Shown here: in pieces, positions 1 through 64,000 of the stretch
How the letters are laid out: every line of letters begins with the position of its first letter
Position numbering within the stretch: the stretch's first letter is position 1
Source of the DNA: Nitrospirota bacterium
GTDB lineage: Bacteria; Nitrospirota; Nitrospiria; JACQBW01
NCBI GenBank assembly: GCA_016194305.1
Contig: JACQBW010000008.1
Location: 85,684-149,683 of the forward strand
DNA: 64,000 bases
Direction: 5' to 3'
Translations under genes and position numbers: made by a program
Notes under the pieces: model-generated
Seen by the model: the letters and a program-made list of their open reading frames with translations, nothing else
Database searches by the model: none
Told to the model about the DNA's origin: nothing

Positions 1-1
1 A

Positions 2-664
2 GTGATCGCGGATAGGATGGAATGGGAAAAATTTCCACTCGATGATTTCATCCGGCTCCCGATTGTGTATGCAGAGCTTTTCAATCGCATCGCCCTCTCC
101 CTCGAAAGAATGAAACGGGTTTTTGACAACAATCCTCTGACCCGGCTTCCGGGAAATACTTCTATTCAGCGGGCCATTCAGCTGGCTTTGGGTCAGGAGG
201 TGGCTGTCTGCTATCTCGATATCAATGATTTTAAACCGTACAACGATGTTTACGGATTTGCCCGGGGAGACGAAGTTATTAATATGGTCGCGCGGATTAT
301 TTCAAACGCGGTAAAACCGTATGGAGAAAAATGTTTTGCCGGTCATATCGGGGGTGATGATTTTGTTTTTATTACGCCGCTTGATGAGTCCGAAAAGATC
401 TGTCAGAAGATTATCGATCATTTCAATATGATTGTTTCGGATCTCTTTGGTGAAGAGGAGAAATCAAAAAGATTTTACATTGCCAAAAATAGAAAAGGAG
501 AGATTGAAAAGATTCCTCTCCTGGGACTTGCCATTGCTGTCATTCCGATGACCAATCCGGTTATGAATCATTACGGCAAGGTGGCAGAGTCGGCCGCGTC
601 CCTCAAAAAACTCGCAAAGCGATCCAACGGAAGCCGATATGTTGTTGAAAGGCGGTCTAGTTAG
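2..664 (+). CDS. C-terminal part of a GGDEF-domain (diguanylate cyclase-like) protein; active-site variant GGDDF
   Basis: Translation shows GGDEF-family signatures (LTRLPGN..., DINDFKPYND, HIGGDDFVF). The ORF runs off the 5' edge of the window. Confidence 0.6.
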   Translation: MIADRMEWEKFPLDDFIRLPIVYAELFNRIALSLERMKRVFDNNPLTRLPGNTSIQRAIQLALGQEVAVCYLDINDFKPYNDVYGFARGDEVINMVARIISNAVKPYGEKCFAGHIGGDDFVFITPLDESEKICQKIIDHFNMIVSDLFGEEEKSKRFYIAKNRKGEIEKIPLLGLAIAVIPMTNPVMNHYGKVAESAASLKKLAKRSNGSRYVVERRSS

Positions 665-792
665 GCAACTTTCTTTTTGCCCACCGGCAATTTTTACCCA
701 GTTACACCCGCAGGCATCCATCCTGATAGCAGATTTCTCTAAATTTAGTCCCTCATTTCGACCAATTTCACATCCTGTATAATATAACTCCC

Positions 793-810
793 TTGGCACA
801 TCAATTGCAT
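793..810 (+). promoter_or_regulatory. Sigma-54 (RpoN) -24/-12 promoter upstream of flgF
   Basis: cTTGGCACatcaaTTGCAT: GG and GC have the canonical spacing (TGGCAC-N5-TTGCA), about 175 nt upstream of the flgF ATG. Confidence 0.7.
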
Positions 811-985
811 TATCTGGGATCGTATTGCCTTATATTGTATTTTTTTAATTTAGGTTGTTCAAATAGTTCAGGGGGAAGGCCCAGGAACGAGGCAACTGGA
901 GTGTACTTAACACGTACATGAGGATTGCCGAGAGACGAGAACGCATCAGCTGGATAATTTCAACAAACTACTAAGGAATAAAATA

Positions 986-1717
986 ATGGATGCACTATAC
1001 CCCGTCCTATCAGGAGCCCTGACGCAAGAGAAGAATCTCGAGGTAATCACCAATAACCTTGCGAATCTGAATAGTAGCGGGTTTAAAAAAGACTTTCCAA
1101 TTCTTTCCGCCCTGGATCCTCTTGGATTTGATCAGCCGAATTTAAATGGCGGGAAAGATCCTCTTCCGACCTATGGATTTTTAGACGGAATCAGTACCGA
1201 TTTCTCGCCAGGCGTCATAAAACAGACAGGCGAACCGCTCGACGTGGCCATCGACGGAGAGAACTTTTTATCAGTTCAGACGCCTGCGGGGGTTCGTTAT
1301 ACCCGAAATGGGAGCCTTAGCCTTAATTCTGAAGGCCAGATCGTGACACAAAGTGGCTACCCGGTTTTAGGATCTTCCGGTCCGATTACTCTCCCCCCTG
1401 GGAGAGTGAATATCGATGACGAAGGGAGAGTCTCGGTGGAAGGGATAGAAATCGATTCCTTTCAATTGGTCCAGTTTGGCGATTTGAAAAGTCTGAAAAA
1501 GATGGAGGGCACCTTGTTTGAGGCCTTCGGCGTGACAGCGACCCCTGCGATAGAAAAGAGAGTGCAACAAGGGTTCCTGGAAGGTTCGAATGTCAATCCG
1601 GTAGAAGAGATGGTGGCGATGATTCGAATCATGAGACTCTACGAAGCCTCACAGAAGGTGATTCAAAGCACGGATGAAATGGCTTCAAAAGCATCAAACG
1701 ATCTGGGAAAAGTATAA
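986..1717 (+). CDS. flgF: Flagellar basal-body rod protein FlgF
   Basis: N-terminal rod-protein motif (ITNNLANLNSSGFKKD) and conserved C-terminal rod segment; sits directly upstream of flgG. Confidence 0.85.
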   Translation: MDALYPVLSGALTQEKNLEVITNNLANLNSSGFKKDFPILSALDPLGFDQPNLNGGKDPLPTYGFLDGISTDFSPGVIKQTGEPLDVAIDGENFLSVQTPAGVRYTRNGSLSLNSEGQIVTQSGYPVLGSSGPITLPPGRVNIDDEGRVSVEGIEIDSFQLVQFGDLKSLKKMEGTLFEAFGVTATPAIEKRVQQGFLEGSNVNPVEEMVAMIRIMRLYEASQKVIQSTDEMASKASNDLGKV

Positions 1718-1871
1718 ATAAAGGAGTTAAACAATTCTGGACGTTGAGAAAAGGCCATAGGCAAGACCGCAGAATCGAGGCGAGGGAAGCGTATGTGGTT
1801 ATACGTTGACGAGGCCGAGATTCGAGAACGATGCATAGGGTCTTTTATCAACGGACAACATAGGAGAAAAG

Positions 1872-2654
1872 ATGAATGCATTGAGTATTGCCAGCACCGG
1901 CATGTCCGCCCAACAGCTCGCTGTAGAAACGATCGCCAATAATTTGGCGAACATGTCAACAATCGGGTTTAAAAAGAGTGTTAATGAATTTCAAGATCTC
2001 ATGTACCAGACGGTCAGGGCGGCTGGCACTTCAACCGGCACAGGGACGCTTCCCGTTGGTTTGCAGATTGGAACCGGGGTGAAACCGGTATCCATTCATA
2101 AGATTTTTGCCCAGGGAGATTTCCAACATACCCAGAGTCCTCTGGATATTGCAATTCAGGGAGACGGATTCTTGCAGGTGACCCTGCCGGACGGAACAAC
2201 GGCCTATACCAGAGATGGAGCCCTCAAGACCGACTCAAACGGCAATCTGGTCACCGCGGATGGGTATCAGATTCTTCCCGCCATGACCGTTCCCAATGAT
2301 GCTCAGACTATTTCCATTTCGCCTCAGGGTGTTCTTTCTGTCGTTCGTGCAGGAAGTTCCACTCCGGTCCAGATCGGCACAATCGATCTGGCCCGATTTG
2401 CCAATCCTGCAGGATTGAATAGCCTCGGACAAAATTTGTTTAAACCGACGTTAGGCTCAGGTGATGCTCTGACCGGTGCTCCCGGTGCGACCGGATTTGG
2501 AACGCTTCTGCAAGGTTCACTCGAAAATTCCAACGTCAACATTGCGGAAGAGATGGTGAATATGATCGTGGCTCAGAGAGCTTACGAAGTGAATTCAAAA
2601 GCGATTCAGACGTCGGATGATATGTTAGGCGTAGTCAATAATCTGAAGAGATAA
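1872..2654 (+). CDS. flgG: Flagellar distal rod protein FlgG
   Basis: N-terminal ANNLANMSTIGFKKS and C-terminal AQRAYEVNSKAIQTSDDML, both typical of FlgG. Confidence 0.9.
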   Translation: MNALSIASTGMSAQQLAVETIANNLANMSTIGFKKSVNEFQDLMYQTVRAAGTSTGTGTLPVGLQIGTGVKPVSIHKIFAQGDFQHTQSPLDIAIQGDGFLQVTLPDGTTAYTRDGALKTDSNGNLVTADGYQILPAMTVPNDAQTISISPQGVLSVVRAGSSTPVQIGTIDLARFANPAGLNSLGQNLFKPTLGSGDALTGAPGATGFGTLLQGSLENSNVNIAEEMVNMIVAQRAYEVNSKAIQTSDDMLGVVNNLKR

Positions 2655-2714
2655 GAGCATTCTGTTAAGAGGTCGCATGGTTGTTTCATTAATCTGGAAA
2701 GGAAAAATGGAATA

Positions 2715-3446
2715 ATGAGGAAAGGAATAAGACTCCTGATATCACTGTTCTGCCTCGTTTCATTAGGCTATCTGGTCGGCAATGCCGCCGAAAGCTCAGA
2801 AATGGCTAATGCAAAGGAAATCAAAGAGTTGATTCAGCACTATATCGGAACTCGGCTTGCAATCTCTCCGCTTGAGATTGAGGTCCATCTGCTGGGAGAG
2901 TTGGGCGATACTCGAAAAGGAATTGCCGCGTCTCCTCATTTGGCCGTGCGGGAATCTAACGGGACCTCGCTATTAGGAAACGGAATGTTCTTACTCGTAT
3001 CGGAAGAATCTACCGAGAAGGTTCCGCCCCTCTGGGTAAACGTGAGAAGCGAATGGGTCCATCCGGCAGTTGTCGCGGCCAGATTTCTAAAGAAAAATCA
3101 GATCGTTAGCCTGGAGGACCTTACAATTCAAACAGTTCACTCTGATCAACCAGGTGATTACCTTTCACAAATAAGCGACCTGATCGGAAAAAGGGTTGTC
3201 CTGCAGGAACGGGCCGGAACCGTCATGACCCGCGATATGGTTCAGAATCCCCCTCTTTTTTATCAGGGTGAAAGGGTAACCCTTCTGGTTGAGACCGGCC
3301 ATCTAAAGATCATGGCTTCGGGAAAAGCACTGGAAGACGGGTATAAGGGAAAATCGGTTTCTGTATTAAATCTCGATTCGCACAGAACGGTTTTCGGAGA
3401 ACCGTTGGATGGAGCGACCGTTAAAGTGAGCCTCGGCCGGGACTAA
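2715..3446 (+). CDS. flgA: Flagellar P-ring assembly chaperone FlgA
   Basis: Signal peptide, SAF-like C-terminal region (GERVTLLVETGHLKIMASGKALEDGYKGKSVSVLN); position after flgG. Confidence 0.75.
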   Translation: MRKGIRLLISLFCLVSLGYLVGNAAESSEMANAKEIKELIQHYIGTRLAISPLEIEVHLLGELGDTRKGIAASPHLAVRESNGTSLLGNGMFLLVSEESTEKVPPLWVNVRSEWVHPAVVAARFLKKNQIVSLEDLTIQTVHSDQPGDYLSQISDLIGKRVVLQERAGTVMTRDMVQNPPLFYQGERVTLLVETGHLKIMASGKALEDGYKGKSVSVLNLDSHRTVFGEPLDGATVKVSLGRD

Positions 3447-3478
3447 AAAAGTTTTAAAATATTAAAAGGATTACATCG

Positions 3479-4222
3479 ATGTTACACAATAGATTTTCGT
3501 CCCTCTTACATCTTGCCCCTATCCGAATAGTCCTCTTTCTGTTGGTTCTATACGTTGCCGGATGTGCTCCATATCCCTGGTCCAATTTAAGAGGGCAAAG
3601 CCCAAGGCCCCTTCATCCGGTCGTCGAAAAAACGGCGCAAACGTCCGGAGAAAAAACAGTCCTGATCCCACAAGAGAAGACAGAGGGGTCGTTATGGAAA
3701 GCAAGCCAGTCGAAAGCCTATCTTTTTCAGGATCCTAAAGCACGTCAGATTGGCGATATTGTAAGAGTTCAAATCATTGAAAATGCAACTGGATCAAAGA
3801 ACGCGGTCACCAAGACCTTGAAAACGTCTACAGCAACGGGAAGTACCGGAGCGACTCTGGGACTCCCTGGAAATACGACAAGCAATCTCGGAGTCACCGG
3901 CTCCTATGCCGATAACTTTGATGGCGAAGGTTCGACGACACGAAATCAGGCTTTAACGGCTGTGGTACCGGCAGAGGTGACCGATGTTTTGCCGAACGGA
4001 AATTTGGTGTTATACGGCCGAAGAGAAGTCGTTATTAATAGTGAAAAAACTTTAATCTCACTGACCGGGATGATTCGTCCGGAAGATATCGGTTCCCAAA
4101 ATACCATCTTATCGACCTCCATGTCAGACGCCAAAATTGAATATACCGGACGCGGTGTCATTTCCGACAAAAACCAGCCGGGGTGGTTGGTCCGCCTGAT
4201 GAACTGGTTCTGGCCGTTTTAA
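3479..4222 (+). CDS. flgH: Flagellar L-ring lipoprotein FlgH
   Basis: Lipobox (VAGC), FlgH-like middle region and C-terminal GWLVRLMNWFWPF. Confidence 0.85.
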   Translation: MLHNRFSSLLHLAPIRIVLFLLVLYVAGCAPYPWSNLRGQSPRPLHPVVEKTAQTSGEKTVLIPQEKTEGSLWKASQSKAYLFQDPKARQIGDIVRVQIIENATGSKNAVTKTLKTSTATGSTGATLGLPGNTTSNLGVTGSYADNFDGEGSTTRNQALTAVVPAEVTDVLPNGNLVLYGRREVVINSEKTLISLTGMIRPEDIGSQNTILSTSMSDAKIEYTGRGVISDKNQPGWLVRLMNWFWPF

Positions 4223-4246
4223 TTGTTTGTAATAGGAGAATGTTGC

Positions 4247-5500
4247 ATGAAGGCATGTATCATAGTACCCCCCTCTGAATTTTTAGATGATGATAAAGTA
4301 TTTCCGGCTTTGGGGCCCTGGTATATCAAGCGATATGTCGAAGAGAACTCCATTCACCAGGTCGATGTTTTGACAAATCCTCCGTTCGCCTATTTAGAAA
4401 GATATGATGTGGTTGGATTCAGCGTGACAACGCCTCAATATAATTATGTCGACAGGATTTTGAAGGATCTTCCAACAGGGATGACCACCGTATTGGGAGG
4501 TCCACATTGTCGTACTTATACGGTTGAACCGGGGACTTTCACACATGTCATTAGAGAAGATGGATGCAAACCTTTTCTGAATATCTTAAACGGGAATGAA
4601 CCTGGTAAAGAATCGGACGACAATGACCAGCTTCCCCACAGAGACATGACCTACCATGAATATAAATATGTTTTAGATGGCCGAAAATCGACTAATGTAA
4701 TTACCAGCAGAGGGTGTCCTCTATTGTGTTCTTTTTGCGAACATGCGAGGACGCCGGGTAGATTTAAAAGCAAAAAAGCGGTTGCGAAGGAAATTCAGGA
4801 ATGCAAGGATCTGGGGTTTGAAGGAGTGATGTTTTTTGATGACCTGTTCTGTTTGAATACCCAGCGGGTACGGGATATGTGCGAGGTCATCAAGCCACTC
4901 GATATCAAATTTAGATGTTTTGCACATGCTTTAAGTTTCAACAGGAAAATGGCAGAGCTCCTGGCAGGTGCGGGATGTGTTGAAATCGGTTTTGGCGCTG
5001 AGCATGCGTCGCAAAAAATATTGGATAACGTCAATAAAAAGACCAAAGCGATCCAGAACTATCAGTTGATCGAAAGAGCACATGAGTTTGGTCTCCGAGT
5101 CAAAGCATTCCTGATGATCGGACTCCCAGGAGAAGACCATGAGACCGTTAAAGAGTTGGAACAATTTGTCTTGAACTCCAATGTTGATGACTTCGACCTC
5201 TGTGTTTACTATCCTTTTGTCGGTACCGAGATTGCTGACTATCCTGAGAAGTTTGACATACAGATCAAAGATGATCAGAGTGGGGCCTATTATAAAGGAA
5301 AGCTGGGGTCCTCTTCGGTAATCGTTCGGACAGAAGCACTATCTTCTGAAGAGATCAAATATTGGCAAAAGAGGATCTATTCTCATAATAAGAGATGGAA
5401 AGGGGGAATGAAGTCCACGCTTGGAATTAAAATTGTGGATGAACCCTCTGCCGCAGATGTTTGCAGTTCCAGTAATGTGAATGGGTTCCCAGCAATTTAG
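4247..5500 (+). CDS. Radical SAM enzyme with an N-terminal B12-binding-like domain, inserted between flgH and flgI
   Basis: CPLLCSFCEH matches the CxxxCxxC radical-SAM cluster motif. The likely start is the ATG at 4247, preceded by an AGGAG ribosome-binding site; the ORF track begins at a TTG at 4223. The ORF directly abuts the flgH stop. Confidence 0.7.
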   Translation: MKACIIVPPSEFLDDDKVFPALGPWYIKRYVEENSIHQVDVLTNPPFAYLERYDVVGFSVTTPQYNYVDRILKDLPTGMTTVLGGPHCRTYTVEPGTFTHVIREDGCKPFLNILNGNEPGKESDDNDQLPHRDMTYHEYKYVLDGRKSTNVITSRGCPLLCSFCEHARTPGRFKSKKAVAKEIQECKDLGFEGVMFFDDLFCLNTQRVRDMCEVIKPLDIKFRCFAHALSFNRKMAELLAGAGCVEIGFGAEHASQKILDNVNKKTKAIQNYQLIERAHEFGLRVKAFLMIGLPGEDHETVKELEQFVLNSNVDDFDLCVYYPFVGTEIADYPEKFDIQIKDDQSGAYYKGKLGSSSVIVRTEALSSEEIKYWQKRIYSHNKRWKGGMKSTLGIKIVDEPSAADVCSSSNVNGFPAI

Positions 5501-5509
5501 AGGAGAAAA

Positions 5510-6643
5510 ATGGAAGAATGGTTAAATAAAATTGCAATGACAGGTAACGCGGTAATGGTGGTTTGTTTGTTAATTATTTCTATGTTTGCCTTTCCATCCG
5601 AGGCGGCCCGAATCAAGGACATTACGTCTATTGAGGGGGTACGCGAGAACTCCCTAATCGGATATGGTCTGGTCATCGGCCTGAATGGAACGGGAGATAA
5701 AGCGGGAACGGTATTTACCCTTCAGTCTCTTACCAATATGTTAAATAAAATGGGGCTTCTGGTCGACCCCTCCGCAGTGAAAGTTAAGAATGTCGCTGCG
5801 GTGGTCGTTACGGCCAAACTCCCGCCGTTTAATCGCCCGGGAAGCCATATCGATGTTTCGGTTTCATCGCTGGGCGATGCGAGTTCCCTTCAGGGCGGAA
5901 CGCTTCTAATGACGCCTTTGAAGGGGCCTGATCAGGAGACCTATGCTGTAGCTCAAGGACCAGTTTCAATCGGCGGATTTATCGGAGGCAAAGATGGCGA
6001 TACGGTTCAAAAAAATCATCCGACTGCGGGACGTGTTCCGGGAGGTGCCACCGTTGAAAAGGAGGTTAAACTGGAGTTGGGTGAAAAGGATTTTCTGATG
6101 CTGATGTTGAATCAGCAAGATTTTACAACCGCGATGAAGGTATCCCAAGTGATCAACGCCGGTTTACAGGACACTTTTGCTTCGGCTGTCGATTCCGACA
6201 CGATCCAGGTCAAAGTACCCGATTCCTATAAAGGGAAGGTGGTTGAACTCCTGGCCGCGATCGAAAGTCTGGATGTTCAGGTTGATGTGACAGCTAAAGT
6301 GGTTGTGAACGAAAGAACGGGGACCATTGTCATGGGAGATCAGGTTCGTATTTCGGATATTGGCATTTCCCATGGAAACCTGATCATTCGGGTTAAAACG
6401 GAGCTTCAAGTCTCGCAACCCTCACCTCTTGGTCCATCCAGTTCAAAGACGGTTGTGGTTCCAAAACAGAAGACCACTGTTACTGAAGAAGAAGCGAGAA
6501 TAACCGTGGTGAAAGGGGGAGCAACCATCGGCGAAGTGGTCAATGCGCTGAATGCAATCGGCGTGACTCCGAGGGATCTGATCGCCATTTTACAGGCCAT
6601 GAAGGCAGCAGGAGCCCTGCAGGCTGAATTGGAGATCTTGTAA
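5510..6643 (+). CDS. flgI: Flagellar P-ring protein FlgI
   Basis: Signal peptide plus conserved FlgI blocks (GYGLVIGLNGTGD, TPLKGPD, VVNALNAIGVTPRDLIAILQA). Confidence 0.9.
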   Translation: MEEWLNKIAMTGNAVMVVCLLIISMFAFPSEAARIKDITSIEGVRENSLIGYGLVIGLNGTGDKAGTVFTLQSLTNMLNKMGLLVDPSAVKVKNVAAVVVTAKLPPFNRPGSHIDVSVSSLGDASSLQGGTLLMTPLKGPDQETYAVAQGPVSIGGFIGGKDGDTVQKNHPTAGRVPGGATVEKEVKLELGEKDFLMLMLNQQDFTTAMKVSQVINAGLQDTFASAVDSDTIQVKVPDSYKGKVVELLAAIESLDVQVDVTAKVVVNERTGTIVMGDQVRISDIGISHGNLIIRVKTELQVSQPSPLGPSSSKTVVVPKQKTTVTEEEARITVVKGGATIGEVVNALNAIGVTPRDLIAILQAMKAAGALQAELEIL

Positions 6644-6936
6644 TGGATTTCATTGACGCTGTCTCCCATTCAACCGCTCAACCCGTTAGTCCTTCAACGA
6701 GTTCCAGAGAAGACAAAAAGGTTACCGAAGCTTCTCAAGGTTTCGAGGCCTATTTTATACAGCAGATGTTACAGGAGATGAGAAAAACGATACCGAAAAC
6801 AGAAAGACCGGGTTTTGGGAGTGCCATTTATGAGTCCATGATGGACCAGGCGCTGGCTCAAAATATGTCAGAGCATTCCGGAATAGGTTTAGCGAAGCAA
6901 ATTCGTGAGACGTTAGAAGCGAGAAACAAGAAGTAA
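6643..6936 (+). CDS. flgJ: FlgJ-like rod-binding protein (N-terminal rod-binding domain only; no muramidase domain)
   Basis: QGFEAYFIQQMLQEMRKT matches the FlgJ rod-binding domain. The product is 97 aa and overlaps the flgI stop (ATGA). Confidence 0.7.
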   Translation: MDFIDAVSHSTAQPVSPSTSSREDKKVTEASQGFEAYFIQQMLQEMRKTIPKTERPGFGSAIYESMMDQALAQNMSEHSGIGLAKQIRETLEARNKK

Positions 6937-6952
6937 GGGATAGATCTCCCCC

Positions 6953-6980
6953 TAAAGTTTTTTGTCAGATCGGCCGATAA
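6953..6980 (+). promoter_or_regulatory. Sigma-28 (FliA) promoter upstream of flgM
   Basis: TAAAgttt, then GCCGATAA after a 16-nt gap, about 75 nt upstream of flgM. This is a near-perfect class-III consensus. Confidence 0.7.
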
Positions 6981-7056
6981 GTTATTGAATAGGATATCCG
7001 AAGGTTCTGAATAACAGAACTTATTGATTTTAAATGAATTTAGGAGAATTTGACCA

Positions 7057-7389
7057 ATGAGAATCTCTGATAATCACCCCAACTCCATGCTGGAAAAATA
7101 TCTCCTGGGTGCCGAATCTCCCAAAAAACCGAAAGGGGTCCAAGAGAGTTCATCTGAACTTGGGAGCTTTTCTGTGGCAGATTCGGTTGTATCAGATTCG
7201 GTTCAGATTTCGCCTGAGGGCCAGGAGATTGTAAGACTTCATCAGAATGTTGCTTTAGCCCCCGATCTTTCTGCGGTCAAAGCGTCTGAAATTCAGAAGC
7301 AGATATCCGACGGTACTTATTCCATTGACCCCAAACAAGTGGCAAAAAGCCTGGTTAAAGAGACGATTCTCAATCATCTATTATCGTAA
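7057..7389 (+). CDS. flgM: Anti-sigma-28 factor FlgM
   Basis: 110 aa with a C-terminal FlgM signature (IQKQISDGTYSIDPKQVAKSLV). Confidence 0.8.
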   Translation: MRISDNHPNSMLEKYLLGAESPKKPKGVQESSSELGSFSVADSVVSDSVQISPEGQEIVRLHQNVALAPDLSAVKASEIQKQISDGTYSIDPKQVAKSLVKETILNHLLS

Positions 7390-7413
7390 TTTGAATTCAT
7401 AAAGGAAAAACAG

Positions 7414-7926
7414 ATGTCTCCTTCTTCGCTCGACGTTCTTCTCATCAAATTTTATTCCACCCTCGGTGAGATGACGAAAGGTTACCAGCAATTCATGTCC
7501 ATTTTGCAAAAAGAAAAAAGCCTGATTATCGAAGGCAACAGCGAGGAGCTGATTACCTGCCTCCTACAGAAAGAAGGGGTAATCTCTTACTTAAATGGAT
7601 TGGAATCGAAACGGGAAGCAGAGATTGAAGAGATCGGGCGTGCGCTGGGATTGACTTCTCGTCCGCTGACTTTTGTCATGCTGATCGATGCGGTGAAGGA
7701 ACCCTTCAAAAGCAAATTTATTTCTTGTAAGGCAGGCCTGGAAGCATTGACTGCAAGTATGATTGAAGTCAATCAGATCAACGGACTTCTGGTTGAACGG
7801 ACACTTCGAAAGATTACTGATCTGATCGGCTTAATAAATCAGATTTCGGCGGTTCCGATCACTTATTCCTCAAATGGCGTCGCCAATGCTTTTCCTGCGA
7901 AAGGGAGAAGTCTCGCGAGAACGTAG
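7414..7926 (+). CDS. flgN: Flagellar export chaperone FlgN-like
   Basis: 170-aa helical protein lying between flgM and flgK. Confidence 0.55.
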   Translation: MSPSSLDVLLIKFYSTLGEMTKGYQQFMSILQKEKSLIIEGNSEELITCLLQKEGVISYLNGLESKREAEIEEIGRALGLTSRPLTFVMLIDAVKEPFKSKFISCKAGLEALTASMIEVNQINGLLVERTLRKITDLIGLINQISAVPITYSSNGVANAFPAKGRSLART

Positions 7927-8013
7927 TTTAGAAAAGGGTAAAAACCTGTTAAATCGTGGAATGGTTAAGTTGTTGAATTAGAAAAAAGAGTGGGCACTTC
8001 GATTTAACATTTC

Positions 8014-8028
8014 AACTGTTTAACAGTT
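8014..8028 (+). promoter_or_regulatory. Perfect palindrome AACTGTT-t-AACAGTT followed by a TTCAACAA motif, upstream of flgK
   Basis: 15-bp odd palindrome 33-47 nt upstream of the flgK ATG. A related inverted repeat occurs at 19053-19075. Confidence 0.4.
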
Positions 8029-8060
8029 CAACAAAGCAACACAGGTATTGGAAAGGAACA

Positions 8061-9710
8061 ATGTCCAGCATTTCGAATATTTTCAACATAGGCGTCTCGG
8101 CACTGCTGGCGAATCAGAATGCGTTGGCGATTACCTCCAATAATATTGCTAACGTCAATACGCCGGGATATTCCAAAGAAACCGCATTTTTTAATGAGAC
8201 GACCCCAGTCAACGGTAATCCTGGTCAAATAGGAACGGGCGTTCAAATTGCCCAGATACAGAGAATGGTTAATCAGTTTCTCAATAATCAGGTGACGCAG
8301 GAGCAATCGAGTCTAGGTCAATACGACATTATGCAGAGCACTCTTTCGAACGTTCAGAGTTTTTTCAGCGACAGTCAGGGAACGGGTATTAATCAAGCCC
8401 TATCCGATTTCTTCAATGCTTTTCAGGATGTATCAAACAATCCCCAATCCCTCCCGGCGCGTCAGGCACTGATTCAAAAGGGAAATATACTTTCACAGAT
8501 TTTCAGTAACACCAGTGCCAACTTGACGCAGATTGAGAATAATCTGAATAGCCAGATCAGCGGAGCGATCAACGATGCAAATGCTTTGGCGGGAGAAATC
8601 GCCGGATTAAATGGTCAAATTGCCCGTGCTCAACTTTCAGGGCAATCTCCCAATGCACTGCTTGACCAGAGAGATCAGTATCTCAATCAGTTGGCTTCCA
8701 AGTTAAATATTAGTACCTTTGTTGATGCCTCTGGCCAGGTCACGGTCATGGTGGGAGGAGGGAATCCGCTTGTAGAAGGAAATACTGCCCACTCTTTAAC
8801 GGGAGTAGCCAATCCGGACAATTCCGGATATTTCGATGTGGCCTATGCGCCGGCGAATGGGACTCCGATTACATTGAACGGATCGATTACCGGCGGCAAT
8901 ATCAAAGGACTTCTTGATTTAAGAGACACGACGGTGTCGGGAGACCTTACCCAGTTAGATATTCTAGCGGCTGGAATTATTAATGAAGTCAATCAACAGC
9001 ACCAGGCGGGCTACGGGCTGGACGGAACCACCGGAAATCTCTTCTTTTCTCCCCTTTTGCCCAATGCGACCGCTTTGAGTACGAATGCCGGAACAGCAGT
9101 TGTGACTGCATCGGTTGTGACCCCGGCATCGTTGACTTTTAATCCCTATCAGCTCACTTTCTCCGGCGGGAATTATACTTTGACCAATACGGTGAGTGGA
9201 GCCTCCACATCGGCCGCTTACGGAGGCGCGACAACCGTCACTTTCGAGGGATTTCAGATCGCCATCGGTGCGGGAGCGGCAAATGGAGATATTTTCAATC
9301 TCAGTGAAACCCAGGGGGTCTCGGTGAGCATGACGGTTTCACTGACCGATCCCAATAAGGTTGCCGCGGCATCCGCTCTGGCTGGACTTCCCGGAGATAA
9401 CGGGAATGCGCTTTTTCTCTCCGGAATATCCGGAAAGGCGATTACGGCGTTTGCCGGCGAGACGGTTCAAGGATATTATAGTAATCTAACGGGAACCATC
9501 GGATTGCAGGCACAATCCGCGCAGAGGAATTTTTCTGCGGAAAAGATTTTGAAAGGCCAATTGTTTAGCCAACAGCAAGAGGTTTCGGGCGTTTCACTCG
9601 ACGAAGAGATGTCGAATCTGATCAATTTTCAAAATGCCTATGCAGCCTCTGCCAAACTGATTACGATGGCCGACGAAATTTTTCAAACCTTGATTGCTAT
9701 GAAACATTAA
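8061..9710 (+). CDS. flgK: Flagellar hook-associated protein 1 FlgK
   Basis: N-terminal rod/hook family motif (ITSNNIANVNTPGYS) and C-terminal FlgK block. Confidence 0.9.
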   Translation: MSSISNIFNIGVSALLANQNALAITSNNIANVNTPGYSKETAFFNETTPVNGNPGQIGTGVQIAQIQRMVNQFLNNQVTQEQSSLGQYDIMQSTLSNVQSFFSDSQGTGINQALSDFFNAFQDVSNNPQSLPARQALIQKGNILSQIFSNTSANLTQIENNLNSQISGAINDANALAGEIAGLNGQIARAQLSGQSPNALLDQRDQYLNQLASKLNISTFVDASGQVTVMVGGGNPLVEGNTAHSLTGVANPDNSGYFDVAYAPANGTPITLNGSITGGNIKGLLDLRDTTVSGDLTQLDILAAGIINEVNQQHQAGYGLDGTTGNLFFSPLLPNATALSTNAGTAVVTASVVTPASLTFNPYQLTFSGGNYTLTNTVSGASTSAAYGGATTVTFEGFQIAIGAGAANGDIFNLSETQGVSVSMTVSLTDPNKVAAASALAGLPGDNGNALFLSGISGKAITAFAGETVQGYYSNLTGTIGLQAQSAQRNFSAEKILKGQLFSQQQEVSGVSLDEEMSNLINFQNAYAASAKLITMADEIFQTLIAMKH

Positions 9711-9719
9711 CGAGGGACC

Positions 9720-10601
9720 ATGCGGGTTACCAATCAGATTATTTACGACAACTTAATCGAGTATCTTCAGAGAAATAACGATGCACTTTTCCGGCCTCAG
9801 CAGGAGATTGCCACAGGGAAAAAGATAATTCTGCCATCGGATGATCCTCAGGGTAATTCTCAGGTGGTTAATCTTGATGCGATGGGAGGAAAACTCAATC
9901 AATATTTGACGAACCAGAATGTGGCACAGAGTTTTATGGAAGCAACGAATACCGTATTGGATGAAGCTTCTAAAATCCTGGCAGATATCAAGAATGTTGC
10001 ACTGAACGCCGCTTCAGGCTTAAGTTCTCAAAATCAACAATACGATTCAACACTCCTTGCCGCGGATTTACAATCTCTTCTTGATGTGGCCAACACCCAG
10101 TATCAAGGAGAGTATCTTTTTGCCGGATTTAAAAATGATACTTCTGCATATAATAATGCCGGGGTCTACCAAGGGGATGGAGGGCAGATAGGGGTGCAGA
10201 TTGCACCGGGAGCTACGATTCAAAGAAATCTTGCGGGACAGGATGTTTTTGGCACCTCGGCGGGAGGGGTCGATATTTTCGCTACAATCCAGGCGCTTCA
10301 AACGGCAATTACAGGGAATAATTTGGCTGGAGTTCAGGCGACGATATCTGCTCTTGATTCGGCGCGGAAGCAGATTCTAAATAGCCAGGGAATCTTAGCG
10401 ACCCGTGTGACAAATCTCCAAACGACCCGAGATTATGTCAAGAGACTTTCGGAGACAACCACAAACCTTCTATCCCAAACTCAAAGTGTCGATATGAACG
10501 CCGTCATTACGGAGCTTAATCAGCAGATGACCTCACTGCAGGCGGTTCAGGCGATGGCTTCAAAAGTCATGAATCTTAGCCTCGTCAATTTTCTGAAATA
10601 A
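9720..10601 (+). CDS. flgL: Flagellar hook-associated protein 3 FlgL
   Basis: Flagellin-like N and C termini; follows flgK. Confidence 0.8.
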   Translation: MRVTNQIIYDNLIEYLQRNNDALFRPQQEIATGKKIILPSDDPQGNSQVVNLDAMGGKLNQYLTNQNVAQSFMEATNTVLDEASKILADIKNVALNAASGLSSQNQQYDSTLLAADLQSLLDVANTQYQGEYLFAGFKNDTSAYNNAGVYQGDGGQIGVQIAPGATIQRNLAGQDVFGTSAGGVDIFATIQALQTAITGNNLAGVQATISALDSARKQILNSQGILATRVTNLQTTRDYVKRLSETTTNLLSQTQSVDMNAVITELNQQMTSLQAVQAMASKVMNLSLVNFLK

Positions 10602-10717
10602 AATAGGTTCTCCTTTTCTATCGTCATATTTCCTTCATGCTGTGACAACTTCATGACGCTTTAAAGCTCAATTCTCTTTTTCCCCCTCATTATTGATTAG
10701 GATTAACTTAAAAGTAC

Positions 10718-10735
10718 TTGGCAAGGTATTTGCAT
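10718..10735 (+). promoter_or_regulatory. Sigma-54 promoter upstream of the glycosyltransferase genes
   Basis: cTTGGCAAggtatTTGCAT with exact -24/-12 spacing, about 70 nt upstream of the 10805 start. Confidence 0.65.
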
Positions 10736-10804
10736 AACTACTATACGAGTTCAAGAAATAATGGAGTGTTGAATGCCAATACGAATAGAGGGTGAACCGT
10801 ACTT

Positions 10805-13408
10805 ATGAAAATTAAATCCAGAAACACACTTTCTTGCACGTGCGGAAGTGGTAAGAAATTTAAAAAATGTTGCGGAGCAATCCAAAAGAATGTGACAGAA
10901 ACCGGGACTGACTTAGAGATATCTGAAAAATTCAAAAATGCAATCGTCTATCATCAAGCAGGAGAATTGGATAAAGCGGAAGCGTTTTACAGGGAAATAC
11001 TGGAGGCAGATCCGCGACAACCGGATGTCCTTTTTAATCTCGGAGGCATTTGTGAAGGAAAGGGCGAACTGGGTAAAGCAAAGTCCTTTTATGAAAAAGT
11101 CCTTGAGAATAGACCTGACTACTATACCGTATATAACAATTTGGGGGCTGTTTATTACAAGGAAGAAAGTTATTTAGAAGCGCGGAGTTATTACGAAAAG
11201 GCCCTGTCGTTTAAACCTGATTTTGCCGAAGCTTGGAACAATCTCGGTATGGTATTTAAATCAGAGGGAAAGTTCAAGGAGGCCGAAGAATTCATTAAGA
11301 AGGCGATCTTTCTCAAGCCTGACTATGCCGATGCGTATAACAATTTGGGTGCAACCTATTTAGGACACGGAGATAGGAGCAAGAAGGAAACAGCGATAGC
11401 CTGTTTAGAAAAGGCAATAAAGATAAATCCCCGTCACGCCGGAGCGTACAATAATATTGGAAATATTTTAAGATTTGATGAAAGGCTCGAAGAGGCAGAA
11501 TCTTATTATTTAAAGGCAATCACAATTGACCCTAAGTTTCCCGATGCCTACTCCAATTTGGGAAATATTTACGAGCTTCAGGGAAGGGCTGAGGAGGCGG
11601 TTGAGAAATATAGAAAGACACTTGAACTGGCACCGAAACATGTCATTGCTCAGAGCAATCTTCTTCTTGCTCTAAACTATTCAGAAACTAGCGTTCCCAG
11701 TGCAGTCTACTCTGAACACCTTCTTTTCGAAAAGAATTTCGGGGAACAATTTAAGTCGGAAACGAAGCCTTATCTGAACGATCTTTCTCCGGATCGGAAA
11801 TTAAAAATCGGTTATATTTCTCCCGATTTCAGGACTCATTCGGTGGCGTACTTCATCGAGCCGGTCCTGGCCAATCACGACAGTCAGAAATTTGAGATTA
11901 TCGGTTATTCCAACAGTCAGGCATGGGATCAAATGACCAGGCAACTTCATTCTTATGTTGACAAATGGCGCAATATTTCGGGCATTCCGGTCCATATCGT
12001 AGACGAAATGATCAGAATGGATCAGATTGATATCTTAATTGACTTGAGCGGACATACGGCAGGAAACCGACTGCTTGTTTTTGCCCGGAAACCCGCCCCC
12101 GTTCAGGTAACATGGCTTGGCTATCCCAATACCACTGGTTTAAGGACGATGGATTATCGAATTACCGATCGTTTTGCAGATCCAGTCGGCGTGGCGGAAC
12201 AATTTCATACAGAACAACTCATCAGGCTCCCTAAATCATTTTCATGTTATCGACCGCCAGACGAAGGGCTAGAAGTGGAAGATACTCCGGCCATAGAAAA
12301 TGGATTTATTACATTTGGTTCATTTAATAATTTTTCCAAAGTTACACTGAGAGTTATTCAGTTGTGGGCTAAGGTTTTAAGATCTGTTCCTGATTCTCGC
12401 CTGATTTTGAAAACCGGTGGATTAAATGAAAAAAGTCTAAGAGACAGGGTCTACGATCAATTTGCATCTATGGGAGTCTCAGCCAATAGACTTGAGTTAT
12501 TGGGAAGAGACGCCTCACGGGAGGAACATTTTAGACAATATCGCCGTCTGGATATCGGATTGGATCCTTTTCCCTATAACGGGACGACGACAATTTGCGA
12601 GTCACTTTGGATGGGAGTGCCGGTGGTGACTCTTGAAGGACAAACGCATGCCGGCCGTGTGGGGGTGAGTCTTATGAATACCCTGGAGCTGACCGAATTA
12701 ATCGCCCGATCGGAAAACGAATATGTGGATATTTGTGTGCGTCTTGCAAATGACCTGGTGCAATTAAGTCAGTTACGGGCGGGGATGCGCTCGAGGATGA
12801 AGGCTTCTCCTTTAATGAATGAGAAGGAGTTTACTCAATACCTGGAAGACGCATACAGAAATATCTGGAAAGATTATGTGCGAAGACAGGGCCTGATGTC
12901 TGAGCGTTCTGAAATGAAAAATGTGGCTGATCCTGAAGTCAATGTCAGGATAGACGAGGCTCAAAATCTCCTGAAAGAAGGACGTTTAGACCAGGCAGAA
13001 ATTCTTTATCGGGAAATCTTGACGAACCACTCAAAGAATCCAACCGTGCTCCATGACCTGGGAATTGTTGCGTTCCATAAAGGACAATTGGCCCGGGCCG
13101 CGGATTTCTTTATCAAAGCATTGGCATTTAAGCCCGATTATGCCACCGCTTATAATAATCTTGGTGCGGTCTGTGATGAAATGGGGCGCCAGGAAGATGC
13201 CAAGGCGTGTTATGAGATGTCGCTGGTCTTGGTGCCGAATTATGCCGAAGCCCACCACAATCTGGGAGTACTGTACAAGAAACAGGGAATCATCAATATG
13301 GCGATGGACTTTTTCCAGAAGGCTCTGGATTTAAATCCCGAATATCTTGAAGCACGCAAGAATATAGAAGAGTTAAAGAGGATGACATCGGAGCCCTCAT
13401 CCGTTTGA
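10805..13408 (+). CDS. TPR-repeat protein with an N-terminal SEC-C metal-binding motif and an O-GlcNAc-transferase-like (GT41-type) C-terminal domain; candidate flagellin O-glycosyltransferase
   Basis: CTCGSGKKFKKCCG matches the SEC-C motif. There are at least 8 TPR units, and the C-terminal half resembles a GT41 catalytic region (GYISPDFRTHSVAYF..., GSFNNFSKVT...). Confidence 0.7.
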   Translation: MKIKSRNTLSCTCGSGKKFKKCCGAIQKNVTETGTDLEISEKFKNAIVYHQAGELDKAEAFYREILEADPRQPDVLFNLGGICEGKGELGKAKSFYEKVLENRPDYYTVYNNLGAVYYKEESYLEARSYYEKALSFKPDFAEAWNNLGMVFKSEGKFKEAEEFIKKAIFLKPDYADAYNNLGATYLGHGDRSKKETAIACLEKAIKINPRHAGAYNNIGNILRFDERLEEAESYYLKAITIDPKFPDAYSNLGNIYELQGRAEEAVEKYRKTLELAPKHVIAQSNLLLALNYSETSVPSAVYSEHLLFEKNFGEQFKSETKPYLNDLSPDRKLKIGYISPDFRTHSVAYFIEPVLANHDSQKFEIIGYSNSQAWDQMTRQLHSYVDKWRNISGIPVHIVDEMIRMDQIDILIDLSGHTAGNRLLVFARKPAPVQVTWLGYPNTTGLRTMDYRITDRFADPVGVAEQFHTEQLIRLPKSFSCYRPPDEGLEVEDTPAIENGFITFGSFNNFSKVTLRVIQLWAKVLRSVPDSRLILKTGGLNEKSLRDRVYDQFASMGVSANRLELLGRDASREEHFRQYRRLDIGLDPFPYNGTTTICESLWMGVPVVTLEGQTHAGRVGVSLMNTLELTELIARSENEYVDICVRLANDLVQLSQLRAGMRSRMKASPLMNEKEFTQYLEDAYRNIWKDYVRRQGLMSERSEMKNVADPEVNVRIDEAQNLLKEGRLDQAEILYREILTNHSKNPTVLHDLGIVAFHKGQLARAADFFIKALAFKPDYATAYNNLGAVCDEMGRQEDAKACYEMSLVLVPNYAEAHHNLGVLYKKQGIINMAMDFFQKALDLNPEYLEARKNIEELKRMTSEPSSV

Positions 13409-13426
13409 AATAATAAGGAGTTTAGG

Positions 13427-16400
13427 ATGGAAAGATGGCAATTAAGGACCCCAGTCGCTTTTATGATATTCAATCGACCTGATACGACCCAATTCGTGTT
13501 CGAGGAGATTCGTAAATCAAAACCACCCAAGCTGTTAGTCATTGCTGACGGTCCACGTCCCGGGAAACCAGACGAAGCAGAGAAATGTCGTGCGGCAAGA
13601 GCAATTATTCAGCGCATCGACTGGAAATGCGAAGTATTAACAAACTACTCTGATATCAATTTAGGTTGCAAGAGACGCGTCTCAACCGGTTTGGATTGGG
13701 TTTTTGAATTGGTAGAGGAGGCGATAGTACTGGAAGATGATTGTCTCCCTGAACCCAGCTTCTTTCGATTTTGTGAAGATCTGCTCAAAAAATATCGTCA
13801 TGATGAACGGATTGCCCAAATCAGCGGGGATAATTTTCAATTTGGAGAGAACGGGACCGAATACAGTTATTATTTCTCGAGAATTAATCATTTGTGGGGA
13901 TGGGCCTCTTGGCGAAGAGCCTGGAAAAAGCATGATGTATCGATGTCGAAATGGCCTGAAGTAAAGAGCAAGACAGGTTTAATTGACTGGCTTGGAAATC
14001 GGGAACTGGCCAATTTCTGGGAAGGGGCATTTGATAGCGCTTTCCTGGGAAAGATCGATACCTGGGATTTTCAATGGGTTTTCTCTTCCTGGTTGCATAA
14101 CATGTTAACGATTCTCCCCAATCAGAATTTAATTTCAAATATCGGTTTCAGGGAGGACGCCACCCACACCAAAGGTCAGAGCCTGTTTGCGAACATGAAG
14201 ACAGCTCCAGTTCTTTTTCCTCTCAAGCACCCTCCGGAGATTATTCGAAATGTTGCAGCGGATTCTTTTACCGAAAGGATGATGTTTCTCCCGAAAGCAC
14301 CGGTTCAAATGGAGTCGAATCCAAAATCGGATTCTCCTGTGGTCTGTAAAGTCTGTTCATCTAGATCAAGATTCCTAAAAAATGCATCCATGTTAAAGGT
14401 TCACTTGGTAGATTATTTTAAATGTGAAAACTGCGGATTTATTCAGACAGAAGAGCCATTTTGGTTAAATGAGGCTTATTCCAGTGCAATTACGAGCAGT
14501 GATACGGGTCTGGTGAGAAGAAATATTGAGCTTTCGAAAATGTCGAAATTGATTTTATCTAATTGTTTTGAGAAAAACGCCCAATTTGTCGATTATGGCG
14601 GAGGATACGGTCTTTTTGTCCGTTTGATGAGGGACTATGGTTTTGATTTCTACTGGATTGACCAACATTGTCCAAATCTTTTTGCCAAGAACTTTGAAGC
14701 AGATTGCCAAAACGGGAAGCGGTACGAGGTATTGACGGCATTTGAAGTTTTTGAACATCTGGTTAATCCCATGGATGAGATAGAAAAAATGCTGAAACTT
14801 TCAAATACCATTTTCTTTAGCACAGAACTGATTCCCTCTCATCATCCGAAACCGGGAGAATGGTGGTATTTTGGGCTTGAGCATGGCCAGCATATCTCTT
14901 TCTATACTCTGAGAACTTTGGATGCGATTGCCAGAAAATTTAATCTGAACCTCTATTCTAATGGGACTTCGCTACACATCTTAACGGACAAAAATCTTAA
15001 AGGTCCCTTGGAGTTTTCCGAGGGGATCTGGAAATCATTGCAAAGTCATGATATTGAGTGGTATGGACCTCACCGGATGGACAAGATTGTATTGGGCGTA
15101 TCCGGAGGAAACGAAACTCTCCAAAGTGTTCAAGCCATAATTCATTCCGCACGAACCTTTCTTCAGAATGGACACCTCGATGAGGCAGAAAAAATCTACA
15201 GAGACATTCTGAATGTGCATTCTCAAAACAGCGAAGTTTTGCATGATCTTGGAATTATTGCATTTCAAAAAGGCAAACTTGTTTCGGCATCCGATTACTT
15301 TCTTAAGGCCTTAAATATAAAACCCGATTTTGCAATAGCCCATAATAATCTGGGGGTTGTCTTGAATGAAATGGGGAAGAAGGAAGAGGCTAAAATCTGT
15401 TATGAAGTGGCTATTTCTTTAAAACCGGATTACGCAGAAGCTTATTTTAACCGAGGCATGATTTCCAGAGATCAGGGCCGTCATGACGAAGCGATGATCT
15501 CATTTCAAAAGGCAGTCGGGTTTAAGTCGGACTATGTTGAAGCACTCAAAGAACTGGAAGAATTAAAAAAGAAAGTTCAAAGTCCGAGATTGCTAAAACC
15601 AGTGCCGGCGATAAGTCCGGGCATGGATCCGGGTTTGAAAAAAAGAATGGCTTTTGTGGATTTGGCCTTTCATCAAAGAACAAAAAGCACGCTGGAATTG
15701 ATTGAGGTTTTCCAACGCCATTTCCAGGTCGACATATACTGGGACAGCGGAAATCTTGATTTTCAGCAGATTGCCAGACAAAGCTATGATACGGTCGTTT
15801 TTTTTCAAAAGATCTATGGGATGAGGAAATTAGATTCGCTTAACGCTAAAAATATTATTTTTATCCCGATGTATGATGATGTGATGGGAATCACAGATGC
15901 ATACTGGAGGCAGTTTGGTCATGTTCAGTTCCTTAGTTTCTCAAGAACGCTTCATGAGAAACTTCTTCACCTGGGGTTAAGATCTCGGCATATTCAATAT
16001 CATGTTCCATCCCCAAAGCTTCCAAGTCCAGAGCCGTCCTGTAAGGGCCTCTCCGGGTTTTTCTGGCAAAGGACCAACTATATCCGGTGGAGTACGATCA
16101 AGATCCTGATTCAGAATGTTTCGATTGAAAAATTTCACCTCCACTCCGCGGTCGATCCCCCGAACCATGTTTTTGAAAAACCTTCAGATGAAGATATCAA
16201 AAAATACAGCATCACCATCAGTGATTGGTTTCCCGGAAAGGAGGAGTATTTGACTCTCGTTGCCTCCGCCAAACTTTTCTTTGCCCCAAGGCCCTTCGAG
16301 GGAATAGGGATGTCTTTCCTGGAGGCTATGGCCATGGGAAAATGTGTGATTGCCCCGGATCTACCCACGATGAATGAATACATTCAGGATGGCGAAAATG

Positions 16401-16549
16401 GTCTTTTGTATGACCCGAAAAATCCCGTTCCCCTTGATTTTAGGCAGGCTGATAATATAGGAATGAAGGCGAGAGTTTCGGCTGAAGAAGGGTATCGTAC
16501 CTGGAAAGAGGCCGAAAAAGGTTTAATTCAATTTATAACGGATCCGTAA
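13427..16549 (+). CDS. 1040-aa multidomain protein: GnT-I-like GT-A domain, zinc-ribbon plus class-I SAM C-methyltransferase, TPR repeats, and a GT-B (GT4-like) domain; candidate flagellin glycan assembly enzyme
   Basis: GT-A DxD-like motif LEDDCLP and WGWASWRRAW; zinc ribbon CKVCSS...CENCGF followed by VDYGGGYGLF (SAM binding); TPR block; C-terminal GT4 motif EGIGMSFLEAMAMGKCVIAPD...ENGLLYD. Confidence 0.7.
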   Translation: MERWQLRTPVAFMIFNRPDTTQFVFEEIRKSKPPKLLVIADGPRPGKPDEAEKCRAARAIIQRIDWKCEVLTNYSDINLGCKRRVSTGLDWVFELVEEAIVLEDDCLPEPSFFRFCEDLLKKYRHDERIAQISGDNFQFGENGTEYSYYFSRINHLWGWASWRRAWKKHDVSMSKWPEVKSKTGLIDWLGNRELANFWEGAFDSAFLGKIDTWDFQWVFSSWLHNMLTILPNQNLISNIGFREDATHTKGQSLFANMKTAPVLFPLKHPPEIIRNVAADSFTERMMFLPKAPVQMESNPKSDSPVVCKVCSSRSRFLKNASMLKVHLVDYFKCENCGFIQTEEPFWLNEAYSSAITSSDTGLVRRNIELSKMSKLILSNCFEKNAQFVDYGGGYGLFVRLMRDYGFDFYWIDQHCPNLFAKNFEADCQNGKRYEVLTAFEVFEHLVNPMDEIEKMLKLSNTIFFSTELIPSHHPKPGEWWYFGLEHGQHISFYTLRTLDAIARKFNLNLYSNGTSLHILTDKNLKGPLEFSEGIWKSLQSHDIEWYGPHRMDKIVLGVSGGNETLQSVQAIIHSARTFLQNGHLDEAEKIYRDILNVHSQNSEVLHDLGIIAFQKGKLVSASDYFLKALNIKPDFAIAHNNLGVVLNEMGKKEEAKICYEVAISLKPDYAEAYFNRGMISRDQGRHDEAMISFQKAVGFKSDYVEALKELEELKKKVQSPRLLKPVPAISPGMDPGLKKRMAFVDLAFHQRTKSTLELIEVFQRHFQVDIYWDSGNLDFQQIARQSYDTVVFFQKIYGMRKLDSLNAKNIIFIPMYDDVMGITDAYWRQFGHVQFLSFSRTLHEKLLHLGLRSRHIQYHVPSPKLPSPEPSCKGLSGFFWQRTNYIRWSTIKILIQNVSIEKFHLHSAVDPPNHVFEKPSDEDIKKYSITISDWFPGKEEYLTLVASAKLFFAPRPFEGIGMSFLEAMAMGKCVIAPDLPTMNEYIQDGENGLLYDPKNPVPLDFRQADNIGMKARVSAEEGYRTWKEAEKGLIQFITDP

Positions 16550-16618
16550 AAGAAGATTAAGAAAGAAAGTAGATCATAACTTATTGAAATTATTATGTTT
16601 AGTATTTTAAAATTCGGC

Positions 16619-16646
16619 TAAAGTTTCTCAGGGGTTTCTCCGATAA
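16619..16646 (+). promoter_or_regulatory. Sigma-28 promoter upstream of flagellin
   Basis: TAAAgttt, then tCCGATAA after a 16-nt gap; the spacer length matches the flgM promoter. Confidence 0.65.
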
Positions 16647-16792
16647 GTATTGTTGAGGCAGAAGATCAAGATCGGAAATGAGGTGAAAGCTAGAAAAAGA
16701 GATAGATCGAATGCCTTGTTTTTGAACAAAAATACTTAATGAACCCAAATTGGCGAGAATTGCCAATTCAATCCTAGAAAAGGAGAAACACC

Positions 16793-17740
16793 ATGGCAGA
16801 TATTTCATTAACCGCTGGTATGCGGGCGTCGGTTCTTTCGTTAGAGACAACGTCTTCGTTATTTGATACGACCCAATTACGGTTATCTACCGGACGAGCA
16901 GTCAACTCGGCATTGGACGATCCGATCAAATATTTTTCGGCTCAGAATAATAATTTTACGGCAAGTGGTTTAAACAATCTTAAATCAAGCATGAACGAAG
17001 CGTTACAGGTGGTGTCGGCTGCCAACAATGGTATCACCGCTGTGACCTCCTTAATCAAAAACGCAATCGCCATTGCTCAACAGGCTCAAGCGGCGTCTGC
17101 GACGGATTATACAACTCAGGCCACGCTCCTGACCCAATATATCGGGATTTTGAGCCAGATCAACTTCGCCGGTGCGGATTCGAAATACGGCGGGAAAGAT
17201 TTGATCAATAATGGAACGGCATATAGTTCCTCTACCGCGACAGCTTCAGACAGTGTGACGGTGACTTTCAGCACAACCAACACCAACTCCGCCATTACCA
17301 TTTCAGGTGTCGATTCCACGATTGTAGGTCTTGGCCTATCAGTTGGAGGTTTTACGCTTGCAACGGGGAATGAAACGACCGGAACGGGTGCGGTGACCAC
17401 AGGGGCAACCCTATCCTGGACCACAACCGCCAGCTCAAACAATAGCTGGGCGACTGCGGCGAATATATCGACAGATATTACGAAATTGAACAGCGCGTTA
17501 ACCACCCTTCAGACAACCGCAAAGACCCTATCGACCAGCAACGCGGTGATTCAGGCCAGAATCGATTTTACCGCCAATATGGTCAGTACCTTACAGCAAG
17601 GGTCTGATAAGCTGACACTGGCGGATATGAATCAGGAAGGAGCCAACATGTTGTCCCTGCAGACACAGCAGGCATTGGCTACAAACTCGATGAGATTGGC
17701 CTCTCAAGCCTCCCAGAGCGTCTTGAGATTATTCTCATAA
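16793..17740 (+). CDS. fliC: Flagellin (alpha-proteobacterial-type, with a Ser/Thr-rich central region)
   Basis: RLSTGRAVNSALDDP in the N-terminal D0/D1 segment and a conserved C-terminal LSLQTQQALATNSMRLASQASQSVL. The central region is S/T-rich. Confidence 0.85.
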   Translation: MADISLTAGMRASVLSLETTSSLFDTTQLRLSTGRAVNSALDDPIKYFSAQNNNFTASGLNNLKSSMNEALQVVSAANNGITAVTSLIKNAIAIAQQAQAASATDYTTQATLLTQYIGILSQINFAGADSKYGGKDLINNGTAYSSSTATASDSVTVTFSTTNTNSAITISGVDSTIVGLGLSVGGFTLATGNETTGTGAVTTGATLSWTTTASSNNSWATAANISTDITKLNSALTTLQTTAKTLSTSNAVIQARIDFTANMVSTLQQGSDKLTLADMNQEGANMLSLQTQQALATNSMRLASQASQSVLRLFS

Positions 17741-17752
17741 AACTAACTCTTG

Positions 17753-17791
17753 AATCAGGCGGGGGATTTTGTCCTCCGCCTGATTTATTTG
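17753..17791 (+). terminator. Rho-independent terminator after flagellin
   Basis: AATCAGGCGGGGGA ttttg TCCTCCGCCTGATT followed by TATTT. Confidence 0.7.
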
Positions 17792-17801
17792 GAGTTCTAA
17801 G

Positions 17802-18182
17802 ATGACATCGATTAAAAATATCGAACTCGGAATTCTGAACATCAATCCATTGGGAAAGGTTATTATCCCCAATCCTGTTCAAGCCAGGGATCAGAAAGCC
17901 GGTGAAAATCTGAGCGATAATAAAATTTTTGCTCCTGATATGATTAACGATACGGTTGACCTCGTTTCAAAAAGCCGACTGATCTTCCCCATTAAAGATA
18001 CGACGGGCGCAATACTTGAAAAGATGAAGGCTCAACTTGAGGCTGGAATAAGAGGAACAGAACCATTGGATCCTGCCGCCGCAAACGCCAAAAGTTTTCA
18101 GATCGGGACGGAACTGACACGCCAGCCTGATAAGAATCTGGTACAGACCCGTTTTGATTTTCTACGTTTCCTGATTGGATAG
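17802..18182 (+). CDS. Hypothetical protein co-transcribed with flbT and flaF
   Basis: 126-aa ORF directly abutting flbT; no family recognised. Confidence 0.4.
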   Translation: MTSIKNIELGILNINPLGKVIIPNPVQARDQKAGENLSDNKIFAPDMINDTVDLVSKSRLIFPIKDTTGAILEKMKAQLEAGIRGTEPLDPAAANAKSFQIGTELTRQPDKNLVQTRFDFLRFLIG

Positions 18183-18575
18183 ATGCCACTTAAGGTTACC
18201 TTAAAGCCGAAGGAACGTCTTTTCATCAATGGCGCGGTTATTTTCAATAATGAAGCGAACCGGATTAGCCTGATTGTCGTTAACGACATACCGATTTTAA
18301 GAGAAAAAGATATTTTAACCGAAGAGAGTGCGAATTCCCCCTGCAAACGGATCTATCTTTCCGTTCAGTTGATGTATATGGATAAGGAACGGCTGGCCGA
18401 ATATCAGAAGAAATATTGGAGGCTGGTCGGGGAGGTCATCAAGGCGGCACCAAGCACCACAAAAATGATTCATAAAATTAGCGAGCAGATTTTAATAGGG
18501 CAATTTTATAAAGCTTTAAAACTTTCTCATAAATTAGTTCATTACGAAATGGAGTTAATCAATGCCGGTAAATAA
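18183..18575 (+). CDS. flbT: Flagellin synthesis regulator FlbT
   Basis: N-terminal MPLKVTLKPKERLFINGAVIFNN...NDIPILREKDIL resembles Caulobacter FlbT. Confidence 0.7.
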   Translation: MPLKVTLKPKERLFINGAVIFNNEANRISLIVVNDIPILREKDILTEESANSPCKRIYLSVQLMYMDKERLAEYQKKYWRLVGEVIKAAPSTTKMIHKISEQILIGQFYKALKLSHKLVHYEMELINAGK

Positions 18576-18948
18576 TCCCTTCAGTGCCTATCAAGAGGTG
18601 GCGAAAAAGACCCTAGATGGTCCCGCTCTTGAAGCCTATGTATTGAATAGAGCCGCTCAGCTCCTGATTGAGTGTAAAAATCAGTGGAATGAGTCCGGAC
18701 ATCAAGAACGGCTTGATAAGGCGCTCGGATATAACCAGAAGTTATGGACCTTTTTTCAGGTGGAGCTCGCCAATCCGGAACATTCTCTTCCGAAAAAGAT
18801 ACGTGAAGATATCTTAAGCCTCTCCATTTTTATTGATAAAAGAATTTATGAAGTCATAACAGAACCGGATCCTGGCAAACTGGAGGTGATGATCAATATT
18901 AACCGAAATATTGCCAACGGCCTTCAGGGGAACGCGATCGGGTCCTGA
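18562..18948 (+). CDS. flaF: Flagellin synthesis regulator FlaF
   Basis: About 128 aa; pattern like FlaF (…KLWTFFQVELANPEHSLPKKIREDILSLSIFIDKRI); overlaps flbT. Confidence 0.65.
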   Translation: MPVNNPFSAYQEVAKKTLDGPALEAYVLNRAAQLLIECKNQWNESGHQERLDKALGYNQKLWTFFQVELANPEHSLPKKIREDILSLSIFIDKRIYEVITEPDPGKLEVMININRNIANGLQGNAIGS

Positions 18949-18973
18949 ATTTAATCGATCGAGTTCCACGGCT

Positions 18974-19023
18974 AGCTCTTCTATCGGAGTAATCATTATC
19001 TCCATAGTCAAGAGCTTTTTTTA
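18974..19023 (+). terminator. Rho-independent terminator after flaF
   Basis: Imperfect hairpin AGCTCTTCTATCGGAG...CTCCATAGTCAAGAGCT followed by TTTTTTT. Confidence 0.6.
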
Positions 19024-19052
19024 TGCTAAAATTAAAGATAGAAATCCTGTTG

Positions 19053-19075
19053 AACTGTTTAATTGTTAAACAGTT
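19053..19075 (+). promoter_or_regulatory. Inverted repeat AACTGTTTAA-ttg-TTAAACAGTT upstream of the response-regulator/PilZ operon
   Basis: 10-bp perfect arms; shares the AACTGTT/AACAGTT half-sites with the flgK upstream palindrome. Confidence 0.4.
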
Positions 19076-19157
19076 AATTTGGGAAAAATAACAATGTTCC
19101 AACTCCACAATTCAACAAACTAACGATACAACATTCCAAAGTTAGGCCCTTAAAAAA

Positions 19158-19724
19158 ATGACTAACTATCCTAAAGACAAATTCAGAGTTCTTATCGTGG
19201 ATGATGAAGAGGGCCCCCGGAGGGCGATTGAAGCGGCATTGTACCGTGAAAAAGATCTTGAAATTAGAACGGCCCGAAGCGGGGAGGAGGCACTCCACAG
19301 TTTTGATGAGGGTGCATTCGATCTTGTTCTGACTGATATCCGGATGCCGCAAATGGATGGGATAGATCTGCTTCGAAGGATCCACGAACGTTCTCCCGAT
19401 ACCCTGGTAATCTTGATTACCGGATATGGAACACTTAATTCCGCCATTGATGCGATTCGGGCGGGAGCGTATGATTACCTGACCAAACCGTTTAAAGTGG
19501 AGGAGCTCTGTATCGTTGTCGACAGAGCCATTGAAAAAATCAAACTTCTGCGGGAGAACGGTAGATTGCTCGGAGAGCTCACCGCGCTTTTTGAAAAAAT
19601 AAAAAAGAATATCGTGGAGACGGAATCCGCCGAAAAGGGGGTCCGAAACCTGGAGTTGTTACAGGATGTCAGGCGTCAGCTTTCACAAATTTATGTAAGG
19701 AACGGTGGAAATGGAAAAGGATAA
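19158..19724 (+). CDS. CheY-like single-domain response regulator with a C-terminal coiled-coil tail
   Basis: LIVDDEEGPRR...LVLTDIRMPQMDG...YLTKPF: the receiver-domain Asp and Lys residues are present. Confidence 0.8.
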   Translation: MTNYPKDKFRVLIVDDEEGPRRAIEAALYREKDLEIRTARSGEEALHSFDEGAFDLVLTDIRMPQMDGIDLLRRIHERSPDTLVILITGYGTLNSAIDAIRAGAYDYLTKPFKVEELCIVVDRAIEKIKLLRENGRLLGELTALFEKIKKNIVETESAEKGVRNLELLQDVRRQLSQIYVRNGGNGKG

Positions 19725-20283
19725 CCGCAGCTATCATCGTATTCCAACGGAATGTCCCGCACTTTACCGGATCGTCGACCCTGCCAAGAAAGAAGACGCC
19801 AAAGGGAAATGGGAGAGACTGGCCCATCTTTCACCGATCTCTGCCTTTGAAGGAATGGAGAGCAGCCACCGTCAGACAGAACATGTGGACCCCTTTGTTC
19901 TGGAGCTTTTTCTCCGTCTCGACTGGCGAATGAATTACATGATTAAGATGATGACCCAGAAAGAAGATCTGGAACTCTTTCCCTGCCGGGCGGTCATTGT
20001 CGATATCTCCGCGTCAGGAATGAAACTTTACGGTACTGAAAGTCCTCCGAATGGAGCGCGTATGGAATTTCAATTTGTCTTGCCAATTATCCCTTTCAGG
20101 GAACTATTTTTGGTCGGTAAAGTGATCAGATCGGTCCCGAAGGAGCTTGCAAGCAATCCCGATTTCAAGTATGAAATTGGAATTGAATTTGAGGGGTTAA
20201 AAGAGATGGACCGGGAACATCTGATTCATTATGTCGTCAAAAGAGAACTTCAGTTGCGGCAAGGACGTGAAAAAATCCGCTAG
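19705..20283 (+). CDS. PilZ-domain c-di-GMP-binding protein
   Basis: RLDWR (RxxxR) 30 aa before DISASGMKL (DxSxxG); overlaps the response-regulator gene by 20 nt. Confidence 0.6.
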   Translation: MEMEKDNRSYHRIPTECPALYRIVDPAKKEDAKGKWERLAHLSPISAFEGMESSHRQTEHVDPFVLELFLRLDWRMNYMIKMMTQKEDLELFPCRAVIVDISASGMKLYGTESPPNGARMEFQFVLPIIPFRELFLVGKVIRSVPKELASNPDFKYEIGIEFEGLKEMDREHLIHYVVKRELQLRQGREKIR

Positions 20284-20476
20284 AAAATACTGAAAATGAA
20301 GGCCCTGATCGCTTCCTTTTTGAGTGGCAGGATTTTGAGAAATCATTTGAATCGAAGGTTGTTCAAAAAGTGCCAGATGCAAGGCCGCAGGTGCAAGGCA
20401 TACGGAACGTACACGAGCAGTACGTGAGTAATGCCGCGCAACGAGAACGTAGCAGATGGACTTTTTCAACAATCTT

Positions 20477-21019
20477 TTAGGGAGCGGCAGTTTGTTGCGG
20501 TGCCGCCGTCTTCGCCAGCTTCTCTGTGAGATAGGCTGCCCTGACCGGTTTAATTTCATTCAGAATCTTGGCAGCGACTTTCGGTTTGATGCTCGAAAGA
20601 AGTTTTAAAGCGAGAGGTTCCTTAAGTCGTTCGATTCGACGTGCAGCATCTTTTGGAGGCATCGCTTCATACATCTTGCTCAAATGTTCCAATTGTCTTT
20701 CATCGATGGCATCGGTTTTTATTGCGGTCTCCCTAATTTGGGTATACCTACTCAATAGAAGATTGAGCTCCGTTTTAAGCGCCTGAAGCCTCTGATTCTC
20801 CTGTTCAATCTCTTCCGCTCTTTTGTCCAGATCGGTTTTTCGCTTTTCAATCGCATTAATGAGTAATCCGGGATCAGGCGAAGGATTCGGCGCGGCAGAT
20901 TTGTCCTGAAGTTCTCCGTTGGGAGTCAACTCAACTGTTTCGGCCGGATTAGAGGAGGTGTTGAATGAAATCACCAGGAAAACCAAAATAATCACTTGGA
21001 GGAAGTATTTTTGATTCAT
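20477..21019 (-). CDS. YlxF/FlbB-like flagellar operon protein (MgtE_N-like) with an N-terminal signal/TM segment
   Basis: Follows fliJ, as in fliE-J-ylxF operons; C-terminal helical repeats (LKLLSSIKPKVAAKILNEI). Confidence 0.5.
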   Translation of the reverse strand: MNQKYFLQVIILVFLVISFNTSSNPAETVELTPNGELQDKSAAPNPSPDPGLLINAIEKRKTDLDKRAEEIEQENQRLQALKTELNLLLSRYTQIRETAIKTDAIDERQLEHLSKMYEAMPPKDAARRIERLKEPLALKLLSSIKPKVAAKILNEIKPVRAAYLTEKLAKTAAPQQTAAP

Positions 21020-21459
21020 CGACGGGTCCTTTTGGTCTGTCCAGCGATTTCATCCATGGTTTGCTGGTCCTTTTTCTCAATTCGTGTCAGATAAGTTTGG
21101 AGTCTGTTTTTTTCCAGTTTTTGGACCACTTTCTTCTCTTTGACCGCCAGGGCCAGTTTTTCGCGGAAAAGTTCATATTCTTCCAGTAGTTTTTGCACAG
21201 CCAGTTCCTGTTGCTCCACCTTATCTTTTTGCTGCTGAATAAACCGCTGATAGAGTTCCAACTCGAAAGGGAGAATTCCCTCACCTTTTTTTGCCAGCAA
21301 ATTCCGGTTCGTTTGATCCATCAAATCCCGCAGGACACTCAGTTTTTCTTCTTCAACGGCCAATTGGCGGTTTTTTTCAGCAAGGGCTGTTTCAGCCAAC
21401 TCTTCCTGAAACTTCAGGTGAAGAAGAATTCCATTCAGTTTGGATTGATATCTCGCCAT
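21016..21459 (-). CDS. fliJ: Flagellar export protein FliJ
   Basis: 147-aa coiled-coil protein downstream of fliI. Confidence 0.65.
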   Translation of the reverse strand: MARYQSKLNGILLHLKFQEELAETALAEKNRQLAVEEEKLSVLRDLMDQTNRNLLAKKGEGILPFELELYQRFIQQQKDKVEQQELAVQKLLEEYELFREKLALAVKEKKVVQKLEKNRLQTYLTRIEKKDQQTMDEIAGQTKRTRR

Positions 21460-21622
21460 ATCCTTCTCTAAATATGGTACATGTTGAGTTATTGAAATGT
21501 TGAATGGCTAATTTGGGAATCAATAGACTTTTCCCAATTCAACAAATCAGCAGTTCCACGATTCAACGATCGTTTCCTATCCCATCAGACGAGAACAACG
21601 CGAATGAGGCCTTTTCAACAGA

Positions 21623-22936
21623 CTATGGGAGGATTCTGGCAAGTGCATCAATGCTTTCTTTGATCGTGACCCTTTCATGGATATCCTGTCTAATATAAGC
21701 CTGAAGTTCTTCCCACTTTTCAATTGCCTGGTCAATTTTCAAGTTGCTCCCGGCCTTATAGGCCCCGATATTAATCAAATCTTCAGCCTTTTGATAAGTA
21801 GAGAGCAATTCGGAAAATCGTCTTGCCCGATCGATCTGTTTGGAATCGACAATATCAATCATGACCCTGCTGACACTGTTTAAAATATCGATGGCAGGAT
21901 AGAGTGCCCTTGCGGCGATTTCCCGGGAGAGTATGACATGTCCATCCAGAATGGCCCGTACCGCATCCGGAATCGGGTCGTTGATATCATCTCCTTCAGT
22001 CAAGACGGTAAAAAGTCCGGTCATTGTTCCTCCGTTTGTTCCAGTTCCAGAACGTTCCAGAAAGCCGGGGAGAAGAGAAAAAACGGAGGGAGTGTATCCT
22101 TTGGTTGCCGGCGGTTCGCCAATTGAGAGTCCGATTTCTCGCTGGGCATGGGCAAGCCGGGTGAGTGAATCCATCATAAATAAGACCTGCCGGTTGCGAT
22201 CTCTGAAGTATTCTGCGATCGACATGGCAAGAAATGCGGCTCTTTTCCTAACCAGCGGAGGCTGATCCGACGTCGCGACGACGACCACCGACCGTTTAAG
22301 TCCCTCTTCGTTTAGATCTTTCTCGATGAACTCTTTTACTTCTCTTCCACGTTCACCGATCAGGGCGATCACATTGACGTCGGCGGAAGTATACCTGGCA
22401 ATCATGCCAAGCAGGATGCTCTTACCAACGCCGCTCCCTGCAAAAATACCGATTCGCTGCCCGCGTCCGGCGGTCAAAAGGCCATTCAGAGCACGTACAC
22501 CCAGATCAAGTGGCGCCGTGATCCGATTTCTTTGAAGCGGTCCCGGAGGGACGTTGTATAAAGGATGAACTTCATGGACCTGGAGAGGTCCTTTCCCATC
22601 GATCGGTTGTCCCAGGCCGTTTAAGACCCGACCTAAAATTCTTTCTCCCACAGCCACCTTGGCCTGAACGGATTTATTGACAATGGCGCTCCCCGGTCCG
22701 ATCCCTTCAAGATCACCCAGCGGCATAAGAAGGACCTTATCGTCTCGGAAACCGACCACTTCGGCGAGAATTCTCCTGTTCCCTAATACCGAGATGACTT
22801 CGCATATTTCTCCAATGGCGGAAACCGGAGCGCATCCTTCCAAGACTATACCGATCGCCTGGGTGATCCGGCCATGAATGGGGCGTGGATCAATCTGATC
22901 AACCAATCCGAGAGCATCCATGATGAAACGGCTCAT
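21623..22936 (-). CDS. fliI: Flagellum-specific ATPase FliI
   Basis: Walker A GSGVGKS; F1/T3SS ATPase family blocks. Confidence 0.95.
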   Translation of the reverse strand: MSRFIMDALGLVDQIDPRPIHGRITQAIGIVLEGCAPVSAIGEICEVISVLGNRRILAEVVGFRDDKVLLMPLGDLEGIGPGSAIVNKSVQAKVAVGERILGRVLNGLGQPIDGKGPLQVHEVHPLYNVPPGPLQRNRITAPLDLGVRALNGLLTAGRGQRIGIFAGSGVGKSILLGMIARYTSADVNVIALIGERGREVKEFIEKDLNEEGLKRSVVVVATSDQPPLVRKRAAFLAMSIAEYFRDRNRQVLFMMDSLTRLAHAQREIGLSIGEPPATKGYTPSVFSLLPGFLERSGTGTNGGTMTGLFTVLTEGDDINDPIPDAVRAILDGHVILSREIAARALYPAIDILNSVSRVMIDIVDSKQIDRARRFSELLSTYQKAEDLINIGAYKAGSNLKIDQAIEKWEELQAYIRQDIHERVTIKESIDALARILP

Positions 22937-23631
22937 GTTTTCTCCAAAGATTTTAAAAAAGCCTCTCCAAAGAGGGCAAGCTGGCTGTCAACACGCCCAT
23001 CGATCATTTTTGCATGCGACTCAATGATGCATTCTCCCGGCTGAAGATTAGAATCCGCTTCGAACCGGATTGATTTTAGTTTTTGGACCTCCTGCACAAT
23101 TGAAGCGCCATTCTGGGAAAGAGTGGCCTTATCTGCCGGATGAAGCCGGATGACAAATTTATCAGACTGGTCCATTTTATTCATCGCTTCCCGAATGGTT
23201 GCCTGGAGACGATCGGGAGTTTGCGCGATTTCTTTTTGGATAATCTGTTTTGCAACGGCAAGCGAAAGCTGAATCACGTCGTTTTGGCTGCTCTTAACCA
23301 GTTCCTGTTCGACTGATTTTAATTTTTCGACTAGTTCGGTCAGAAAATGGAATTGCGCTTCAACCTCTTTTAATCCCTGTTCCTTTCCGGCCTGTTCTCC
23401 GGCTGAGAAACCTCTCAAATAGCCATCTCTCTCCGTTTCATACCCGTTACCTCCAATACCATCGTTATACGCAAATGGCGTTGCGTTGCGGCTCGCGGTG
23501 ACTTTTTGCAAGTCGTAGGTATTCAGTCCCTGAGATTCGGTATTCCGTTTCAGGACCCTGGATTTAGACAAAGACTTCTCCTCCTGATTTGGCAATGACG
23601 ATTTTACCTTCCTGTGAAAGCCGCTGAACAA
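22933..23631 (-). CDS. fliH: Flagellar assembly protein FliH
   Basis: Position between fliG and fliI and an FliH-like C-terminal region. The start is uncertain: the ATG at 23631 overlaps fliG by 68 nt, and a TTG at 23571 is an alternative. Confidence 0.7.
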   Translation of the reverse strand: MFSGFHRKVKSSLPNQEEKSLSKSRVLKRNTESQGLNTYDLQKVTASRNATPFAYNDGIGGNGYETERDGYLRGFSAGEQAGKEQGLKEVEAQFHFLTELVEKLKSVEQELVKSSQNDVIQLSLAVAKQIIQKEIAQTPDRLQATIREAMNKMDQSDKFVIRLHPADKATLSQNGASIVQEVQKLKSIRFEADSNLQPGECIIESHAKMIDGRVDSQLALFGEAFLKSLEKT

Positions 23632-24562
23632 TTTTCAAGATGGCCTGTTGATTCTTCTCCACTTCGCTTAATTTCACCGGTCCGAGGGCTTCCAGATCTT
23701 CTTTTAATAAATCCACTGCCCTCTGCGACATATTTTTATAGAATTTATCTTTAATTTCCTCTTTTGCCGCCTTGAGTGCGATAGTCAGTTGTTCCTTACT
23801 GACCTCTTTGAGCACTTCCTGCAGGTTTCGGTCATCGAGATTGATAAGATCTTCAAATACAAACATCAGTTTCCGGATCTGTTCGGCCAGTTCCGGATTG
23901 GCTTTTCCGATCGATCCCAAAATGACCTGTTCCTGGCTCGGGCCCATCTGGTTCAAAAGGTCGGCGACGAGTTTGATCCCTCCGACCTTTCGTCCGGCGG
24001 CTGTTCCGACCCGGGCCATCTCTTCATTAATCACATCACCCAGCTCTTTCATGACTCCGGGGGGAATCTCTTCCAGCGTCGCCATTCGGTGCAACACGTC
24101 GCTTCGAAGGGTTTCGGGCAGATAGTTTAAAACCTGGCTGTTTAAATCAGGATCAAGATGAATCAGGATCAGCGCAATCGTCTGAGGATGATCTGAACGA
24201 AGCATTTGAGCGATGGCACGGGGGTCCATCCATTTAATGGTGTCGAGCCACCCTTCTTCTGCAGTTGCGAGATTTTCCATCACCCGGGTTGTTTTCTCCG
24301 ATCCGATGGCCTTCGTCAAAACTTTTTGAATATAGTCTCTCCCGCCGACGCTCATCCCCATTCCGCTGGTCGTCCGGTCATTAAACTCCATCAGGATGGC
24401 TCCCAGCTCTTCCGGACTAATGTCCTGCGGGCGGGAGATGACTCTTCCAATTTTCTGCACATCCTTGGCATCCAAATTTTTCATGACATCGGCTGCAAGA
24501 TCTTCTCCTAACAGGGTCAAAAAGACCGCGGCTTTTTCTTCTCCAGACAATTTTCTTGCCAT
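23564..24562 (-). CDS. fliG: Flagellar motor switch protein FliG
   Basis: FliG N-terminal, middle and C-terminal blocks (EKAAVFLTLLGEDLAA..., MFVFEDL...). Confidence 0.95.
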   Translation of the reverse strand: MARKLSGEEKAAVFLTLLGEDLAADVMKNLDAKDVQKIGRVISRPQDISPEELGAILMEFNDRTTSGMGMSVGGRDYIQKVLTKAIGSEKTTRVMENLATAEEGWLDTIKWMDPRAIAQMLRSDHPQTIALILIHLDPDLNSQVLNYLPETLRSDVLHRMATLEEIPPGVMKELGDVINEEMARVGTAAGRKVGGIKLVADLLNQMGPSQEQVILGSIGKANPELAEQIRKLMFVFEDLINLDDRNLQEVLKEVSKEQLTIALKAAKEEIKDKFYKNMSQRAVDLLKEDLEALGPVKLSEVEKNQQAILKIVQRLSQEGKIVIAKSGGEVFV

Positions 24563-24612
24563 AACCAGAATCCTTTACGTTGATCAAATTAATAAGTCAT
24601 TCTTATCTGTTT

Positions 24613-26223
24613 CTATTTCTCTTTCAGCCATCCCTTAACCACCTGGGCGACAAGTTGTGGATTTTGTTTGGCCATCTGAGAGACCTGTTCACGCGTAGGT
24701 AGTCCGGGGATTCCCTGCTGTTGTTGCTGTTGATAGGCTTCACCTACGGCAGCCATCTGTCCCTGGCTCATTTGAACCCCGGAAATCTCTCCCGGAGAGG
24801 TGGATGCCAGACCTTTGAGAACGGGACGAATGACCAGGAAAAAGACGATCAGCGAAACAATTCCGCCCAAAGCATATTTAATGTATGGGGCATATTGAAC
24901 CATTTTATTGATCGATTCAGGTGCGGCAGGTTCTTCACTGGGAACTTCGGCATTGGCTTCAAAAGGAATATTGACGACTTCAATCTGATCTTTTCTTTCA
25001 TCTGAATAGCCCATAGCTTTTTTGACCAGATCGCTCAGCTTTTTCATCTCATCGTCTGATCGGGGAATATATTTTCGGGTCGACTGGCCTTTGTCCCCTT
25101 TGGTGACTTCATAAGCGCCATCCACCATGACAGCTACCGAGAGCCTTTTAATCGTACCAACCGGTTCGATAATTCTGCTGGTGGTTTTGCTAATTTCATA
25201 ATTGGTGACATCATTCTTTTTCTGGGTGGAATTATTGCTTTTGGCACCTTCTCCCGGTGTGGCAGGGGCCTTGGGCGGCGTATTGGATAGGGCTCCTGGA
25301 ACGCCGCCATTTCCGGGAGCGGTGGAGGACCCAGAAAGATTTTCGTCGGACTTTTGTTCACTTCTGACCACTTGGCCGTCCGGATCGTACTTCTCTTCTG
25401 TTTTCTCGACCTGACGCAGATCGAGAAGGCTGGAGACTCTGACGATGGCCTTGTTCGGTCCGACCACCTTTTCGAGCAGGGTCTGGATATTGTCTTCAAT
25501 CTTTTTTTCAAGTGTATGTTGATAATCAAGCTGGGATGCGCTCATTTGAAATTTGGACGATTCGTCCGCGTTTTTGGAAAGGATATGGCCATGATTGTCA
25601 ACCACCGTAACGGCCTGGGGCGCAAGGCTTTCGACACTGCTGGAAACCAGGTGAACAATCCCCTGAACCTGTCCTTCGCTTAAATTACGTCCGGTGCGAA
25701 GAGAGACGACGACCGAAGCGCGAGGTTGCTCCTGTCGTTCCGTAAAAAGCGTTTTCTCCGGAACGGCAAGATGGACTCTTGCCCGGCTGACTTCTGCCAG
25801 TTGGCCAATGGTCCGATCCAGCTCTCCTTCCAGAGCTCTGCGATAATTAATTTTTTGAACAAATTCTGTTGTGCCAATAGTCGTTCTGTCAAATATTTCA
25901 AAACCGACAACCCCTCCCTGGGGGATCCCCTGGGTGGCCATTTGAATCCGAAGTTCATGAACCTTATCGGAGGGGACTAACACGGCAGAACCGTCTGCGG
26001 AAAACGAGTAGGGGATATGCGCCTCTTTTAATTTTCCGATAATGGTTCCGCTATCTTCGGACGAGAGATTGGAATAAAGCACTTCCAGTTCCGGTTTTTG
26101 CGCCCAGAGCCAGACCACCACCAGTCCTGAAACAGAGGCGATCAGGAAGACAATCAGTCCGAGCTTTTTTAGAACTGCGTTCGAAGTGAGACCTTGTGTA
26201 ATCTGCTGAAAGTTATCCGCCAT
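24613..26223 (-). CDS. fliF: Flagellar M-ring protein FliF
   Basis: N-terminal TM segment and FliF/YscJ family blocks (LYSNLS..D...I...L...IPY). Confidence 0.9.
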   Translation of the reverse strand: MADNFQQITQGLTSNAVLKKLGLIVFLIASVSGLVVVWLWAQKPELEVLYSNLSSEDSGTIIGKLKEAHIPYSFSADGSAVLVPSDKVHELRIQMATQGIPQGGVVGFEIFDRTTIGTTEFVQKINYRRALEGELDRTIGQLAEVSRARVHLAVPEKTLFTERQEQPRASVVVSLRTGRNLSEGQVQGIVHLVSSSVESLAPQAVTVVDNHGHILSKNADESSKFQMSASQLDYQHTLEKKIEDNIQTLLEKVVGPNKAIVRVSSLLDLRQVEKTEEKYDPDGQVVRSEQKSDENLSGSSTAPGNGGVPGALSNTPPKAPATPGEGAKSNNSTQKKNDVTNYEISKTTSRIIEPVGTIKRLSVAVMVDGAYEVTKGDKGQSTRKYIPRSDDEMKKLSDLVKKAMGYSDERKDQIEVVNIPFEANAEVPSEEPAAPESINKMVQYAPYIKYALGGIVSLIVFFLVIRPVLKGLASTSPGEISGVQMSQGQMAAVGEAYQQQQQQGIPGLPTREQVSQMAKQNPQLVAQVVKGWLKEK

Positions 26224-26289
26224 TTTTTATCCTTTTTATTTCAATAGAATTACGCCTAACCCCTTACTCTTTGCTTCATTCTTTCGTTG

Positions 26290-26595
26290 CTAGATCTGCA
26301 TCTTCGAGATTTCCTGATAAGCGTTGACGATTTTGTTCCGGACCTGCATCATCAATTCAAAGCTGATGTCCGCCTTTTGCAAGGCAATCATGGTTTGGTG
26401 AAGATTCTGTTCCTTCCCTGTTTCGAAATTGGTGACGGCCTGATCGGCATTCAGTTGAGCTTCATTGACCATCTGAATCGATTCTTTCAAGGTTTCCAGA
26501 AAACCCGGTTCCCCCTTTGCGGCACCCGGAGAAACAGGGGACGGCAAGGCCGGATTCGATGCGACGGATGGGAGCCCGATGTTTTGAATATCCAT
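26290..26595 (-). CDS. fliE: Flagellar hook-basal body protein FliE
   Basis: 101 aa with a C-terminal FliE signature (ALQKADISFELMMQVRNKIV.AYQEI). Confidence 0.85.
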   Translation of the reverse strand: MDIQNIGLPSVASNPALPSPVSPGAAKGEPGFLETLKESIQMVNEAQLNADQAVTNFETGKEQNLHQTMIALQKADISFELMMQVRNKIVNAYQEISKMQI

Positions 26596-26606
26596 AGATC
26601 TCCTCT

Positions 26607-27044
26607 CTATTTCCCGATTTCTAAAGCTTTAAGCGCCATATTTTTCGTGGCATTGAAGGCCGTGACATTGGCTTCGTATGAGCGGGATGCCGAAATCATG
26701 TTGACCATTTCTTCCATCGGATTAACATTCGGAAATAGCACATACCCTGAAGCGTCCGCATCGGGATGCTGGGGATTATAGACCTGTTTAAACGGCCGGG
26801 TGTCGCTGATCACATCGCTCACTTCGACTCCCTGTTCCGATTTGGAAGTGATGGAAGAAAGGGCACTTTCAAATGAATTGCCTGTGTCAACGGTGGAAAA
26901 GACAACATCTTTTCTCCGATAGGGGCCCCCTTCAGGCGTTCGGGTCGAGTCGACGTTCGCCAGATTGCTTGAGATCACATTGAGCCGTTCCTTCTGAGCA
27001 TCTAACCCGGAAGCTGAAATCATAAAAGCTGCATCTAAATCCAT
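26607..27044 (-). CDS. flgC: Flagellar proximal rod protein FlgC
   Basis: SASGLDAQKERLNVISSNLANVDSTRTPEGGPYRRKDV. Confidence 0.9.
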   Translation of the reverse strand: MDLDAAFMISASGLDAQKERLNVISSNLANVDSTRTPEGGPYRRKDVVFSTVDTGNSFESALSSITSKSEQGVEVSDVISDTRPFKQVYNPQHPDADASGYVLFPNVNPMEEMVNMISASRSYEANVTAFNATKNMALKALEIGK

Positions 27045-27119
27045 TTTTCTGTCCCCTTATATATTTATCTTTCTTTGAGTGAAATGGGTCTCGCTTCTCA
27101 CTTAACCTCTTAGGTTATT

Positions 27120-27521
27120 TTATTTACTTTCGCTGATGACATAATGGAGCATTTTAAACTTCTCGGAAATCATCTGAACGGCGGCGCTGTAATTGACCTG
27201 ATTTTCCGCCAGTTTGGCCATCTCCATTTCACTATCCACCGTATTTCCATCCAGTCGTTTGGAGGGGCCCGGTATTTCCGTGGGCAAAATGGCTGTCGAT
27301 CCGGAAGAGAGGCCTCCCAGATGAGATCCGCTTGTCCGGGAAAGTTGAATAGACGAGGAGTCGCTGGTCGCCGATTTCAAGATCTCTTTAAAATTAACAT
27401 CGTTTGCCCGAAACCCGGGGGTCTCCTGATTGGCGATATTTGCTGAAATGACCCGATTCTTCTCGCTTCGGATGTCGAGTGATTTTTCAAGTATTCCGAT
27501 GGTCTTATTGAATATTTCCAT
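27120..27521 (-). CDS. flgB: Flagellar proximal rod protein FlgB
   Basis: RSEKNRVISANIANQETPGFRANDV. Confidence 0.9.
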   Translation of the reverse strand: MEIFNKTIGILEKSLDIRSEKNRVISANIANQETPGFRANDVNFKEILKSATSDSSSIQLSRTSGSHLGGLSSGSTAILPTEIPGPSKRLDGNTVDSEMEMAKLAENQVNYSAAVQMISEKFKMLHYVISESK

Positions 27522-27559
27522 GGTGAATCCTTCTTTATTTAAGTTTCCACATGTTGATT

Positions 27560-27577
27560 ATGCAAATAGCACGCCAG
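27560..27577 (-). promoter_or_regulatory. Sigma-54 promoter upstream of flgB (flgBC-fliEFGHIJ operon)
   Basis: Minus strand reads cTGGCGTgctatTTGCAt with exact GG-N10-GC spacing, about 40 nt upstream of flgB. Confidence 0.75.
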
Positions 27578-27601
27578 GAAAAATAAAGTGCCCCTGACCC
27601 A

Positions 27602-29062
27602 TCACACTTCACCCTTCACCAGGTTTTCTCGATTGTCCTGGGAAGATTCTGCCTCCTCCAGAGGGCAACTTTTACCTACCCCTGGATCATTCGGTTGAAT
27701 AAATCGTCCCGTTTCACGATAATCTCTTAACTTGTTTCGCACCGTTCTGATGCTAATCCCCAGTATTTTTGCGGTTTGGGTTCTATTTCCCCCTGATTTT
27801 TCAAGGGTTTTCAAAATCAATTCTCTTTCCGCCTCCCAGACGGTTTGAGGCATGACATGCGATTCAACTTTTTTAGAAGGATCCGATTGATCTTCCTCAA
27901 ACATCAAATGCTCCGGGAAAATAATGCCGTTTTCAGCAAGAAGAAACGCACGCTCCATGACATTTTCAAATTCTCTGACGTTTCCCTGCCATTTTTTTGA
28001 CATCAGGTGATTCAGAGCTTCCGGAGAAAGGGACATGGAAGGGCTCTCTTTTTTGCAGAAAAGTTTTTGTTGAAAGTATTCAAAGAGAATAGGGATATCG
28101 TTCAGCCGGTTCCGGAGTGGGGGCAACCTAAGCGGAAAGACATTGAGACGGTAATAAAGGTCTTCTCGAAACCGTCCTGATTTCACCTCTTCCCAGATCG
28201 GGCGATTCGTTGTGGCAATGACCCGGATATCTAATGGAATCGGCTCTTTCCCTCCCAGGAGTTCCACTTCGCGTTCTTGTAGAATTCGGAGAAGTTTCGC
28301 CTGGAGGTGAAGCGGCATTTCACTCACTTCGTCGAGCAGAATCGTACCGGTATGGGCCAGTTCAAATTTTCCGGGTTTTTTGGAGACGGCGCCTGTGAAA
28401 GCCCCCTTTTCATACCCGAAGAGTTCGCTCTCCAGGAGTGTTTCAGGGACCGCGGCGCAGTTGATCGCGATGAAAGGACGGTGTGCTCTGGGGCTGAATT
28501 CATGAATATGGCGAGCCAGGAGTTCTTTTCCGGTGCCGCTCTCTCCCTCGATCAAAATCGTTGCCTGGCTTGCCGCGACGACTTCAGCCAGTTTCAGGAT
28601 TTTGAGCATGGCCGTATCCTGGCTGATCATCCGTTTTTTTCCTTTGGGAAGGCTCTTGATTCGGGAGATCGGATGCACCGCGTCTCCTTCCTGGAATGCT
28701 CTGCGAATCGCCGATTCCAGTGTCTCCTGCGTGAAAGGTTTAACCAGAAAATCAAAAATGCCCGACTTCATCGCATCAACCGCCTTGTCGATTGTCCCAT
28801 AAGCAGACATCATAATCACCGGGATCTTGATTTGAGATTTCTGGATCTCCTGAAAGACTTCCAGACCATTCATCTGAGGCAGTTTAAAATCGGTCAGGAT
28901 CGCCCCGATCGGTCTATCTTTGAAAAGTTGAATCCCTTCCTCTCCCCGTGAAGCGGTGAAGACGGAGTATCCCATCTGCTGGATAGATGCGGCCAGTGCG
29001 GACCGCATTTCGGGTTCATCGTCGATGACCAGAATTGATCGAGACTTCGTCTCCGTACTCAT
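27602..29062 (-). CDS. Sigma-54-dependent response regulator (NtrC family; FlrC/FleR-like)
   Basis: Receiver domain (VIDDE...[11 protein letters not shown]), AAA+ sigma-54 activator core ([28 protein letters not shown]) and a C-terminal Fis-type helix-turn-helix. Confidence 0.9.
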
Positions 29063-29227
29063 GATTTGTCTCCTTTTTTGTTCTCTTTTTTAATCTCGGC
29101 CAAAATCTGCAGTATGGTCAACCGGGAATCTTCTTCGCGGGAATGGTGAATGAATTCAGTCGAAATCTTTTTTTTCATCTGATTTAAGTGGTTCTCCCGG
29201 TACGATTCGAGAGGTCTCTGTTTACGA

Positions 29228-30136
29228 CTACTCTTCATCCACAACTCTAAGACAGGGTTGATCCAGGCGACGGCCTCTTGTTCCGGGATTAAGCGGAAGC
29301 GTGAGAATAAAGGTCGTGCCGCATTGAGGAGACGAGGCCACCTCAATACTCCCTTCGTGAGCCTGGACTGCATTATGAACGATAGAGAGCCCCAGACCTG
29401 TTCCTTTATTCTTGGTCGTGAAAAAGGGGTCAAAAATCCGTGGCTGAACCACCTCGGAGATCCCGGAGCCGGTATCGCAGATACGGACGCGGACTTCGCC
29501 TTCTGAAGAGTCTGAAGTCATATCGCCAAAAATGGTCAACCGGCCGCCATCCGGCATCGCCTCCACGGCGTTTAAGATTAGGTTGAGAAAGACTTGCTTT
29601 AATAGAGATTCGTCACAAAGAAGCGGTTCAGTTACCTTTTCCAGCTGGATCTCAAGTTGAATCTGATTTTGAATCAGGAGCGGGAGAGAAAAGATCCTGG
29701 CCTCCTCGATGATTCGGCTTAACTCCTGTTTATTAAATGAGGGACTGGGTTTCCCTGTAAACAAGAGCAGATTGGTCAAGGCATAATCCATCGCCGAGAC
29801 CGCTGACGAAATGTGGACGGCCCATTGCTCCTTTTCAGGATCATCTTTCAGATTATTCTTCAATAGCCCTGCAAAGAGCTCGATACTCCCGAGCGGATTT
29901 CTTAATTCATGAGCCATTCGGGCTGCCATTTCACCTGCCGCGGCCAGACGGACATTTCTTTCCGCCTTCTCCCGAAGAATCTGATTTTCATTTGAACTTT
30001 TCTCCAGCGCCATTTTTAACTGCTGGACCTGGGCCTCCATCGATTTATAGGAGCGCTCCAGTTCGAGCGATGCGGAACTGAAACGATGGAAGGCTTCATG
30101 AAGAAGTTCTATTTTTTCATTTTCGGTCGGCATCAT
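29228..30136 (-). CDS. Soluble sensor histidine kinase (FlrB/FleS-like)
   Basis: HisKA H-box HELRNPL and HATPase_c blocks (DTGSGI..., GTGLGLSIV). No TM segments; the gene lies directly upstream of the EBP gene. Confidence 0.85.
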   Translation of the reverse strand: MMPTENEKIELLHEAFHRFSSASLELERSYKSMEAQVQQLKMALEKSSNENQILREKAERNVRLAAAGEMAARMAHELRNPLGSIELFAGLLKNNLKDDPEKEQWAVHISSAVSAMDYALTNLLLFTGKPSPSFNKQELSRIIEEARIFSLPLLIQNQIQLEIQLEKVTEPLLCDESLLKQVFLNLILNAVEAMPDGGRLTIFGDMTSDSSEGEVRVRICDTGSGISEVVQPRIFDPFFTTKNKGTGLGLSIVHNAVQAHEGSIEVASSPQCGTTFILTLPLNPGTRGRRLDQPCLRVVDEE

Positions 30137-32136
30137 TTTTTGGCCTCGATTTTGGAAGATGTTTTTTCAATGGATAATGTCTTGATTATCGGATCTGCCG
30201 CGGTTTTTCCGAGTTCGGCCAGGAGCTCTTTTTCTTTGTTCGTTTGACCCATAGCGGCATAGGACTTGGCAATGCGATATCGGATCCAATCAGACAATCG
30301 GGAATCTCCCTTTTCCCGGAGTCCGTTTTCATAAGCGGTAATCGCTTTCTTGTACTGTTTTAACTGAAAATAATTGTCGCCCAGTTTTTGATAAAGAACC
30401 GGCTTGAGATGAGGCTCTTTCTGAAGAAGCTGTTGATAAATTGGGATCGCTTCGCGGAACTGCTGATTTTTGTCATACGTGGAGGCCAGCTTCAGACTCA
30501 TATTTCTCGCGTTCGGTGCGGCGGCATAAAGAGAAAGCCACAGTTTGAATTTCTCAATCGCCAGATCGTATTTCTTGGCTTTCAGCAAGATATTTCCGAG
30601 CGCTTCGATGACATCCGGCTTGCGCCGGCTCTCCGGATATTTTTTCAGAAAAAACTCCAGCTTTTTCCGGGCGGTCACGTATTCGCCGGTTTCAGTCAGG
30701 GTATTGGCGTAAAGGTAAAGTGCTTCATCCATTTGAGGAAGCGTAGTACTGTTCATCGAGGTTTCAAGGATGGGGAGAGCTTGGCTGTAAAATCCGTTTC
30801 GAATCAGACTGGAGGCGATTTTAAATCCGGTAGGGCCGAAAATTAGTTTTCCGGAGAAGATGTCCGCGGAACCGAAATAAATCTCGACGACCCCCAAATC
30901 ATTTCCGGCCTGATACTCTTTGTCGACCGCTTCGACCGCAGATTTGTTCAGCGCAATGAGGACATCTCTCTGAAGCGGGGAGCCTTCGAGATACGGATAG
31001 AGCTTCTTATTAATTTCGAATGTCATGAGCGGTTTGCCGAGACGCAAGAACTGTTCCCCTTCCTGAAAGACAAATTGCTGTACCGTAATGGAGGGAGGGG
31101 GTTCCTGAAGAAGGCTGTCAATCATATCGCCGATGACTTTGGCTCCGTCGCGAGGCACTTTAACCTGTTTCGGATCGCCTTCGGTACACTTTTGAATGAT
31201 AAAGGACTCCAGCCCATGTTTTCTCGATTTTTTCAGACACTCCTGGGTTTTGATTTCTTCGATTTCATTAATGAGATCGGTGATTTTCGTACCCAGAGGT
31301 CCGGGATAAAGACTTTGAATGATATCGACCATGTTGGTCGATGCTTTTCCATCTTCTTCGAGATAAAAGATATTGACCAGTCTCGATAAGACCATCAACG
31401 TCAGCGGATCCCTCGGAAAGATGTTATAGAATTTCAGGAAGATCTCTTTGGCCTCTTTCCTCCGGCCGGTTTGATAGGCCGAATCGCCGAAATGATAGAG
31501 GGTGAGAGGCTGTTGAGATAAATACGTTTCGTACGATTTCAAACCGGTACTGTAAATCATGTAGGCATGTGCAAAATCATTGGAGTAATAAAGCGTTTCC
31601 GCAAGTCCCAGGACCGCCAGCGGCCGATCCTCGGGTGCAAGAGAGGACGGGGAGATCTTGCTGTAGGCATCCAGGGCCTCTTTCCATCTTTCCCACACCT
31701 GGTAAGTATGAGCGATACCGAGAAGCGCTTTGGAAGCATATGGAGAGTCCGGAAACTTCAAGAGAATTCTTTTATAGCTTGCGATCGATTCATATTGAAG
31801 TCCGAGCCGAGAGGAGATGGCACCGATCTTCCAGAGTCCCCGCGCACTGTTTACAGACTCAGGAAAAGCGATGTTGGCCTCCCGAAACGAATCAATTGCC
31901 ATCTGAAGAAAATCCGTATCTCCATCACCGGCAAGTTTTAAATAAATATCCCCCTTCAAAAAAAGGGCGACCTCTCTTTCAGTCTCTTTGGAAGCCGTTT
32001 CTAGAAGCTTTTTGGTTTCCTGAAGCGCGCTTTCGTATTCTCCCTTTTCATAAGGGTCCAGAGCGGGTTTCAACCATCGTTTCAACTGCTCTTTCCCTTT
32101 TTCCGGGATGAGCGGGAGATCATCCTCTTTCGCCAT
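30133..32136 (-). CDS. TPR-repeat protein, possibly secreted (first gene of the TPR-HK-EBP operon)
   Basis: Multiple TPR units. The frame stays open upstream and encodes a signal-peptide-like segment; see the finding on the missing canonical start. Confidence 0.6.
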   Translation of the reverse strand: MAKEDDLPLIPEKGKEQLKRWLKPALDPYEKGEYESALQETKKLLETASKETEREVALFLKGDIYLKLAGDGDTDFLQMAIDSFREANIAFPESVNSARGLWKIGAISSRLGLQYESIASYKRILLKFPDSPYASKALLGIAHTYQVWERWKEALDAYSKISPSSLAPEDRPLAVLGLAETLYYSNDFAHAYMIYSTGLKSYETYLSQQPLTLYHFGDSAYQTGRRKEAKEIFLKFYNIFPRDPLTLMVLSRLVNIFYLEEDGKASTNMVDIIQSLYPGPLGTKITDLINEIEEIKTQECLKKSRKHGLESFIIQKCTEGDPKQVKVPRDGAKVIGDMIDSLLQEPPPSITVQQFVFQEGEQFLRLGKPLMTFEINKKLYPYLEGSPLQRDVLIALNKSAVEAVDKEYQAGNDLGVVEIYFGSADIFSGKLIFGPTGFKIASSLIRNGFYSQALPILETSMNSTTLPQMDEALYLYANTLTETGEYVTARKKLEFFLKKYPESRRKPDVIEALGNILLKAKKYDLAIEKFKLWLSLYAAAPNARNMSLKLASTYDKNQQFREAIPIYQQLLQKEPHLKPVLYQKLGDNYFQLKQYKKAITAYENGLREKGDSRLSDWIRYRIAKSYAAMGQTNKEKELLAELGKTAADPIIKTLSIEKTSSKIEAKK

Positions 32137-32484
32137 GATTTTAGCAGGAAGTGTGTTGTTCGATTCAGAAGCCGATGCATTAACGGCAGCGGGAGCCGAT
32201 TCGACCGGGGGAAGCGTGCTGGCCAGAGCGATAGAGAAGATAAAAGCAGGAACGAATAAAATAGCGACACCTCGAACAAGAAAATGGATAAGGAGATTTC
32301 ACAAACGATCTCAATCGGGGTATAAGCAATTAGTATGCCAGCGACTGTTTATGCGGCTTTAAGGGGAAAAACGGGGCGAAAGGCAGCTATTTTCGCAAAA
32401 AGAGGGGATTATTCTCTAAAATTTTTTTTTAATCAAGATCGACAGTCAAATGTTTGACGATCCCATTTTAGACTCTTGAAGAAG

Positions 32485-33924
32485 TTAAGGCGTGATCTCT
32501 TCCGTCTGTTTCGAATGTTTGTCGAGCCGTTTCAAACGTTCAACCAGGGTGGTCCGATTCAGCTGAAGGAGTTGTGCGGCCCTGTTTTTCACCCCTTTTG
32601 ATTTGACAAGGGCCTGATTCAGCAGATGGACTTCAAACTCGGTGACCACCTTGGTGAAATTAATCCCTTCATCCGGAAACTGAAAAAGTGAAGAGCCGGA
32701 TGCAGGCTCAATTCTTTTGTATTTATCGGGAATATCTTCCGGTGAAATGGCACCTTCGTGCCGTAAGGTAATCATTCTTTCCATCAGATTTTCCAGTTCG
32801 CGGATATTGCCGGGCCAGCTGTAAGCCATCAGAATCTTGAGCGCCTCAGGCGTCAAGCCTTGAATGGTTCTCCCTTTTTTCGAGTTGAATTTGGAGAGAA
32901 AGTGATCGATTAAAAGAGGAATATCTTCTTTATGTTCTCGCAGGGCGGGGACATAGATCGGAATGACGTTTAACCGGTAGAAAAGATCTTTACGGAATTT
33001 TTTTTCAACCACCGCTTCTTCAAGATCCTGATTGGTTGCGGCAATAATCCGGACATCGACGTGGATCGAACGGTTCCCTCCTACCCGTTCAAACTCCCGT
33101 TCTTGCAATACCCGGAGGAGCTTTACCTGCAAGGGAAGCGGGAGTTCGCTAATCTCATCGAGAAAAAGCGTTCCGCCATGGGCAAGCTCAAACCGGCCGA
33201 GTCTCGAAGAGACCGCGCCGGTAAAGGCCCCCTTTTCATGTCCAAAAAGTTCGCTTTCCAGAAGCGCTTCCGGAATCGCGCCGCAATTGATCGGAATCAG
33301 CGGCTTGTCCTTCCGGGGGGAGTTAAAATGAATGGTCTTGGCGATGACCTCCTTCCCTGTACCGCTCTCTCCCTGAAGGAGGACGGTGCTGTCGCTGTCC
33401 GATACCTTTTCAATCATTTCAAATACTTTTTGCATCGGGGGAGAGTTTCCGATGATATTTTCAAATCGGTATTTTTCCTGGACGCTCTTCTGGAGAATCA
33501 GGTTTTCATGTTTGAGGCGATAATATTCCAGCGCCTTCTTGACGAGCGCCAGAACGAGATCAATTTGGAAGGGCTTGGGGAGATAATCGTAAGCTCCCGC
33601 TTTTAACGCATCCACCGCTGATTCAATCGTTCCAAAAGCCGTCATCATGATGACCACCGCTTCAGAATCGATCTTTCGAATCTCCTTTAACAGGTCAATT
33701 CCGGTCATTCCGGGGAGATGGTGGTCGATCAGGTATAGATGGAAGGGGGTCCGTTTCGCCATTTTTAGCGCTTCTTCGCCTTCGGCTAGCGAGACGGTTT
33801 GAAATCCGGAAGTATTGAGAAGCATCTCGAGCATCTTGCGAACCGATGCGTCATCTTCGACAATCATGATTTGAGAAGTCGGCATGGGCGTCTCCTTCCA
33901 AGAGGTAAAACGGTTATTAGTCAA
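32485..33924 (-). CDS. Second sigma-54-dependent response regulator (NtrC family; FleQ/FlrA-position)
   Basis: Receiver domain with conserved Asp, AAA+ sigma-54 core ([14 protein letters not shown]) and a Fis helix-turn-helix. Confidence 0.9.
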   Translation of the reverse strand: MTNNRFTSWKETPMPTSQIMIVEDDASVRKMLEMLLNTSGFQTVSLAEGEEALKMAKRTPFHLYLIDHHLPGMTGIDLLKEIRKIDSEAVVIMMTAFGTIESAVDALKAGAYDYLPKPFQIDLVLALVKKALEYYRLKHENLILQKSVQEKYRFENIIGNSPPMQKVFEMIEKVSDSDSTVLLQGESGTGKEVIAKTIHFNSPRKDKPLIPINCGAIPEALLESELFGHEKGAFTGAVSSRLGRFELAHGGTLFLDEISELPLPLQVKLLRVLQEREFERVGGNRSIHVDVRIIAATNQDLEEAVVEKKFRKDLFYRLNVIPIYVPALREHKEDIPLLIDHFLSKFNSKKGRTIQGLTPEALKILMAYSWPGNIRELENLMERMITLRHEGAISPEDIPDKYKRIEPASGSSLFQFPDEGINFTKVVTEFEVHLLNQALVKSKGVKNRAAQLLQLNRTTLVERLKRLDKHSKQTEEITP

Positions 33925-34172
33925 GAATTTGACAAAATAATTCTTTATCTTTCAATAACAAGCCGGAATAATAGACGAAGTGTCAATTCATTGCAGAATA
34001 GTTTATAAATAACACCTTTTCCGGGATTAGTCAAATTAAAGCGTCAATATCATGGCGTTCTTTTGCCTGATTTCGGGCCAAATTTCTTCGCTTGTTCAAC
34101 GAAACCGATTCTACTACAATCGGGAATAAGAGATCTGGTCGGCCCGTACCACTCACAGGAAGTTTGACATCC

Positions 34173-34961
34173 ATGAAAAAATATTTGACTCTTTTTAGAA
34201 TCAACTGGCAGAACTCGCTTCAGTACAGGGCCTCGACGGTGATTTATATCGTCGGATACGGCCTCTATATCTCGGTCATTCTTTATCTCTGGATGTCCGT
34301 ATACCAGGCGGGGAACAAAATGGGGGACTACACCCTGACCGATCTTTTAACCTATTATCTCCTGCAGTTGATTGTGAATATCCTGATCCTTTCTTATATC
34401 AGCTGGGAACTGATCGACCAGATCCGGGAAGGTTTCTTTTCAAATTTCCTGATCAAACCGCTGAATCTTCTCGTCTATTGGTTTACTGTCAATCTCTCCG
34501 GAAAACTCCTGGAGACGATCTATCTCAGCATGATTGGCGCGGTGCTCTATTTTTTCATGAGGGATTATTTCTGGCTTCCGCATCATTTCTCAACCTTTAT
34601 ATATTTTGGGGGTTCTTTATTTCTGGCCATGACGCTCGCCTTTCTGATGGATTTTTGCATCGCGCTGATCGCTTTCTGGTTGATTCAGGTGAGGGTGTTC
34701 AAGTTCATGCTCCTCTACCTGGTCTTCTTCTTTTCCGGAGCGATTCTTCCGCTCGACCTTTTCCCGCAATGGCTCCAGAAAGGGGTTCACCTCCTTCCCT
34801 TTCAGTATCTCGCCTATGTGCCGATCCGGATTTTTCTGGAGAAACAAGAGAACCTCTCCTCGGTCTTTACGATTGAATTGTTCTGGCTCCTCTTCTTTTT
34901 TGCGTTGGCGAGCTGGATGGTCTCACGCGGGGTGAAGAGATATGAAGCGGTGGGGGGCTGA
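34173..34961 (+). CDS. ABC-2 family transporter permease
   Basis: Six predicted TM helices. The start is probably MKKYL at 34173; the ORF track begins at 34092. Confidence 0.6.
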   Translation: MKKYLTLFRINWQNSLQYRASTVIYIVGYGLYISVILYLWMSVYQAGNKMGDYTLTDLLTYYLLQLIVNILILSYISWELIDQIREGFFSNFLIKPLNLLVYWFTVNLSGKLLETIYLSMIGAVLYFFMRDYFWLPHHFSTFIYFGGSLFLAMTLAFLMDFCIALIAFWLIQVRVFKFMLLYLVFFFSGAILPLDLFPQWLQKGVHLLPFQYLAYVPIRIFLEKQENLSSVFTIELFWLLFFFALASWMVSRGVKRYEAVGG

Positions 34962-34963
34962 CA

Positions 34964-35764
34964 ATGATTGAAGCGATTCGACGCCACTTGAAACTTTACA
35001 TCGCCTTTCTTGGCCACAATTTGAAAAATGAAATGATGTATCGTGCAAACTTTATCATTCTTTCCGCGATGGATATCTTTTTCATGGGGGTTAATGTCGT
35101 TTTTTTTACGATTATCTTTAACAATGTCCAGACCGTTGCCGGGTGGAGTTACTATCAGATGCTGATCCTGATCGGAAGTGTGGGAATCGTACGCGAAATG
35201 GCCTACCTGACATTCCGACAGGGGTTTTTAAATATCGGCGACTATATCCGAACCGGAGAATTCGACCTCCTATTGGTAAAACCGCTCTCCCCCCAGCTGC
35301 ATCTCGGATTCCGCCATATTTCCATGACCGAGAGCCTGGGTGAAGGGATCATGGGGATCATCCTGGCTGCGATCGGCTATTATCATCTTCCTCCGGGAAG
35401 TGTCATGGCGGTTCCGCTTTATATTATTTTTCTTTTTGTCTCGCTGATCATCTATTATTCCTTTTGTCTGATCGTCAACAGTGCCGTTTTCTGGATTATT
35501 AAATCACAGGAGTTAAATACGATTGTTTACTATTTTATGGAGACCGCGCGCTATCCGAGAGACATTTACCGGGGAATCGGAAAGGCGCTGTTTACTTTTG
35601 TCATTCCGATTTCGCTGATTGCGACGACGCCGGCCTCGATTCTGGCAGGGCGCGTCAGTTATTCCTTACTTTTTTTGTCGCTTTCCGTCGCCGGAGGATT
35701 GTTGTTGATCGGATCTTTAATCTGGCAGGTGAGTATTCGGCATTACTCGTCAGCAAGCAGTTAG
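34964..35764 (+). CDS. ABC-2 family transporter permease (second subunit)
   Basis: Polytopic membrane protein directly following the first permease. Confidence 0.6.
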   Translation: MIEAIRRHLKLYIAFLGHNLKNEMMYRANFIILSAMDIFFMGVNVVFFTIIFNNVQTVAGWSYYQMLILIGSVGIVREMAYLTFRQGFLNIGDYIRTGEFDLLLVKPLSPQLHLGFRHISMTESLGEGIMGIILAAIGYYHLPPGSVMAVPLYIIFLFVSLIIYYSFCLIVNSAVFWIIKSQELNTIVYYFMETARYPRDIYRGIGKALFTFVIPISLIATTPASILAGRVSYSLLFLSLSVAGGLLLIGSLIWQVSIRHYSSASS

Positions 35765-36229
35765 TGAAAAGTTGATGAAAATGCTTCCGTTGTTGAAATT
35801 GGACCGAATGTGGCCTTGCTCCCGGTCGCTTCATTCGCTCTCCGCGTCTGCGGAAATAGGCGGGGGTATCCATGCCCCCTCCCCACTTGTCCTTACACGT
35901 CAAAGGCCAGTGGGGTTTCCCCCTGCCCATTTTCTCGTCGTGTTCGTTCGCTCAATTCGCGAATGTTCGCTCGCCCGCATCCGGTCCATTTTCAGCGAGA
36001 GTTTTTTTTACGGTTTTTTACTTGAAATAACCTGTCGTGTTATATCCTTAACGGAGACTCGGCGAAATTTGAAAATGCTTCATCCAATTGTTTAATCGAG
36101 ATGAGCATGAATTTCGGCGCCGTCGGAGGGAAGAATGTAGCTCAACCGGTCATAAATATTGTTTCGCTAGTAGTTATTTCATTTTTTCCCAATTTAACAA
36201 CTTAACAATTCAACAGGTTTCTTAATACT

Positions 36230-37216
36230 ATGTCCATAATAGAAGTAAAGAATCTCACCAAGAGTTTTGACTATTTTAATAAAGAGCCCGGTCTTATCGG
36301 CTCGATCAAATCCCTTTTTTGGCGAGAGACCCTTTACAAGTACGCCGTCAAGGATGTCTCCTTTCAGATTGAAGAGGGAGAACTCGTCGGATTTCTCGGT
36401 CCGAACGGGGCGGGCAAAACCACGACGCTCAAAATCCTTGCCGGAATTCTGCTTCCGACCGGAGGGAGCGCCAAGGTGTTGGGTTTCGACCCCTGGAAAA
36501 GAGATAAAAAATACCAGCGGCAATTTTCCATCGTGATGGGACAAAAACATCAGCTCTGGTGGGATCTTCCGGCAATGGAATCCTTTGCCTTGAATCGCGA
36601 TATTTATGAATTGGATGCGACGGAATATAAAAAGAACCTGAACTTGTTGGTGGAACTCATGGGATTGGAAGAACTCCTCAATGTCCAGGTCCGAAAACTT
36701 TCGCTAGGCGAGCGGATGAAATGCGAGCTGGTGGCCGCGCTATTGCATCAGCCCAAAGTCCTCTTTCTCGACGAACCGACAATTGGTCTCGATGTCGTCT
36801 CCCAGGAAAAGATCCGCCAATTTGTCGAAGAGTTCAATCAGAAGAATAAGACGACGATTATCCTGACCAGCCATTACATGCGGGATGTCGAGCGATTGTG
36901 TAAAAGAGTCCTGGTGATCAATAGCGGCGGGATTATCTACGACGGGTCGCTCGAAGAGCTGATGAACAAATATATCGACCATAAAATCATCACCGTACAG
37001 TTTCTCAAGGCGGTTCCCGAACGTGATCTGAATCGGTTCGGACAGGTCGTTGAAAAAGAAGGACTCCGTGTGGTATTAAAAACCGGAAAGAAAGAGGTCC
37101 CTCATGCAGTACAGCAGATGTTGACGGAGTTTCCGGTTGAAGATCTGACGATTGAAGAGGTGAAAGTCGAAGAGGTCATTCGGACCATTTTTGAAAAGAC
37201 TAATGAAGCCCCTTAG
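36230..37216 (+). CDS. ABC transporter ATP-binding protein
   Basis: Walker A GPNGAGKTT, signature LSLGERMK, Walker B LFLDEPT. Confidence 0.9.
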   Translation: MSIIEVKNLTKSFDYFNKEPGLIGSIKSLFWRETLYKYAVKDVSFQIEEGELVGFLGPNGAGKTTTLKILAGILLPTGGSAKVLGFDPWKRDKKYQRQFSIVMGQKHQLWWDLPAMESFALNRDIYELDATEYKKNLNLLVELMGLEELLNVQVRKLSLGERMKCELVAALLHQPKVLFLDEPTIGLDVVSQEKIRQFVEEFNQKNKTTIILTSHYMRDVERLCKRVLVINSGGIIYDGSLEELMNKYIDHKIITVQFLKAVPERDLNRFGQVVEKEGLRVVLKTGKKEVPHAVQQMLTEFPVEDLTIEEVKVEEVIRTIFEKTNEAP

Positions 37217-38744
37217 GTTTTTTCATCATCAGCAAAACAGGTAGAATCAAAAGACAAATCCACCCCACCGTCCAGAACGTATCGACAAACGCCTTCATAT
37301 TCGCCTGCTTGAGGAGTTGACCGTAAAGCGAAGCGGTCGCCATCCCCTTAGCGGTAATCCGGTCGATCCCTTGCGCAATCAGATTTTCAAAAATCGACTG
37401 GGTTCTCTCCCGCGTGACGGGATCATAAACGTCAATATGGGATCCCAGCGTCATTTGATGAAATTGTGCGCGCCGGGCCAAAATCGTCGTCACGAGTGCA
37501 ATGCCCAAACTCCCCCCTAGATTTCGGGCTAAATTCATAATCCCGGTCCCGTTTCCGATCTGATCTTTAGGAAGATAGGAGAGCGAAACCACATTGATCG
37601 GGATAAAAAGAAAAGCGAGGCCAAATCCCTGGATAATCCTCGGCCAGGTAATCGACCAGAACCCAAGGTCGAGATTGAAATGGGACATCTGAAAGAGCGA
37701 AATCGCAGAGATGATCAGACCGGTCCCGACCATCAGTCTGGCATCGACGACTCCGACAAATCTTCCCACAAAAGGCATCATAATCAGAACGGAGATCCCG
37801 CCCGGTGTCAGGACCAACCCGCTTTCCATCGCCGTGTAGCCCATCAAAGTCTGAACATATATCGGTAGAAGGGCCAGCGAACTGTAAAGCACAAATCCGA
37901 GTGAAAACATAAGCAGGACTCCGGCGGTGAGGTTCAGGTCTTTAAAAAGCCTCAACTGCAATACCGGATTCTTGTTTTTGAGTTCCCAGACCAAAAAGAC
38001 AATCAGTGCAATCATCATTAAAATAAAGAGATTGACGATAAAAGCGGATTCAAACCAATCCTCCCGCTGTCCTTTATCGAGAACAATCTGCAGGGAACCC
38101 AGACCCACGACGAGGAGCCCAAGTCCGATATAGTCGATATTCTTAAAACTACTTTTTTCAAAATCGGGGGGATCTTTGACAAAAGTCTGAACGAGGAAAA
38201 ATGAGAGCAGACCGATTGGAATATTGATAAAAAAGATCCATCGCCAGGTAAAATTGTCGGTAATCCATCCTCCAAGAGTCGGACCGATAATCGGGGCAAA
38301 GACCACCCCCATACCGTATATCGCCATTCCGATTCCCTGTTTCTCCCTGGGGAAGGCGTCAAACAAAATGGCCTGAGAGACCGGCTGTAAAGCACCGCCC
38401 CCTAATCCCTGAAGAATTCTGAAAAACACCAAGAACGTCAGGCTCGGCGCTAGGCCGCAGAGTGCCGAACTGAACGCAAAGAGAAAAATGCAGATCAGAA
38501 AGAATTTTTTCCTCCCGATCAGCCTCGAAAGCCACCCGGAGACGGGTAAGATGATGGCATTCGAGACCAGATACGAGGTCAAAATCCAGGTGCTTTCGTC
38601 GATACCGGCCGATAAATTCCCCGCGATATGGGGGAGAGAGACGTTCGCCACTGTCGTGTCGAGAACTTCCATGAAGGTTCCCAGCATGACGGAGAGGGCA
38701 ATGATAAAAGGATTGGTCTTATTCTGCTCCAGAGCCGGATTCAT
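37200..38744 (-). CDS. MFS drug-efflux transporter, DHA2 (EmrB/QacA) family
   Basis: 14-TM MFS protein with DHA2 N-terminal motifs (LDTTVANVSLPHI); downstream of HlyD and TolC-like genes. Confidence 0.85.
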   Translation of the reverse strand: MNPALEQNKTNPFIIALSVMLGTFMEVLDTTVANVSLPHIAGNLSAGIDESTWILTSYLVSNAIILPVSGWLSRLIGRKKFFLICIFLFAFSSALCGLAPSLTFLVFFRILQGLGGGALQPVSQAILFDAFPREKQGIGMAIYGMGVVFAPIIGPTLGGWITDNFTWRWIFFINIPIGLLSFFLVQTFVKDPPDFEKSSFKNIDYIGLGLLVVGLGSLQIVLDKGQREDWFESAFIVNLFILMMIALIVFLVWELKNKNPVLQLRLFKDLNLTAGVLLMFSLGFVLYSSLALLPIYVQTLMGYTAMESGLVLTPGGISVLIMMPFVGRFVGVVDARLMVGTGLIISAISLFQMSHFNLDLGFWSITWPRIIQGFGLAFLFIPINVVSLSYLPKDQIGNGTGIMNLARNLGGSLGIALVTTILARRAQFHQMTLGSHIDVYDPVTRERTQSIFENLIAQGIDRITAKGMATASLYGQLLKQANMKAFVDTFWTVGWICLLILPVLLMMKKPKGLH

Positions 38745-38749
38745 GGTGA

Positions 38750-39742
38750 TCAGGAACCGCTGAGGGCAACTGTTGCGACGACATTCAAACCGGATCGGAG
38801 AATGACCTCCGGATGCGATTTGAGTTCGGATTCATCCAAGACGATTTTGACCGGAACCCGTTGGACGACTTTGACATAATTTCCGGTGGCGTTTTCCGGA
38901 GGGAGAAGAGAGAAGCGTGCACCTGTCCCTGCGGCAATGCTATCGATTCGTCCATGAAATAGAAGACCAGGGTAAGAATCGACCCGAACCTCCGCTTTCT
39001 GGCCCGGCCTCATGCGGCCGGTCTGCGTCTCCTTGAAATTGGCGACGACCCAGAGGTCTGTGAGTGGGACAATTGCCATCAAAGACTGACCCATTTGAAC
39101 CCATTGGCCAGGCTGAACCGATTTCTTGGAGACCTTCCCGGATGCAGGGGAGGTGATATGGGTGTAAGATAATTCCAGTTCGGCGTTATTTAGAGCCGCT
39201 TCGGCTTCGACCACTTTGGCTTCACCCAGTTTAACCTGCGCCCGGGTGACGGCGATCTGCTGTTCCAGCGCCCGGAACTTTGACGCATTGGAAGAGGCCG
39301 CCCGTTCGGCCTCTTCCAGCTGTTGGTGCGATATTTCATCGTTTGCCGCCAGAAGTTTATATCGCCTGAGATCACTCAGCGATTTCTGATAATCGGCATT
39401 GGCGGCTTCACTCTGCGAAATAATCTGGCCGACCTGTGCCTGGGTCGAAAGGAGCGTTTCCCGAGCCGCCTGCCGCAAAGCAACCGCCTGTTCAACATGG
39501 ATTTGGTAATCCTTGCTCTCGATATTCATCAGCGGATCGCCTTTACGTACTTCCTGATTATCCCGGACGAACACTTCGGACACATATCCCGAGACCTTGG
39601 GAATAATCGGGAAGAGATCTCCCTCAATCTGGGCATCGTCGGTCGAAATAAAATTCTGGGATCGCTGGTAGTAATAGAGCCCCCAAAAGAGGCCTCCGAG
39701 AAGCAATAGAACAATAAGAGTCAGTTTGATTTTTTTATTCAA
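38750..39742 (-). CDS. HlyD/EmrA-family membrane-fusion protein
   Basis: N-terminal TM anchor, coiled-coil region and beta-barrel region. Confidence 0.85.
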   Translation of the reverse strand: MNKKIKLTLIVLLLLGGLFWGLYYYQRSQNFISTDDAQIEGDLFPIIPKVSGYVSEVFVRDNQEVRKGDPLMNIESKDYQIHVEQAVALRQAARETLLSTQAQVGQIISQSEAANADYQKSLSDLRRYKLLAANDEISHQQLEEAERAASSNASKFRALEQQIAVTRAQVKLGEAKVVEAEAALNNAELELSYTHITSPASGKVSKKSVQPGQWVQMGQSLMAIVPLTDLWVVANFKETQTGRMRPGQKAEVRVDSYPGLLFHGRIDSIAAGTGARFSLLPPENATGNYVKVVQRVPVKIVLDESELKSHPEVILRSGLNVVATVALSGS

Positions 39743-39758
39743 GAGGATTCCTTCCTGT

Positions 39759-41075
39759 TTAAGGTAAACGAGAAAAAAACTCGTCCATCTGGCCTGTCAC
39801 ATAAAAATATCTTAAAATTCCGGCTTGGAGCTCAAATTGCGCCTCCACCAGCGCTTCTCGCGCTTCAGTCAAGGTCGTCTGCGATTTAATTAATTCGATA
39901 TGGGTCCCCACGCCGCTCTTGAACCGGTGTTCTGAAAGACTCAGCTCTTTTTCGGCGAGGGCAAGTCTTTCATTAGCCAGATCGAGCTCTTTCTTGACGG
40001 CGTTAAAATCATTGTAAATCTGCCTGACCTCCAGTTCAACTTGCAGGGCGGCATCGGTGCTCCGCACTTTTTCCTGCTGGAGCTGGCTCATGAGGCTCTG
40101 TTCATGGGAATGTCGGACCTCTCCGTCATAAAGCGGCCAGTTGAGCATGATGCCGACAGTTTGAGTGGGGAAACTGTCAGAAATGCCATTCCCGGTTTCC
40201 CCATAATCTGCAAAAAGATTGATGGAAGGATATTTCTCTTTGGATGCCGCCTTCAGCTGAATCTCTTTGACCTTTTCCTTTTGGGATTGAAAGGCCAGCT
40301 CCTTCCGCCGGCTTAATGCGATCTGAAGACTCTCCTGGATATTTGGAAAAGAGGTCTCCGGTAGAGGCCGGTTGTCGAGCGTCAACATTTCACCCAGCGG
40401 AATACCCAACTGATTCTGCAGGGTCAGAAAAGCGTCCTCTTTCTGAGTGACCGCTGAGACCAGTTTTTGACGGTCTTCCGACAGTTTCACCATGGCCCGG
40501 GTGACGTCCAGAATGGTACTGACGCCGCTCTCTTTTTCATGTTCGGCGAACTTAAGGAGCTCCTCCGAGAGCTGGACATTGGCCTGATCCGCACTGAGGG
40601 AGGACTCGGCTTTTTTGGAATTCAGATAAAGAATGGCGGTTTGATAAAGAAGTTCTGACTCGGTCTGACTCAGTTCTATTTCAGATGCACGGCTCTCTTC
40701 GTCCGCGGCATAAAGCTGATTGAGAGAATTCAGATTCAGCAACGTTTCGTTAAAAGACAATCGTGCGTCAAACGTGCTGAATGGCCCGATCTTGTCGGGC
40801 GCCCCCGGAAAAGTGATCCCCTGTGCCTTGAGATTGGTCTCGCCCCGACGTTCCAAAAGATTGAAAGAGAGTTTCGGGAGAAAGGCAGATCGCTTTTCCA
40901 GACGAAGAGCCTGTTTTTCGATAATCTTCTGCTTTCCGATCGCCCTTTTGGAGCTGTTTTTCAAATTAAGCTCCAGAGCGGCTCTGAGCGTGAGCGTATC
41001 GCTGGCAAAAAGAATCTCGGTTTGAAACAAAGAGACCCAGACTAAAAGAGATATGAAAAATAAACGGAGACTCAT
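39759..41075 (-). CDS. TolC-family outer-membrane efflux protein
   Basis: Signal peptide and two OEP repeats. Confidence 0.8.
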   Translation of the reverse strand: MSLRLFFISLLVWVSLFQTEILFASDTLTLRAALELNLKNSSKRAIGKQKIIEKQALRLEKRSAFLPKLSFNLLERRGETNLKAQGITFPGAPDKIGPFSTFDARLSFNETLLNLNSLNQLYAADEESRASEIELSQTESELLYQTAILYLNSKKAESSLSADQANVQLSEELLKFAEHEKESGVSTILDVTRAMVKLSEDRQKLVSAVTQKEDAFLTLQNQLGIPLGEMLTLDNRPLPETSFPNIQESLQIALSRRKELAFQSQKEKVKEIQLKAASKEKYPSINLFADYGETGNGISDSFPTQTVGIMLNWPLYDGEVRHSHEQSLMSQLQQEKVRSTDAALQVELEVRQIYNDFNAVKKELDLANERLALAEKELSLSEHRFKSGVGTHIELIKSQTTLTEAREALVEAQFELQAGILRYFYVTGQMDEFFSRLP

Positions 41076-41602
41076 CTTTTAGGGCGATCTCCTTGAACAA
41101 GGTGTTCCCACTCAGCGCTTTCAAATAGGAGTCTGACCTTTCGAAGCATAGAAGCGCTCAGGTTCAGCTCTTTTGCCGGAAGAGAAATCTTGAGACGGGA
41201 AAGAAGTTCATCTTCCTGACGACTCATTGCTTTAAGCAGATCCTGTCCTTTCTGGTTCAATTTGACAAGAGGAGAGCGTTTGTGGGCCGGATTGTCAATA
41301 TAGGTGACATAACCCCCTTCATGGAGCTGACTGACGATCGTCTGAATGTATTGCCGGGAAACCGGCCGGATTCGGGCCATTTGCGGGACGGTCTGCGGTC
41401 CTAACCGTTCCAGATTTTTTAAAAGGCCCCGTTTGGGTCCGGAAGTTTCGCCCTGCTGATGAATCTGTTCGGCAACCACCCTCAATCGGTAAAATAGGGC
41501 TACCGTTTCATTGATTAACGATTCCAGAGGAGACTCCTTTGGAGGAGCTACTGGACCGGGACTTTTTCTTATGGGCGTTCTTACCATACGAGAAGTTTCC
41601 AA
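41072..41602 (-). CDS. MarR-family transcriptional regulator (first gene of the efflux operon)
   Basis: Winged helix-turn-helix (VPQMARIRPVSRQYIQTIVSQLHEGGYVTYIDNPAHKRSPLVKLNQKGQ). Confidence 0.8.
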   Translation of the reverse strand: METSRMVRTPIRKSPGPVAPPKESPLESLINETVALFYRLRVVAEQIHQQGETSGPKRGLLKNLERLGPQTVPQMARIRPVSRQYIQTIVSQLHEGGYVTYIDNPAHKRSPLVKLNQKGQDLLKAMSRQEDELLSRLKISLPAKELNLSASMLRKVRLLFESAEWEHLVQGDRPKR

Positions 41603-41628
41603 CAGGAAACATCATCATGTCAAGAAAA

Positions 41629-41643
41629 TTGTCATTATGACAA
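41629..41643. promoter_or_regulatory. Palindrome TTGTCAT-t-ATGACAA: candidate MarR operator
   Basis: 15-bp perfect palindrome 27-41 nt upstream of the marR start (minus strand). Confidence 0.45.
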
Positions 41644-41894
41644 CTTTATTGCCTTACAGGCACTTTTAAAGGAAACTGTTTCAATCTGTCGGCATTTATA
41701 TTAAAATACTTTTCTTTTTCTGGAGCTTCGTGCCCAGCTATTTTTATTTGTCATTCCCGAATGATTTAATCTGGGATCTAGTAAGAACGAACGCCGCCGA
41801 GACGGAGAGGCGGCAGGGAGAACAGCACTTTTTTTTAAATTATCTCGGTTTAGGTTCGAGCAGTTTATATTTCTTCTTGCGAAGTGTTTTTGAA

Positions 41895-41981
41895 GCCGAA
41901 GTGGTGGAATTGGTAGACACGCTAGGTTCAGGGTCTAGTGGGGGTGACCCCGTGGGGGTTCGAGTCCCCCCTTCGGCACCA
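41895..41981 (+). tRNA. tRNA-Leu (anticodon CAG)
   Basis: Acceptor stem GCCGAAG/CTTCGGC; anticodon loop TTCAGGG; long variable arm; T-arm GGGGGTTCGAGTCCCCC; 3' ACCA. Confidence 0.85.
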
Positions 41982-42366
41982 TCTTCTTTTCAATAAAATC
42001 AATAAGTTATTCTAAATCTGGTTTCCTATAAATAATTCTTCTCTTTAATTTTTCCAAAACTTGAACACTAGCACAGGAGACGATTTAATTCGCAATCAGA
42101 AGGTCAGGGGTTTGTTCCCGCTCATTTCCTTTAATAATTTGAAATCCAGAAATCCAAAACCCATGGATATCATACTTATTTAGTTAGTTTTGTTTTGAAC
42201 TTGGCCAGTATTTCTGGTGACAAAATCCGGGGAGAGGAAAAATTGAAGAACGTAAATTAAGTATGGTTTGGACGACATACCAATAATAGCAGCACTTCAT
42301 GTTTTTATAATTCTTTTGATTTATTAATTGAGTTTAGATGTCCCCCGTAGCTACTGCTATCCGGTT

Positions 42367-42813
42367 CTAGTTCCAGTCGTCGATCTTGATGTCGTGAGGT
42401 TCGGGGGAGCCTTTCCCGGTTTCGAGAAGTGATTTCAGGCTCAACATAAAAACTCCCCACTTGGTACTGCAGTGGTACATCATTTCGCTCTGCTCCTTCC
42501 AGCCTTGGTGTTTGAAGAAGACGATAGTGTAGTCGCCCTCCTGTCTAAGTTGAAAGCTTATTTTCGTATCGATCCATTCTTTGGGTCCGTCGACTACTTG
42601 CCACACCACGCTCTTGGCGGGATGAAGCTCAATAACCTTCATGTCAAAACCGCCGACCTCAAAACGGAATTGGAGGACTCCACCGACTTTGCCACTTTCC
42701 CCCTTGGTGTTTTTCGTCCACCACGCTGCAAGACCTTCGTGCGTGGTCAACGCTTTATAAACGGCGTCCAGAGACGACGACTTGATTCCTACTTTATGTA
42801 AGATATCTCCCAT
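42367..42813 (-). CDS. SRPBCC-superfamily protein (AHSA1/polyketide-cyclase-like)
   Basis: 148-aa protein with an AHSA1-like fold pattern; paired with a second copy and ArsR. Confidence 0.55.
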   Translation of the reverse strand: MGDILHKVGIKSSSLDAVYKALTTHEGLAAWWTKNTKGESGKVGGVLQFRFEVGGFDMKVIELHPAKSVVWQVVDGPKEWIDTKISFQLRQEGDYTIVFFKHQGWKEQSEMMYHCSTKWGVFMLSLKSLLETGKGSPEPHDIKIDDWN

Positions 42814-42877
42814 AGGTAATGTCTCCTCTTAGTTGTTGACTCTTGTACATGTTTCTAATTCGACCAACTTTTTCTCG

Positions 42878-43321
42878 TTATTTCGTTTTGGCCCATTTTT
42901 CTAACATACTCATACAACCCTCCCAACCCTCTGTATGGCCCTTTTTGTCCTCTTCGTTTCGTAACCCCTCATGAGTGAGTGTTAAGTCGGTCACATTTTC
43001 TGAAACTTTTTTGAAAATCAAGGTCACGGTTGTTTCGTAATCGGCCTCCTGTTTAGGATGCCAGGTAAATACCAGCTTATTCGGACGATCGATGACTTTA
43101 TATTGACCGTTAGTAGGACAGGATATCTCTGTACCCATCTTCATTTCCACCCGCCAGGCACCACCCACCCGCAAATCCGCCTCAGCGGCCGAGGTCGTCA
43201 TTTTCTCACTGGCTCGAAACCACTGTTTCATCAGTTCCGGCTTGGTCCAGGCGTCAAAAAGCCGCTCTGCCGAAGCGTTGATTGTTCGTCGAACCATTAA
43301 CACCATATTGTCTTGCTTCAT
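42878..43321 (-). CDS. SRPBCC-superfamily protein (AHSA1-like), second copy
   Basis: ERLFDAWTKPELMKQWF matches AHSA1-family N-terminal motifs. Confidence 0.6.
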   Translation of the reverse strand: MKQDNMVLMVRRTINASAERLFDAWTKPELMKQWFRASEKMTTSAAEADLRVGGAWRVEMKMGTEISCPTNGQYKVIDRPNKLVFTWHPKQEADYETTVTLIFKKVSENVTDLTLTHEGLRNEEDKKGHTEGWEGCMSMLEKWAKTK

Positions 43322-43683
43322 TTTTTCTCCTCCTGTTTTTGATCTCTATTTGAAGCCATAAATTGCTCCAACTCATCCAATTGGTTGTTCCAGAACTGCC
43401 GGTATTTTTCCAACCAATCCACCGCCTTTCCCATCGTCTTCGGCCTCAAGGTTAGACGAAAAACTCGTCCATCCGCTTCATCTGTTTTACGTTCAATTAA
43501 ATGACCCTTTTCCAACACTTTCAGGTGTTTGGAGATGGCCGGAAGCGTCAATTGGGATTTGCCCGCCAAGTCACCTACCTTGGCTTCCCCTTTGGAAAGG
43601 GTCATCAAAATCTCCCGCCGGGTTGGGTCCGAAAGGGCGTAAAAGACGTGGTCCAAAAGGGCTGTTGCGTTTTTTGATCTCAT
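43318..43683 (-). CDS. ArsR/SmtB-family transcriptional regulator
   Basis: LSDPTRREILMTL...VGDLAGKSQLTLPAISKHLKVLEKGHLI. Confidence 0.85.
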   Translation of the reverse strand: MRSKNATALLDHVFYALSDPTRREILMTLSKGEAKVGDLAGKSQLTLPAISKHLKVLEKGHLIERKTDEADGRVFRLTLRPKTMGKAVDWLEKYRQFWNNQLDELEQFMASNRDQKQEEKK

Positions 43684-43693
43684 GTATCCTCCA

Positions 43694-43709
43694 ATATAGT
43701 TAACTATAT
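43694..43709. promoter_or_regulatory. Perfect 16-bp palindrome ATATAGTTAACTATAT: candidate ArsR operator
   Basis: Located 11 nt upstream of the arsR start codon. Confidence 0.5.
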
Positions 43710-43925
43710 AGCAAACTAAATTGCCAATTGCAAGTTAATTTTTAAGATATAGAAAACTGAACTACTTTTGGTGGCATAAGCTTTTAAAGGCCTTTTTAAA
43801 GAATAAAATAATGATCCAAGAGTAAAAGAGGTTCGGATTGGGAATTACAACTTGTTACAACTTTGTACATAGACGAAAAGACTTTGAAAACAACTCCAGC
43901 TATAACTGAACTCGTAAGATTATAA

Positions 43926-44129
43926 ATGGATAGGGAGGAGATCATGAGCTGTATGAAATGTGGGGGATTGATGGTTCATGAACATTTCCGGGACTACCTC
44001 GGAACTCAAACTCACTGCGAAGTGATCGGATGGCGCTGTGTGATCTGTGGGTTAAGGCATGATCGTCTCATTCAGATCCGGCAGACGGAAAGAAAGGAGG
44101 CCTTCGAGATTAAAAACCAAAGTATCTGA
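43926..44129 (+). CDS. Small zinc-ribbon protein (hypothetical)
   Basis: CMKCGG...CVICG, two CxxC pairs; preceded by a GGGAGGAG ribosome-binding site. Confidence 0.4.
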   Translation: MDREEIMSCMKCGGLMVHEHFRDYLGTQTHCEVIGWRCVICGLRHDRLIQIRQTERKEAFEIKNQSI

Positions 44130-44205
44130 TCGGGGTAACCGACCCATACTGTAAAAGCCTTTTAAGAAAACTTATCAATTATTACTTTATTAAGGAGAGT
44201 ATTCA

Positions 44206-44742
44206 ATGAAAATCATTTTCAAGAGTCTATTGTTTATGTTCACTACAATATTGTCCGCATCCCCTCTAGCCATGGCTGAACCGATGGATTATGCCGGAAC
44301 GCATGAAGAGATGGGAAGCCATTCGATGATGCACCACGGGATGGAACATCATTCGATACACGGTGAAGATTGCAAAATAAATGGTCACTGGATGAAGCCT
44401 CATAATGCCGCGAACCATTTTCTGGCGATGAAAGAGGCTTTAAAATTAAACGAGAAGCAGGTCAGCGAATTGAAGGTTTTGAGAGATAATTATCGAGCTG
44501 AAAATACCGTCAATGAAGCGAAGCTGAAAGTTGCTGAAGAAGAACTTAAAGATCTTCTCGTCGAAGATTCGGTCAACGTTGAAAAAACGGAGGCCAAAGT
44601 TAAGGAGATCGAGGCCTTAAAGGGAGGCCTTTGGAACAGCTATATTAGACAAATTGCCAAAATCAAGACCCTTATTCCAAAGGAGCAGATGAAATCCCTG
44701 CATGAATCAGGTCCCAAGCATCACGGGATGGAAAGGGACTGA
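44206..44742 (+). CDS. Periplasmic Spy/CpxP/ZraP-like protein with a His/Met-rich N-terminal region
   Basis: Signal peptide, HSMMHHGMEHHSIHGED stretch and LxxxQ helical repeats. Confidence 0.55.
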   Translation: MKIIFKSLLFMFTTILSASPLAMAEPMDYAGTHEEMGSHSMMHHGMEHHSIHGEDCKINGHWMKPHNAANHFLAMKEALKLNEKQVSELKVLRDNYRAENTVNEAKLKVAEEELKDLLVEDSVNVEKTEAKVKEIEALKGGLWNSYIRQIAKIKTLIPKEQMKSLHESGPKHHGMERD

Positions 44743-44940
44743 CGCTGAACGTCGGAGGGATGATCGAATCCTGCCGAATTGGCAGGATTCACTCCGAACT
44801 TTGATGGAAGATCTCTTTGAAGTAGAGAAGTCAGAACGATCAGTTTATGGTAACATATCTGAAAATGTGGTTAAATTGGGCGTTTTTTGTTTGAATGCGA
44901 TCCACGAATGGCGTAGAACCCGGGTATATAACAGGACGGA

Positions 44941-45642
44941 ATGATGAAAACTTCTATTCTTATTATAGACGATGACCAGAAATTAAATAAACTGGTGGTC
45001 GAATTGCTTCATGATTTTGGATTCGAAACTGAAACGGCCATTCATCCCGAAGATGGGTTAAAAAAGCTGAGGGAAAAATCACCGGATTTGATTATTCTCG
45101 ATGTGATGCTTCCGGGGATGAACGGATTTGAGGTCTGCAAGAAGATTCGGCAGACCAGCCCGGTCCCGATTATCATGTTGACCGCCCGGGGGGAGGTCAC
45201 GGATAAAATCGTAGGCCTGGAGCTTGGTGCGGATGATTACTTGCCCAAACCGTTTGAGCCGAGGGAACTCATTGCCCGCATTCACACGATTCTCCGCAGA
45301 ACCAACGGGAACGTTCAAACGAAGATCCGGCAGTTCGGCCGGTTGAAGGTTGATTTTGCCAAACGGGAGGCGAAGCTGGAAGATGAAGTTTTGGAATTAA
45401 CCACCGTCGAATTTGCGACGCTGGTCTTTCTCATTAAAAATAAGGGGAAAGTGCTGAATCGCGATGAGATCCTGGAAGAGTTGAGAGGGATCGAATGTGA
45501 AGCGTTCAACCGATCCGTAGACATTACCATCAGCCGTCTTCGTCATAAACTTCGCGATGATCCGAAAAAACCTACTTTTATTAAAACAGTCTTTGGCACC
45601 GGATATCTGTTCATCGGGGGCGAGAACGAAATTGAAAAATAG
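44941..45642 (+). CDS. OmpR-family response regulator
   Basis: Receiver domain (ILIIDDD...LDVMLPGMNG) plus a winged-helix Trans_reg_C output domain. Confidence 0.9.
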   Translation: MMKTSILIIDDDQKLNKLVVELLHDFGFETETAIHPEDGLKKLREKSPDLIILDVMLPGMNGFEVCKKIRQTSPVPIIMLTARGEVTDKIVGLELGADDYLPKPFEPRELIARIHTILRRTNGNVQTKIRQFGRLKVDFAKREAKLEDEVLELTTVEFATLVFLIKNKGKVLNRDEILEELRGIECEAFNRSVDITISRLRHKLRDDPKKPTFIKTVFGTGYLFIGGENEIEK

Positions 45643-46951
45643 CCCGATTCATCCCTTTTTTAATTCTATTTTCACCAAGCTCATTCTGATTTTTATTTTG
45701 TCAGGCCTCTGCGTATTTCTCCTCTTGAAGAGTTTTAACCGGTACATGTTCAGGAGTACGGAAGACACCGCCTTGCGAAAGAGTGTGGTTCATTACCTGA
45801 CCTATCTGGTTCAGGATCTGGGGAGCCCCCCGGATCTGGATCGTGCAAAGGAGATTGCCGGGCAATCTTCCCTCAAGATTCGATATGAAAGTCCGGAATT
45901 GACCTGGTCCACGCCGGATTTTCCCGTTTTAGTTTCTCAACCCGAGTTTCATGTCTGGAAGGAGTATACGAATATTCGGGCGGGAAAGGGGCCCGGTTGT
46001 GTCCTTGTCGAATTGACCCAGGGAAATGGCAGATATCTCTTTGAGTTTACGCCAGCTTTTACCCGAGAAATCGGAAATATGGAGCCTCTGGTGGTCCTGA
46101 CCATTCTTTTGATGCTGGTCCTTCTTGCGACCTATTTTACGATTCGCGGGATCCTGAATCCGGTCAAAGGACTCACAATCGGTGTCGAGGAAGTGACCCG
46201 GGGTAATCTGGACTATCGGGTTCCCATCAAACGGTCTGACGAGCTGGGTCAACTGGCCAAGGCGTTTAACGCCATGACCGGCCGGATTCGAACAATGCTT
46301 CGCGCGAAGGAACAATTAATGCTGGATGTCAGCCATGAACTTCGATCTCCGCTGACCCGGATCAAGCTTTCTCTTCGATTGATACCTGAAAGCCGTATGA
46401 AGGAAAATATCCAGGAGGATGTCCTGGAAATGGAGAAAATGGTGACACAGTCTTTGGATGCCGCGAAAGAGAGCTTTATGCCGGGACAACTCAATCTTCA
46501 GCCGGTCGATCTCGCAGAGCTGATTGATCAGGTCATACCGCTATTCAAGAACCGGCATCCCGGAATTCAATGGGTTGAACGGCGCGACAAAATAGTGCTT
46601 CGGATTGACCCGGACAGGATCAAAAGCGTGATCAAAAATCTATTGGATAATGCGATCAAATATTCCGTGGAAGGGGGATCACCGATCAAGGTGTCGATTG
46701 AAAAAAGGGACTCTCGGGTGATCGTTCGTATTCAGGATCACGGGATCGGAATTCCCGCAGATGAGATTCCGCTGATTTTTGAGCCTTTTTACCGGGTGGA
46801 CAAATCCAGGTCCAAGGATACAGGTGGATTCGGATTGGGTCTGAGTCTTTGCAAATCGGTCATGGAAGCGCATCAGGGAGAAATCAAGATCGAAAGCGCT
46901 CACGAAATGGGGACCACCGTCTCCCTCCATTTTCCGGATATGAACGTCTGA
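45557..46951 (+). CDS. Sensor histidine kinase (two TM segments, HAMP, HisKA, HATPase_c)
   Basis: HELRSPLT H-box and GGFGLGLSL G2 box. The annotated start overlaps the response regulator by 85 nt, so the true start is uncertain. Confidence 0.85.
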   Translation: MIRKNLLLLKQSLAPDICSSGARTKLKNSPIHPFFNSIFTKLILIFILSGLCVFLLLKSFNRYMFRSTEDTALRKSVVHYLTYLVQDLGSPPDLDRAKEIAGQSSLKIRYESPELTWSTPDFPVLVSQPEFHVWKEYTNIRAGKGPGCVLVELTQGNGRYLFEFTPAFTREIGNMEPLVVLTILLMLVLLATYFTIRGILNPVKGLTIGVEEVTRGNLDYRVPIKRSDELGQLAKAFNAMTGRIRTMLRAKEQLMLDVSHELRSPLTRIKLSLRLIPESRMKENIQEDVLEMEKMVTQSLDAAKESFMPGQLNLQPVDLAELIDQVIPLFKNRHPGIQWVERRDKIVLRIDPDRIKSVIKNLLDNAIKYSVEGGSPIKVSIEKRDSRVIVRIQDHGIGIPADEIPLIFEPFYRVDKSRSKDTGGFGLGLSLCKSVMEAHQGEIKIESAHEMGTTVSLHFPDMNV

Positions 46952-46969
46952 CAAGAGGGTCAGGAATTT

Positions 46970-47305
46970 TTATTGCGAGTTGGATTCTTTCGTAATGCGG
47001 CGGAGCCTGGCAATCATTTTTTCTGTGGGTATCCGGTCCCCTTGCTGGTTTCCAACGTCAATCCCTTTTTTAAGAATAGCAATCAACTCGTCTCTTTTCC
47101 CCAGTTTATTTAAAACCTGAGTCAGAAGATAATAAGAGGCGGTATGATCCGGATTCAACTTCAAACCTTTTTTCAGGGTTTGCTCCGCTTCAATATCAAA
47201 CCCTTCCGTAAAATAAGCCTGTCCCAAACCAAAACAGGTTGTAGAATCCGTTGGATCGATGGCAAGAATGTTTTCAAATTTTATGATCCGGTCTGACTTT
47301 TCCAT
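46970..47305 (-). CDS. Small TPR-like protein
   Basis: 111-aa helical repeat protein. Confidence 0.4.
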   Translation of the reverse strand: MEKSDRIIKFENILAIDPTDSTTCFGLGQAYFTEGFDIEAEQTLKKGLKLNPDHTASYYLLTQVLNKLGKRDELIAILKKGIDVGNQQGDRIPTEKMIARLRRITKESNSQ

Positions 47306-47399
47306 GAATTTGTTTTACAACTATTCTAAATGGGTCTGGACCCCAAAAGCCGTTACCTATAACATCCTCCTGAAATGGCATATCATGTATATCGTTGGA

Positions 47400-47615
47400 T
47401 TACGATCTGAAGAACCAGGGCAACCCGGATAAAATGATACCAATAATCACCATCTCATAAATATTGGATACTAAAAAAGGAAAAACGTTCAGGGCGACGC
47501 CTACCCACAATGGTGTCATTTTTCCTTGTCTCTTGCCATAGATAAAATATCCGACCCCGATCGTTCCAAATATCATTGAAAAGATTAACGTGGTTCCAAA
47601 ATCCATTTGGCTCAC
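47400..47615 (-). CDS. Small membrane protein (two TM segments), hypothetical
   Basis: 71-aa hydrophobic ORF. Confidence 0.3.
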   Translation of the reverse strand: MSQMDFGTTLIFSMIFGTIGVGYFIYGKRQGKMTPLWVGVALNVFPFLVSNIYEMVIIGIILSGLPWFFRS

Positions 47616-47797
47616 TATCTGATTTCGTTTGATGACAACTATTGGAAGTTAAATCAATGACTGTTTGAGTGGATTCTAAGTAAGTTTTGAGAAAAAGACA
47701 AGAATTGCCATTCTTTTTTTTTGACATTGCCTGAGCGATCAGTTCAAACTGAGAGAACCGCTCAGATCAATTTCAATCGGATAAGGAGAATCGGGTT

Positions 47798-50218
47798 TTG
47801 GAAAACTTGTTTCTGGGGAAGGAAGCGTTTGGTTATCCTGGTATTGCTCCCAAGTGGACCCGGAGTGAAAAAGAAGGGGTAGGAACCGCATATAACACCT
47901 CCAGCCGCATCTGGTTTACGCTCTCTCATGGCATTGTCAATGAAGTCTATTTTCCCACGCTGGATTCTCCTCAAATCCGGGACATGGAGTTTTTGATTAC
48001 GGATGGAGAGACTTTTTTTCATGAAGAAAAAAGGGATTTGATTTCCCAATTGGAATATCTGGATCAGGAATCGTTAGGCTATCGGATTATCAATTCAGAT
48101 CCGCACGGACGATACCAGATCGTCAAAGAAATCATTGCAGATCCCCATCTTCCTTCTCTTTTAATTCATACTCGCCTGGAAGGATCCGAACCGTTTTTAA
48201 AGAAGCTCCAACTATTTGTCTTAATGGCCCCCCATTTGGGTAAAGGGGGATGGGGAAACAACGCCGGAAAAATGGATGTCGCCGGGCAATCCCTTCTGGT
48301 CAGTTTTAGAATTCCTTATTTCCTTGCCCTCGGAACGACCCTTTCTTTCAAACGTTCATCCTGCGGATTTGTCGGGACCAGCGATGGATGGACGGATCTC
48401 CATGACAACTTTCAAATGGATTGGGAATTTGACTACGCCCGGGATGGCAATGTTGCGGTGATGGGAGAGGTCGATCTTTCCAAAGGGAGGGAGTTTACCG
48501 TGGGGCTCAGTTTCGGATTCGGCCTGCATGATGTGACAACCACTCTGTTGCAATCGTTAGGAATCCCTTTCCATGAACAGAAACAGCGTTTTCAGGAACA
48601 ATGGGAGCGTATTTGCTGCAATATTCTCCCTCTGGGAAAGGTTTCAGGCGATGGCGGCCGGCTTTACAATATCAGTCATAGCCTGCTGTTGGCGCATGAA
48701 GATAAAACCTTTCCGGGGGCCATGATTGCGTCGATGAGTATTCCCTGGGGAGAGATTCATGGAGATGCCGAAGGATTGGGTGGCTACCACCTCGTCTGGA
48801 CCCGGGATTTATGTCAAAGCGCCACAAGCCTTCTTGCAGCCGGCAATAAAGACACCCCTTTCAGAGCGCTGGTATACCTTGCTGCGTCACAGCTCCCCGA
48901 TGGGGGATTTTATCAGAATTTCTGGATCAATGGAGAGCCTTACTGGCAGGGAATTCAGCTGGATGAGGTCGCTTTTCCCGTTATTCTTGCCTGGCGGCTA
49001 AAAGAATTTAAAGCATTGAAGGATTTTGATCCTTACCCCATGGTTCTTAAAGCGGTGCGTTATTTGATCTGTCAGGGACCGGTAACGCCTCAAGAGCGCT
49101 GGGAAGAGAGCAGTGGGTATTCCCCTTCGACACTTGCGGCGAATATTTCCGCGTTGATCTGTGCAGCCGATTTTTCGCGTCAGCGAAAAGACGAAACAAC
49201 CGCACGCTTTCTGGAAGAATATGCGGACTTTCTGGAGTCGCATATCGAAGCCTGGACCGTGACAAACCAGGGAACGATTGTTCCGGGAATTGCCCGGCAT
49301 TATATTCGGATTCACCCGGTGGAAACCGATCAATCGGAACCGGATGAAGACCCGAATGGAGGAATCCTTTTTATTCCTAATCATGCCGCCGGCCACCGGG
49401 CTTATTATCCTGCCCGGGAGATTGTCGATGCGGGGTTTTTGGAATTGGTTCGTTACGGCATTCGGAAGGCGGACGATCCCTTGATCGAAGACTCTTTAAA
49501 GGTGATCGATACCGTGCTCAAGGTGGATACGCCGGCGGGACCCTGCTGGAGAAGATACAACCACGATGGTTACGGACAACGGCCTGATGGAGGTCCCTTT
49601 GATGGATGGGGAAAGGGGCGCGCCTGGCCTATTTTGACCGGAGAAAGAGGACATTATGAATTGGCCGCCGGCCGGGAAGTTCGCGATTTTGTCAAAGCAA
49701 TGGAGGGCTTTTCATCCAGAGGTGGCATGCTGCCGGAACAGATCTGGGACGAGCCAGACCTTTCTCAGGTGGGCCTTTTTCTGGGGCGTCCGACAGGATC
49801 CGCCATGCCCCTCATGTGGTCCCATGCGGAATACATCAAGTTGCTTCGGTCGGTCTATGATGGTGCTGTTTTTGAATTGATTGCGCCCGTTGCCGGTCGA
49901 TATCTGAGTGGAAAAGGGCGAAAAGATCTCGAGGTGTGGAAATTGAACCGGAGAGTGCGGTCAATCGCGCCTGGCCGCACCTTGCGGATTCAGGCTTCAT
50001 TTCCGTTTCGGCTTCACTACACGCTGAATGATTGGGTGACGAAGGGGGAATCCATAGCCCATTCCACATCAATCGATATCTTCTTTGCCGATCTCCCTGT
50101 TCCGGAGAGACAGAAAAAGTCGATTCACTTCACCTTCTATCGGACAGAAGAGGACCGATGGGAAGGAAAGGATTTTGTGGTCGAGATTCAACAGAATTCC
50201 ATAGGGGATTTGAAATGA
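47798..50218 (+). CDS. Glycoside hydrolase family 15 (glucoamylase/glucodextranase-like)
   Basis: TTG start preceded by an AAGGAG ribosome-binding site. GH15 catalytic blocks LVWTRDL and ERWEESSGYSPSTLAA; N-terminal beta-sandwich domain. Confidence 0.8.
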   Translation: MENLFLGKEAFGYPGIAPKWTRSEKEGVGTAYNTSSRIWFTLSHGIVNEVYFPTLDSPQIRDMEFLITDGETFFHEEKRDLISQLEYLDQESLGYRIINSDPHGRYQIVKEIIADPHLPSLLIHTRLEGSEPFLKKLQLFVLMAPHLGKGGWGNNAGKMDVAGQSLLVSFRIPYFLALGTTLSFKRSSCGFVGTSDGWTDLHDNFQMDWEFDYARDGNVAVMGEVDLSKGREFTVGLSFGFGLHDVTTTLLQSLGIPFHEQKQRFQEQWERICCNILPLGKVSGDGGRLYNISHSLLLAHEDKTFPGAMIASMSIPWGEIHGDAEGLGGYHLVWTRDLCQSATSLLAAGNKDTPFRALVYLAASQLPDGGFYQNFWINGEPYWQGIQLDEVAFPVILAWRLKEFKALKDFDPYPMVLKAVRYLICQGPVTPQERWEESSGYSPSTLAANISALICAADFSRQRKDETTARFLEEYADFLESHIEAWTVTNQGTIVPGIARHYIRIHPVETDQSEPDEDPNGGILFIPNHAAGHRAYYPAREIVDAGFLELVRYGIRKADDPLIEDSLKVIDTVLKVDTPAGPCWRRYNHDGYGQRPDGGPFDGWGKGRAWPILTGERGHYELAAGREVRDFVKAMEGFSSRGGMLPEQIWDEPDLSQVGLFLGRPTGSAMPLMWSHAEYIKLLRSVYDGAVFELIAPVAGRYLSGKGRKDLEVWKLNRRVRSIAPGRTLRIQASFPFRLHYTLNDWVTKGESIAHSTSIDIFFADLPVPERQKKSIHFTFYRTEEDRWEGKDFVVEIQQNSIGDLK

Positions 50219-50808
50219 TCCATAAAAAAGCCGAAACGAAGTATGCCATTCATCCCATCCTTGCCGAACGATGGAGCCCCAGGGTCTTTGATCCCGATCG
50301 CCCGGTGGAGGACGATAAGATCCAGGCTTTGATGGAGGCGGTCCGCTGGGCCCCTTCTTCGAATAATGAACAGCCCTGGTCGTTTATACTTTTCAGTGAG
50401 AAAACAGCCTCTCTTCTTGTCCAGGCCAGGGAATGCCTTGCGAGAGGAAATAGCTGGGCCAAACAAGCACCCCTGCTGATTCTTTCCGTGGCAAGCACCC
50501 ATTTCTCGGAAAATGGAAAGGAGAATCGGCATGCTTTCCATGATGTCGGTCTTGCCACCGAAAATTTGTTGCTTCAATCGGTCGATCTGGGCCTGATTGC
50601 CCATCCCATGGCGGGATTTGACCTTCAAAAGGCGGTCAAGTTTTTTTCCATTCCGGAAAAGCATATTCCAGTCGCGATGATCGCCGTCGGTTACCCCGGC
50701 AACCTCGATAGCGTCCCGATCGAGTTGAGGGCAAGGGAACTCGCTCCCCGGAACAGGAAGGGTCCGGGCGAGTTTGTGTATAATGGCGCGTGGGGGAAAT
50801 CAGAATGA
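50215..50808 (+). CDS. Nitroreductase-family protein
   Basis: N-terminal RWSPRVFD and nitroreductase-fold blocks; the ATG overlaps the GH15 stop. Confidence 0.7.
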   Translation: MIHKKAETKYAIHPILAERWSPRVFDPDRPVEDDKIQALMEAVRWAPSSNNEQPWSFILFSEKTASLLVQARECLARGNSWAKQAPLLILSVASTHFSENGKENRHAFHDVGLATENLLLQSVDLGLIAHPMAGFDLQKAVKFFSIPEKHIPVAMIAVGYPGNLDSVPIELRARELAPRNRKGPGEFVYNGAWGKSE

Positions 50809-50844
50809 AGCGTTTGATCTCATTTAACAGGAAAGGAAGGTGGC

Positions 50845-51264
50845 ATGTCTAAACCGCTCGAAACTTACAGGGGAACGGTTCACCCGTCAGAAATTGACCA
50901 TATGGGGCATATGAATATGAAATATTATGCCGAGAAATTTGACCGGGCCACCTGGAATATTTTGATCGCCATCGGTGTGAACAATGATTATATTCAAAAA
51001 ACCGGGAAGGGATGTGCCATTCTCGAAACGATTACGAAGTATCTTCAGGAGTTGTTTGCGGACACTTCAATCTATATTGAAACGGTCATTCTGGAGGTGA
51101 CACCTAAAAAACTTCGTGTTCTTCACAAGATGAAAAAAAGCGAAACAGGAGAAATTGTCGCCACAAGTGAAATACTCGGCATTCATTTTGATCTCAAACT
51201 TCGAAAAAGCTGTGAGATGCCTAAACAGATCTATGAGAGCGCCTTGTCCTATAAAGCGGCCTGA
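50845..51264 (+). CDS. Hotdog-fold acyl-CoA thioesterase (4HBT family)
   Basis: VHPSEIDHMGHMNMKYY. Confidence 0.7.
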   Translation: MSKPLETYRGTVHPSEIDHMGHMNMKYYAEKFDRATWNILIAIGVNNDYIQKTGKGCAILETITKYLQELFADTSIYIETVILEVTPKKLRVLHKMKKSETGEIVATSEILGIHFDLKLRKSCEMPKQIYESALSYKAA

Positions 51265-51387
51265 AATCTTGGACGGTCTCGGCCGGTCATTAGAAATTGC
51301 CTTGTAAAAATGACTTAACTTCGATATGAATAATCGATCGTGGCAAGAAGGATGAAGACCTAGATCAGTCGGTTCATGGGATTATAG

Positions 51388-52197
51388 ATGGTCGGACAGT
51401 TTCGTGAGGTCAAACGGCATGCATTGTGGGTGAGGGTCTCTCACTGGTTCAATGTCGTCGCTCTTATTGTTCTGGTCATGAGCGGTTTCCAGATCTTTAA
51501 TGCCCATCCTCATCTTTATTGGGGAGATCGATCCGACCGCGACAAGTCCTTTTTTTCAATCCAATCCAAAATAACCGATGAAAATAAGGTGACAGGGGAA
51601 TTGGTCTTCCTGGGACATTCTTTTGATACGACGGGTTTTTTAGGTGTATCGGCGGGGAGGGATGGCGAGGTCATCCGGATCGCCTTTCCAGGCTGGGCCA
51701 CGATTCCGGGTGTTCAGTGGCTGGCAATGGCTCGCCGATGGCACTTCTTTTTTGCCTGGTTTTTTGCCGTGAACGGATTATTATTTTTTGTTTATAGTCT
51801 TTTTTTCGGACATTTCTTAAGAGATCTCTTTCCCCGGTTCAAGGAACTGGGTCAAATCAAGAGAAGCCTGATTGACCATCTCCTGTTCCGACATCCAAAG
51901 GGAGAAGAGGCCGCCCGGTACAATATTCTGCAGAAAGCGGCCTACCTGGGTGTTCTGTTTATTCTGGCCCCCCTGATCCTCCTAACCGGAATGGCGATGT
52001 CACCCCGAATCGATGCGATCTTTCCCTGGTTGCCCGACTTTTTTGGGGGACGACAGTCCGCCCGCTCGTTTCATTTTATGAGCTGTTTTCTTTTTGTCGG
52101 CTTCTTTTTGATTCATATTTTTATGGTATTGACCACCGGAGTTTTAAATAACCTAAGATCCATGATTACGGGCCGGTATCGGATTCAGGTCAAATAG
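51388..52197 (+). CDS. Cytochrome b561-family membrane heme protein (MsrQ/YedZ-like partner)
   Basis: Four or five TM helices with conserved His residues; sits upstream of a molybdopterin oxidoreductase. Confidence 0.6.
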   Translation: MVGQFREVKRHALWVRVSHWFNVVALIVLVMSGFQIFNAHPHLYWGDRSDRDKSFFSIQSKITDENKVTGELVFLGHSFDTTGFLGVSAGRDGEVIRIAFPGWATIPGVQWLAMARRWHFFFAWFFAVNGLLFFVYSLFFGHFLRDLFPRFKELGQIKRSLIDHLLFRHPKGEEAARYNILQKAAYLGVLFILAPLILLTGMAMSPRIDAIFPWLPDFFGGRQSARSFHFMSCFLFVGFFLIHIFMVLTTGVLNNLRSMITGRYRIQVK

Positions 52198-52233
52198 AAT
52201 CCTTTTCGCCCCACGTCAAAAAGGAATGGAAAT

Positions 52234-53004
52234 ATGGCAGACCAAAATAACTGGAACCGTCGTCATTTCATCCGGGGCGCCCTTCTGGGAATCGCAGCGC
52301 TTACACTGTCCGGATGCGATTATTTGAGCAGGAATAAGACCTTTAAAAAAATGTTAGGGCAGGCCGAAATACTCAACCGCAAACTGCAAAAAGCAATCAG
52401 ACCGAGAGCCGCGATGGCGAAAGAATTTTCTGAGGCGGACCTTACTCCGATTTTTCCCGTCAACGGGAACAGTAATCCTGAAAATGCGACCTATCAACAA
52501 CATTTGAGGGAGGGATTTAAAAACTGGAAATTACCGGTGACCGGGTTGGTCGAAAATCCCCTGATGTTTTCGCTGAACGAAATAAAGGAAATGCCCTCCC
52601 GGGTTCAAATCACCCGGCATGATTGCGTGGAAGGATGGAGCGCTATCGGAAAATGGAAAGGGGTGAAATTGGGAGATTTATTGGAGAAAGTGAGTCTGAA
52701 ACCTAATGCGCACTATGTCATTTTCCGTTGTGCCGATGCAGACGAGGACAACGTGGATTATTACGAAAGTATTGATCTCGAAGATGCTTTTCATCCTCAA
52801 ACAATTCTTGCCTATGAATTGAATGATAAATCTCTCCCGGTTGCCAATGGCGCACCGATTCGTTTGAGGGTGGAGAGACAACTGGGTTATAAAATGGCTA
52901 AATTTATCATGGCCATTGAGGTGTCAGATCGTCTCGATTTGATCGGAGAGGGTCGTGGGGGTTACTGGGAAGATCAGGGATATGAATGGTACGCTGGAAT
53001 CTAG
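52234..53004 (+). CDS. Sulfite-oxidase-family molybdopterin oxidoreductase (MsrP/YedY-like), Tat-exported
   Basis: Twin-arginine motif RRHFIRG; Oxidored_molyb blocks (HDCVEGWS..., NGAPIRLRVE). Confidence 0.8.
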   Translation: MADQNNWNRRHFIRGALLGIAALTLSGCDYLSRNKTFKKMLGQAEILNRKLQKAIRPRAAMAKEFSEADLTPIFPVNGNSNPENATYQQHLREGFKNWKLPVTGLVENPLMFSLNEIKEMPSRVQITRHDCVEGWSAIGKWKGVKLGDLLEKVSLKPNAHYVIFRCADADEDNVDYYESIDLEDAFHPQTILAYELNDKSLPVANGAPIRLRVERQLGYKMAKFIMAIEVSDRLDLIGEGRGGYWEDQGYEWYAGI

Positions 53005-53065
53005 TCCGGTTTGTGTCAGTGAATTCGTGACTTTCAACTAAACTATTTTACGGGGAGGAATACCC

Positions 53066-53731
53066 ATGGCAAAAAGAATCGGATTAGTGTTGTCCGGGTG
53101 TGGTGCTAAAGACGGATCAGAAATTCATGAATCGGTCATTGCGCTGCTGGCCATTGACCGAGGTGGCGCCACCCCAATGTTCATGGCTCCAAATATTAAC
53201 CAAACCAGTGTAATCAATCACCTGAACGGGGAGCTCTCTGAAGGAGAACAACGGAATATCCTTGTCGAATCCGCCCGGATCGCCCGGGGAAATATCGTTG
53301 ATTTGAAAAATGTGCATGCGACAGATTTCGAGGCACTAATTCTGCCCGGAGGGTTTGGCGCCGCATCCAATCTTAGCGATTTTGGAATAAAAGGTGAAAA
53401 TTGTCATGTTCAGCCGGAGGTTGCACGAATCATGAGGGAAACGCTTAAAGCTAAAAAACCGATTGGTGTCATTTGTATTGCTCCTTCGATCATGGCCAAG
53501 ATGGCTCAGGAGGCGGGTATCAAAATTAAGTTAACCATCGGCAATGATCCCGGAACCGCTACGAAACTCAAGTTAATGGGGATTGAACACGTTGAATGCC
53601 CTGTGACGGAGATTGTGATTGATAGGGAGCATAAAATCGTTTCGACCCCGGCCTACATGTTGGCCAACCGGATTTCAGAAACTGCTGAGGGAATTGAAAA
53701 ACTTGTTTCCGCGGTTATCGGCATGGCCTAA
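53066..53731 (+). CDS. elbB: DJ-1/PfpI-superfamily protein ElbB (glyoxalase/isoprenoid biosynthesis protein)
   Basis: MAKRIGLVLSGCGAKDGSEIHESVIALLAI closely matches the E. coli ElbB N-terminus. Confidence 0.8.
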   Translation: MAKRIGLVLSGCGAKDGSEIHESVIALLAIDRGGATPMFMAPNINQTSVINHLNGELSEGEQRNILVESARIARGNIVDLKNVHATDFEALILPGGFGAASNLSDFGIKGENCHVQPEVARIMRETLKAKKPIGVICIAPSIMAKMAQEAGIKIKLTIGNDPGTATKLKLMGIEHVECPVTEIVIDREHKIVSTPAYMLANRISETAEGIEKLVSAVIGMA

Positions 53732-53963
53732 CTTGCGACAAAAGGCTATAAATTTTCCTCATAGCGTATTTGACTTAGAGATTGGAGCTCAATTCTCGTT
53801 TTGGCTTTAAAAGCGGGCATCAAATCCAGCTTGCGTACCCATCTAGGTCCTCAAATCCCTTATTTTTCAATCCTCCAATCCTTAATTTAAATTAGAGAAA
53901 TGCGCTTCGATCTTGAACTGGTGTATTTCGAAATCGGGGTTATACTTAAAGTGAAAAGGTCTC

Positions 53964-56783
53964 GTGTTATGGTCATCTGAGCTCATCTCAAAAATGATAT
54001 TTCCTTTGATAGACCCGGCAAGCTATTTTTTTAACCCATATGCCCTTCCTCCGTTGTGTCTGGCGATCGTGATTCTCTCGTTAGGCCAGCTTTTTATTCT
54101 TTTTGAGTCCAGGAATCCCGTCAACATTTCGTTTTCTCTTTTTACCGCAAATATAGGGGTCTGGTTCTTTTGCTATGCGATGGTCTATTTCTCCGCCGTG
54201 GAATCGGCTGCCATCGGATGGGCGCGTATTGCAGCTCTTAGCGTCGCCTTCTTGCCGGTTACTGTTTATGGCTTTACTTTGCGGTTTCTTCACATCAAGG
54301 AAATGGGAAAGAAAACGGTCTTGTTGAGCTGGATCTTCTCTTCCATCTTCGGCTTCTCTGCGTTAAAAGGTCATTATCTCGTCGAAGGGGTCCATCGCTA
54401 TTTCTGGGGATTTTACGCCATTTATGGCTGGATGGGAATTTTATTGATGTTCTATTTAACAGCTTACTTTATGCTCGGATTTTGGCATTTACAATCGGAA
54501 TACAAAAGATCCGAATTCGGCATTCAAAAAACGCGAATCAAACTTGTGATCATGGCTGTTTCTGTAACTTCCCTTGGAATGGTCGACTTCATTGCAAAAT
54601 TCAAAATCTCGTTCTATCCGTTTGGATATCTTCCTATATCGATTTCCCTTTTTATTTTCTATTGGCTCATTCGCCGCTATAATCTTGTCGATCTGTCACC
54701 TGAATTTGCAGCAAAGGAGATCCTGAAGACCATGCAGGGTGCCGTTCTCGTTCTGGATATGAAAGGGAATATCCGGGTTGTGAATCAGGCTGCGTGTGAA
54801 ATGCTCGGTTATGACATTGATGAAGCAAGAGAATTGTCGATCTTATCAGTGGTGAATGCCCGTCAGATTGATCCTCTCTCCAATCAATTTACGGGAACCA
54901 AGAATCTGCGAATGGTCTGGATGAAAAAGGATGGTCAAAAAGTCGAAGTCAGCGTGTCGACATCCCTCATTGACGATCAGAAAGGATTTCCGCTCGGAAT
55001 CGTCTGTGTCGCTCTGGAAATTACCGAATTGGTCTGCATCCAGGAGGCACTCCGGGTACTCGTTGAAGTCACGACCAAAGTCGCTGATTCTGAAAACAGG
55101 GACCTCCTCATTACCCGGTGTCTGGAAACCATATGCCGGCTCAAGAACCTGGACCTGGGACAGGCATGGATTCCTGACGAAACGTCTGAATTCCTTTCCT
55201 GCTCTCCGAAATCCTATTGTTCGACCTATGATATGACTTCATTCAGGAAAGAGAGTTTAGAAGTGAAGTTCAGAAGAGGGGAGGGAATCCCAGGTCTGAT
55301 CTGGCATTCAAATTATCCCCGCGGTTTTAGCGACCTTGCAAAGAGCGAAAATAGCCCGCGTGGTATTCACAGTTTTGACGTTCAGTTCCGGTCTGCTTTT
55401 GGCTTCCCAATTGTGATACAAGATAGACTTCTGGCGGTTTTTGAATTTTTTTCAACCGATCTGTGGTGCCCGGATCATCATTTTGTGGAGGCCGTACAGA
55501 AATTAAGTACCCATCTGGCAGTGGTATTGGAACGGATTCAGATGCAGGATACCATTGAACAGCAGGCTATCCGGGACAGTCTGACGGATCTGTATAATCG
55601 AAGGTATTTCGATCTTCAATTTGAACACGAACTGGAAAGGTCTCGCCGTAGCGGTAATTCTTTCGCCTTGATCATCTGCGATGTCGATAATTTTAAAGTC
55701 GTGAATGATATTTGCGGCCATCAGGTCGGGGACGTTTTGTTAAAAGCGATTGGCAATTCTGTTCTTTTGGCGGCGCGCGGTTCCGACTTGAGTTTCCGCT
55801 GGAGAGGAGATGAGTTTGCTGTCATTGTTACCGGAGTCTCAAGGGAAGGGGCTAGAATAGTCGGAGAGCGAATCAGAACAAACCTCCTGGCCTTGAATGA
55901 AAGGGCAGAATTCGGGAACAATATTGATCTTAGCGTCGGAATCGCACTGTTTCCTGAACATGGCAATACCTGCGAATCATTGATTCAATCGGCCGATCGC
56001 GCACTTTATATCGCTAAAAAGAGCGAAGAGAAGATTCAGATCGGGCAGGATAAATACCGTCTCGATTCGGGAACCATCAAGATCGTCTTCCAGCGGATCA
56101 TCTCCATTCCGGATGGAGGAATTATCGGTTATGAGGCGCTCAGTCGCGACCCTAACGAACAGTATAGTGTTCATAGCCTTTTTAAAAAATATCAGGCCAT
56201 TGGAAAACTGATGGAACTCAAACGGATCTGTTTTATGGAACAGATCAAAAAGAGTGAGAAAATTGGACTTTCAAGAGTTTTTGTCAATATCGATTTTATC
56301 CTCCTCGATCAGATGGAACCATTTGCAGTTCCTCCTCATACCGAAGTCATTTTAGAAATTTCCGAGTTAGACGCGCTTCATGATATAGCACGACATCTTT
56401 TGATTGCAGAAAAATGGCGTGGACGTGGTTTCAAATTTGCGATTGACGATTTTGGGGCCGGATTCATCTCTTTGCCTTTTATGGCCAAATTGATGCCAGA
56501 TTACATTAAACTGGATCGTTCGACGATGCTCCAGGCGGTCTCTAATCCCGCCTTTAGAATCTTTGCGACAGATCTTGTAAGAACCCTGAAACATTTTGTG
56601 GTGTCCGGCATTGTTGTGGAAGGGGTGGAAACACCAGAGGAACTCCAGGTGGTCAAAGAGATGGGAATCGATATTGTCCAAGGATTTCTTTTTGGAGAGC
56701 CTGCGGAATTGGAAGAGACCCATACCGAAAACCTCAATCGTCCAATTTCCATTACCCATCATTTCTTTCAATCCCCAAAATGA
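53964..56783 (+). CDS. Membrane-anchored PAS-GAF-GGDEF-EAL c-di-GMP signalling protein
   Basis: N-terminal TM helices; GGDEF domain with an RGDEF active-site variant; EAL domain with EALSR, DDFGAGF and QGFLFGEP. Confidence 0.85.
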   Translation: MLWSSELISKMIFPLIDPASYFFNPYALPPLCLAIVILSLGQLFILFESRNPVNISFSLFTANIGVWFFCYAMVYFSAVESAAIGWARIAALSVAFLPVTVYGFTLRFLHIKEMGKKTVLLSWIFSSIFGFSALKGHYLVEGVHRYFWGFYAIYGWMGILLMFYLTAYFMLGFWHLQSEYKRSEFGIQKTRIKLVIMAVSVTSLGMVDFIAKFKISFYPFGYLPISISLFIFYWLIRRYNLVDLSPEFAAKEILKTMQGAVLVLDMKGNIRVVNQAACEMLGYDIDEARELSILSVVNARQIDPLSNQFTGTKNLRMVWMKKDGQKVEVSVSTSLIDDQKGFPLGIVCVALEITELVCIQEALRVLVEVTTKVADSENRDLLITRCLETICRLKNLDLGQAWIPDETSEFLSCSPKSYCSTYDMTSFRKESLEVKFRRGEGIPGLIWHSNYPRGFSDLAKSENSPRGIHSFDVQFRSAFGFPIVIQDRLLAVFEFFSTDLWCPDHHFVEAVQKLSTHLAVVLERIQMQDTIEQQAIRDSLTDLYNRRYFDLQFEHELERSRRSGNSFALIICDVDNFKVVNDICGHQVGDVLLKAIGNSVLLAARGSDLSFRWRGDEFAVIVTGVSREGARIVGERIRTNLLALNERAEFGNNIDLSVGIALFPEHGNTCESLIQSADRALYIAKKSEEKIQIGQDKYRLDSGTIKIVFQRIISIPDGGIIGYEALSRDPNEQYSVHSLFKKYQAIGKLMELKRICFMEQIKKSEKIGLSRVFVNIDFILLDQMEPFAVPPHTEVILEISELDALHDIARHLLIAEKWRGRGFKFAIDDFGAGFISLPFMAKLMPDYIKLDRSTMLQAVSNPAFRIFATDLVRTLKHFVVSGIVVEGVETPEELQVVKEMGIDIVQGFLFGEPAELEETHTENLNRPISITHHFFQSPK

Positions 56784-56927
56784 CAGCGCCAGCACCTGCC
56801 ATGATGAAAGAAAGTCGCTTATTATCCCATTGCCATTTTTGTTGAGTCAAGATAGGCTGGGTCTTAAGGGATCCCATCTAGGGCATCCATTTCACATATC
56901 ACACAGGGATGATACGGGGAGGGGTAA

Positions 56928-57320
56928 ATGACTTCGAACAACAAAAGAGATAAGATGGTTTGGGCGGGCCGGGTCGTCACGGTACTGGTCGCGCTTCCGT
57001 TCTTTCTGAGCGCGTTTATGAAGTTTTCGGGCAATCCCAAAATGGTTCAAGGCTGGAACCACCTCGGCTGGCCCGAGTCGATGGTGACGGTGATCGCTAT
57101 TCTCGAGATTACTTCCGTTCTGCTTTACCTTGTCCCGCAAACCTCTACCCTGGGAGCCATCCTCATGACGGGCTATCTCGGCGGTGCGATCGCCACCCAC
57201 TTGCGAATTGGCGAGCCGGTTTTCATGCAGGTGCTCTTTGGCGTCCTGATCTGGGGAGGTCTTTACCTTCGCGAATCCTCACTGCGTCAGATCTTACCGA
57301 TCCGAAAACTTTCAGATTAG
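56928..57320 (+). CDS. DoxX-family membrane protein
   Basis: 130-aa protein with four TM helices and a DoxX-like pattern. Confidence 0.55.
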   Translation: MTSNNKRDKMVWAGRVVTVLVALPFFLSAFMKFSGNPKMVQGWNHLGWPESMVTVIAILEITSVLLYLVPQTSTLGAILMTGYLGGAIATHLRIGEPVFMQVLFGVLIWGGLYLRESSLRQILPIRKLSD

Positions 57321-57373
57321 ATAAACAAAAGGTTGTCTGGGTCAGGACAATTTGTGCTTGACATTTCCCATAA

Positions 57374-57392
57374 ACATGTATATACATATAAT
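57374..57392. promoter_or_regulatory. Operator/promoter repeat ACATGTATATACATATAAT (copy 1), containing the palindrome ATGTATATACAT and a TATAAT -10 element
   Basis: An identical 19-mer recurs at 57858-57876; this copy is upstream of marR. Confidence 0.55.
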
Positions 57393-57395
57393 GAC

Positions 57396-57833
57396 ATGCC
57401 AAAAGTATTCAAAAGCACCCAAAATCCGCGTTTTGTCTTACCCTGCGCTTGCGCCAATTTAAGAAGGGCGGCAAGAATTGTCACGAAGCTTTATGACAGA
57501 GCGTTTTCGGATACCGGGATTGAGGTGACACAATTTTCCATTTTGATGGCGCTTTCAAAATCCGGAGAGATTACCCAGGGGAGGTTAGGAGAACTTTTGT
57601 CTCTCGATTCGACCACTTTGACACGGACGCTGAAGCCGCTGATGAAGAGCGGATGGCTCCAGGTCCGGTCTGGAACGGACCGTCGGGAACGTTGGGTGGG
57701 TCTCACCCCGGCCGGTCAGAAAAAATATGATTCGGCAATACCCCGGTGGGAGGAGGCTCAACAGGCATTAAAAGGGAAGCTCTCGCCTCACAAATATGAC
57801 GTCCTCATGGGCTTGCTGGTGGAACTGGCCTGA
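57396..57833 (+). CDS. MarR-family transcriptional regulator
   Basis: Winged helix-turn-helix (TQFSILMALSKSGEITQGRLGELLSLDSTTLTRTLKPL). The start was moved to the ATG at 57396 because the track start (57333) would place the operator inside the coding region. Confidence 0.7.
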   Translation: MPKVFKSTQNPRFVLPCACANLRRAARIVTKLYDRAFSDTGIEVTQFSILMALSKSGEITQGRLGELLSLDSTTLTRTLKPLMKSGWLQVRSGTDRRERWVGLTPAGQKKYDSAIPRWEEAQQALKGKLSPHKYDVLMGLLVELA

Positions 57834-57857
57834 AAGAGACCATTTTTTTATCCATTT

Positions 57858-57876
57858 ACATGTATATACATATAAT
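57858..57876. promoter_or_regulatory. Operator/promoter repeat ACATGTATATACATATAAT (copy 2), upstream of the Fe-S/SCP2 gene
   Basis: Exact duplicate of 57374-57392, followed by a GAAGGAG ribosome-binding site and the ATG at 57903. Confidence 0.55.
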
Positions 57877-57902
57877 ATCAACGGCGAAAGAAGGAGTCAT
57901 TT

Positions 57903-59249
57903 ATGGCGCTGAGCGAACATCCCACCGTCAAGAAGTTCTATCATGGAAATGGAACCACGCCTGCGGAAACGGGATCCATTAAACTGAAAGCGGAAGCGTT
58001 GCGCCAGCTCTGTCTGGATGCAGGTGCGGGAGATATCGGATTTGTAGAAATAGGCCGCCCGGAGATTTCAAACCAGAAGGCTGAAATTCTCGCTGTTTTC
58101 CCTTCCACCCGATTCCTGATCAGTATCGTATGTAAAATGAATCGAGAGAACATTCGTACACCCGCCAGATCTGTGGCCAATCTCGAGTTTCACCATACCA
58201 CGGACGAGGTGAACGAAGTGGCACGTCGAATCGTACAGAAACTGGAATCGGCCTGCATCCGGGCGATGAATGGAGGCGCCGCTGGATTTCCGATGGAAGC
58301 GGACCGTTGGGGCGCTAAAATGTGGCTCATTTCGCATAAACCGGTTGCCGTGGCGGCAGGTATGGGACAGATGGGGATTCATCGCAATGTGATTCATCCC
58401 CGGTTTGGCAATTTTATTCTCCTCGGTACGGTATTGGTCGATGCCGAACTCGATACCTTCTCCCAACCCCTTGATTACAATCCGTGCCTGAGCTGTAAAT
58501 TATGTGTGGCGGCATGCCCAACGGGAGCGATTGGGGCGGACGGTCATTTTAATTTTTCCGCCTGCTACACACACAACTACCGGGAATTTATGGGTGGTTT
58601 CAACGATTGGGTAGGAAAGGTGGTCGAAAGCAAAACCACCCAGGATTATCGTCAAAAGGTCTCTGATGCCGAGACGGTTTCCATGTGGCAAAGTCTTTCA
58701 TTTGGAGCAAATTACAAAGCCGCCTACTGTTTAGCGGTCTGTCCTGCGGGTGAGGATGTGATTGCACCTTTTCTCACAAGCCGGAAAGAGTTTGTGGAGT
58801 CTGTTTTGAAACCGCTTCAGGAAAAACCTGAAATCATTTACGTGGTTCCCGGGTCCGATGCGGAAGAGTATACCGGCAAACATTTTCCCAATAAGAAAGT
58901 GAAAAGAGTGGGAAATGGACTTTCGGGTCAAACATCGGTTGAGGAATTTTTACGCGGACTGCCGCTGGTATTTCAGCGGGGCCGGGCCCAAGGGATCGAT
59001 GCGACTTACCACTGGACGTTCACCGGGAAAGAGGAGAGAAAAGCGACGGTAATTATCCGGCATCAGGAGTTTCAGGCCAAGGATGGCCATCAGGGTTTGG
59101 CCGATGTTCATGTGACTGTGGATAGTGCCACCTGGCTGAGGCTTCTTCGAAAAGAGAGTTCGATCATCTGGGCCGTGGTTCGAAGAAAAATCAGGATCCG
59201 GGGAAGGCTCAAGCTCCTTCTGGCATTCGGCCGTTGTTTTCCGTCTTAG
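57903..59249 (+). CDS. QueG-like (epoxyqueuosine-reductase/reductive-dehalogenase-like) double 4Fe-4S protein fused to a C-terminal SCP2 domain
   Basis: GIHRN...FGNFILLGTVLVDAELD...CLSCKLCVAACPTGAI and CLAVCPAGED; C-terminal SCP2-like segment. Confidence 0.6.
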   Translation: MALSEHPTVKKFYHGNGTTPAETGSIKLKAEALRQLCLDAGAGDIGFVEIGRPEISNQKAEILAVFPSTRFLISIVCKMNRENIRTPARSVANLEFHHTTDEVNEVARRIVQKLESACIRAMNGGAAGFPMEADRWGAKMWLISHKPVAVAAGMGQMGIHRNVIHPRFGNFILLGTVLVDAELDTFSQPLDYNPCLSCKLCVAACPTGAIGADGHFNFSACYTHNYREFMGGFNDWVGKVVESKTTQDYRQKVSDAETVSMWQSLSFGANYKAAYCLAVCPAGEDVIAPFLTSRKEFVESVLKPLQEKPEIIYVVPGSDAEEYTGKHFPNKKVKRVGNGLSGQTSVEEFLRGLPLVFQRGRAQGIDATYHWTFTGKEERKATVIIRHQEFQAKDGHQGLADVHVTVDSATWLRLLRKESSIIWAVVRRKIRIRGRLKLLLAFGRCFPS

Positions 59250-59332
59250 TAAATTGGTCAATTCGACCACGATCCGGAGGAATCCATTATTTTGTTGACA
59301 AGAACAAAAAATAGAACTATTGTAGTTACAGT

Positions 59333-59761
59333 ATGGCAGCCAATAGCAAATTTGCAGTCGCAACCCATATCCTTACAAGCCTGGCCTTGATATCTGAAGA
59401 GCCTGACGAGGCAGGCTTGATCAACAGCGCGTATATTGCGAGTAGTGTCAATACCAACGCAGTCGTTGTTCGAAGGATTGTATCGGAGCTGGTGAAGGCG
59501 GGACTGGTCATCAGCCATCAGGGAAAAGGAGGAGGGCTTGAACTCGGAAAATCCCCAGAAAAAATTACCCTTCTGGATGTCTATGAAGCGATGGGTGAGA
59601 TGCCGTTATTTGCCTATAATCCGAATAAACCGAATCCAAAGTGCCCGGTGAGTGTAAAAATGGCTCAAATCTTGAAACCGGTCTTTTCGGAGGTTCAGAA
59701 TGGGGTCAAAGAACGGCTTGAAGAGATCAAATTATCGGATCTGGTCCATAAAATAGCGTAG
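59333..59761 (+). CDS. Rrf2-family transcriptional regulator
   Basis: N-terminal Rrf2 helix-turn-helix (KFAVATHILTSLAL...SAYIASSVNTNAVVVRRIVSELVKAGLV). Confidence 0.8.
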   Translation: MAANSKFAVATHILTSLALISEEPDEAGLINSAYIASSVNTNAVVVRRIVSELVKAGLVISHQGKGGGLELGKSPEKITLLDVYEAMGEMPLFAYNPNKPNPKCPVSVKMAQILKPVFSEVQNGVKERLEEIKLSDLVHKIA

Positions 59762-59879
59762 ACATTTTTTTTGGCCAATACTGTAACTAAAAAGGTTACT
59801 AAAATCGGATTTAAATGATGTTTTTTCGGTCGTTTAAGGTGATGGAACAGGTTAATCTGGTCAGAAAGGAGAGTTTGCA

Positions 59880-60704
59880 ATGAAAACGTTTAAAATGCCA
59901 GTTGCATTCATGAGCGATTTTGGACCGATGCCGGCAATTGAGAATGACGACTACACGATGGCCCTGGAAAGAGTCGGGAGGGATCTTCCGCGCCCCAGGG
60001 CGGTAGTGGTCATGTCAGGCCATTGGGCGGCGGGTGAGACGCTTTCGGTTACATCGGCCTTAAAGCCGGAGATGATCTATGATTTTTATGGTTTCCCGGA
60101 GAAGTTTTACCAGGTCCGGTATCGCTGCCAGGGAGATCCCGAAACCGCGGCCGAAGTGGTTCGCCTCCTGACGGCGGCAGGGTTCAGTGCCAACACGGAT
60201 CCCGACCGGGGAATTGATCACGGAGCATGGGTACCACTTTCAAGGGTCTATCCAAGAGCCGATATTCCGATTGTTCAATTGACCGTACCAGCAGGTGAAG
60301 ATCCGCGTAAGATTATGGCGATCGGCAGGGCGCTTAAACCCCTACGGGAGAAAAGGATACTCCTTGTCGGATCAGGAACGCTTGTTCACAATTTAAGGCT
60401 TGTGAGGTTTGGGAGCCTGAAAGCGGATGAATGGGCAGAGGCCTTCGATCGCTGGGTGGGCACACGGCTCGATAACGGATCAATAGATGAAATTGTCCAT
60501 TACAAGACGCTGGCGCCATCGGCCAATCTGGCTGTGCCGACTTCGGAACATTTCGATCCGCTCTTCTTTGTACTGGGTGCCGCTGGACGGGAAGAGCCGG
60601 TCCATTTCTTTCGAGCCATCCGCCATGGGAGCGGATCACTTCGAATTATTGGCTTCGGAATGCGGAACGAGAACGACGAACCTGAATCGAATATCAATCA
60701 TTAA
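59880..60704 (+). CDS. Class III extradiol ring-cleavage dioxygenase, 4,5-DOPA-dioxygenase (YgiD)-like
   Basis: MPVAFMSDFGPMPA...LPRPRAVVVMSGHW matches the YgiD/LigB N-terminus. Confidence 0.75.
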   Translation: MKTFKMPVAFMSDFGPMPAIENDDYTMALERVGRDLPRPRAVVVMSGHWAAGETLSVTSALKPEMIYDFYGFPEKFYQVRYRCQGDPETAAEVVRLLTAAGFSANTDPDRGIDHGAWVPLSRVYPRADIPIVQLTVPAGEDPRKIMAIGRALKPLREKRILLVGSGTLVHNLRLVRFGSLKADEWAEAFDRWVGTRLDNGSIDEIVHYKTLAPSANLAVPTSEHFDPLFFVLGAAGREEPVHFFRAIRHGSGSLRIIGFGMRNENDEPESNINH

Positions 60705-60716
60705 GAGGAGGATATC

Positions 60717-61166
60717 ATGAAGTTTCTTTTTCAGACAGAAGATCGCATTGCCAGTCTCATTATACGTGTGACACTCGGAATGGTCTTTTTTTTCCATGGG
60801 GCTCAGAAATTTCTGGGGTGGTACGGCGGCTTCGGGTTCACGGGAACCGTTGGATTTTTCACCTCGCAACTCCAGATTCCCTATCTGCTTGCGGTGTTGA
60901 TTGTCTTCACGGAATTTTTCGGGAGTCTGGGTCTCATTGCAGGACTGCTCAGTCGAATTGCCGCGTTTGGAATCGCTTGTGTCATGGCGGGCGGGATCTG
61001 GATGATTCATTGGCAAAACGGTTTTTCCATGAATTGGTATGGAAAACAGGCGGGAGAAGGGATAGAGTTCAGTCTTCTCGTTCTTGGGATGAGTCTGGCC
61101 TTAATAATCTCCGGTTCAGGGAAATGGTCGCTCGATCGGATCATTTCGAATAAAATGGCGAAATAA
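60717..61166 (+). CDS. DoxX-family membrane protein
   Basis: Four TM helices with a DoxX pattern (LGMVFFFHGAQKF). Confidence 0.6.
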   Translation: MKFLFQTEDRIASLIIRVTLGMVFFFHGAQKFLGWYGGFGFTGTVGFFTSQLQIPYLLAVLIVFTEFFGSLGLIAGLLSRIAAFGIACVMAGGIWMIHWQNGFSMNWYGKQAGEGIEFSLLVLGMSLALIISGSGKWSLDRIISNKMAK

Positions 61167-61232
61167 AGAGAGGGCGTGGGGAATTTTATTCCGCGTTAAT
61201 CATTTACAAATAACAAAAATGGAGGAAATACA

Positions 61233-61472
61233 ATGGGAAAACCGGTGATTGCTCAAAAAAGTCCTTATGTCAAAGAGATGGGACCTGGAACTTATTACTG
61301 GTGTGCATGTGGGAAATCCGCGAATCAGCCTTTTTGTGACGGTTCCCACAAGGGGTCAGAATTTAGTCCGCTGGAAGTCAAGATTACCGAAAAGAAAACG
61401 GTCGCCTGGTGCGGGTGCAAAATGTCGGGAAATAAGCCATTCTGTGATGGCTCTCATAAGAAACTTCCGTAA
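61233..61472 (+). CDS. CDGSH iron-sulfur domain protein (two CDGSH motifs)
   Basis: CACGKSANQPFCDGSHK and CGCKMSGNKPFCDGSHK. Confidence 0.85.
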   Translation: MGKPVIAQKSPYVKEMGPGTYYWCACGKSANQPFCDGSHKGSEFSPLEVKITEKKTVAWCGCKMSGNKPFCDGSHKKLP

Positions 61473-61509
61473 GCTTTTCTAAATTAGAGTTCAAAACAAG
61501 GAGACTCCG

Positions 61510-62253
61510 ATGAATCTCAAGGAAAAAAGATCCATAGACATCCGGAAAGGAGGAGAGCGATTCCGGACCCGGACCGACTGGCTGGATTCCCGGCACAGCT
61601 TTAGTTTCGGGAATCAATACGATCCGGATAACGTAGGCCATGGACTCCTCATCGTCAATAACGATGATATCGTTCTCCCTGGCACCGGTTTTATGACCCA
61701 TCCCCACCGGAATATGGAGATTCTGACATGGGTTCTGGAAGGGGAACTGGAGCATCAGGATTCTGAAGGAAACCGGGGAGTCATTTATCCCGGACTTGCT
61801 CAGCGCATGAGCGCGGGGAGAGGCATCTGGCACTCCGAAATCAATCCCAGCAAAATAAAACCGGTCCGTTTTATTCAGATGTGGGTTCTTCCCGATACTG
61901 AGCGGATCGATCCCGGGTATGAGCAACTGGATGTGACGCCTCAGCTTGAAAAGGGGGGAATGGTTCTCATTGCTTCCGGGAAAGGAGATCAGGCCGCCAT
62001 CTTTATTCGCCAGAAAGGGGCGGCACTATGGGGAGGAAAGCTGAAGCCGGGAGAGATATCTCGGATTCCAGACACGCCATTTGTACATCTCTATGTCACA
62101 AATGGCATGCTTGAACTTGAAAATTCCGGCGTGCTTCAGGCCGGGGATGCTGTCAGATTGACTTCCGCCGGATCGTTACGGATCACAGCCGATTCTAAAA
62201 TGGGCGCCAATATCTTGATTTGGGAGACAATCCAGAATGTTACTTCATCTTAA
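61510..62253 (+). CDS. Pirin-family protein
   Basis: HPHRNMEILTWVLEGELEHQDSEGN matches the cupin metal-binding block of pirin. Confidence 0.85.
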   Translation: MNLKEKRSIDIRKGGERFRTRTDWLDSRHSFSFGNQYDPDNVGHGLLIVNNDDIVLPGTGFMTHPHRNMEILTWVLEGELEHQDSEGNRGVIYPGLAQRMSAGRGIWHSEINPSKIKPVRFIQMWVLPDTERIDPGYEQLDVTPQLEKGGMVLIASGKGDQAAIFIRQKGAALWGGKLKPGEISRIPDTPFVHLYVTNGMLELENSGVLQAGDAVRLTSAGSLRITADSKMGANILIWETIQNVTSS

Positions 62254-62341
62254 TCAAAGGAAATAACCGATGCGTCTATCTGGTCAAATGCCGGATGTCA
62301 CTGCCGGTGGCATTGCGGGATAGAATCCCCGTGGAACCAGA

Positions 62342-63895
62342 TTAAAAATCATCGTCCCAGAGGATCTTTCCCTCTTCACTGACTAACGCAACGCATACAC
62401 GGTCTTTTTGTCGATCAAATCTGAAGTTCAGTAATTCCTTTTCTGTTGCATTATACATTGCATTGAAAGCCCGGGCAGCTTCCTTGCTTTTCCAGAATTC
62501 ATACGTGTCAATCGTCTTTTTTACGAAAATCTTTTGAGGACAAATGGCAAATACATTGATCTTCTCATGGGTTCGTTGTAAGGCACGGGCAAGCGGACTT
62601 TCCCCCGGCAAGGAAGCCGGTAGTCCGAGCTGACGGCGGCTTTCCTGGGCATCTTTACGCAATTCGGCAAGTTCGTCATAGAGATAAATCATCTTAAACC
62701 CATTTCGCTCCAGAATGCCCTGGCGAACATCCATGACCCGGAAAATACGGGCAAGCACCGAGGTTAGATTGGGTTCCTCTTCAAAGTCAGAATTGAGCGG
62801 CAAGACAAACAGGAGGTCGCAATGATGTACCGCGGCAATCACACTCGGAAGATTATCAATCACTCCGCCATCTTCAAAATATTGACCCTTTCTTTTGAAA
62901 TACGGAAAGAGCGGGGGCAGATCCATAGAGGTAAATACCGCCGCTTTTAATTCTTCCATAAATTTTGTGCTTTCTCCGGCAGGGTCGAGAATATCGTATT
63001 TTATTCCGGAAATAGGCACAGGCGCGGCTTCATTGGTGGCACACTCCAATTCTCCGGTCCTTACATTTGAACGGGTGAAAAAGAATTTGATCTCGGATGC
63101 TCGAATCGTATCGGATATTTTCTGATCCTTGCAAAACAGGGATTCAAAAACATTTTGCCAGGGTATTGAAGAGAGAAAGGCATTTCGGAAAAAGGGAATG
63201 TACCAGGAGGGTGCTGTAAGCGATTTTGCGTTGATCAATCCCCACCAACGTTCGTGAATACTCTTGCCCTGCCATTCCGGATAGGGCTGGATGAACCGGG
63301 CAAGCCAGAACAGGGCATTCCATGAACCAATCGAAGTTGCGGCAATTACCTTGACTTTTTCAAGTGCGCCCCTTTTTTCCAGGAAGCGATAGATGGCTTT
63401 CATTGATCCGGCCTGGAACGCCCCTTTCGCTCCTCCTCCCGCCAAAACGATACCGATCCGCTTTACATGATCAAATTCCTTTGAAGTGGTTACCGGCACG
63501 TTCATCGTACTTGGTATGCCGGAGGGATAATGTTGAGGTTTCCATTTTAGCCAGATGAGGATCCCATTGAGCAGGACAGACAGATTGTAGGCCACAATGA
63601 ATCCTAGAACCAGGATAAGCATCAGAAAATTCGCCAAAAGGAATTCATTGAAATTATTGAGAAGGGGATTGGTCGAACCCGTGGGGAAGAACAGTGCCAA
63701 TAAATCCCTGGTCCACCGGAATCCATAAAAAATCCAAAAAAGTGTCATGAAGAAAAAGGATATGGAGAAAGCCCACGGCAAACGAAATAGGATCCAGACC
63801 GGCAGGAAAGAGACCTGTTTCAGGATATTCATCATGGTATTATTCACAATCCCTCTATTTTTGTGCCGAGCTGATCTTAAATCAATCCAGAGCAT
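62342..63895 (-). CDS. Patatin-like phospholipase with N-terminal TM segments
   Basis: GGGAKG oxyanion motif, ATSIGS nucleophile elbow (GxSxG variant) and DGGVIDNLP catalytic Asp motif. Confidence 0.75.
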   Translation of the reverse strand: MLWIDLRSARHKNRGIVNNTMMNILKQVSFLPVWILFRLPWAFSISFFFMTLFWIFYGFRWTRDLLALFFPTGSTNPLLNNFNEFLLANFLMLILVLGFIVAYNLSVLLNGILIWLKWKPQHYPSGIPSTMNVPVTTSKEFDHVKRIGIVLAGGGAKGAFQAGSMKAIYRFLEKRGALEKVKVIAATSIGSWNALFWLARFIQPYPEWQGKSIHERWWGLINAKSLTAPSWYIPFFRNAFLSSIPWQNVFESLFCKDQKISDTIRASEIKFFFTRSNVRTGELECATNEAAPVPISGIKYDILDPAGESTKFMEELKAAVFTSMDLPPLFPYFKRKGQYFEDGGVIDNLPSVIAAVHHCDLLFVLPLNSDFEEEPNLTSVLARIFRVMDVRQGILERNGFKMIYLYDELAELRKDAQESRRQLGLPASLPGESPLARALQRTHEKINVFAICPQKIFVKKTIDTYEFWKSKEAARAFNAMYNATEKELLNFRFDRQKDRVCVALVSEEGKILWDDDF

Positions 63896-64000
63896 ACAGG
63901 CCAGATTTTGAATGGGTGACCTTTGGACGCTATGTCGAATTAGAGATTAGTCATCTCGCCACCACATTTCAAGACATTCCGACTTCTTAAGGGAATAGAG

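Follow-up and report, generated by a model that had tools for sequence, protein, structure and literature searches.

A single polypeptide of 1040 amino acids, encoded on the forward strand of the 64-kb window (the whole stretch of DNA analysed) at positions 13427–16549, stop codon included, combines a GT-A domain, a zinc ribbon with a class-I SAM methyltransferase (MT), a tetratricopeptide repeat (TPR) block and a GT-B domain. The fusion is a real single protein under selection. Although its four-module architecture is rare, the protein varies a type of enzyme that is already known. Sequence, structural models and analogy together suggest, with somewhat better than even confidence, a soluble, cytoplasmic multi-enzyme protein that builds a glycan on flagellin, a re-targeted cassette of the polysaccharide type that would act downstream of a GT41 glycosyltransferase. 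Its product would most likely be a short, methylated glycan attached to flagellin.

For nonulosonic-acid systems (Maf, FlmG) and in a few pathogens, the glycosylation of flagellin has been studied in depth. Our literature search found no paper on flagellin glycosylation in Nitrospirota. This locus offers a compact and testable case of how soluble O-glycosyltransferases select the proteins that they modify: a conserved TPR-GT41 gene is followed by a variable slot, occupied here by one polypeptide with three predicted catalytic activities and a paralogous module for putative docking.

The flagellar locus and the relatives of the fusion modules

The genes flgK, flgL, TPR-GT41, fusion and flagellin follow each other in this order in the window, which agrees with the flagellar setting assumed in an earlier note on this DNA. 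The flgL-like hook-associated protein (9720–10601, forward strand; Pfam Flagellin_N), encoded directly after flgK, bounds the glycosylation slot on its upstream side. Next comes an 867-aa protein (10805–13408, forward strand) with a SEC-C motif, TPRs, an OGT/SPINDLY-like GT41 domain (Pfam Glyco_transf_41, E 3e-62) and a second TPR block; a gap of 18 nt separates its gene from that of the fusion on the same strand. We propose that this TPR-GT41 protein is the initiating flagellin O-glycosyltransferase. Alternatively, the TPR–GT-B half of the fusion could initiate glycosylation. The presumed substrate, a 315-aa flagellin (16793–17740, forward strand; Pfam Flagellin_N), consists of 29% Ser and Thr overall and of 35% in its central region (residues 111–240).

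In four related genomes the fusion lies between flgL/GT41 and flagellin, and flbT and flaF then follow; the GT41 gene upstream of the fusion is conserved in the loci L001, L083 and L084, as is the flagellin gene immediately downstream. In a further genome (L090, MAG GCA_044450265.1), GT41 is kept and, where the fusion would be expected, there are genes for a nucleotidyltransferase, an NDP-sugar dehydratase and a PF08421 protein. Beside the flagellin gene of a more remote Nitrospirae genome lie genes of the nonulosonic-acid type; the 64-kb window contains no genes of the nonulosonic-acid (pseudaminic or legionaminic) pathways. The slot after GT41 behaves like a glycosylation island.

Several other candidates at these loci were rejected. 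In a putative sigma-54 promoter at 16750–16765 the GG-to-GC spacing falls short by 2 nt, and compensatory changes show the element to behave as a palindrome; a scan for sigma-70 promoters and terminators performed no better than on shuffled sequence. An alphaproteobacterial origin, suggested by flbT and flaF, was ruled out by the FlgI homologues, which point to Nitrospiria, Manganitrophaceae. The Lachnospiraceae locus L073, considered as a flagellar locus, turned out to be a cluster of sugar-activation and FkbM-methyltransferase genes, and none of its scanned ORFs encodes flagellin.

The third module of the fusion (residues 567–716, 15125–15574, forward strand), read as a TPR block in the earlier note, matches multiple TPR families of Pfam (E 1e-19) and comprises about 4.5 repeats. 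It shares 51% identity over 153 aa, ungapped, with the C-terminal TPR block of the adjacent GT41 protein (residues 712–864), compared with 30–39% for that protein's other TPR blocks. Judging from their sequences, the TPR blocks of the two neighbours are paralogous, and we propose that this module docks on flagellin.

Homologues of the three catalytic modules are found mostly in polysaccharide loci of the ABC-transporter type. In L085, a Wzt gene (with Wzt_C) is followed by a gene for the N-terminal domain (43% identity) and an MT+GT-B fusion that has no TPR, so that GT-A, MT and GT-B succeed one another as they do in the fusion. Wzt_C is adjacent in L087–L089 as well, and stand-alone GT-B homologues lie at most 8 kb from Wzt_C in all three stand-alone loci checked. 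The GT-A and MT modules are contiguous in cyanobacterial multi-domain proteins (52–56% identity) and adjacent in Leptospira, Flavobacteriia, Planctomycetota and Anaerolineales; a GT-A+GT-B fusion also exists (P0099). Among the longer fusions of the MT+GT-B and GT-A+GT-B types, the majority contain a spacer that resembles a coiled coil, and such spacers occur in the homologues P0036, P0040, P0374 and P0099. A coiled coil is usual at the TPR-equivalent position in the family of the L085 protein (P0047), though the linker of P0047 itself is short and not coiled; the coiled-coil spacer and the adjacent Wzt_C were seen in different homologues, not together for one protein.

The best reading of these relationships is that the fusion would originate from a GT-A/MT/GT-B cassette of ABC-transporter-type polysaccharide loci, the coiled-coil spacer having been replaced by a flagellin-targeting TPR. 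If this re-targeting is true, the swap of a spacer module moves a glycan-building cassette from a lipid-linked polysaccharide to a protein acceptor, which would be useful for glyco-engineering. More tentatively, a polysaccharide chain-capping cassette may have been captured whole and its coiled coil swapped for a TPR copied from the flagellin GT41, giving a template-free cytoplasmic assembly line that, docked on its substrate, makes a defined, methyl-capped oligosaccharide on flagellin itself. We give this fuller scenario perhaps one chance among several; if true, it would be a natural example of acceptor specificity reprogrammed by the exchange of one non-catalytic module.

The distribution of the homologues would also suit an enzyme that acts on cell-envelope polysaccharide (LPS/EPS) and whose flagellar position is incidental. 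We consider this unlikely in view of the position conserved in four genomes, the replacement of the coiled-coil and amphipathic segments known from homologues in polysaccharide loci by a TPR paralogous to that of the neighbour, and the lack of adjacent wzm/wzt genes at the fusion locus.

The catalytic modules and the role of the methyltransferase

The N-terminal module (residues 1–290, 13427–14296, forward strand) is a GT-A domain that is GT13-like by fold. Its AF2 model (pLDDT 90.9, pTM 0.90) gives POMGnT1 and GnT-I as the seven top Foldseek matches in the PDB (E 1e-11 to 2e-9, including 5ggi at 1e-11 and 1fo8 at 2.5e-10), with matches to GnT-II (5vcr) and then SpsA; the similarity to the GT13 fold is moderate (TM 0.49–0.57). 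Residues 1–290 have no match in Pfam (E ≤ 1) or NCBIfam, and comparison with PDB sequences by phmmer and by profile hmmsearch yielded no match and no sequence-level tie to GT13. The description of the module as GnT-I-like is thus borne out by its fold and not at the level of sequence. The stretch LEDDCLP (residues 102–108) contains an acidic DxD-type motif, EDD (E103-D104-D105, nt 13733–13741), and WGWASWRRAW occupies residues 157–166 (WGWAxW, 157–162); E103, D104 and D105 as well as W157, G158, W159, A160 and W162 are invariant among 21 homologues. The module shares with GT13 (GnT-I, POMGnT1) an EDD motif located where a beta-strand ends. The GT13 enzymes are eukaryotic Golgi proteins, whereas the module is bacterial and without detectable sequence similarity to them. 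POMGnT1 extends protein-linked O-mannose. The N-terminal GT-A family is large and highly conserved; as neither Pfam nor NCBIfam has a model for it, it merits definition as a family.

The C-terminal module (residues 738–1040, 15638–16546, forward strand) is a compact GT4-type GT-B domain. The AF2 model of residues 725–1040 (pLDDT 93.3) is a complete two-lobed GT-B fold, for which Foldseek returns PglA, PimA, BshA, MshA, WbnH, TarM and SdgB (E 1e-10 to 1e-7, TM 0.55–0.69); Glyco_trans_1_4 and Glycos_transf_1 of Pfam score above threshold (48–50 bits against cut-offs of 26–27). The E-x7-E motif is formed by E958 and E966 (nt 16298–16324), both invariant in 71 sequences. GT4 enzymes being the best fold matches, the assignment to a GT4-like GT-B with this motif stands. 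Members of this family are also present in non-flagellated Chlamydiae, so the module is not flagellum-specific.

The second module (residues 298–545, 14318–15061, forward strand) begins with a Cys4 zinc ribbon, C307-x2-C310...C333-x2-C336 (14345–14434), in which CKVCSS lies at residues 307–312 and CENCGF at residues 333–338; among 16 homologues C333 and C336 are invariant and C307 and C310 nearly so. Methyltransf_23 matches residues 379–511 above threshold (E 9.7e-21 in the full protein, 1.1e-21 in the isolated module). The domain shows the marks of a Rossmann-type MT core, with a glycine-rich SAM motif I (VDYGGGYG, residues 388–395) and, behind strand 2, an acidic residue; its invariant positions are D92, G96, G98, D115, E143, E146 and H147 (numbering of alignment A3). 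A class-I SAM methyltransferase preceded by a zinc ribbon, as the earlier note described it, is therefore present.

The same note considered this arrangement typical of NDP-sugar C-methyltransferases. As an NDP-hexose C-methyltransferase of the TylC3/TcaB9 type, the module would produce a branched-chain donor that one of the GT modules then transfers. The Cys4 ribbon ahead of the Methyltransf_23 core would fit such a role, as would sub-threshold matches to PF08421, the Cys4 zinc-binding domain at the N-terminus of such enzymes, in 6 of the 16 homologues (best E 0.033) and the genuine PF08421 gene that occupies the same slot in the related Nitrospiria genome L090. In that genome, however, the PF08421 gene is flanked by a nucleotidyltransferase and a 4,6-dehydratase, whereas the 64-kb window contains neither of these nor other NDP-sugar biosynthesis genes. 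The fusion has no PF08421 match at E ≤ 1; PF08484, the C-terminal C-methyltransferase domain, is absent from the fusion and from 16/16 homologues (E ≤ 1); and a profile search of the PDB returns generic methyltransferases alone, at E > 0.02, a search with the single sequence being equally uninformative. The missing PF08484, the sub-threshold PF08421 and the lack of NDP-sugar genes in the window leave the C-methyltransferase assignment unsupported, and we regard it as improbable.

FliB methylates flagellin Lys in Salmonella, so that there is precedent elsewhere among bacteria for methylated flagellin. The module, being part of a TPR-bearing protein next to flagellin, might by analogy methylate the flagellin protein itself, for example at Lys. 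We think this quite unlikely, because relatives of the MT are fused or adjacent to glycosyltransferases both in cyanobacteria that lack flagella and in polysaccharide loci of the Wzt type, and because GT-A and MT align as one block with 52–56% identity, both of which favour a glycan substrate. Together with the parallel to C. difficile GT2 discussed below, the homologues in non-flagellated cyanobacteria and polysaccharide loci make sugar methylation the likelier role.

Integrity and conservation of the fusion gene

The ORF starts with ATG, contains no internal stop and is preceded by an AAGGAG ribosome-binding site 7 nt upstream of the start; all motifs quoted in the earlier note were located in the 1040-aa translation. 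An exact look-up of the protein returned no record. An orthologue, P0001, found in two JGI metagenomes at a syntenic flagellar locus, shares 67–68% identity over residues 1–1038 of the fusion and has the same uninterrupted architecture. A Logan assembly (L084) provides a third version with 90% identical DNA, in which synonymous differences equal or exceed non-synonymous ones in every module.

The L084 gene is split into ORFs of 439 aa and 606 aa, as might be expected of separate genes joined by an assembly or sequencing error or of a decaying pseudogene with dead modules; this explanation is very improbable, given that the split is due to a single additional nucleotide at a G7A3 homopolymer, without which the ORF is again full-length, that P0001 is uninterrupted at 68% identity, and that the catalytic motifs are invariant and the substitutions in each module predominantly or equally synonymous. 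The frameshift falls within the MT module, and a relative, P0004, lacks only this module of the fusion. Either methylation is dispensable or the L084 copy is inactive.

The checks that the earlier note had proposed point the same way. Pfam signatures were matched for Methyltransf_23, TPR and GT-B, with residues 1–290 unmatched; the AF2 folds of GT-A and GT-B are confident; and P0001 carries the identical module fusion. EDD, SAM motif I and E-x7-E, whose absence would have spoken against active modules, are all invariant among homologues. The single ORF with four modules is intact and is reproduced by P0001 and L084 in other assemblies, and, as the note had supposed, no characterised enzyme of this architecture turned up in sequence or literature searches.

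Proposed mechanism and comparison with known systems

An assembly line on flagellin is plausible from synteny and analogy. We infer that flagellin is the substrate, and likewise the succession of steps, the donor sugars, and O-methylation rather than C- or protein methylation. In the mechanism that we favour, the TPR-GT41 neighbour would put the first sugar on Ser/Thr of flagellin before export. The fusion would then dock on flagellin via the TPR block paralogous to the C-terminal TPR of GT41 and extend the glycan by two further sugars, one per GT module: the GT13-like GT-A would add one in a metal-dependent and probably inverting reaction, and the GT4-like GT-B the other, probably with retention. 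Finally, the SAM methyltransferase would O-methylate a sugar, probably to cap the end of the chain.

In its architecture, the fusion resembles E. coli O9a WbdD and K. pneumoniae O7 ORF6, multi-module proteins that assemble or terminate O-polysaccharides in the ABC-transporter pathway. In these, MT and GT modules share one polypeptide, a coiled coil serves as the ruler that carries the terminator, and the Wzt encoded at the loci has a carbohydrate-binding domain (PMC11231755, PMC3482155). Homologues of the fusion modules lie in such loci. The fusion differs from this type in having a TPR instead of the coiled coil, no membrane-associating segment and no adjacent wzm/wzt.

Enterobacterial flagellin glycosylation islands are variable and contain SPINDLY/OGT-like GT41 proteins, mostly with an MT domain (PMC4875605). 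As here, GT41 is encoded near flagellin. In those islands, however, the MT is fused to GT41 itself, in proteins known from bioinformatic description only, whereas in the Nitrospirota locus GT41 is a separate neighbour and the MT lies between GT-A and TPR–GT-B.

The GT2 protein of C. difficile type-B flagellin (CDR20291_0242) has been proposed to add two rhamnoses and to methylate them (PMC5207246). It is encoded beside fliC and, like the fusion, joins a GT-A domain to a SAM methyltransferase. This Gram-positive protein matches Pfam GT2 and PF08241 and has no TPR or GT-B, while the GT-A domain of the fusion has no Pfam match and a GT13-like fold.

FlmG, the flagellin glycosyltransferase of Caulobacter crescentus and Brevundimonas subvibrioides, uses its TPR domain to bind flagellin, and its GT-B domain determines donor specificity (PMC7591256; bioRxiv 10.1101/2022.03.25.485807). 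FlmG is a two-domain protein of 596 aa that transfers pseudaminic or legionaminic acid, whereas the fusion has an additional GT-A and MT and a GT4-like GT-B; the two are likened by layout. FlmG is soluble, carries its TPR N-terminal to GT-B and is encoded in a flagellar-gene neighbourhood. This is the layout of the C-terminal half of the fusion, where the TPR at residues 567–716 precedes the GT-B at residues 738–1040 in a gene placed between flgL and flagellin.

The four-module reading frame

The fusion is encoded by an intact reading frame of 1040 codons (13427..16549, + strand). It starts with ATG, with an AAGGAG ribosome-binding site 7 nt 5' of the start and a gap of 18 nt to the stop codon of the upstream gene, which encodes a TPR-GT41 protein. 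The motifs cited in the earlier note are all found at the expected positions, and its description of a GT-A, methyltransferase (MT), TPR and GT-B protein proved largely correct, the finding being real. Three of the four modules score above Pfam's own thresholds: Methyltransf_23 at residues 379-511 (E 1e-20), a TPR block at residues 567-716, and a Glycos_transf_1/Glyco_trans_1_4 signature at residues 930-1000. Residues 1-290 have no match in Pfam or NCBIfam, and sequence searches of the PDB, including one with a profile of 21 sequences, gave none either.

Structures of the two uncertain ends were modelled separately, each from an alignment of homologues. The N-terminal domain is predicted to adopt a GT-A fold (pLDDT 90.9, pTM 0.90). 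Its best seven fold matches in the PDB are to POMGnT1 and GnT-I, both GT13, and these are followed by GnT-II and SpsA. The label "GnT-I-like" is therefore correct at the level of the fold, with TM-scores of just 0.49-0.57 and no sequence-level link. E103-D104-D105, W157-G158-W159-A160 and W162 are invariant among GT-A homologues of 37-78% identity. For this large GT-A family, whose members are 50-60% conserved, Pfam and NCBIfam have no model. The last 316 residues are predicted to form a complete yet compact GT-B (pLDDT 93.3). Its best fold matches are all GT4 (PglA, PimA, BshA, MshA, WbnH, TarM and SdgB), and the E-x7-E glutamates E958 and E966 are invariant in 71 sequences, as the proposed GT4-like assignment would have it. 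SAM motif I is invariant in the homologue alignment of the MT module, as are the acidic residues after it and the zinc ribbon's second Cys pair; the first pair is close to invariant.

An orthologue with the same fusion, P0001 (1055 aa), was found in two JGI metagenomes. It is 68% identical over its full length and lies in a syntenic locus spanning flgH to fliH. In L084, a Logan assembly with 90% DNA identity, the gene call is split into ORFs of 439 and 606 aa. The split is caused by one extra base in a GGGGGGGAAA run (a G7A3 homopolymer; L084 ~9985-9995) within the MT, opposite window position ~14716, where the window reads CAAAACGGGAAG and the long run is absent. Removal of the extra base restores the full-length ORF. 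Synonymous/non-synonymous codon differences between the window and the corrected L084 are, module by module, 43/20, 19/21, 17/7, 22/19 and 77/34, and are thus mostly or equally synonymous in each. Given this pattern and the one-base cause of the split, the intact form in the window is the normal state, and the fusion is not an assembly artefact. The L084 frameshift reflects either a sequencing error at the homopolymer or a recent change, possibly a phase-variable one; phase-variable tracts are known in Campylobacter flagellin-glycosylation genes. P0004, at the same position in L083, lacks the whole zinc-ribbon/MT module, and its GT-A continues directly into the TPR-GT-B half. Among 1.84 billion representative proteins, scanned exhaustively with phmmer, the matches were solely same-clade fragments and MT-spacer-GT-B proteins, with no other four-module protein. 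The architecture is rare and uncharacterised.

A variable slot in the flagellar cluster

The + strand of the window carries flgF, flgG, flgA, flgH, a radical-SAM gene, flgI, flgN, flgK, flgL, the TPR-GT41 gene, the fusion and flagellin, followed by an unknown ORF, flbT, flaF, a response regulator and a PilZ gene; the opposite strand has fliJ, fliI, fliH, fliG and fliF. The closest named homologues of FlgI come from Nitrospiria MAGs (86%) and Candidatus Manganitrophus (~72%), which places the organism in Nitrospirota and not among the alphaproteobacteria. Ser and Thr make up 29% of the flagellin (16793-17740, + strand) and 35% of its central region, compared with 10-18% in other proteins of the window.

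No nucleotide-sugar or nonulosonic-acid biosynthesis genes are present within the window. In the MAG GCA_044450265.1 (L090), the GT41 gene is likewise present, and different genes come after it: a nucleotidyltransferase, an NDP-sugar dehydratase and one that starts with a genuine PF08421 domain. Nonulosonic-acid-type genes adjoin flagellin in a more distant Nitrospirae genome. Since GT41 is kept while the downstream genes differ, it is the conserved element, and the stretch between the GT41 gene and flagellin thus behaves as a variable glycosylation island. G+C content is 42.5% in the fusion, lowest in its MT and TPR modules (39-40%), and 43.8% in the GT41 gene, against 48-50% in core flagellar genes.

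Several further features of the cluster were observed. The GT41 protein (10805-13408, + strand), kept even beside the different downstream cassette of that MAG, has a SEC-C-type Cys motif (CTCGSGKKFKKCC) at its N-terminus and two TPR blocks flanking the GT41 core. In the P0001 locus, the GT41 gene and the fusion are separated by an extra 156-aa ORF (L001 9503-9973) with a weak FkbM-type (Methyltransf_21) match. The window lacks this ORF, which may be what is left of a further tailoring gene in the slot. A 126-aa ORF between flagellin and flbT (17802-18182, + strand) has no match in Pfam or NCBIfam and is kept at 126-128 aa in L001, L083 and L084. The genes flbT and flaF (18183-18948, + strand), commonly regarded as alphaproteobacterial flagellin regulators, occur in this Nitrospirota cluster and its relatives. 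The flagellin 5' leader contains a palindrome or stem-loop, AATTGGC-N7-GCCAATT (16748-16768, + strand), just 5' of the ribosome-binding site. It is kept in three relatives, with compensatory arms in L001 (ATTTGGC/GCCAAAT) and L083 (ATCTGGC/GCCAGAT), and could serve as an operator or be targeted by translational control of the FlbT/FlaF type; its spacing is not that of a sigma-54 promoter. Between flgH and flgI lies a B12-binding, class-B methyltransferase-like radical-SAM gene (4223-5500, + strand), whose best NCBIfam similarities, to the PhpK and HpnJ families, are all far under the cut-offs. This insertion is kept in L001 and L084 and missing from L090 and L091, two Nitrospiria loci that are syntenic in other respects.

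Recurrence of the catalytic modules and origin of the TPR

The catalytic modules recur together outside flagellar clusters. GT-A and MT align as a single block with cyanobacterial proteins of 1300-1460 aa (52-56% identity), and their homologues are neighbours in Leptospira, Flavobacteriia, Planctomycetota and Anaerolineales. Other fusions join MT to GT-B (615-747 aa) or, in P0099, GT-A to GT-B. A polysaccharide-type locus, L085, encodes Wzt with its Wzt_C carbohydrate-binding domain, a stand-alone GT-A homologue (43% identity) and an MT+GT-B fusion, giving the same order of GT-A, MT and GT-B as in the window. Each of the three stand-alone GT-B homologues that were examined has a Wzt_C transporter within 8 kb and other methyltransferases beside it. 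A non-flagellar polysaccharide is accordingly one rival substrate for the fusion, to be set against its place next to flagellin. In cyanobacterial proteins of ~1261-1271 aa (P0066, P0074, P0085, P0089 and P0093-P0098), a single polypeptide joins a member of this GT-A family to DUF5672 and a GT41 domain; the pairing of GT-A with GT41, here in neighbouring genes, therefore recurs fused in non-flagellated organisms.

The longer non-flagellar fusions P0036, P0040, P0374 and P0099 have no TPR at the corresponding position. Their spacer is an obvious coiled-coil-like repeat (e.g. LTKELHSSHEQVGV repeated), and three of them have a basic amphipathic stretch after it; P0047, the L085 fusion, has just a short linker. 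The TPR of the window fusion (~4.5 repeats) aligns ungapped, at 51% identity across 153 residues, with the C-terminal TPR of the GT41 protein (residues 712-864), as against just 30-39% for the other TPR blocks of that protein, and the same relationship holds in L083. From these comparisons, a TPR duplicated from the neighbouring gene appears to have taken the place of the coiled-coil spacer in the window fusion. This apparent exchange is the main point of interest.

Proposed route and comparison with known systems

In the reading that we favour, the GT41 enzyme would prime Ser/Thr residues of flagellin in the cytoplasm, and the fusion would dock via its TPR, lengthen the glycan by means of GT-A and GT-B, and O-methylate a sugar, probably as a cap. 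The step order, the donors, the chemistry of the linkages and the binding of flagellin are inferred by analogy. A rival possibility is that the fusion's own TPR-GT-B half initiates the glycan, with the GT41 enzyme, kept across differing cassettes, as the competing candidate.

The MT module could instead methylate the flagellin protein itself, but members of its family are fused to glycosyltransferases, or encoded beside them, in cyanobacteria that have no flagella and at polysaccharide loci, which favours methylation of a glycan. The suggested NDP-sugar C-methyltransferase is an unlikely rival that the data do not support: PF08484 is absent from the fusion and from 16 MT homologues, PF08421 has no match in the fusion and weak matches in six of the 16, a PDB profile search returned generic methyltransferases alone (E>0.02), and the window has no genes able to make an NDP-4-keto sugar substrate.

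The fusion is assembled from known kinds of parts and belongs with the multi-domain flagellin glycosyltransferases of variable glycosylation islands. The coiled-coil-spacer layout of its non-flagellar counterparts resembles the coiled-coil "ruler" of O-polysaccharide terminators in Klebsiella and E. coli (PMC11231755; PMC3482155). Our preferred reading of the fusion itself derives from three precedents. FlmG binds flagellin through its TPR domain and owes its donor specificity to the GT-B domain (PMC7591256; bioRxiv 10.1101/2022.03.25.485807); C. difficile GT2 is a flagellin GT-A+MT fusion with a proposed role in rhamnose addition and methylation (PMC5207246); and GT41-MT fusions are common in enterobacterial flagellin islands (PMC4875605).
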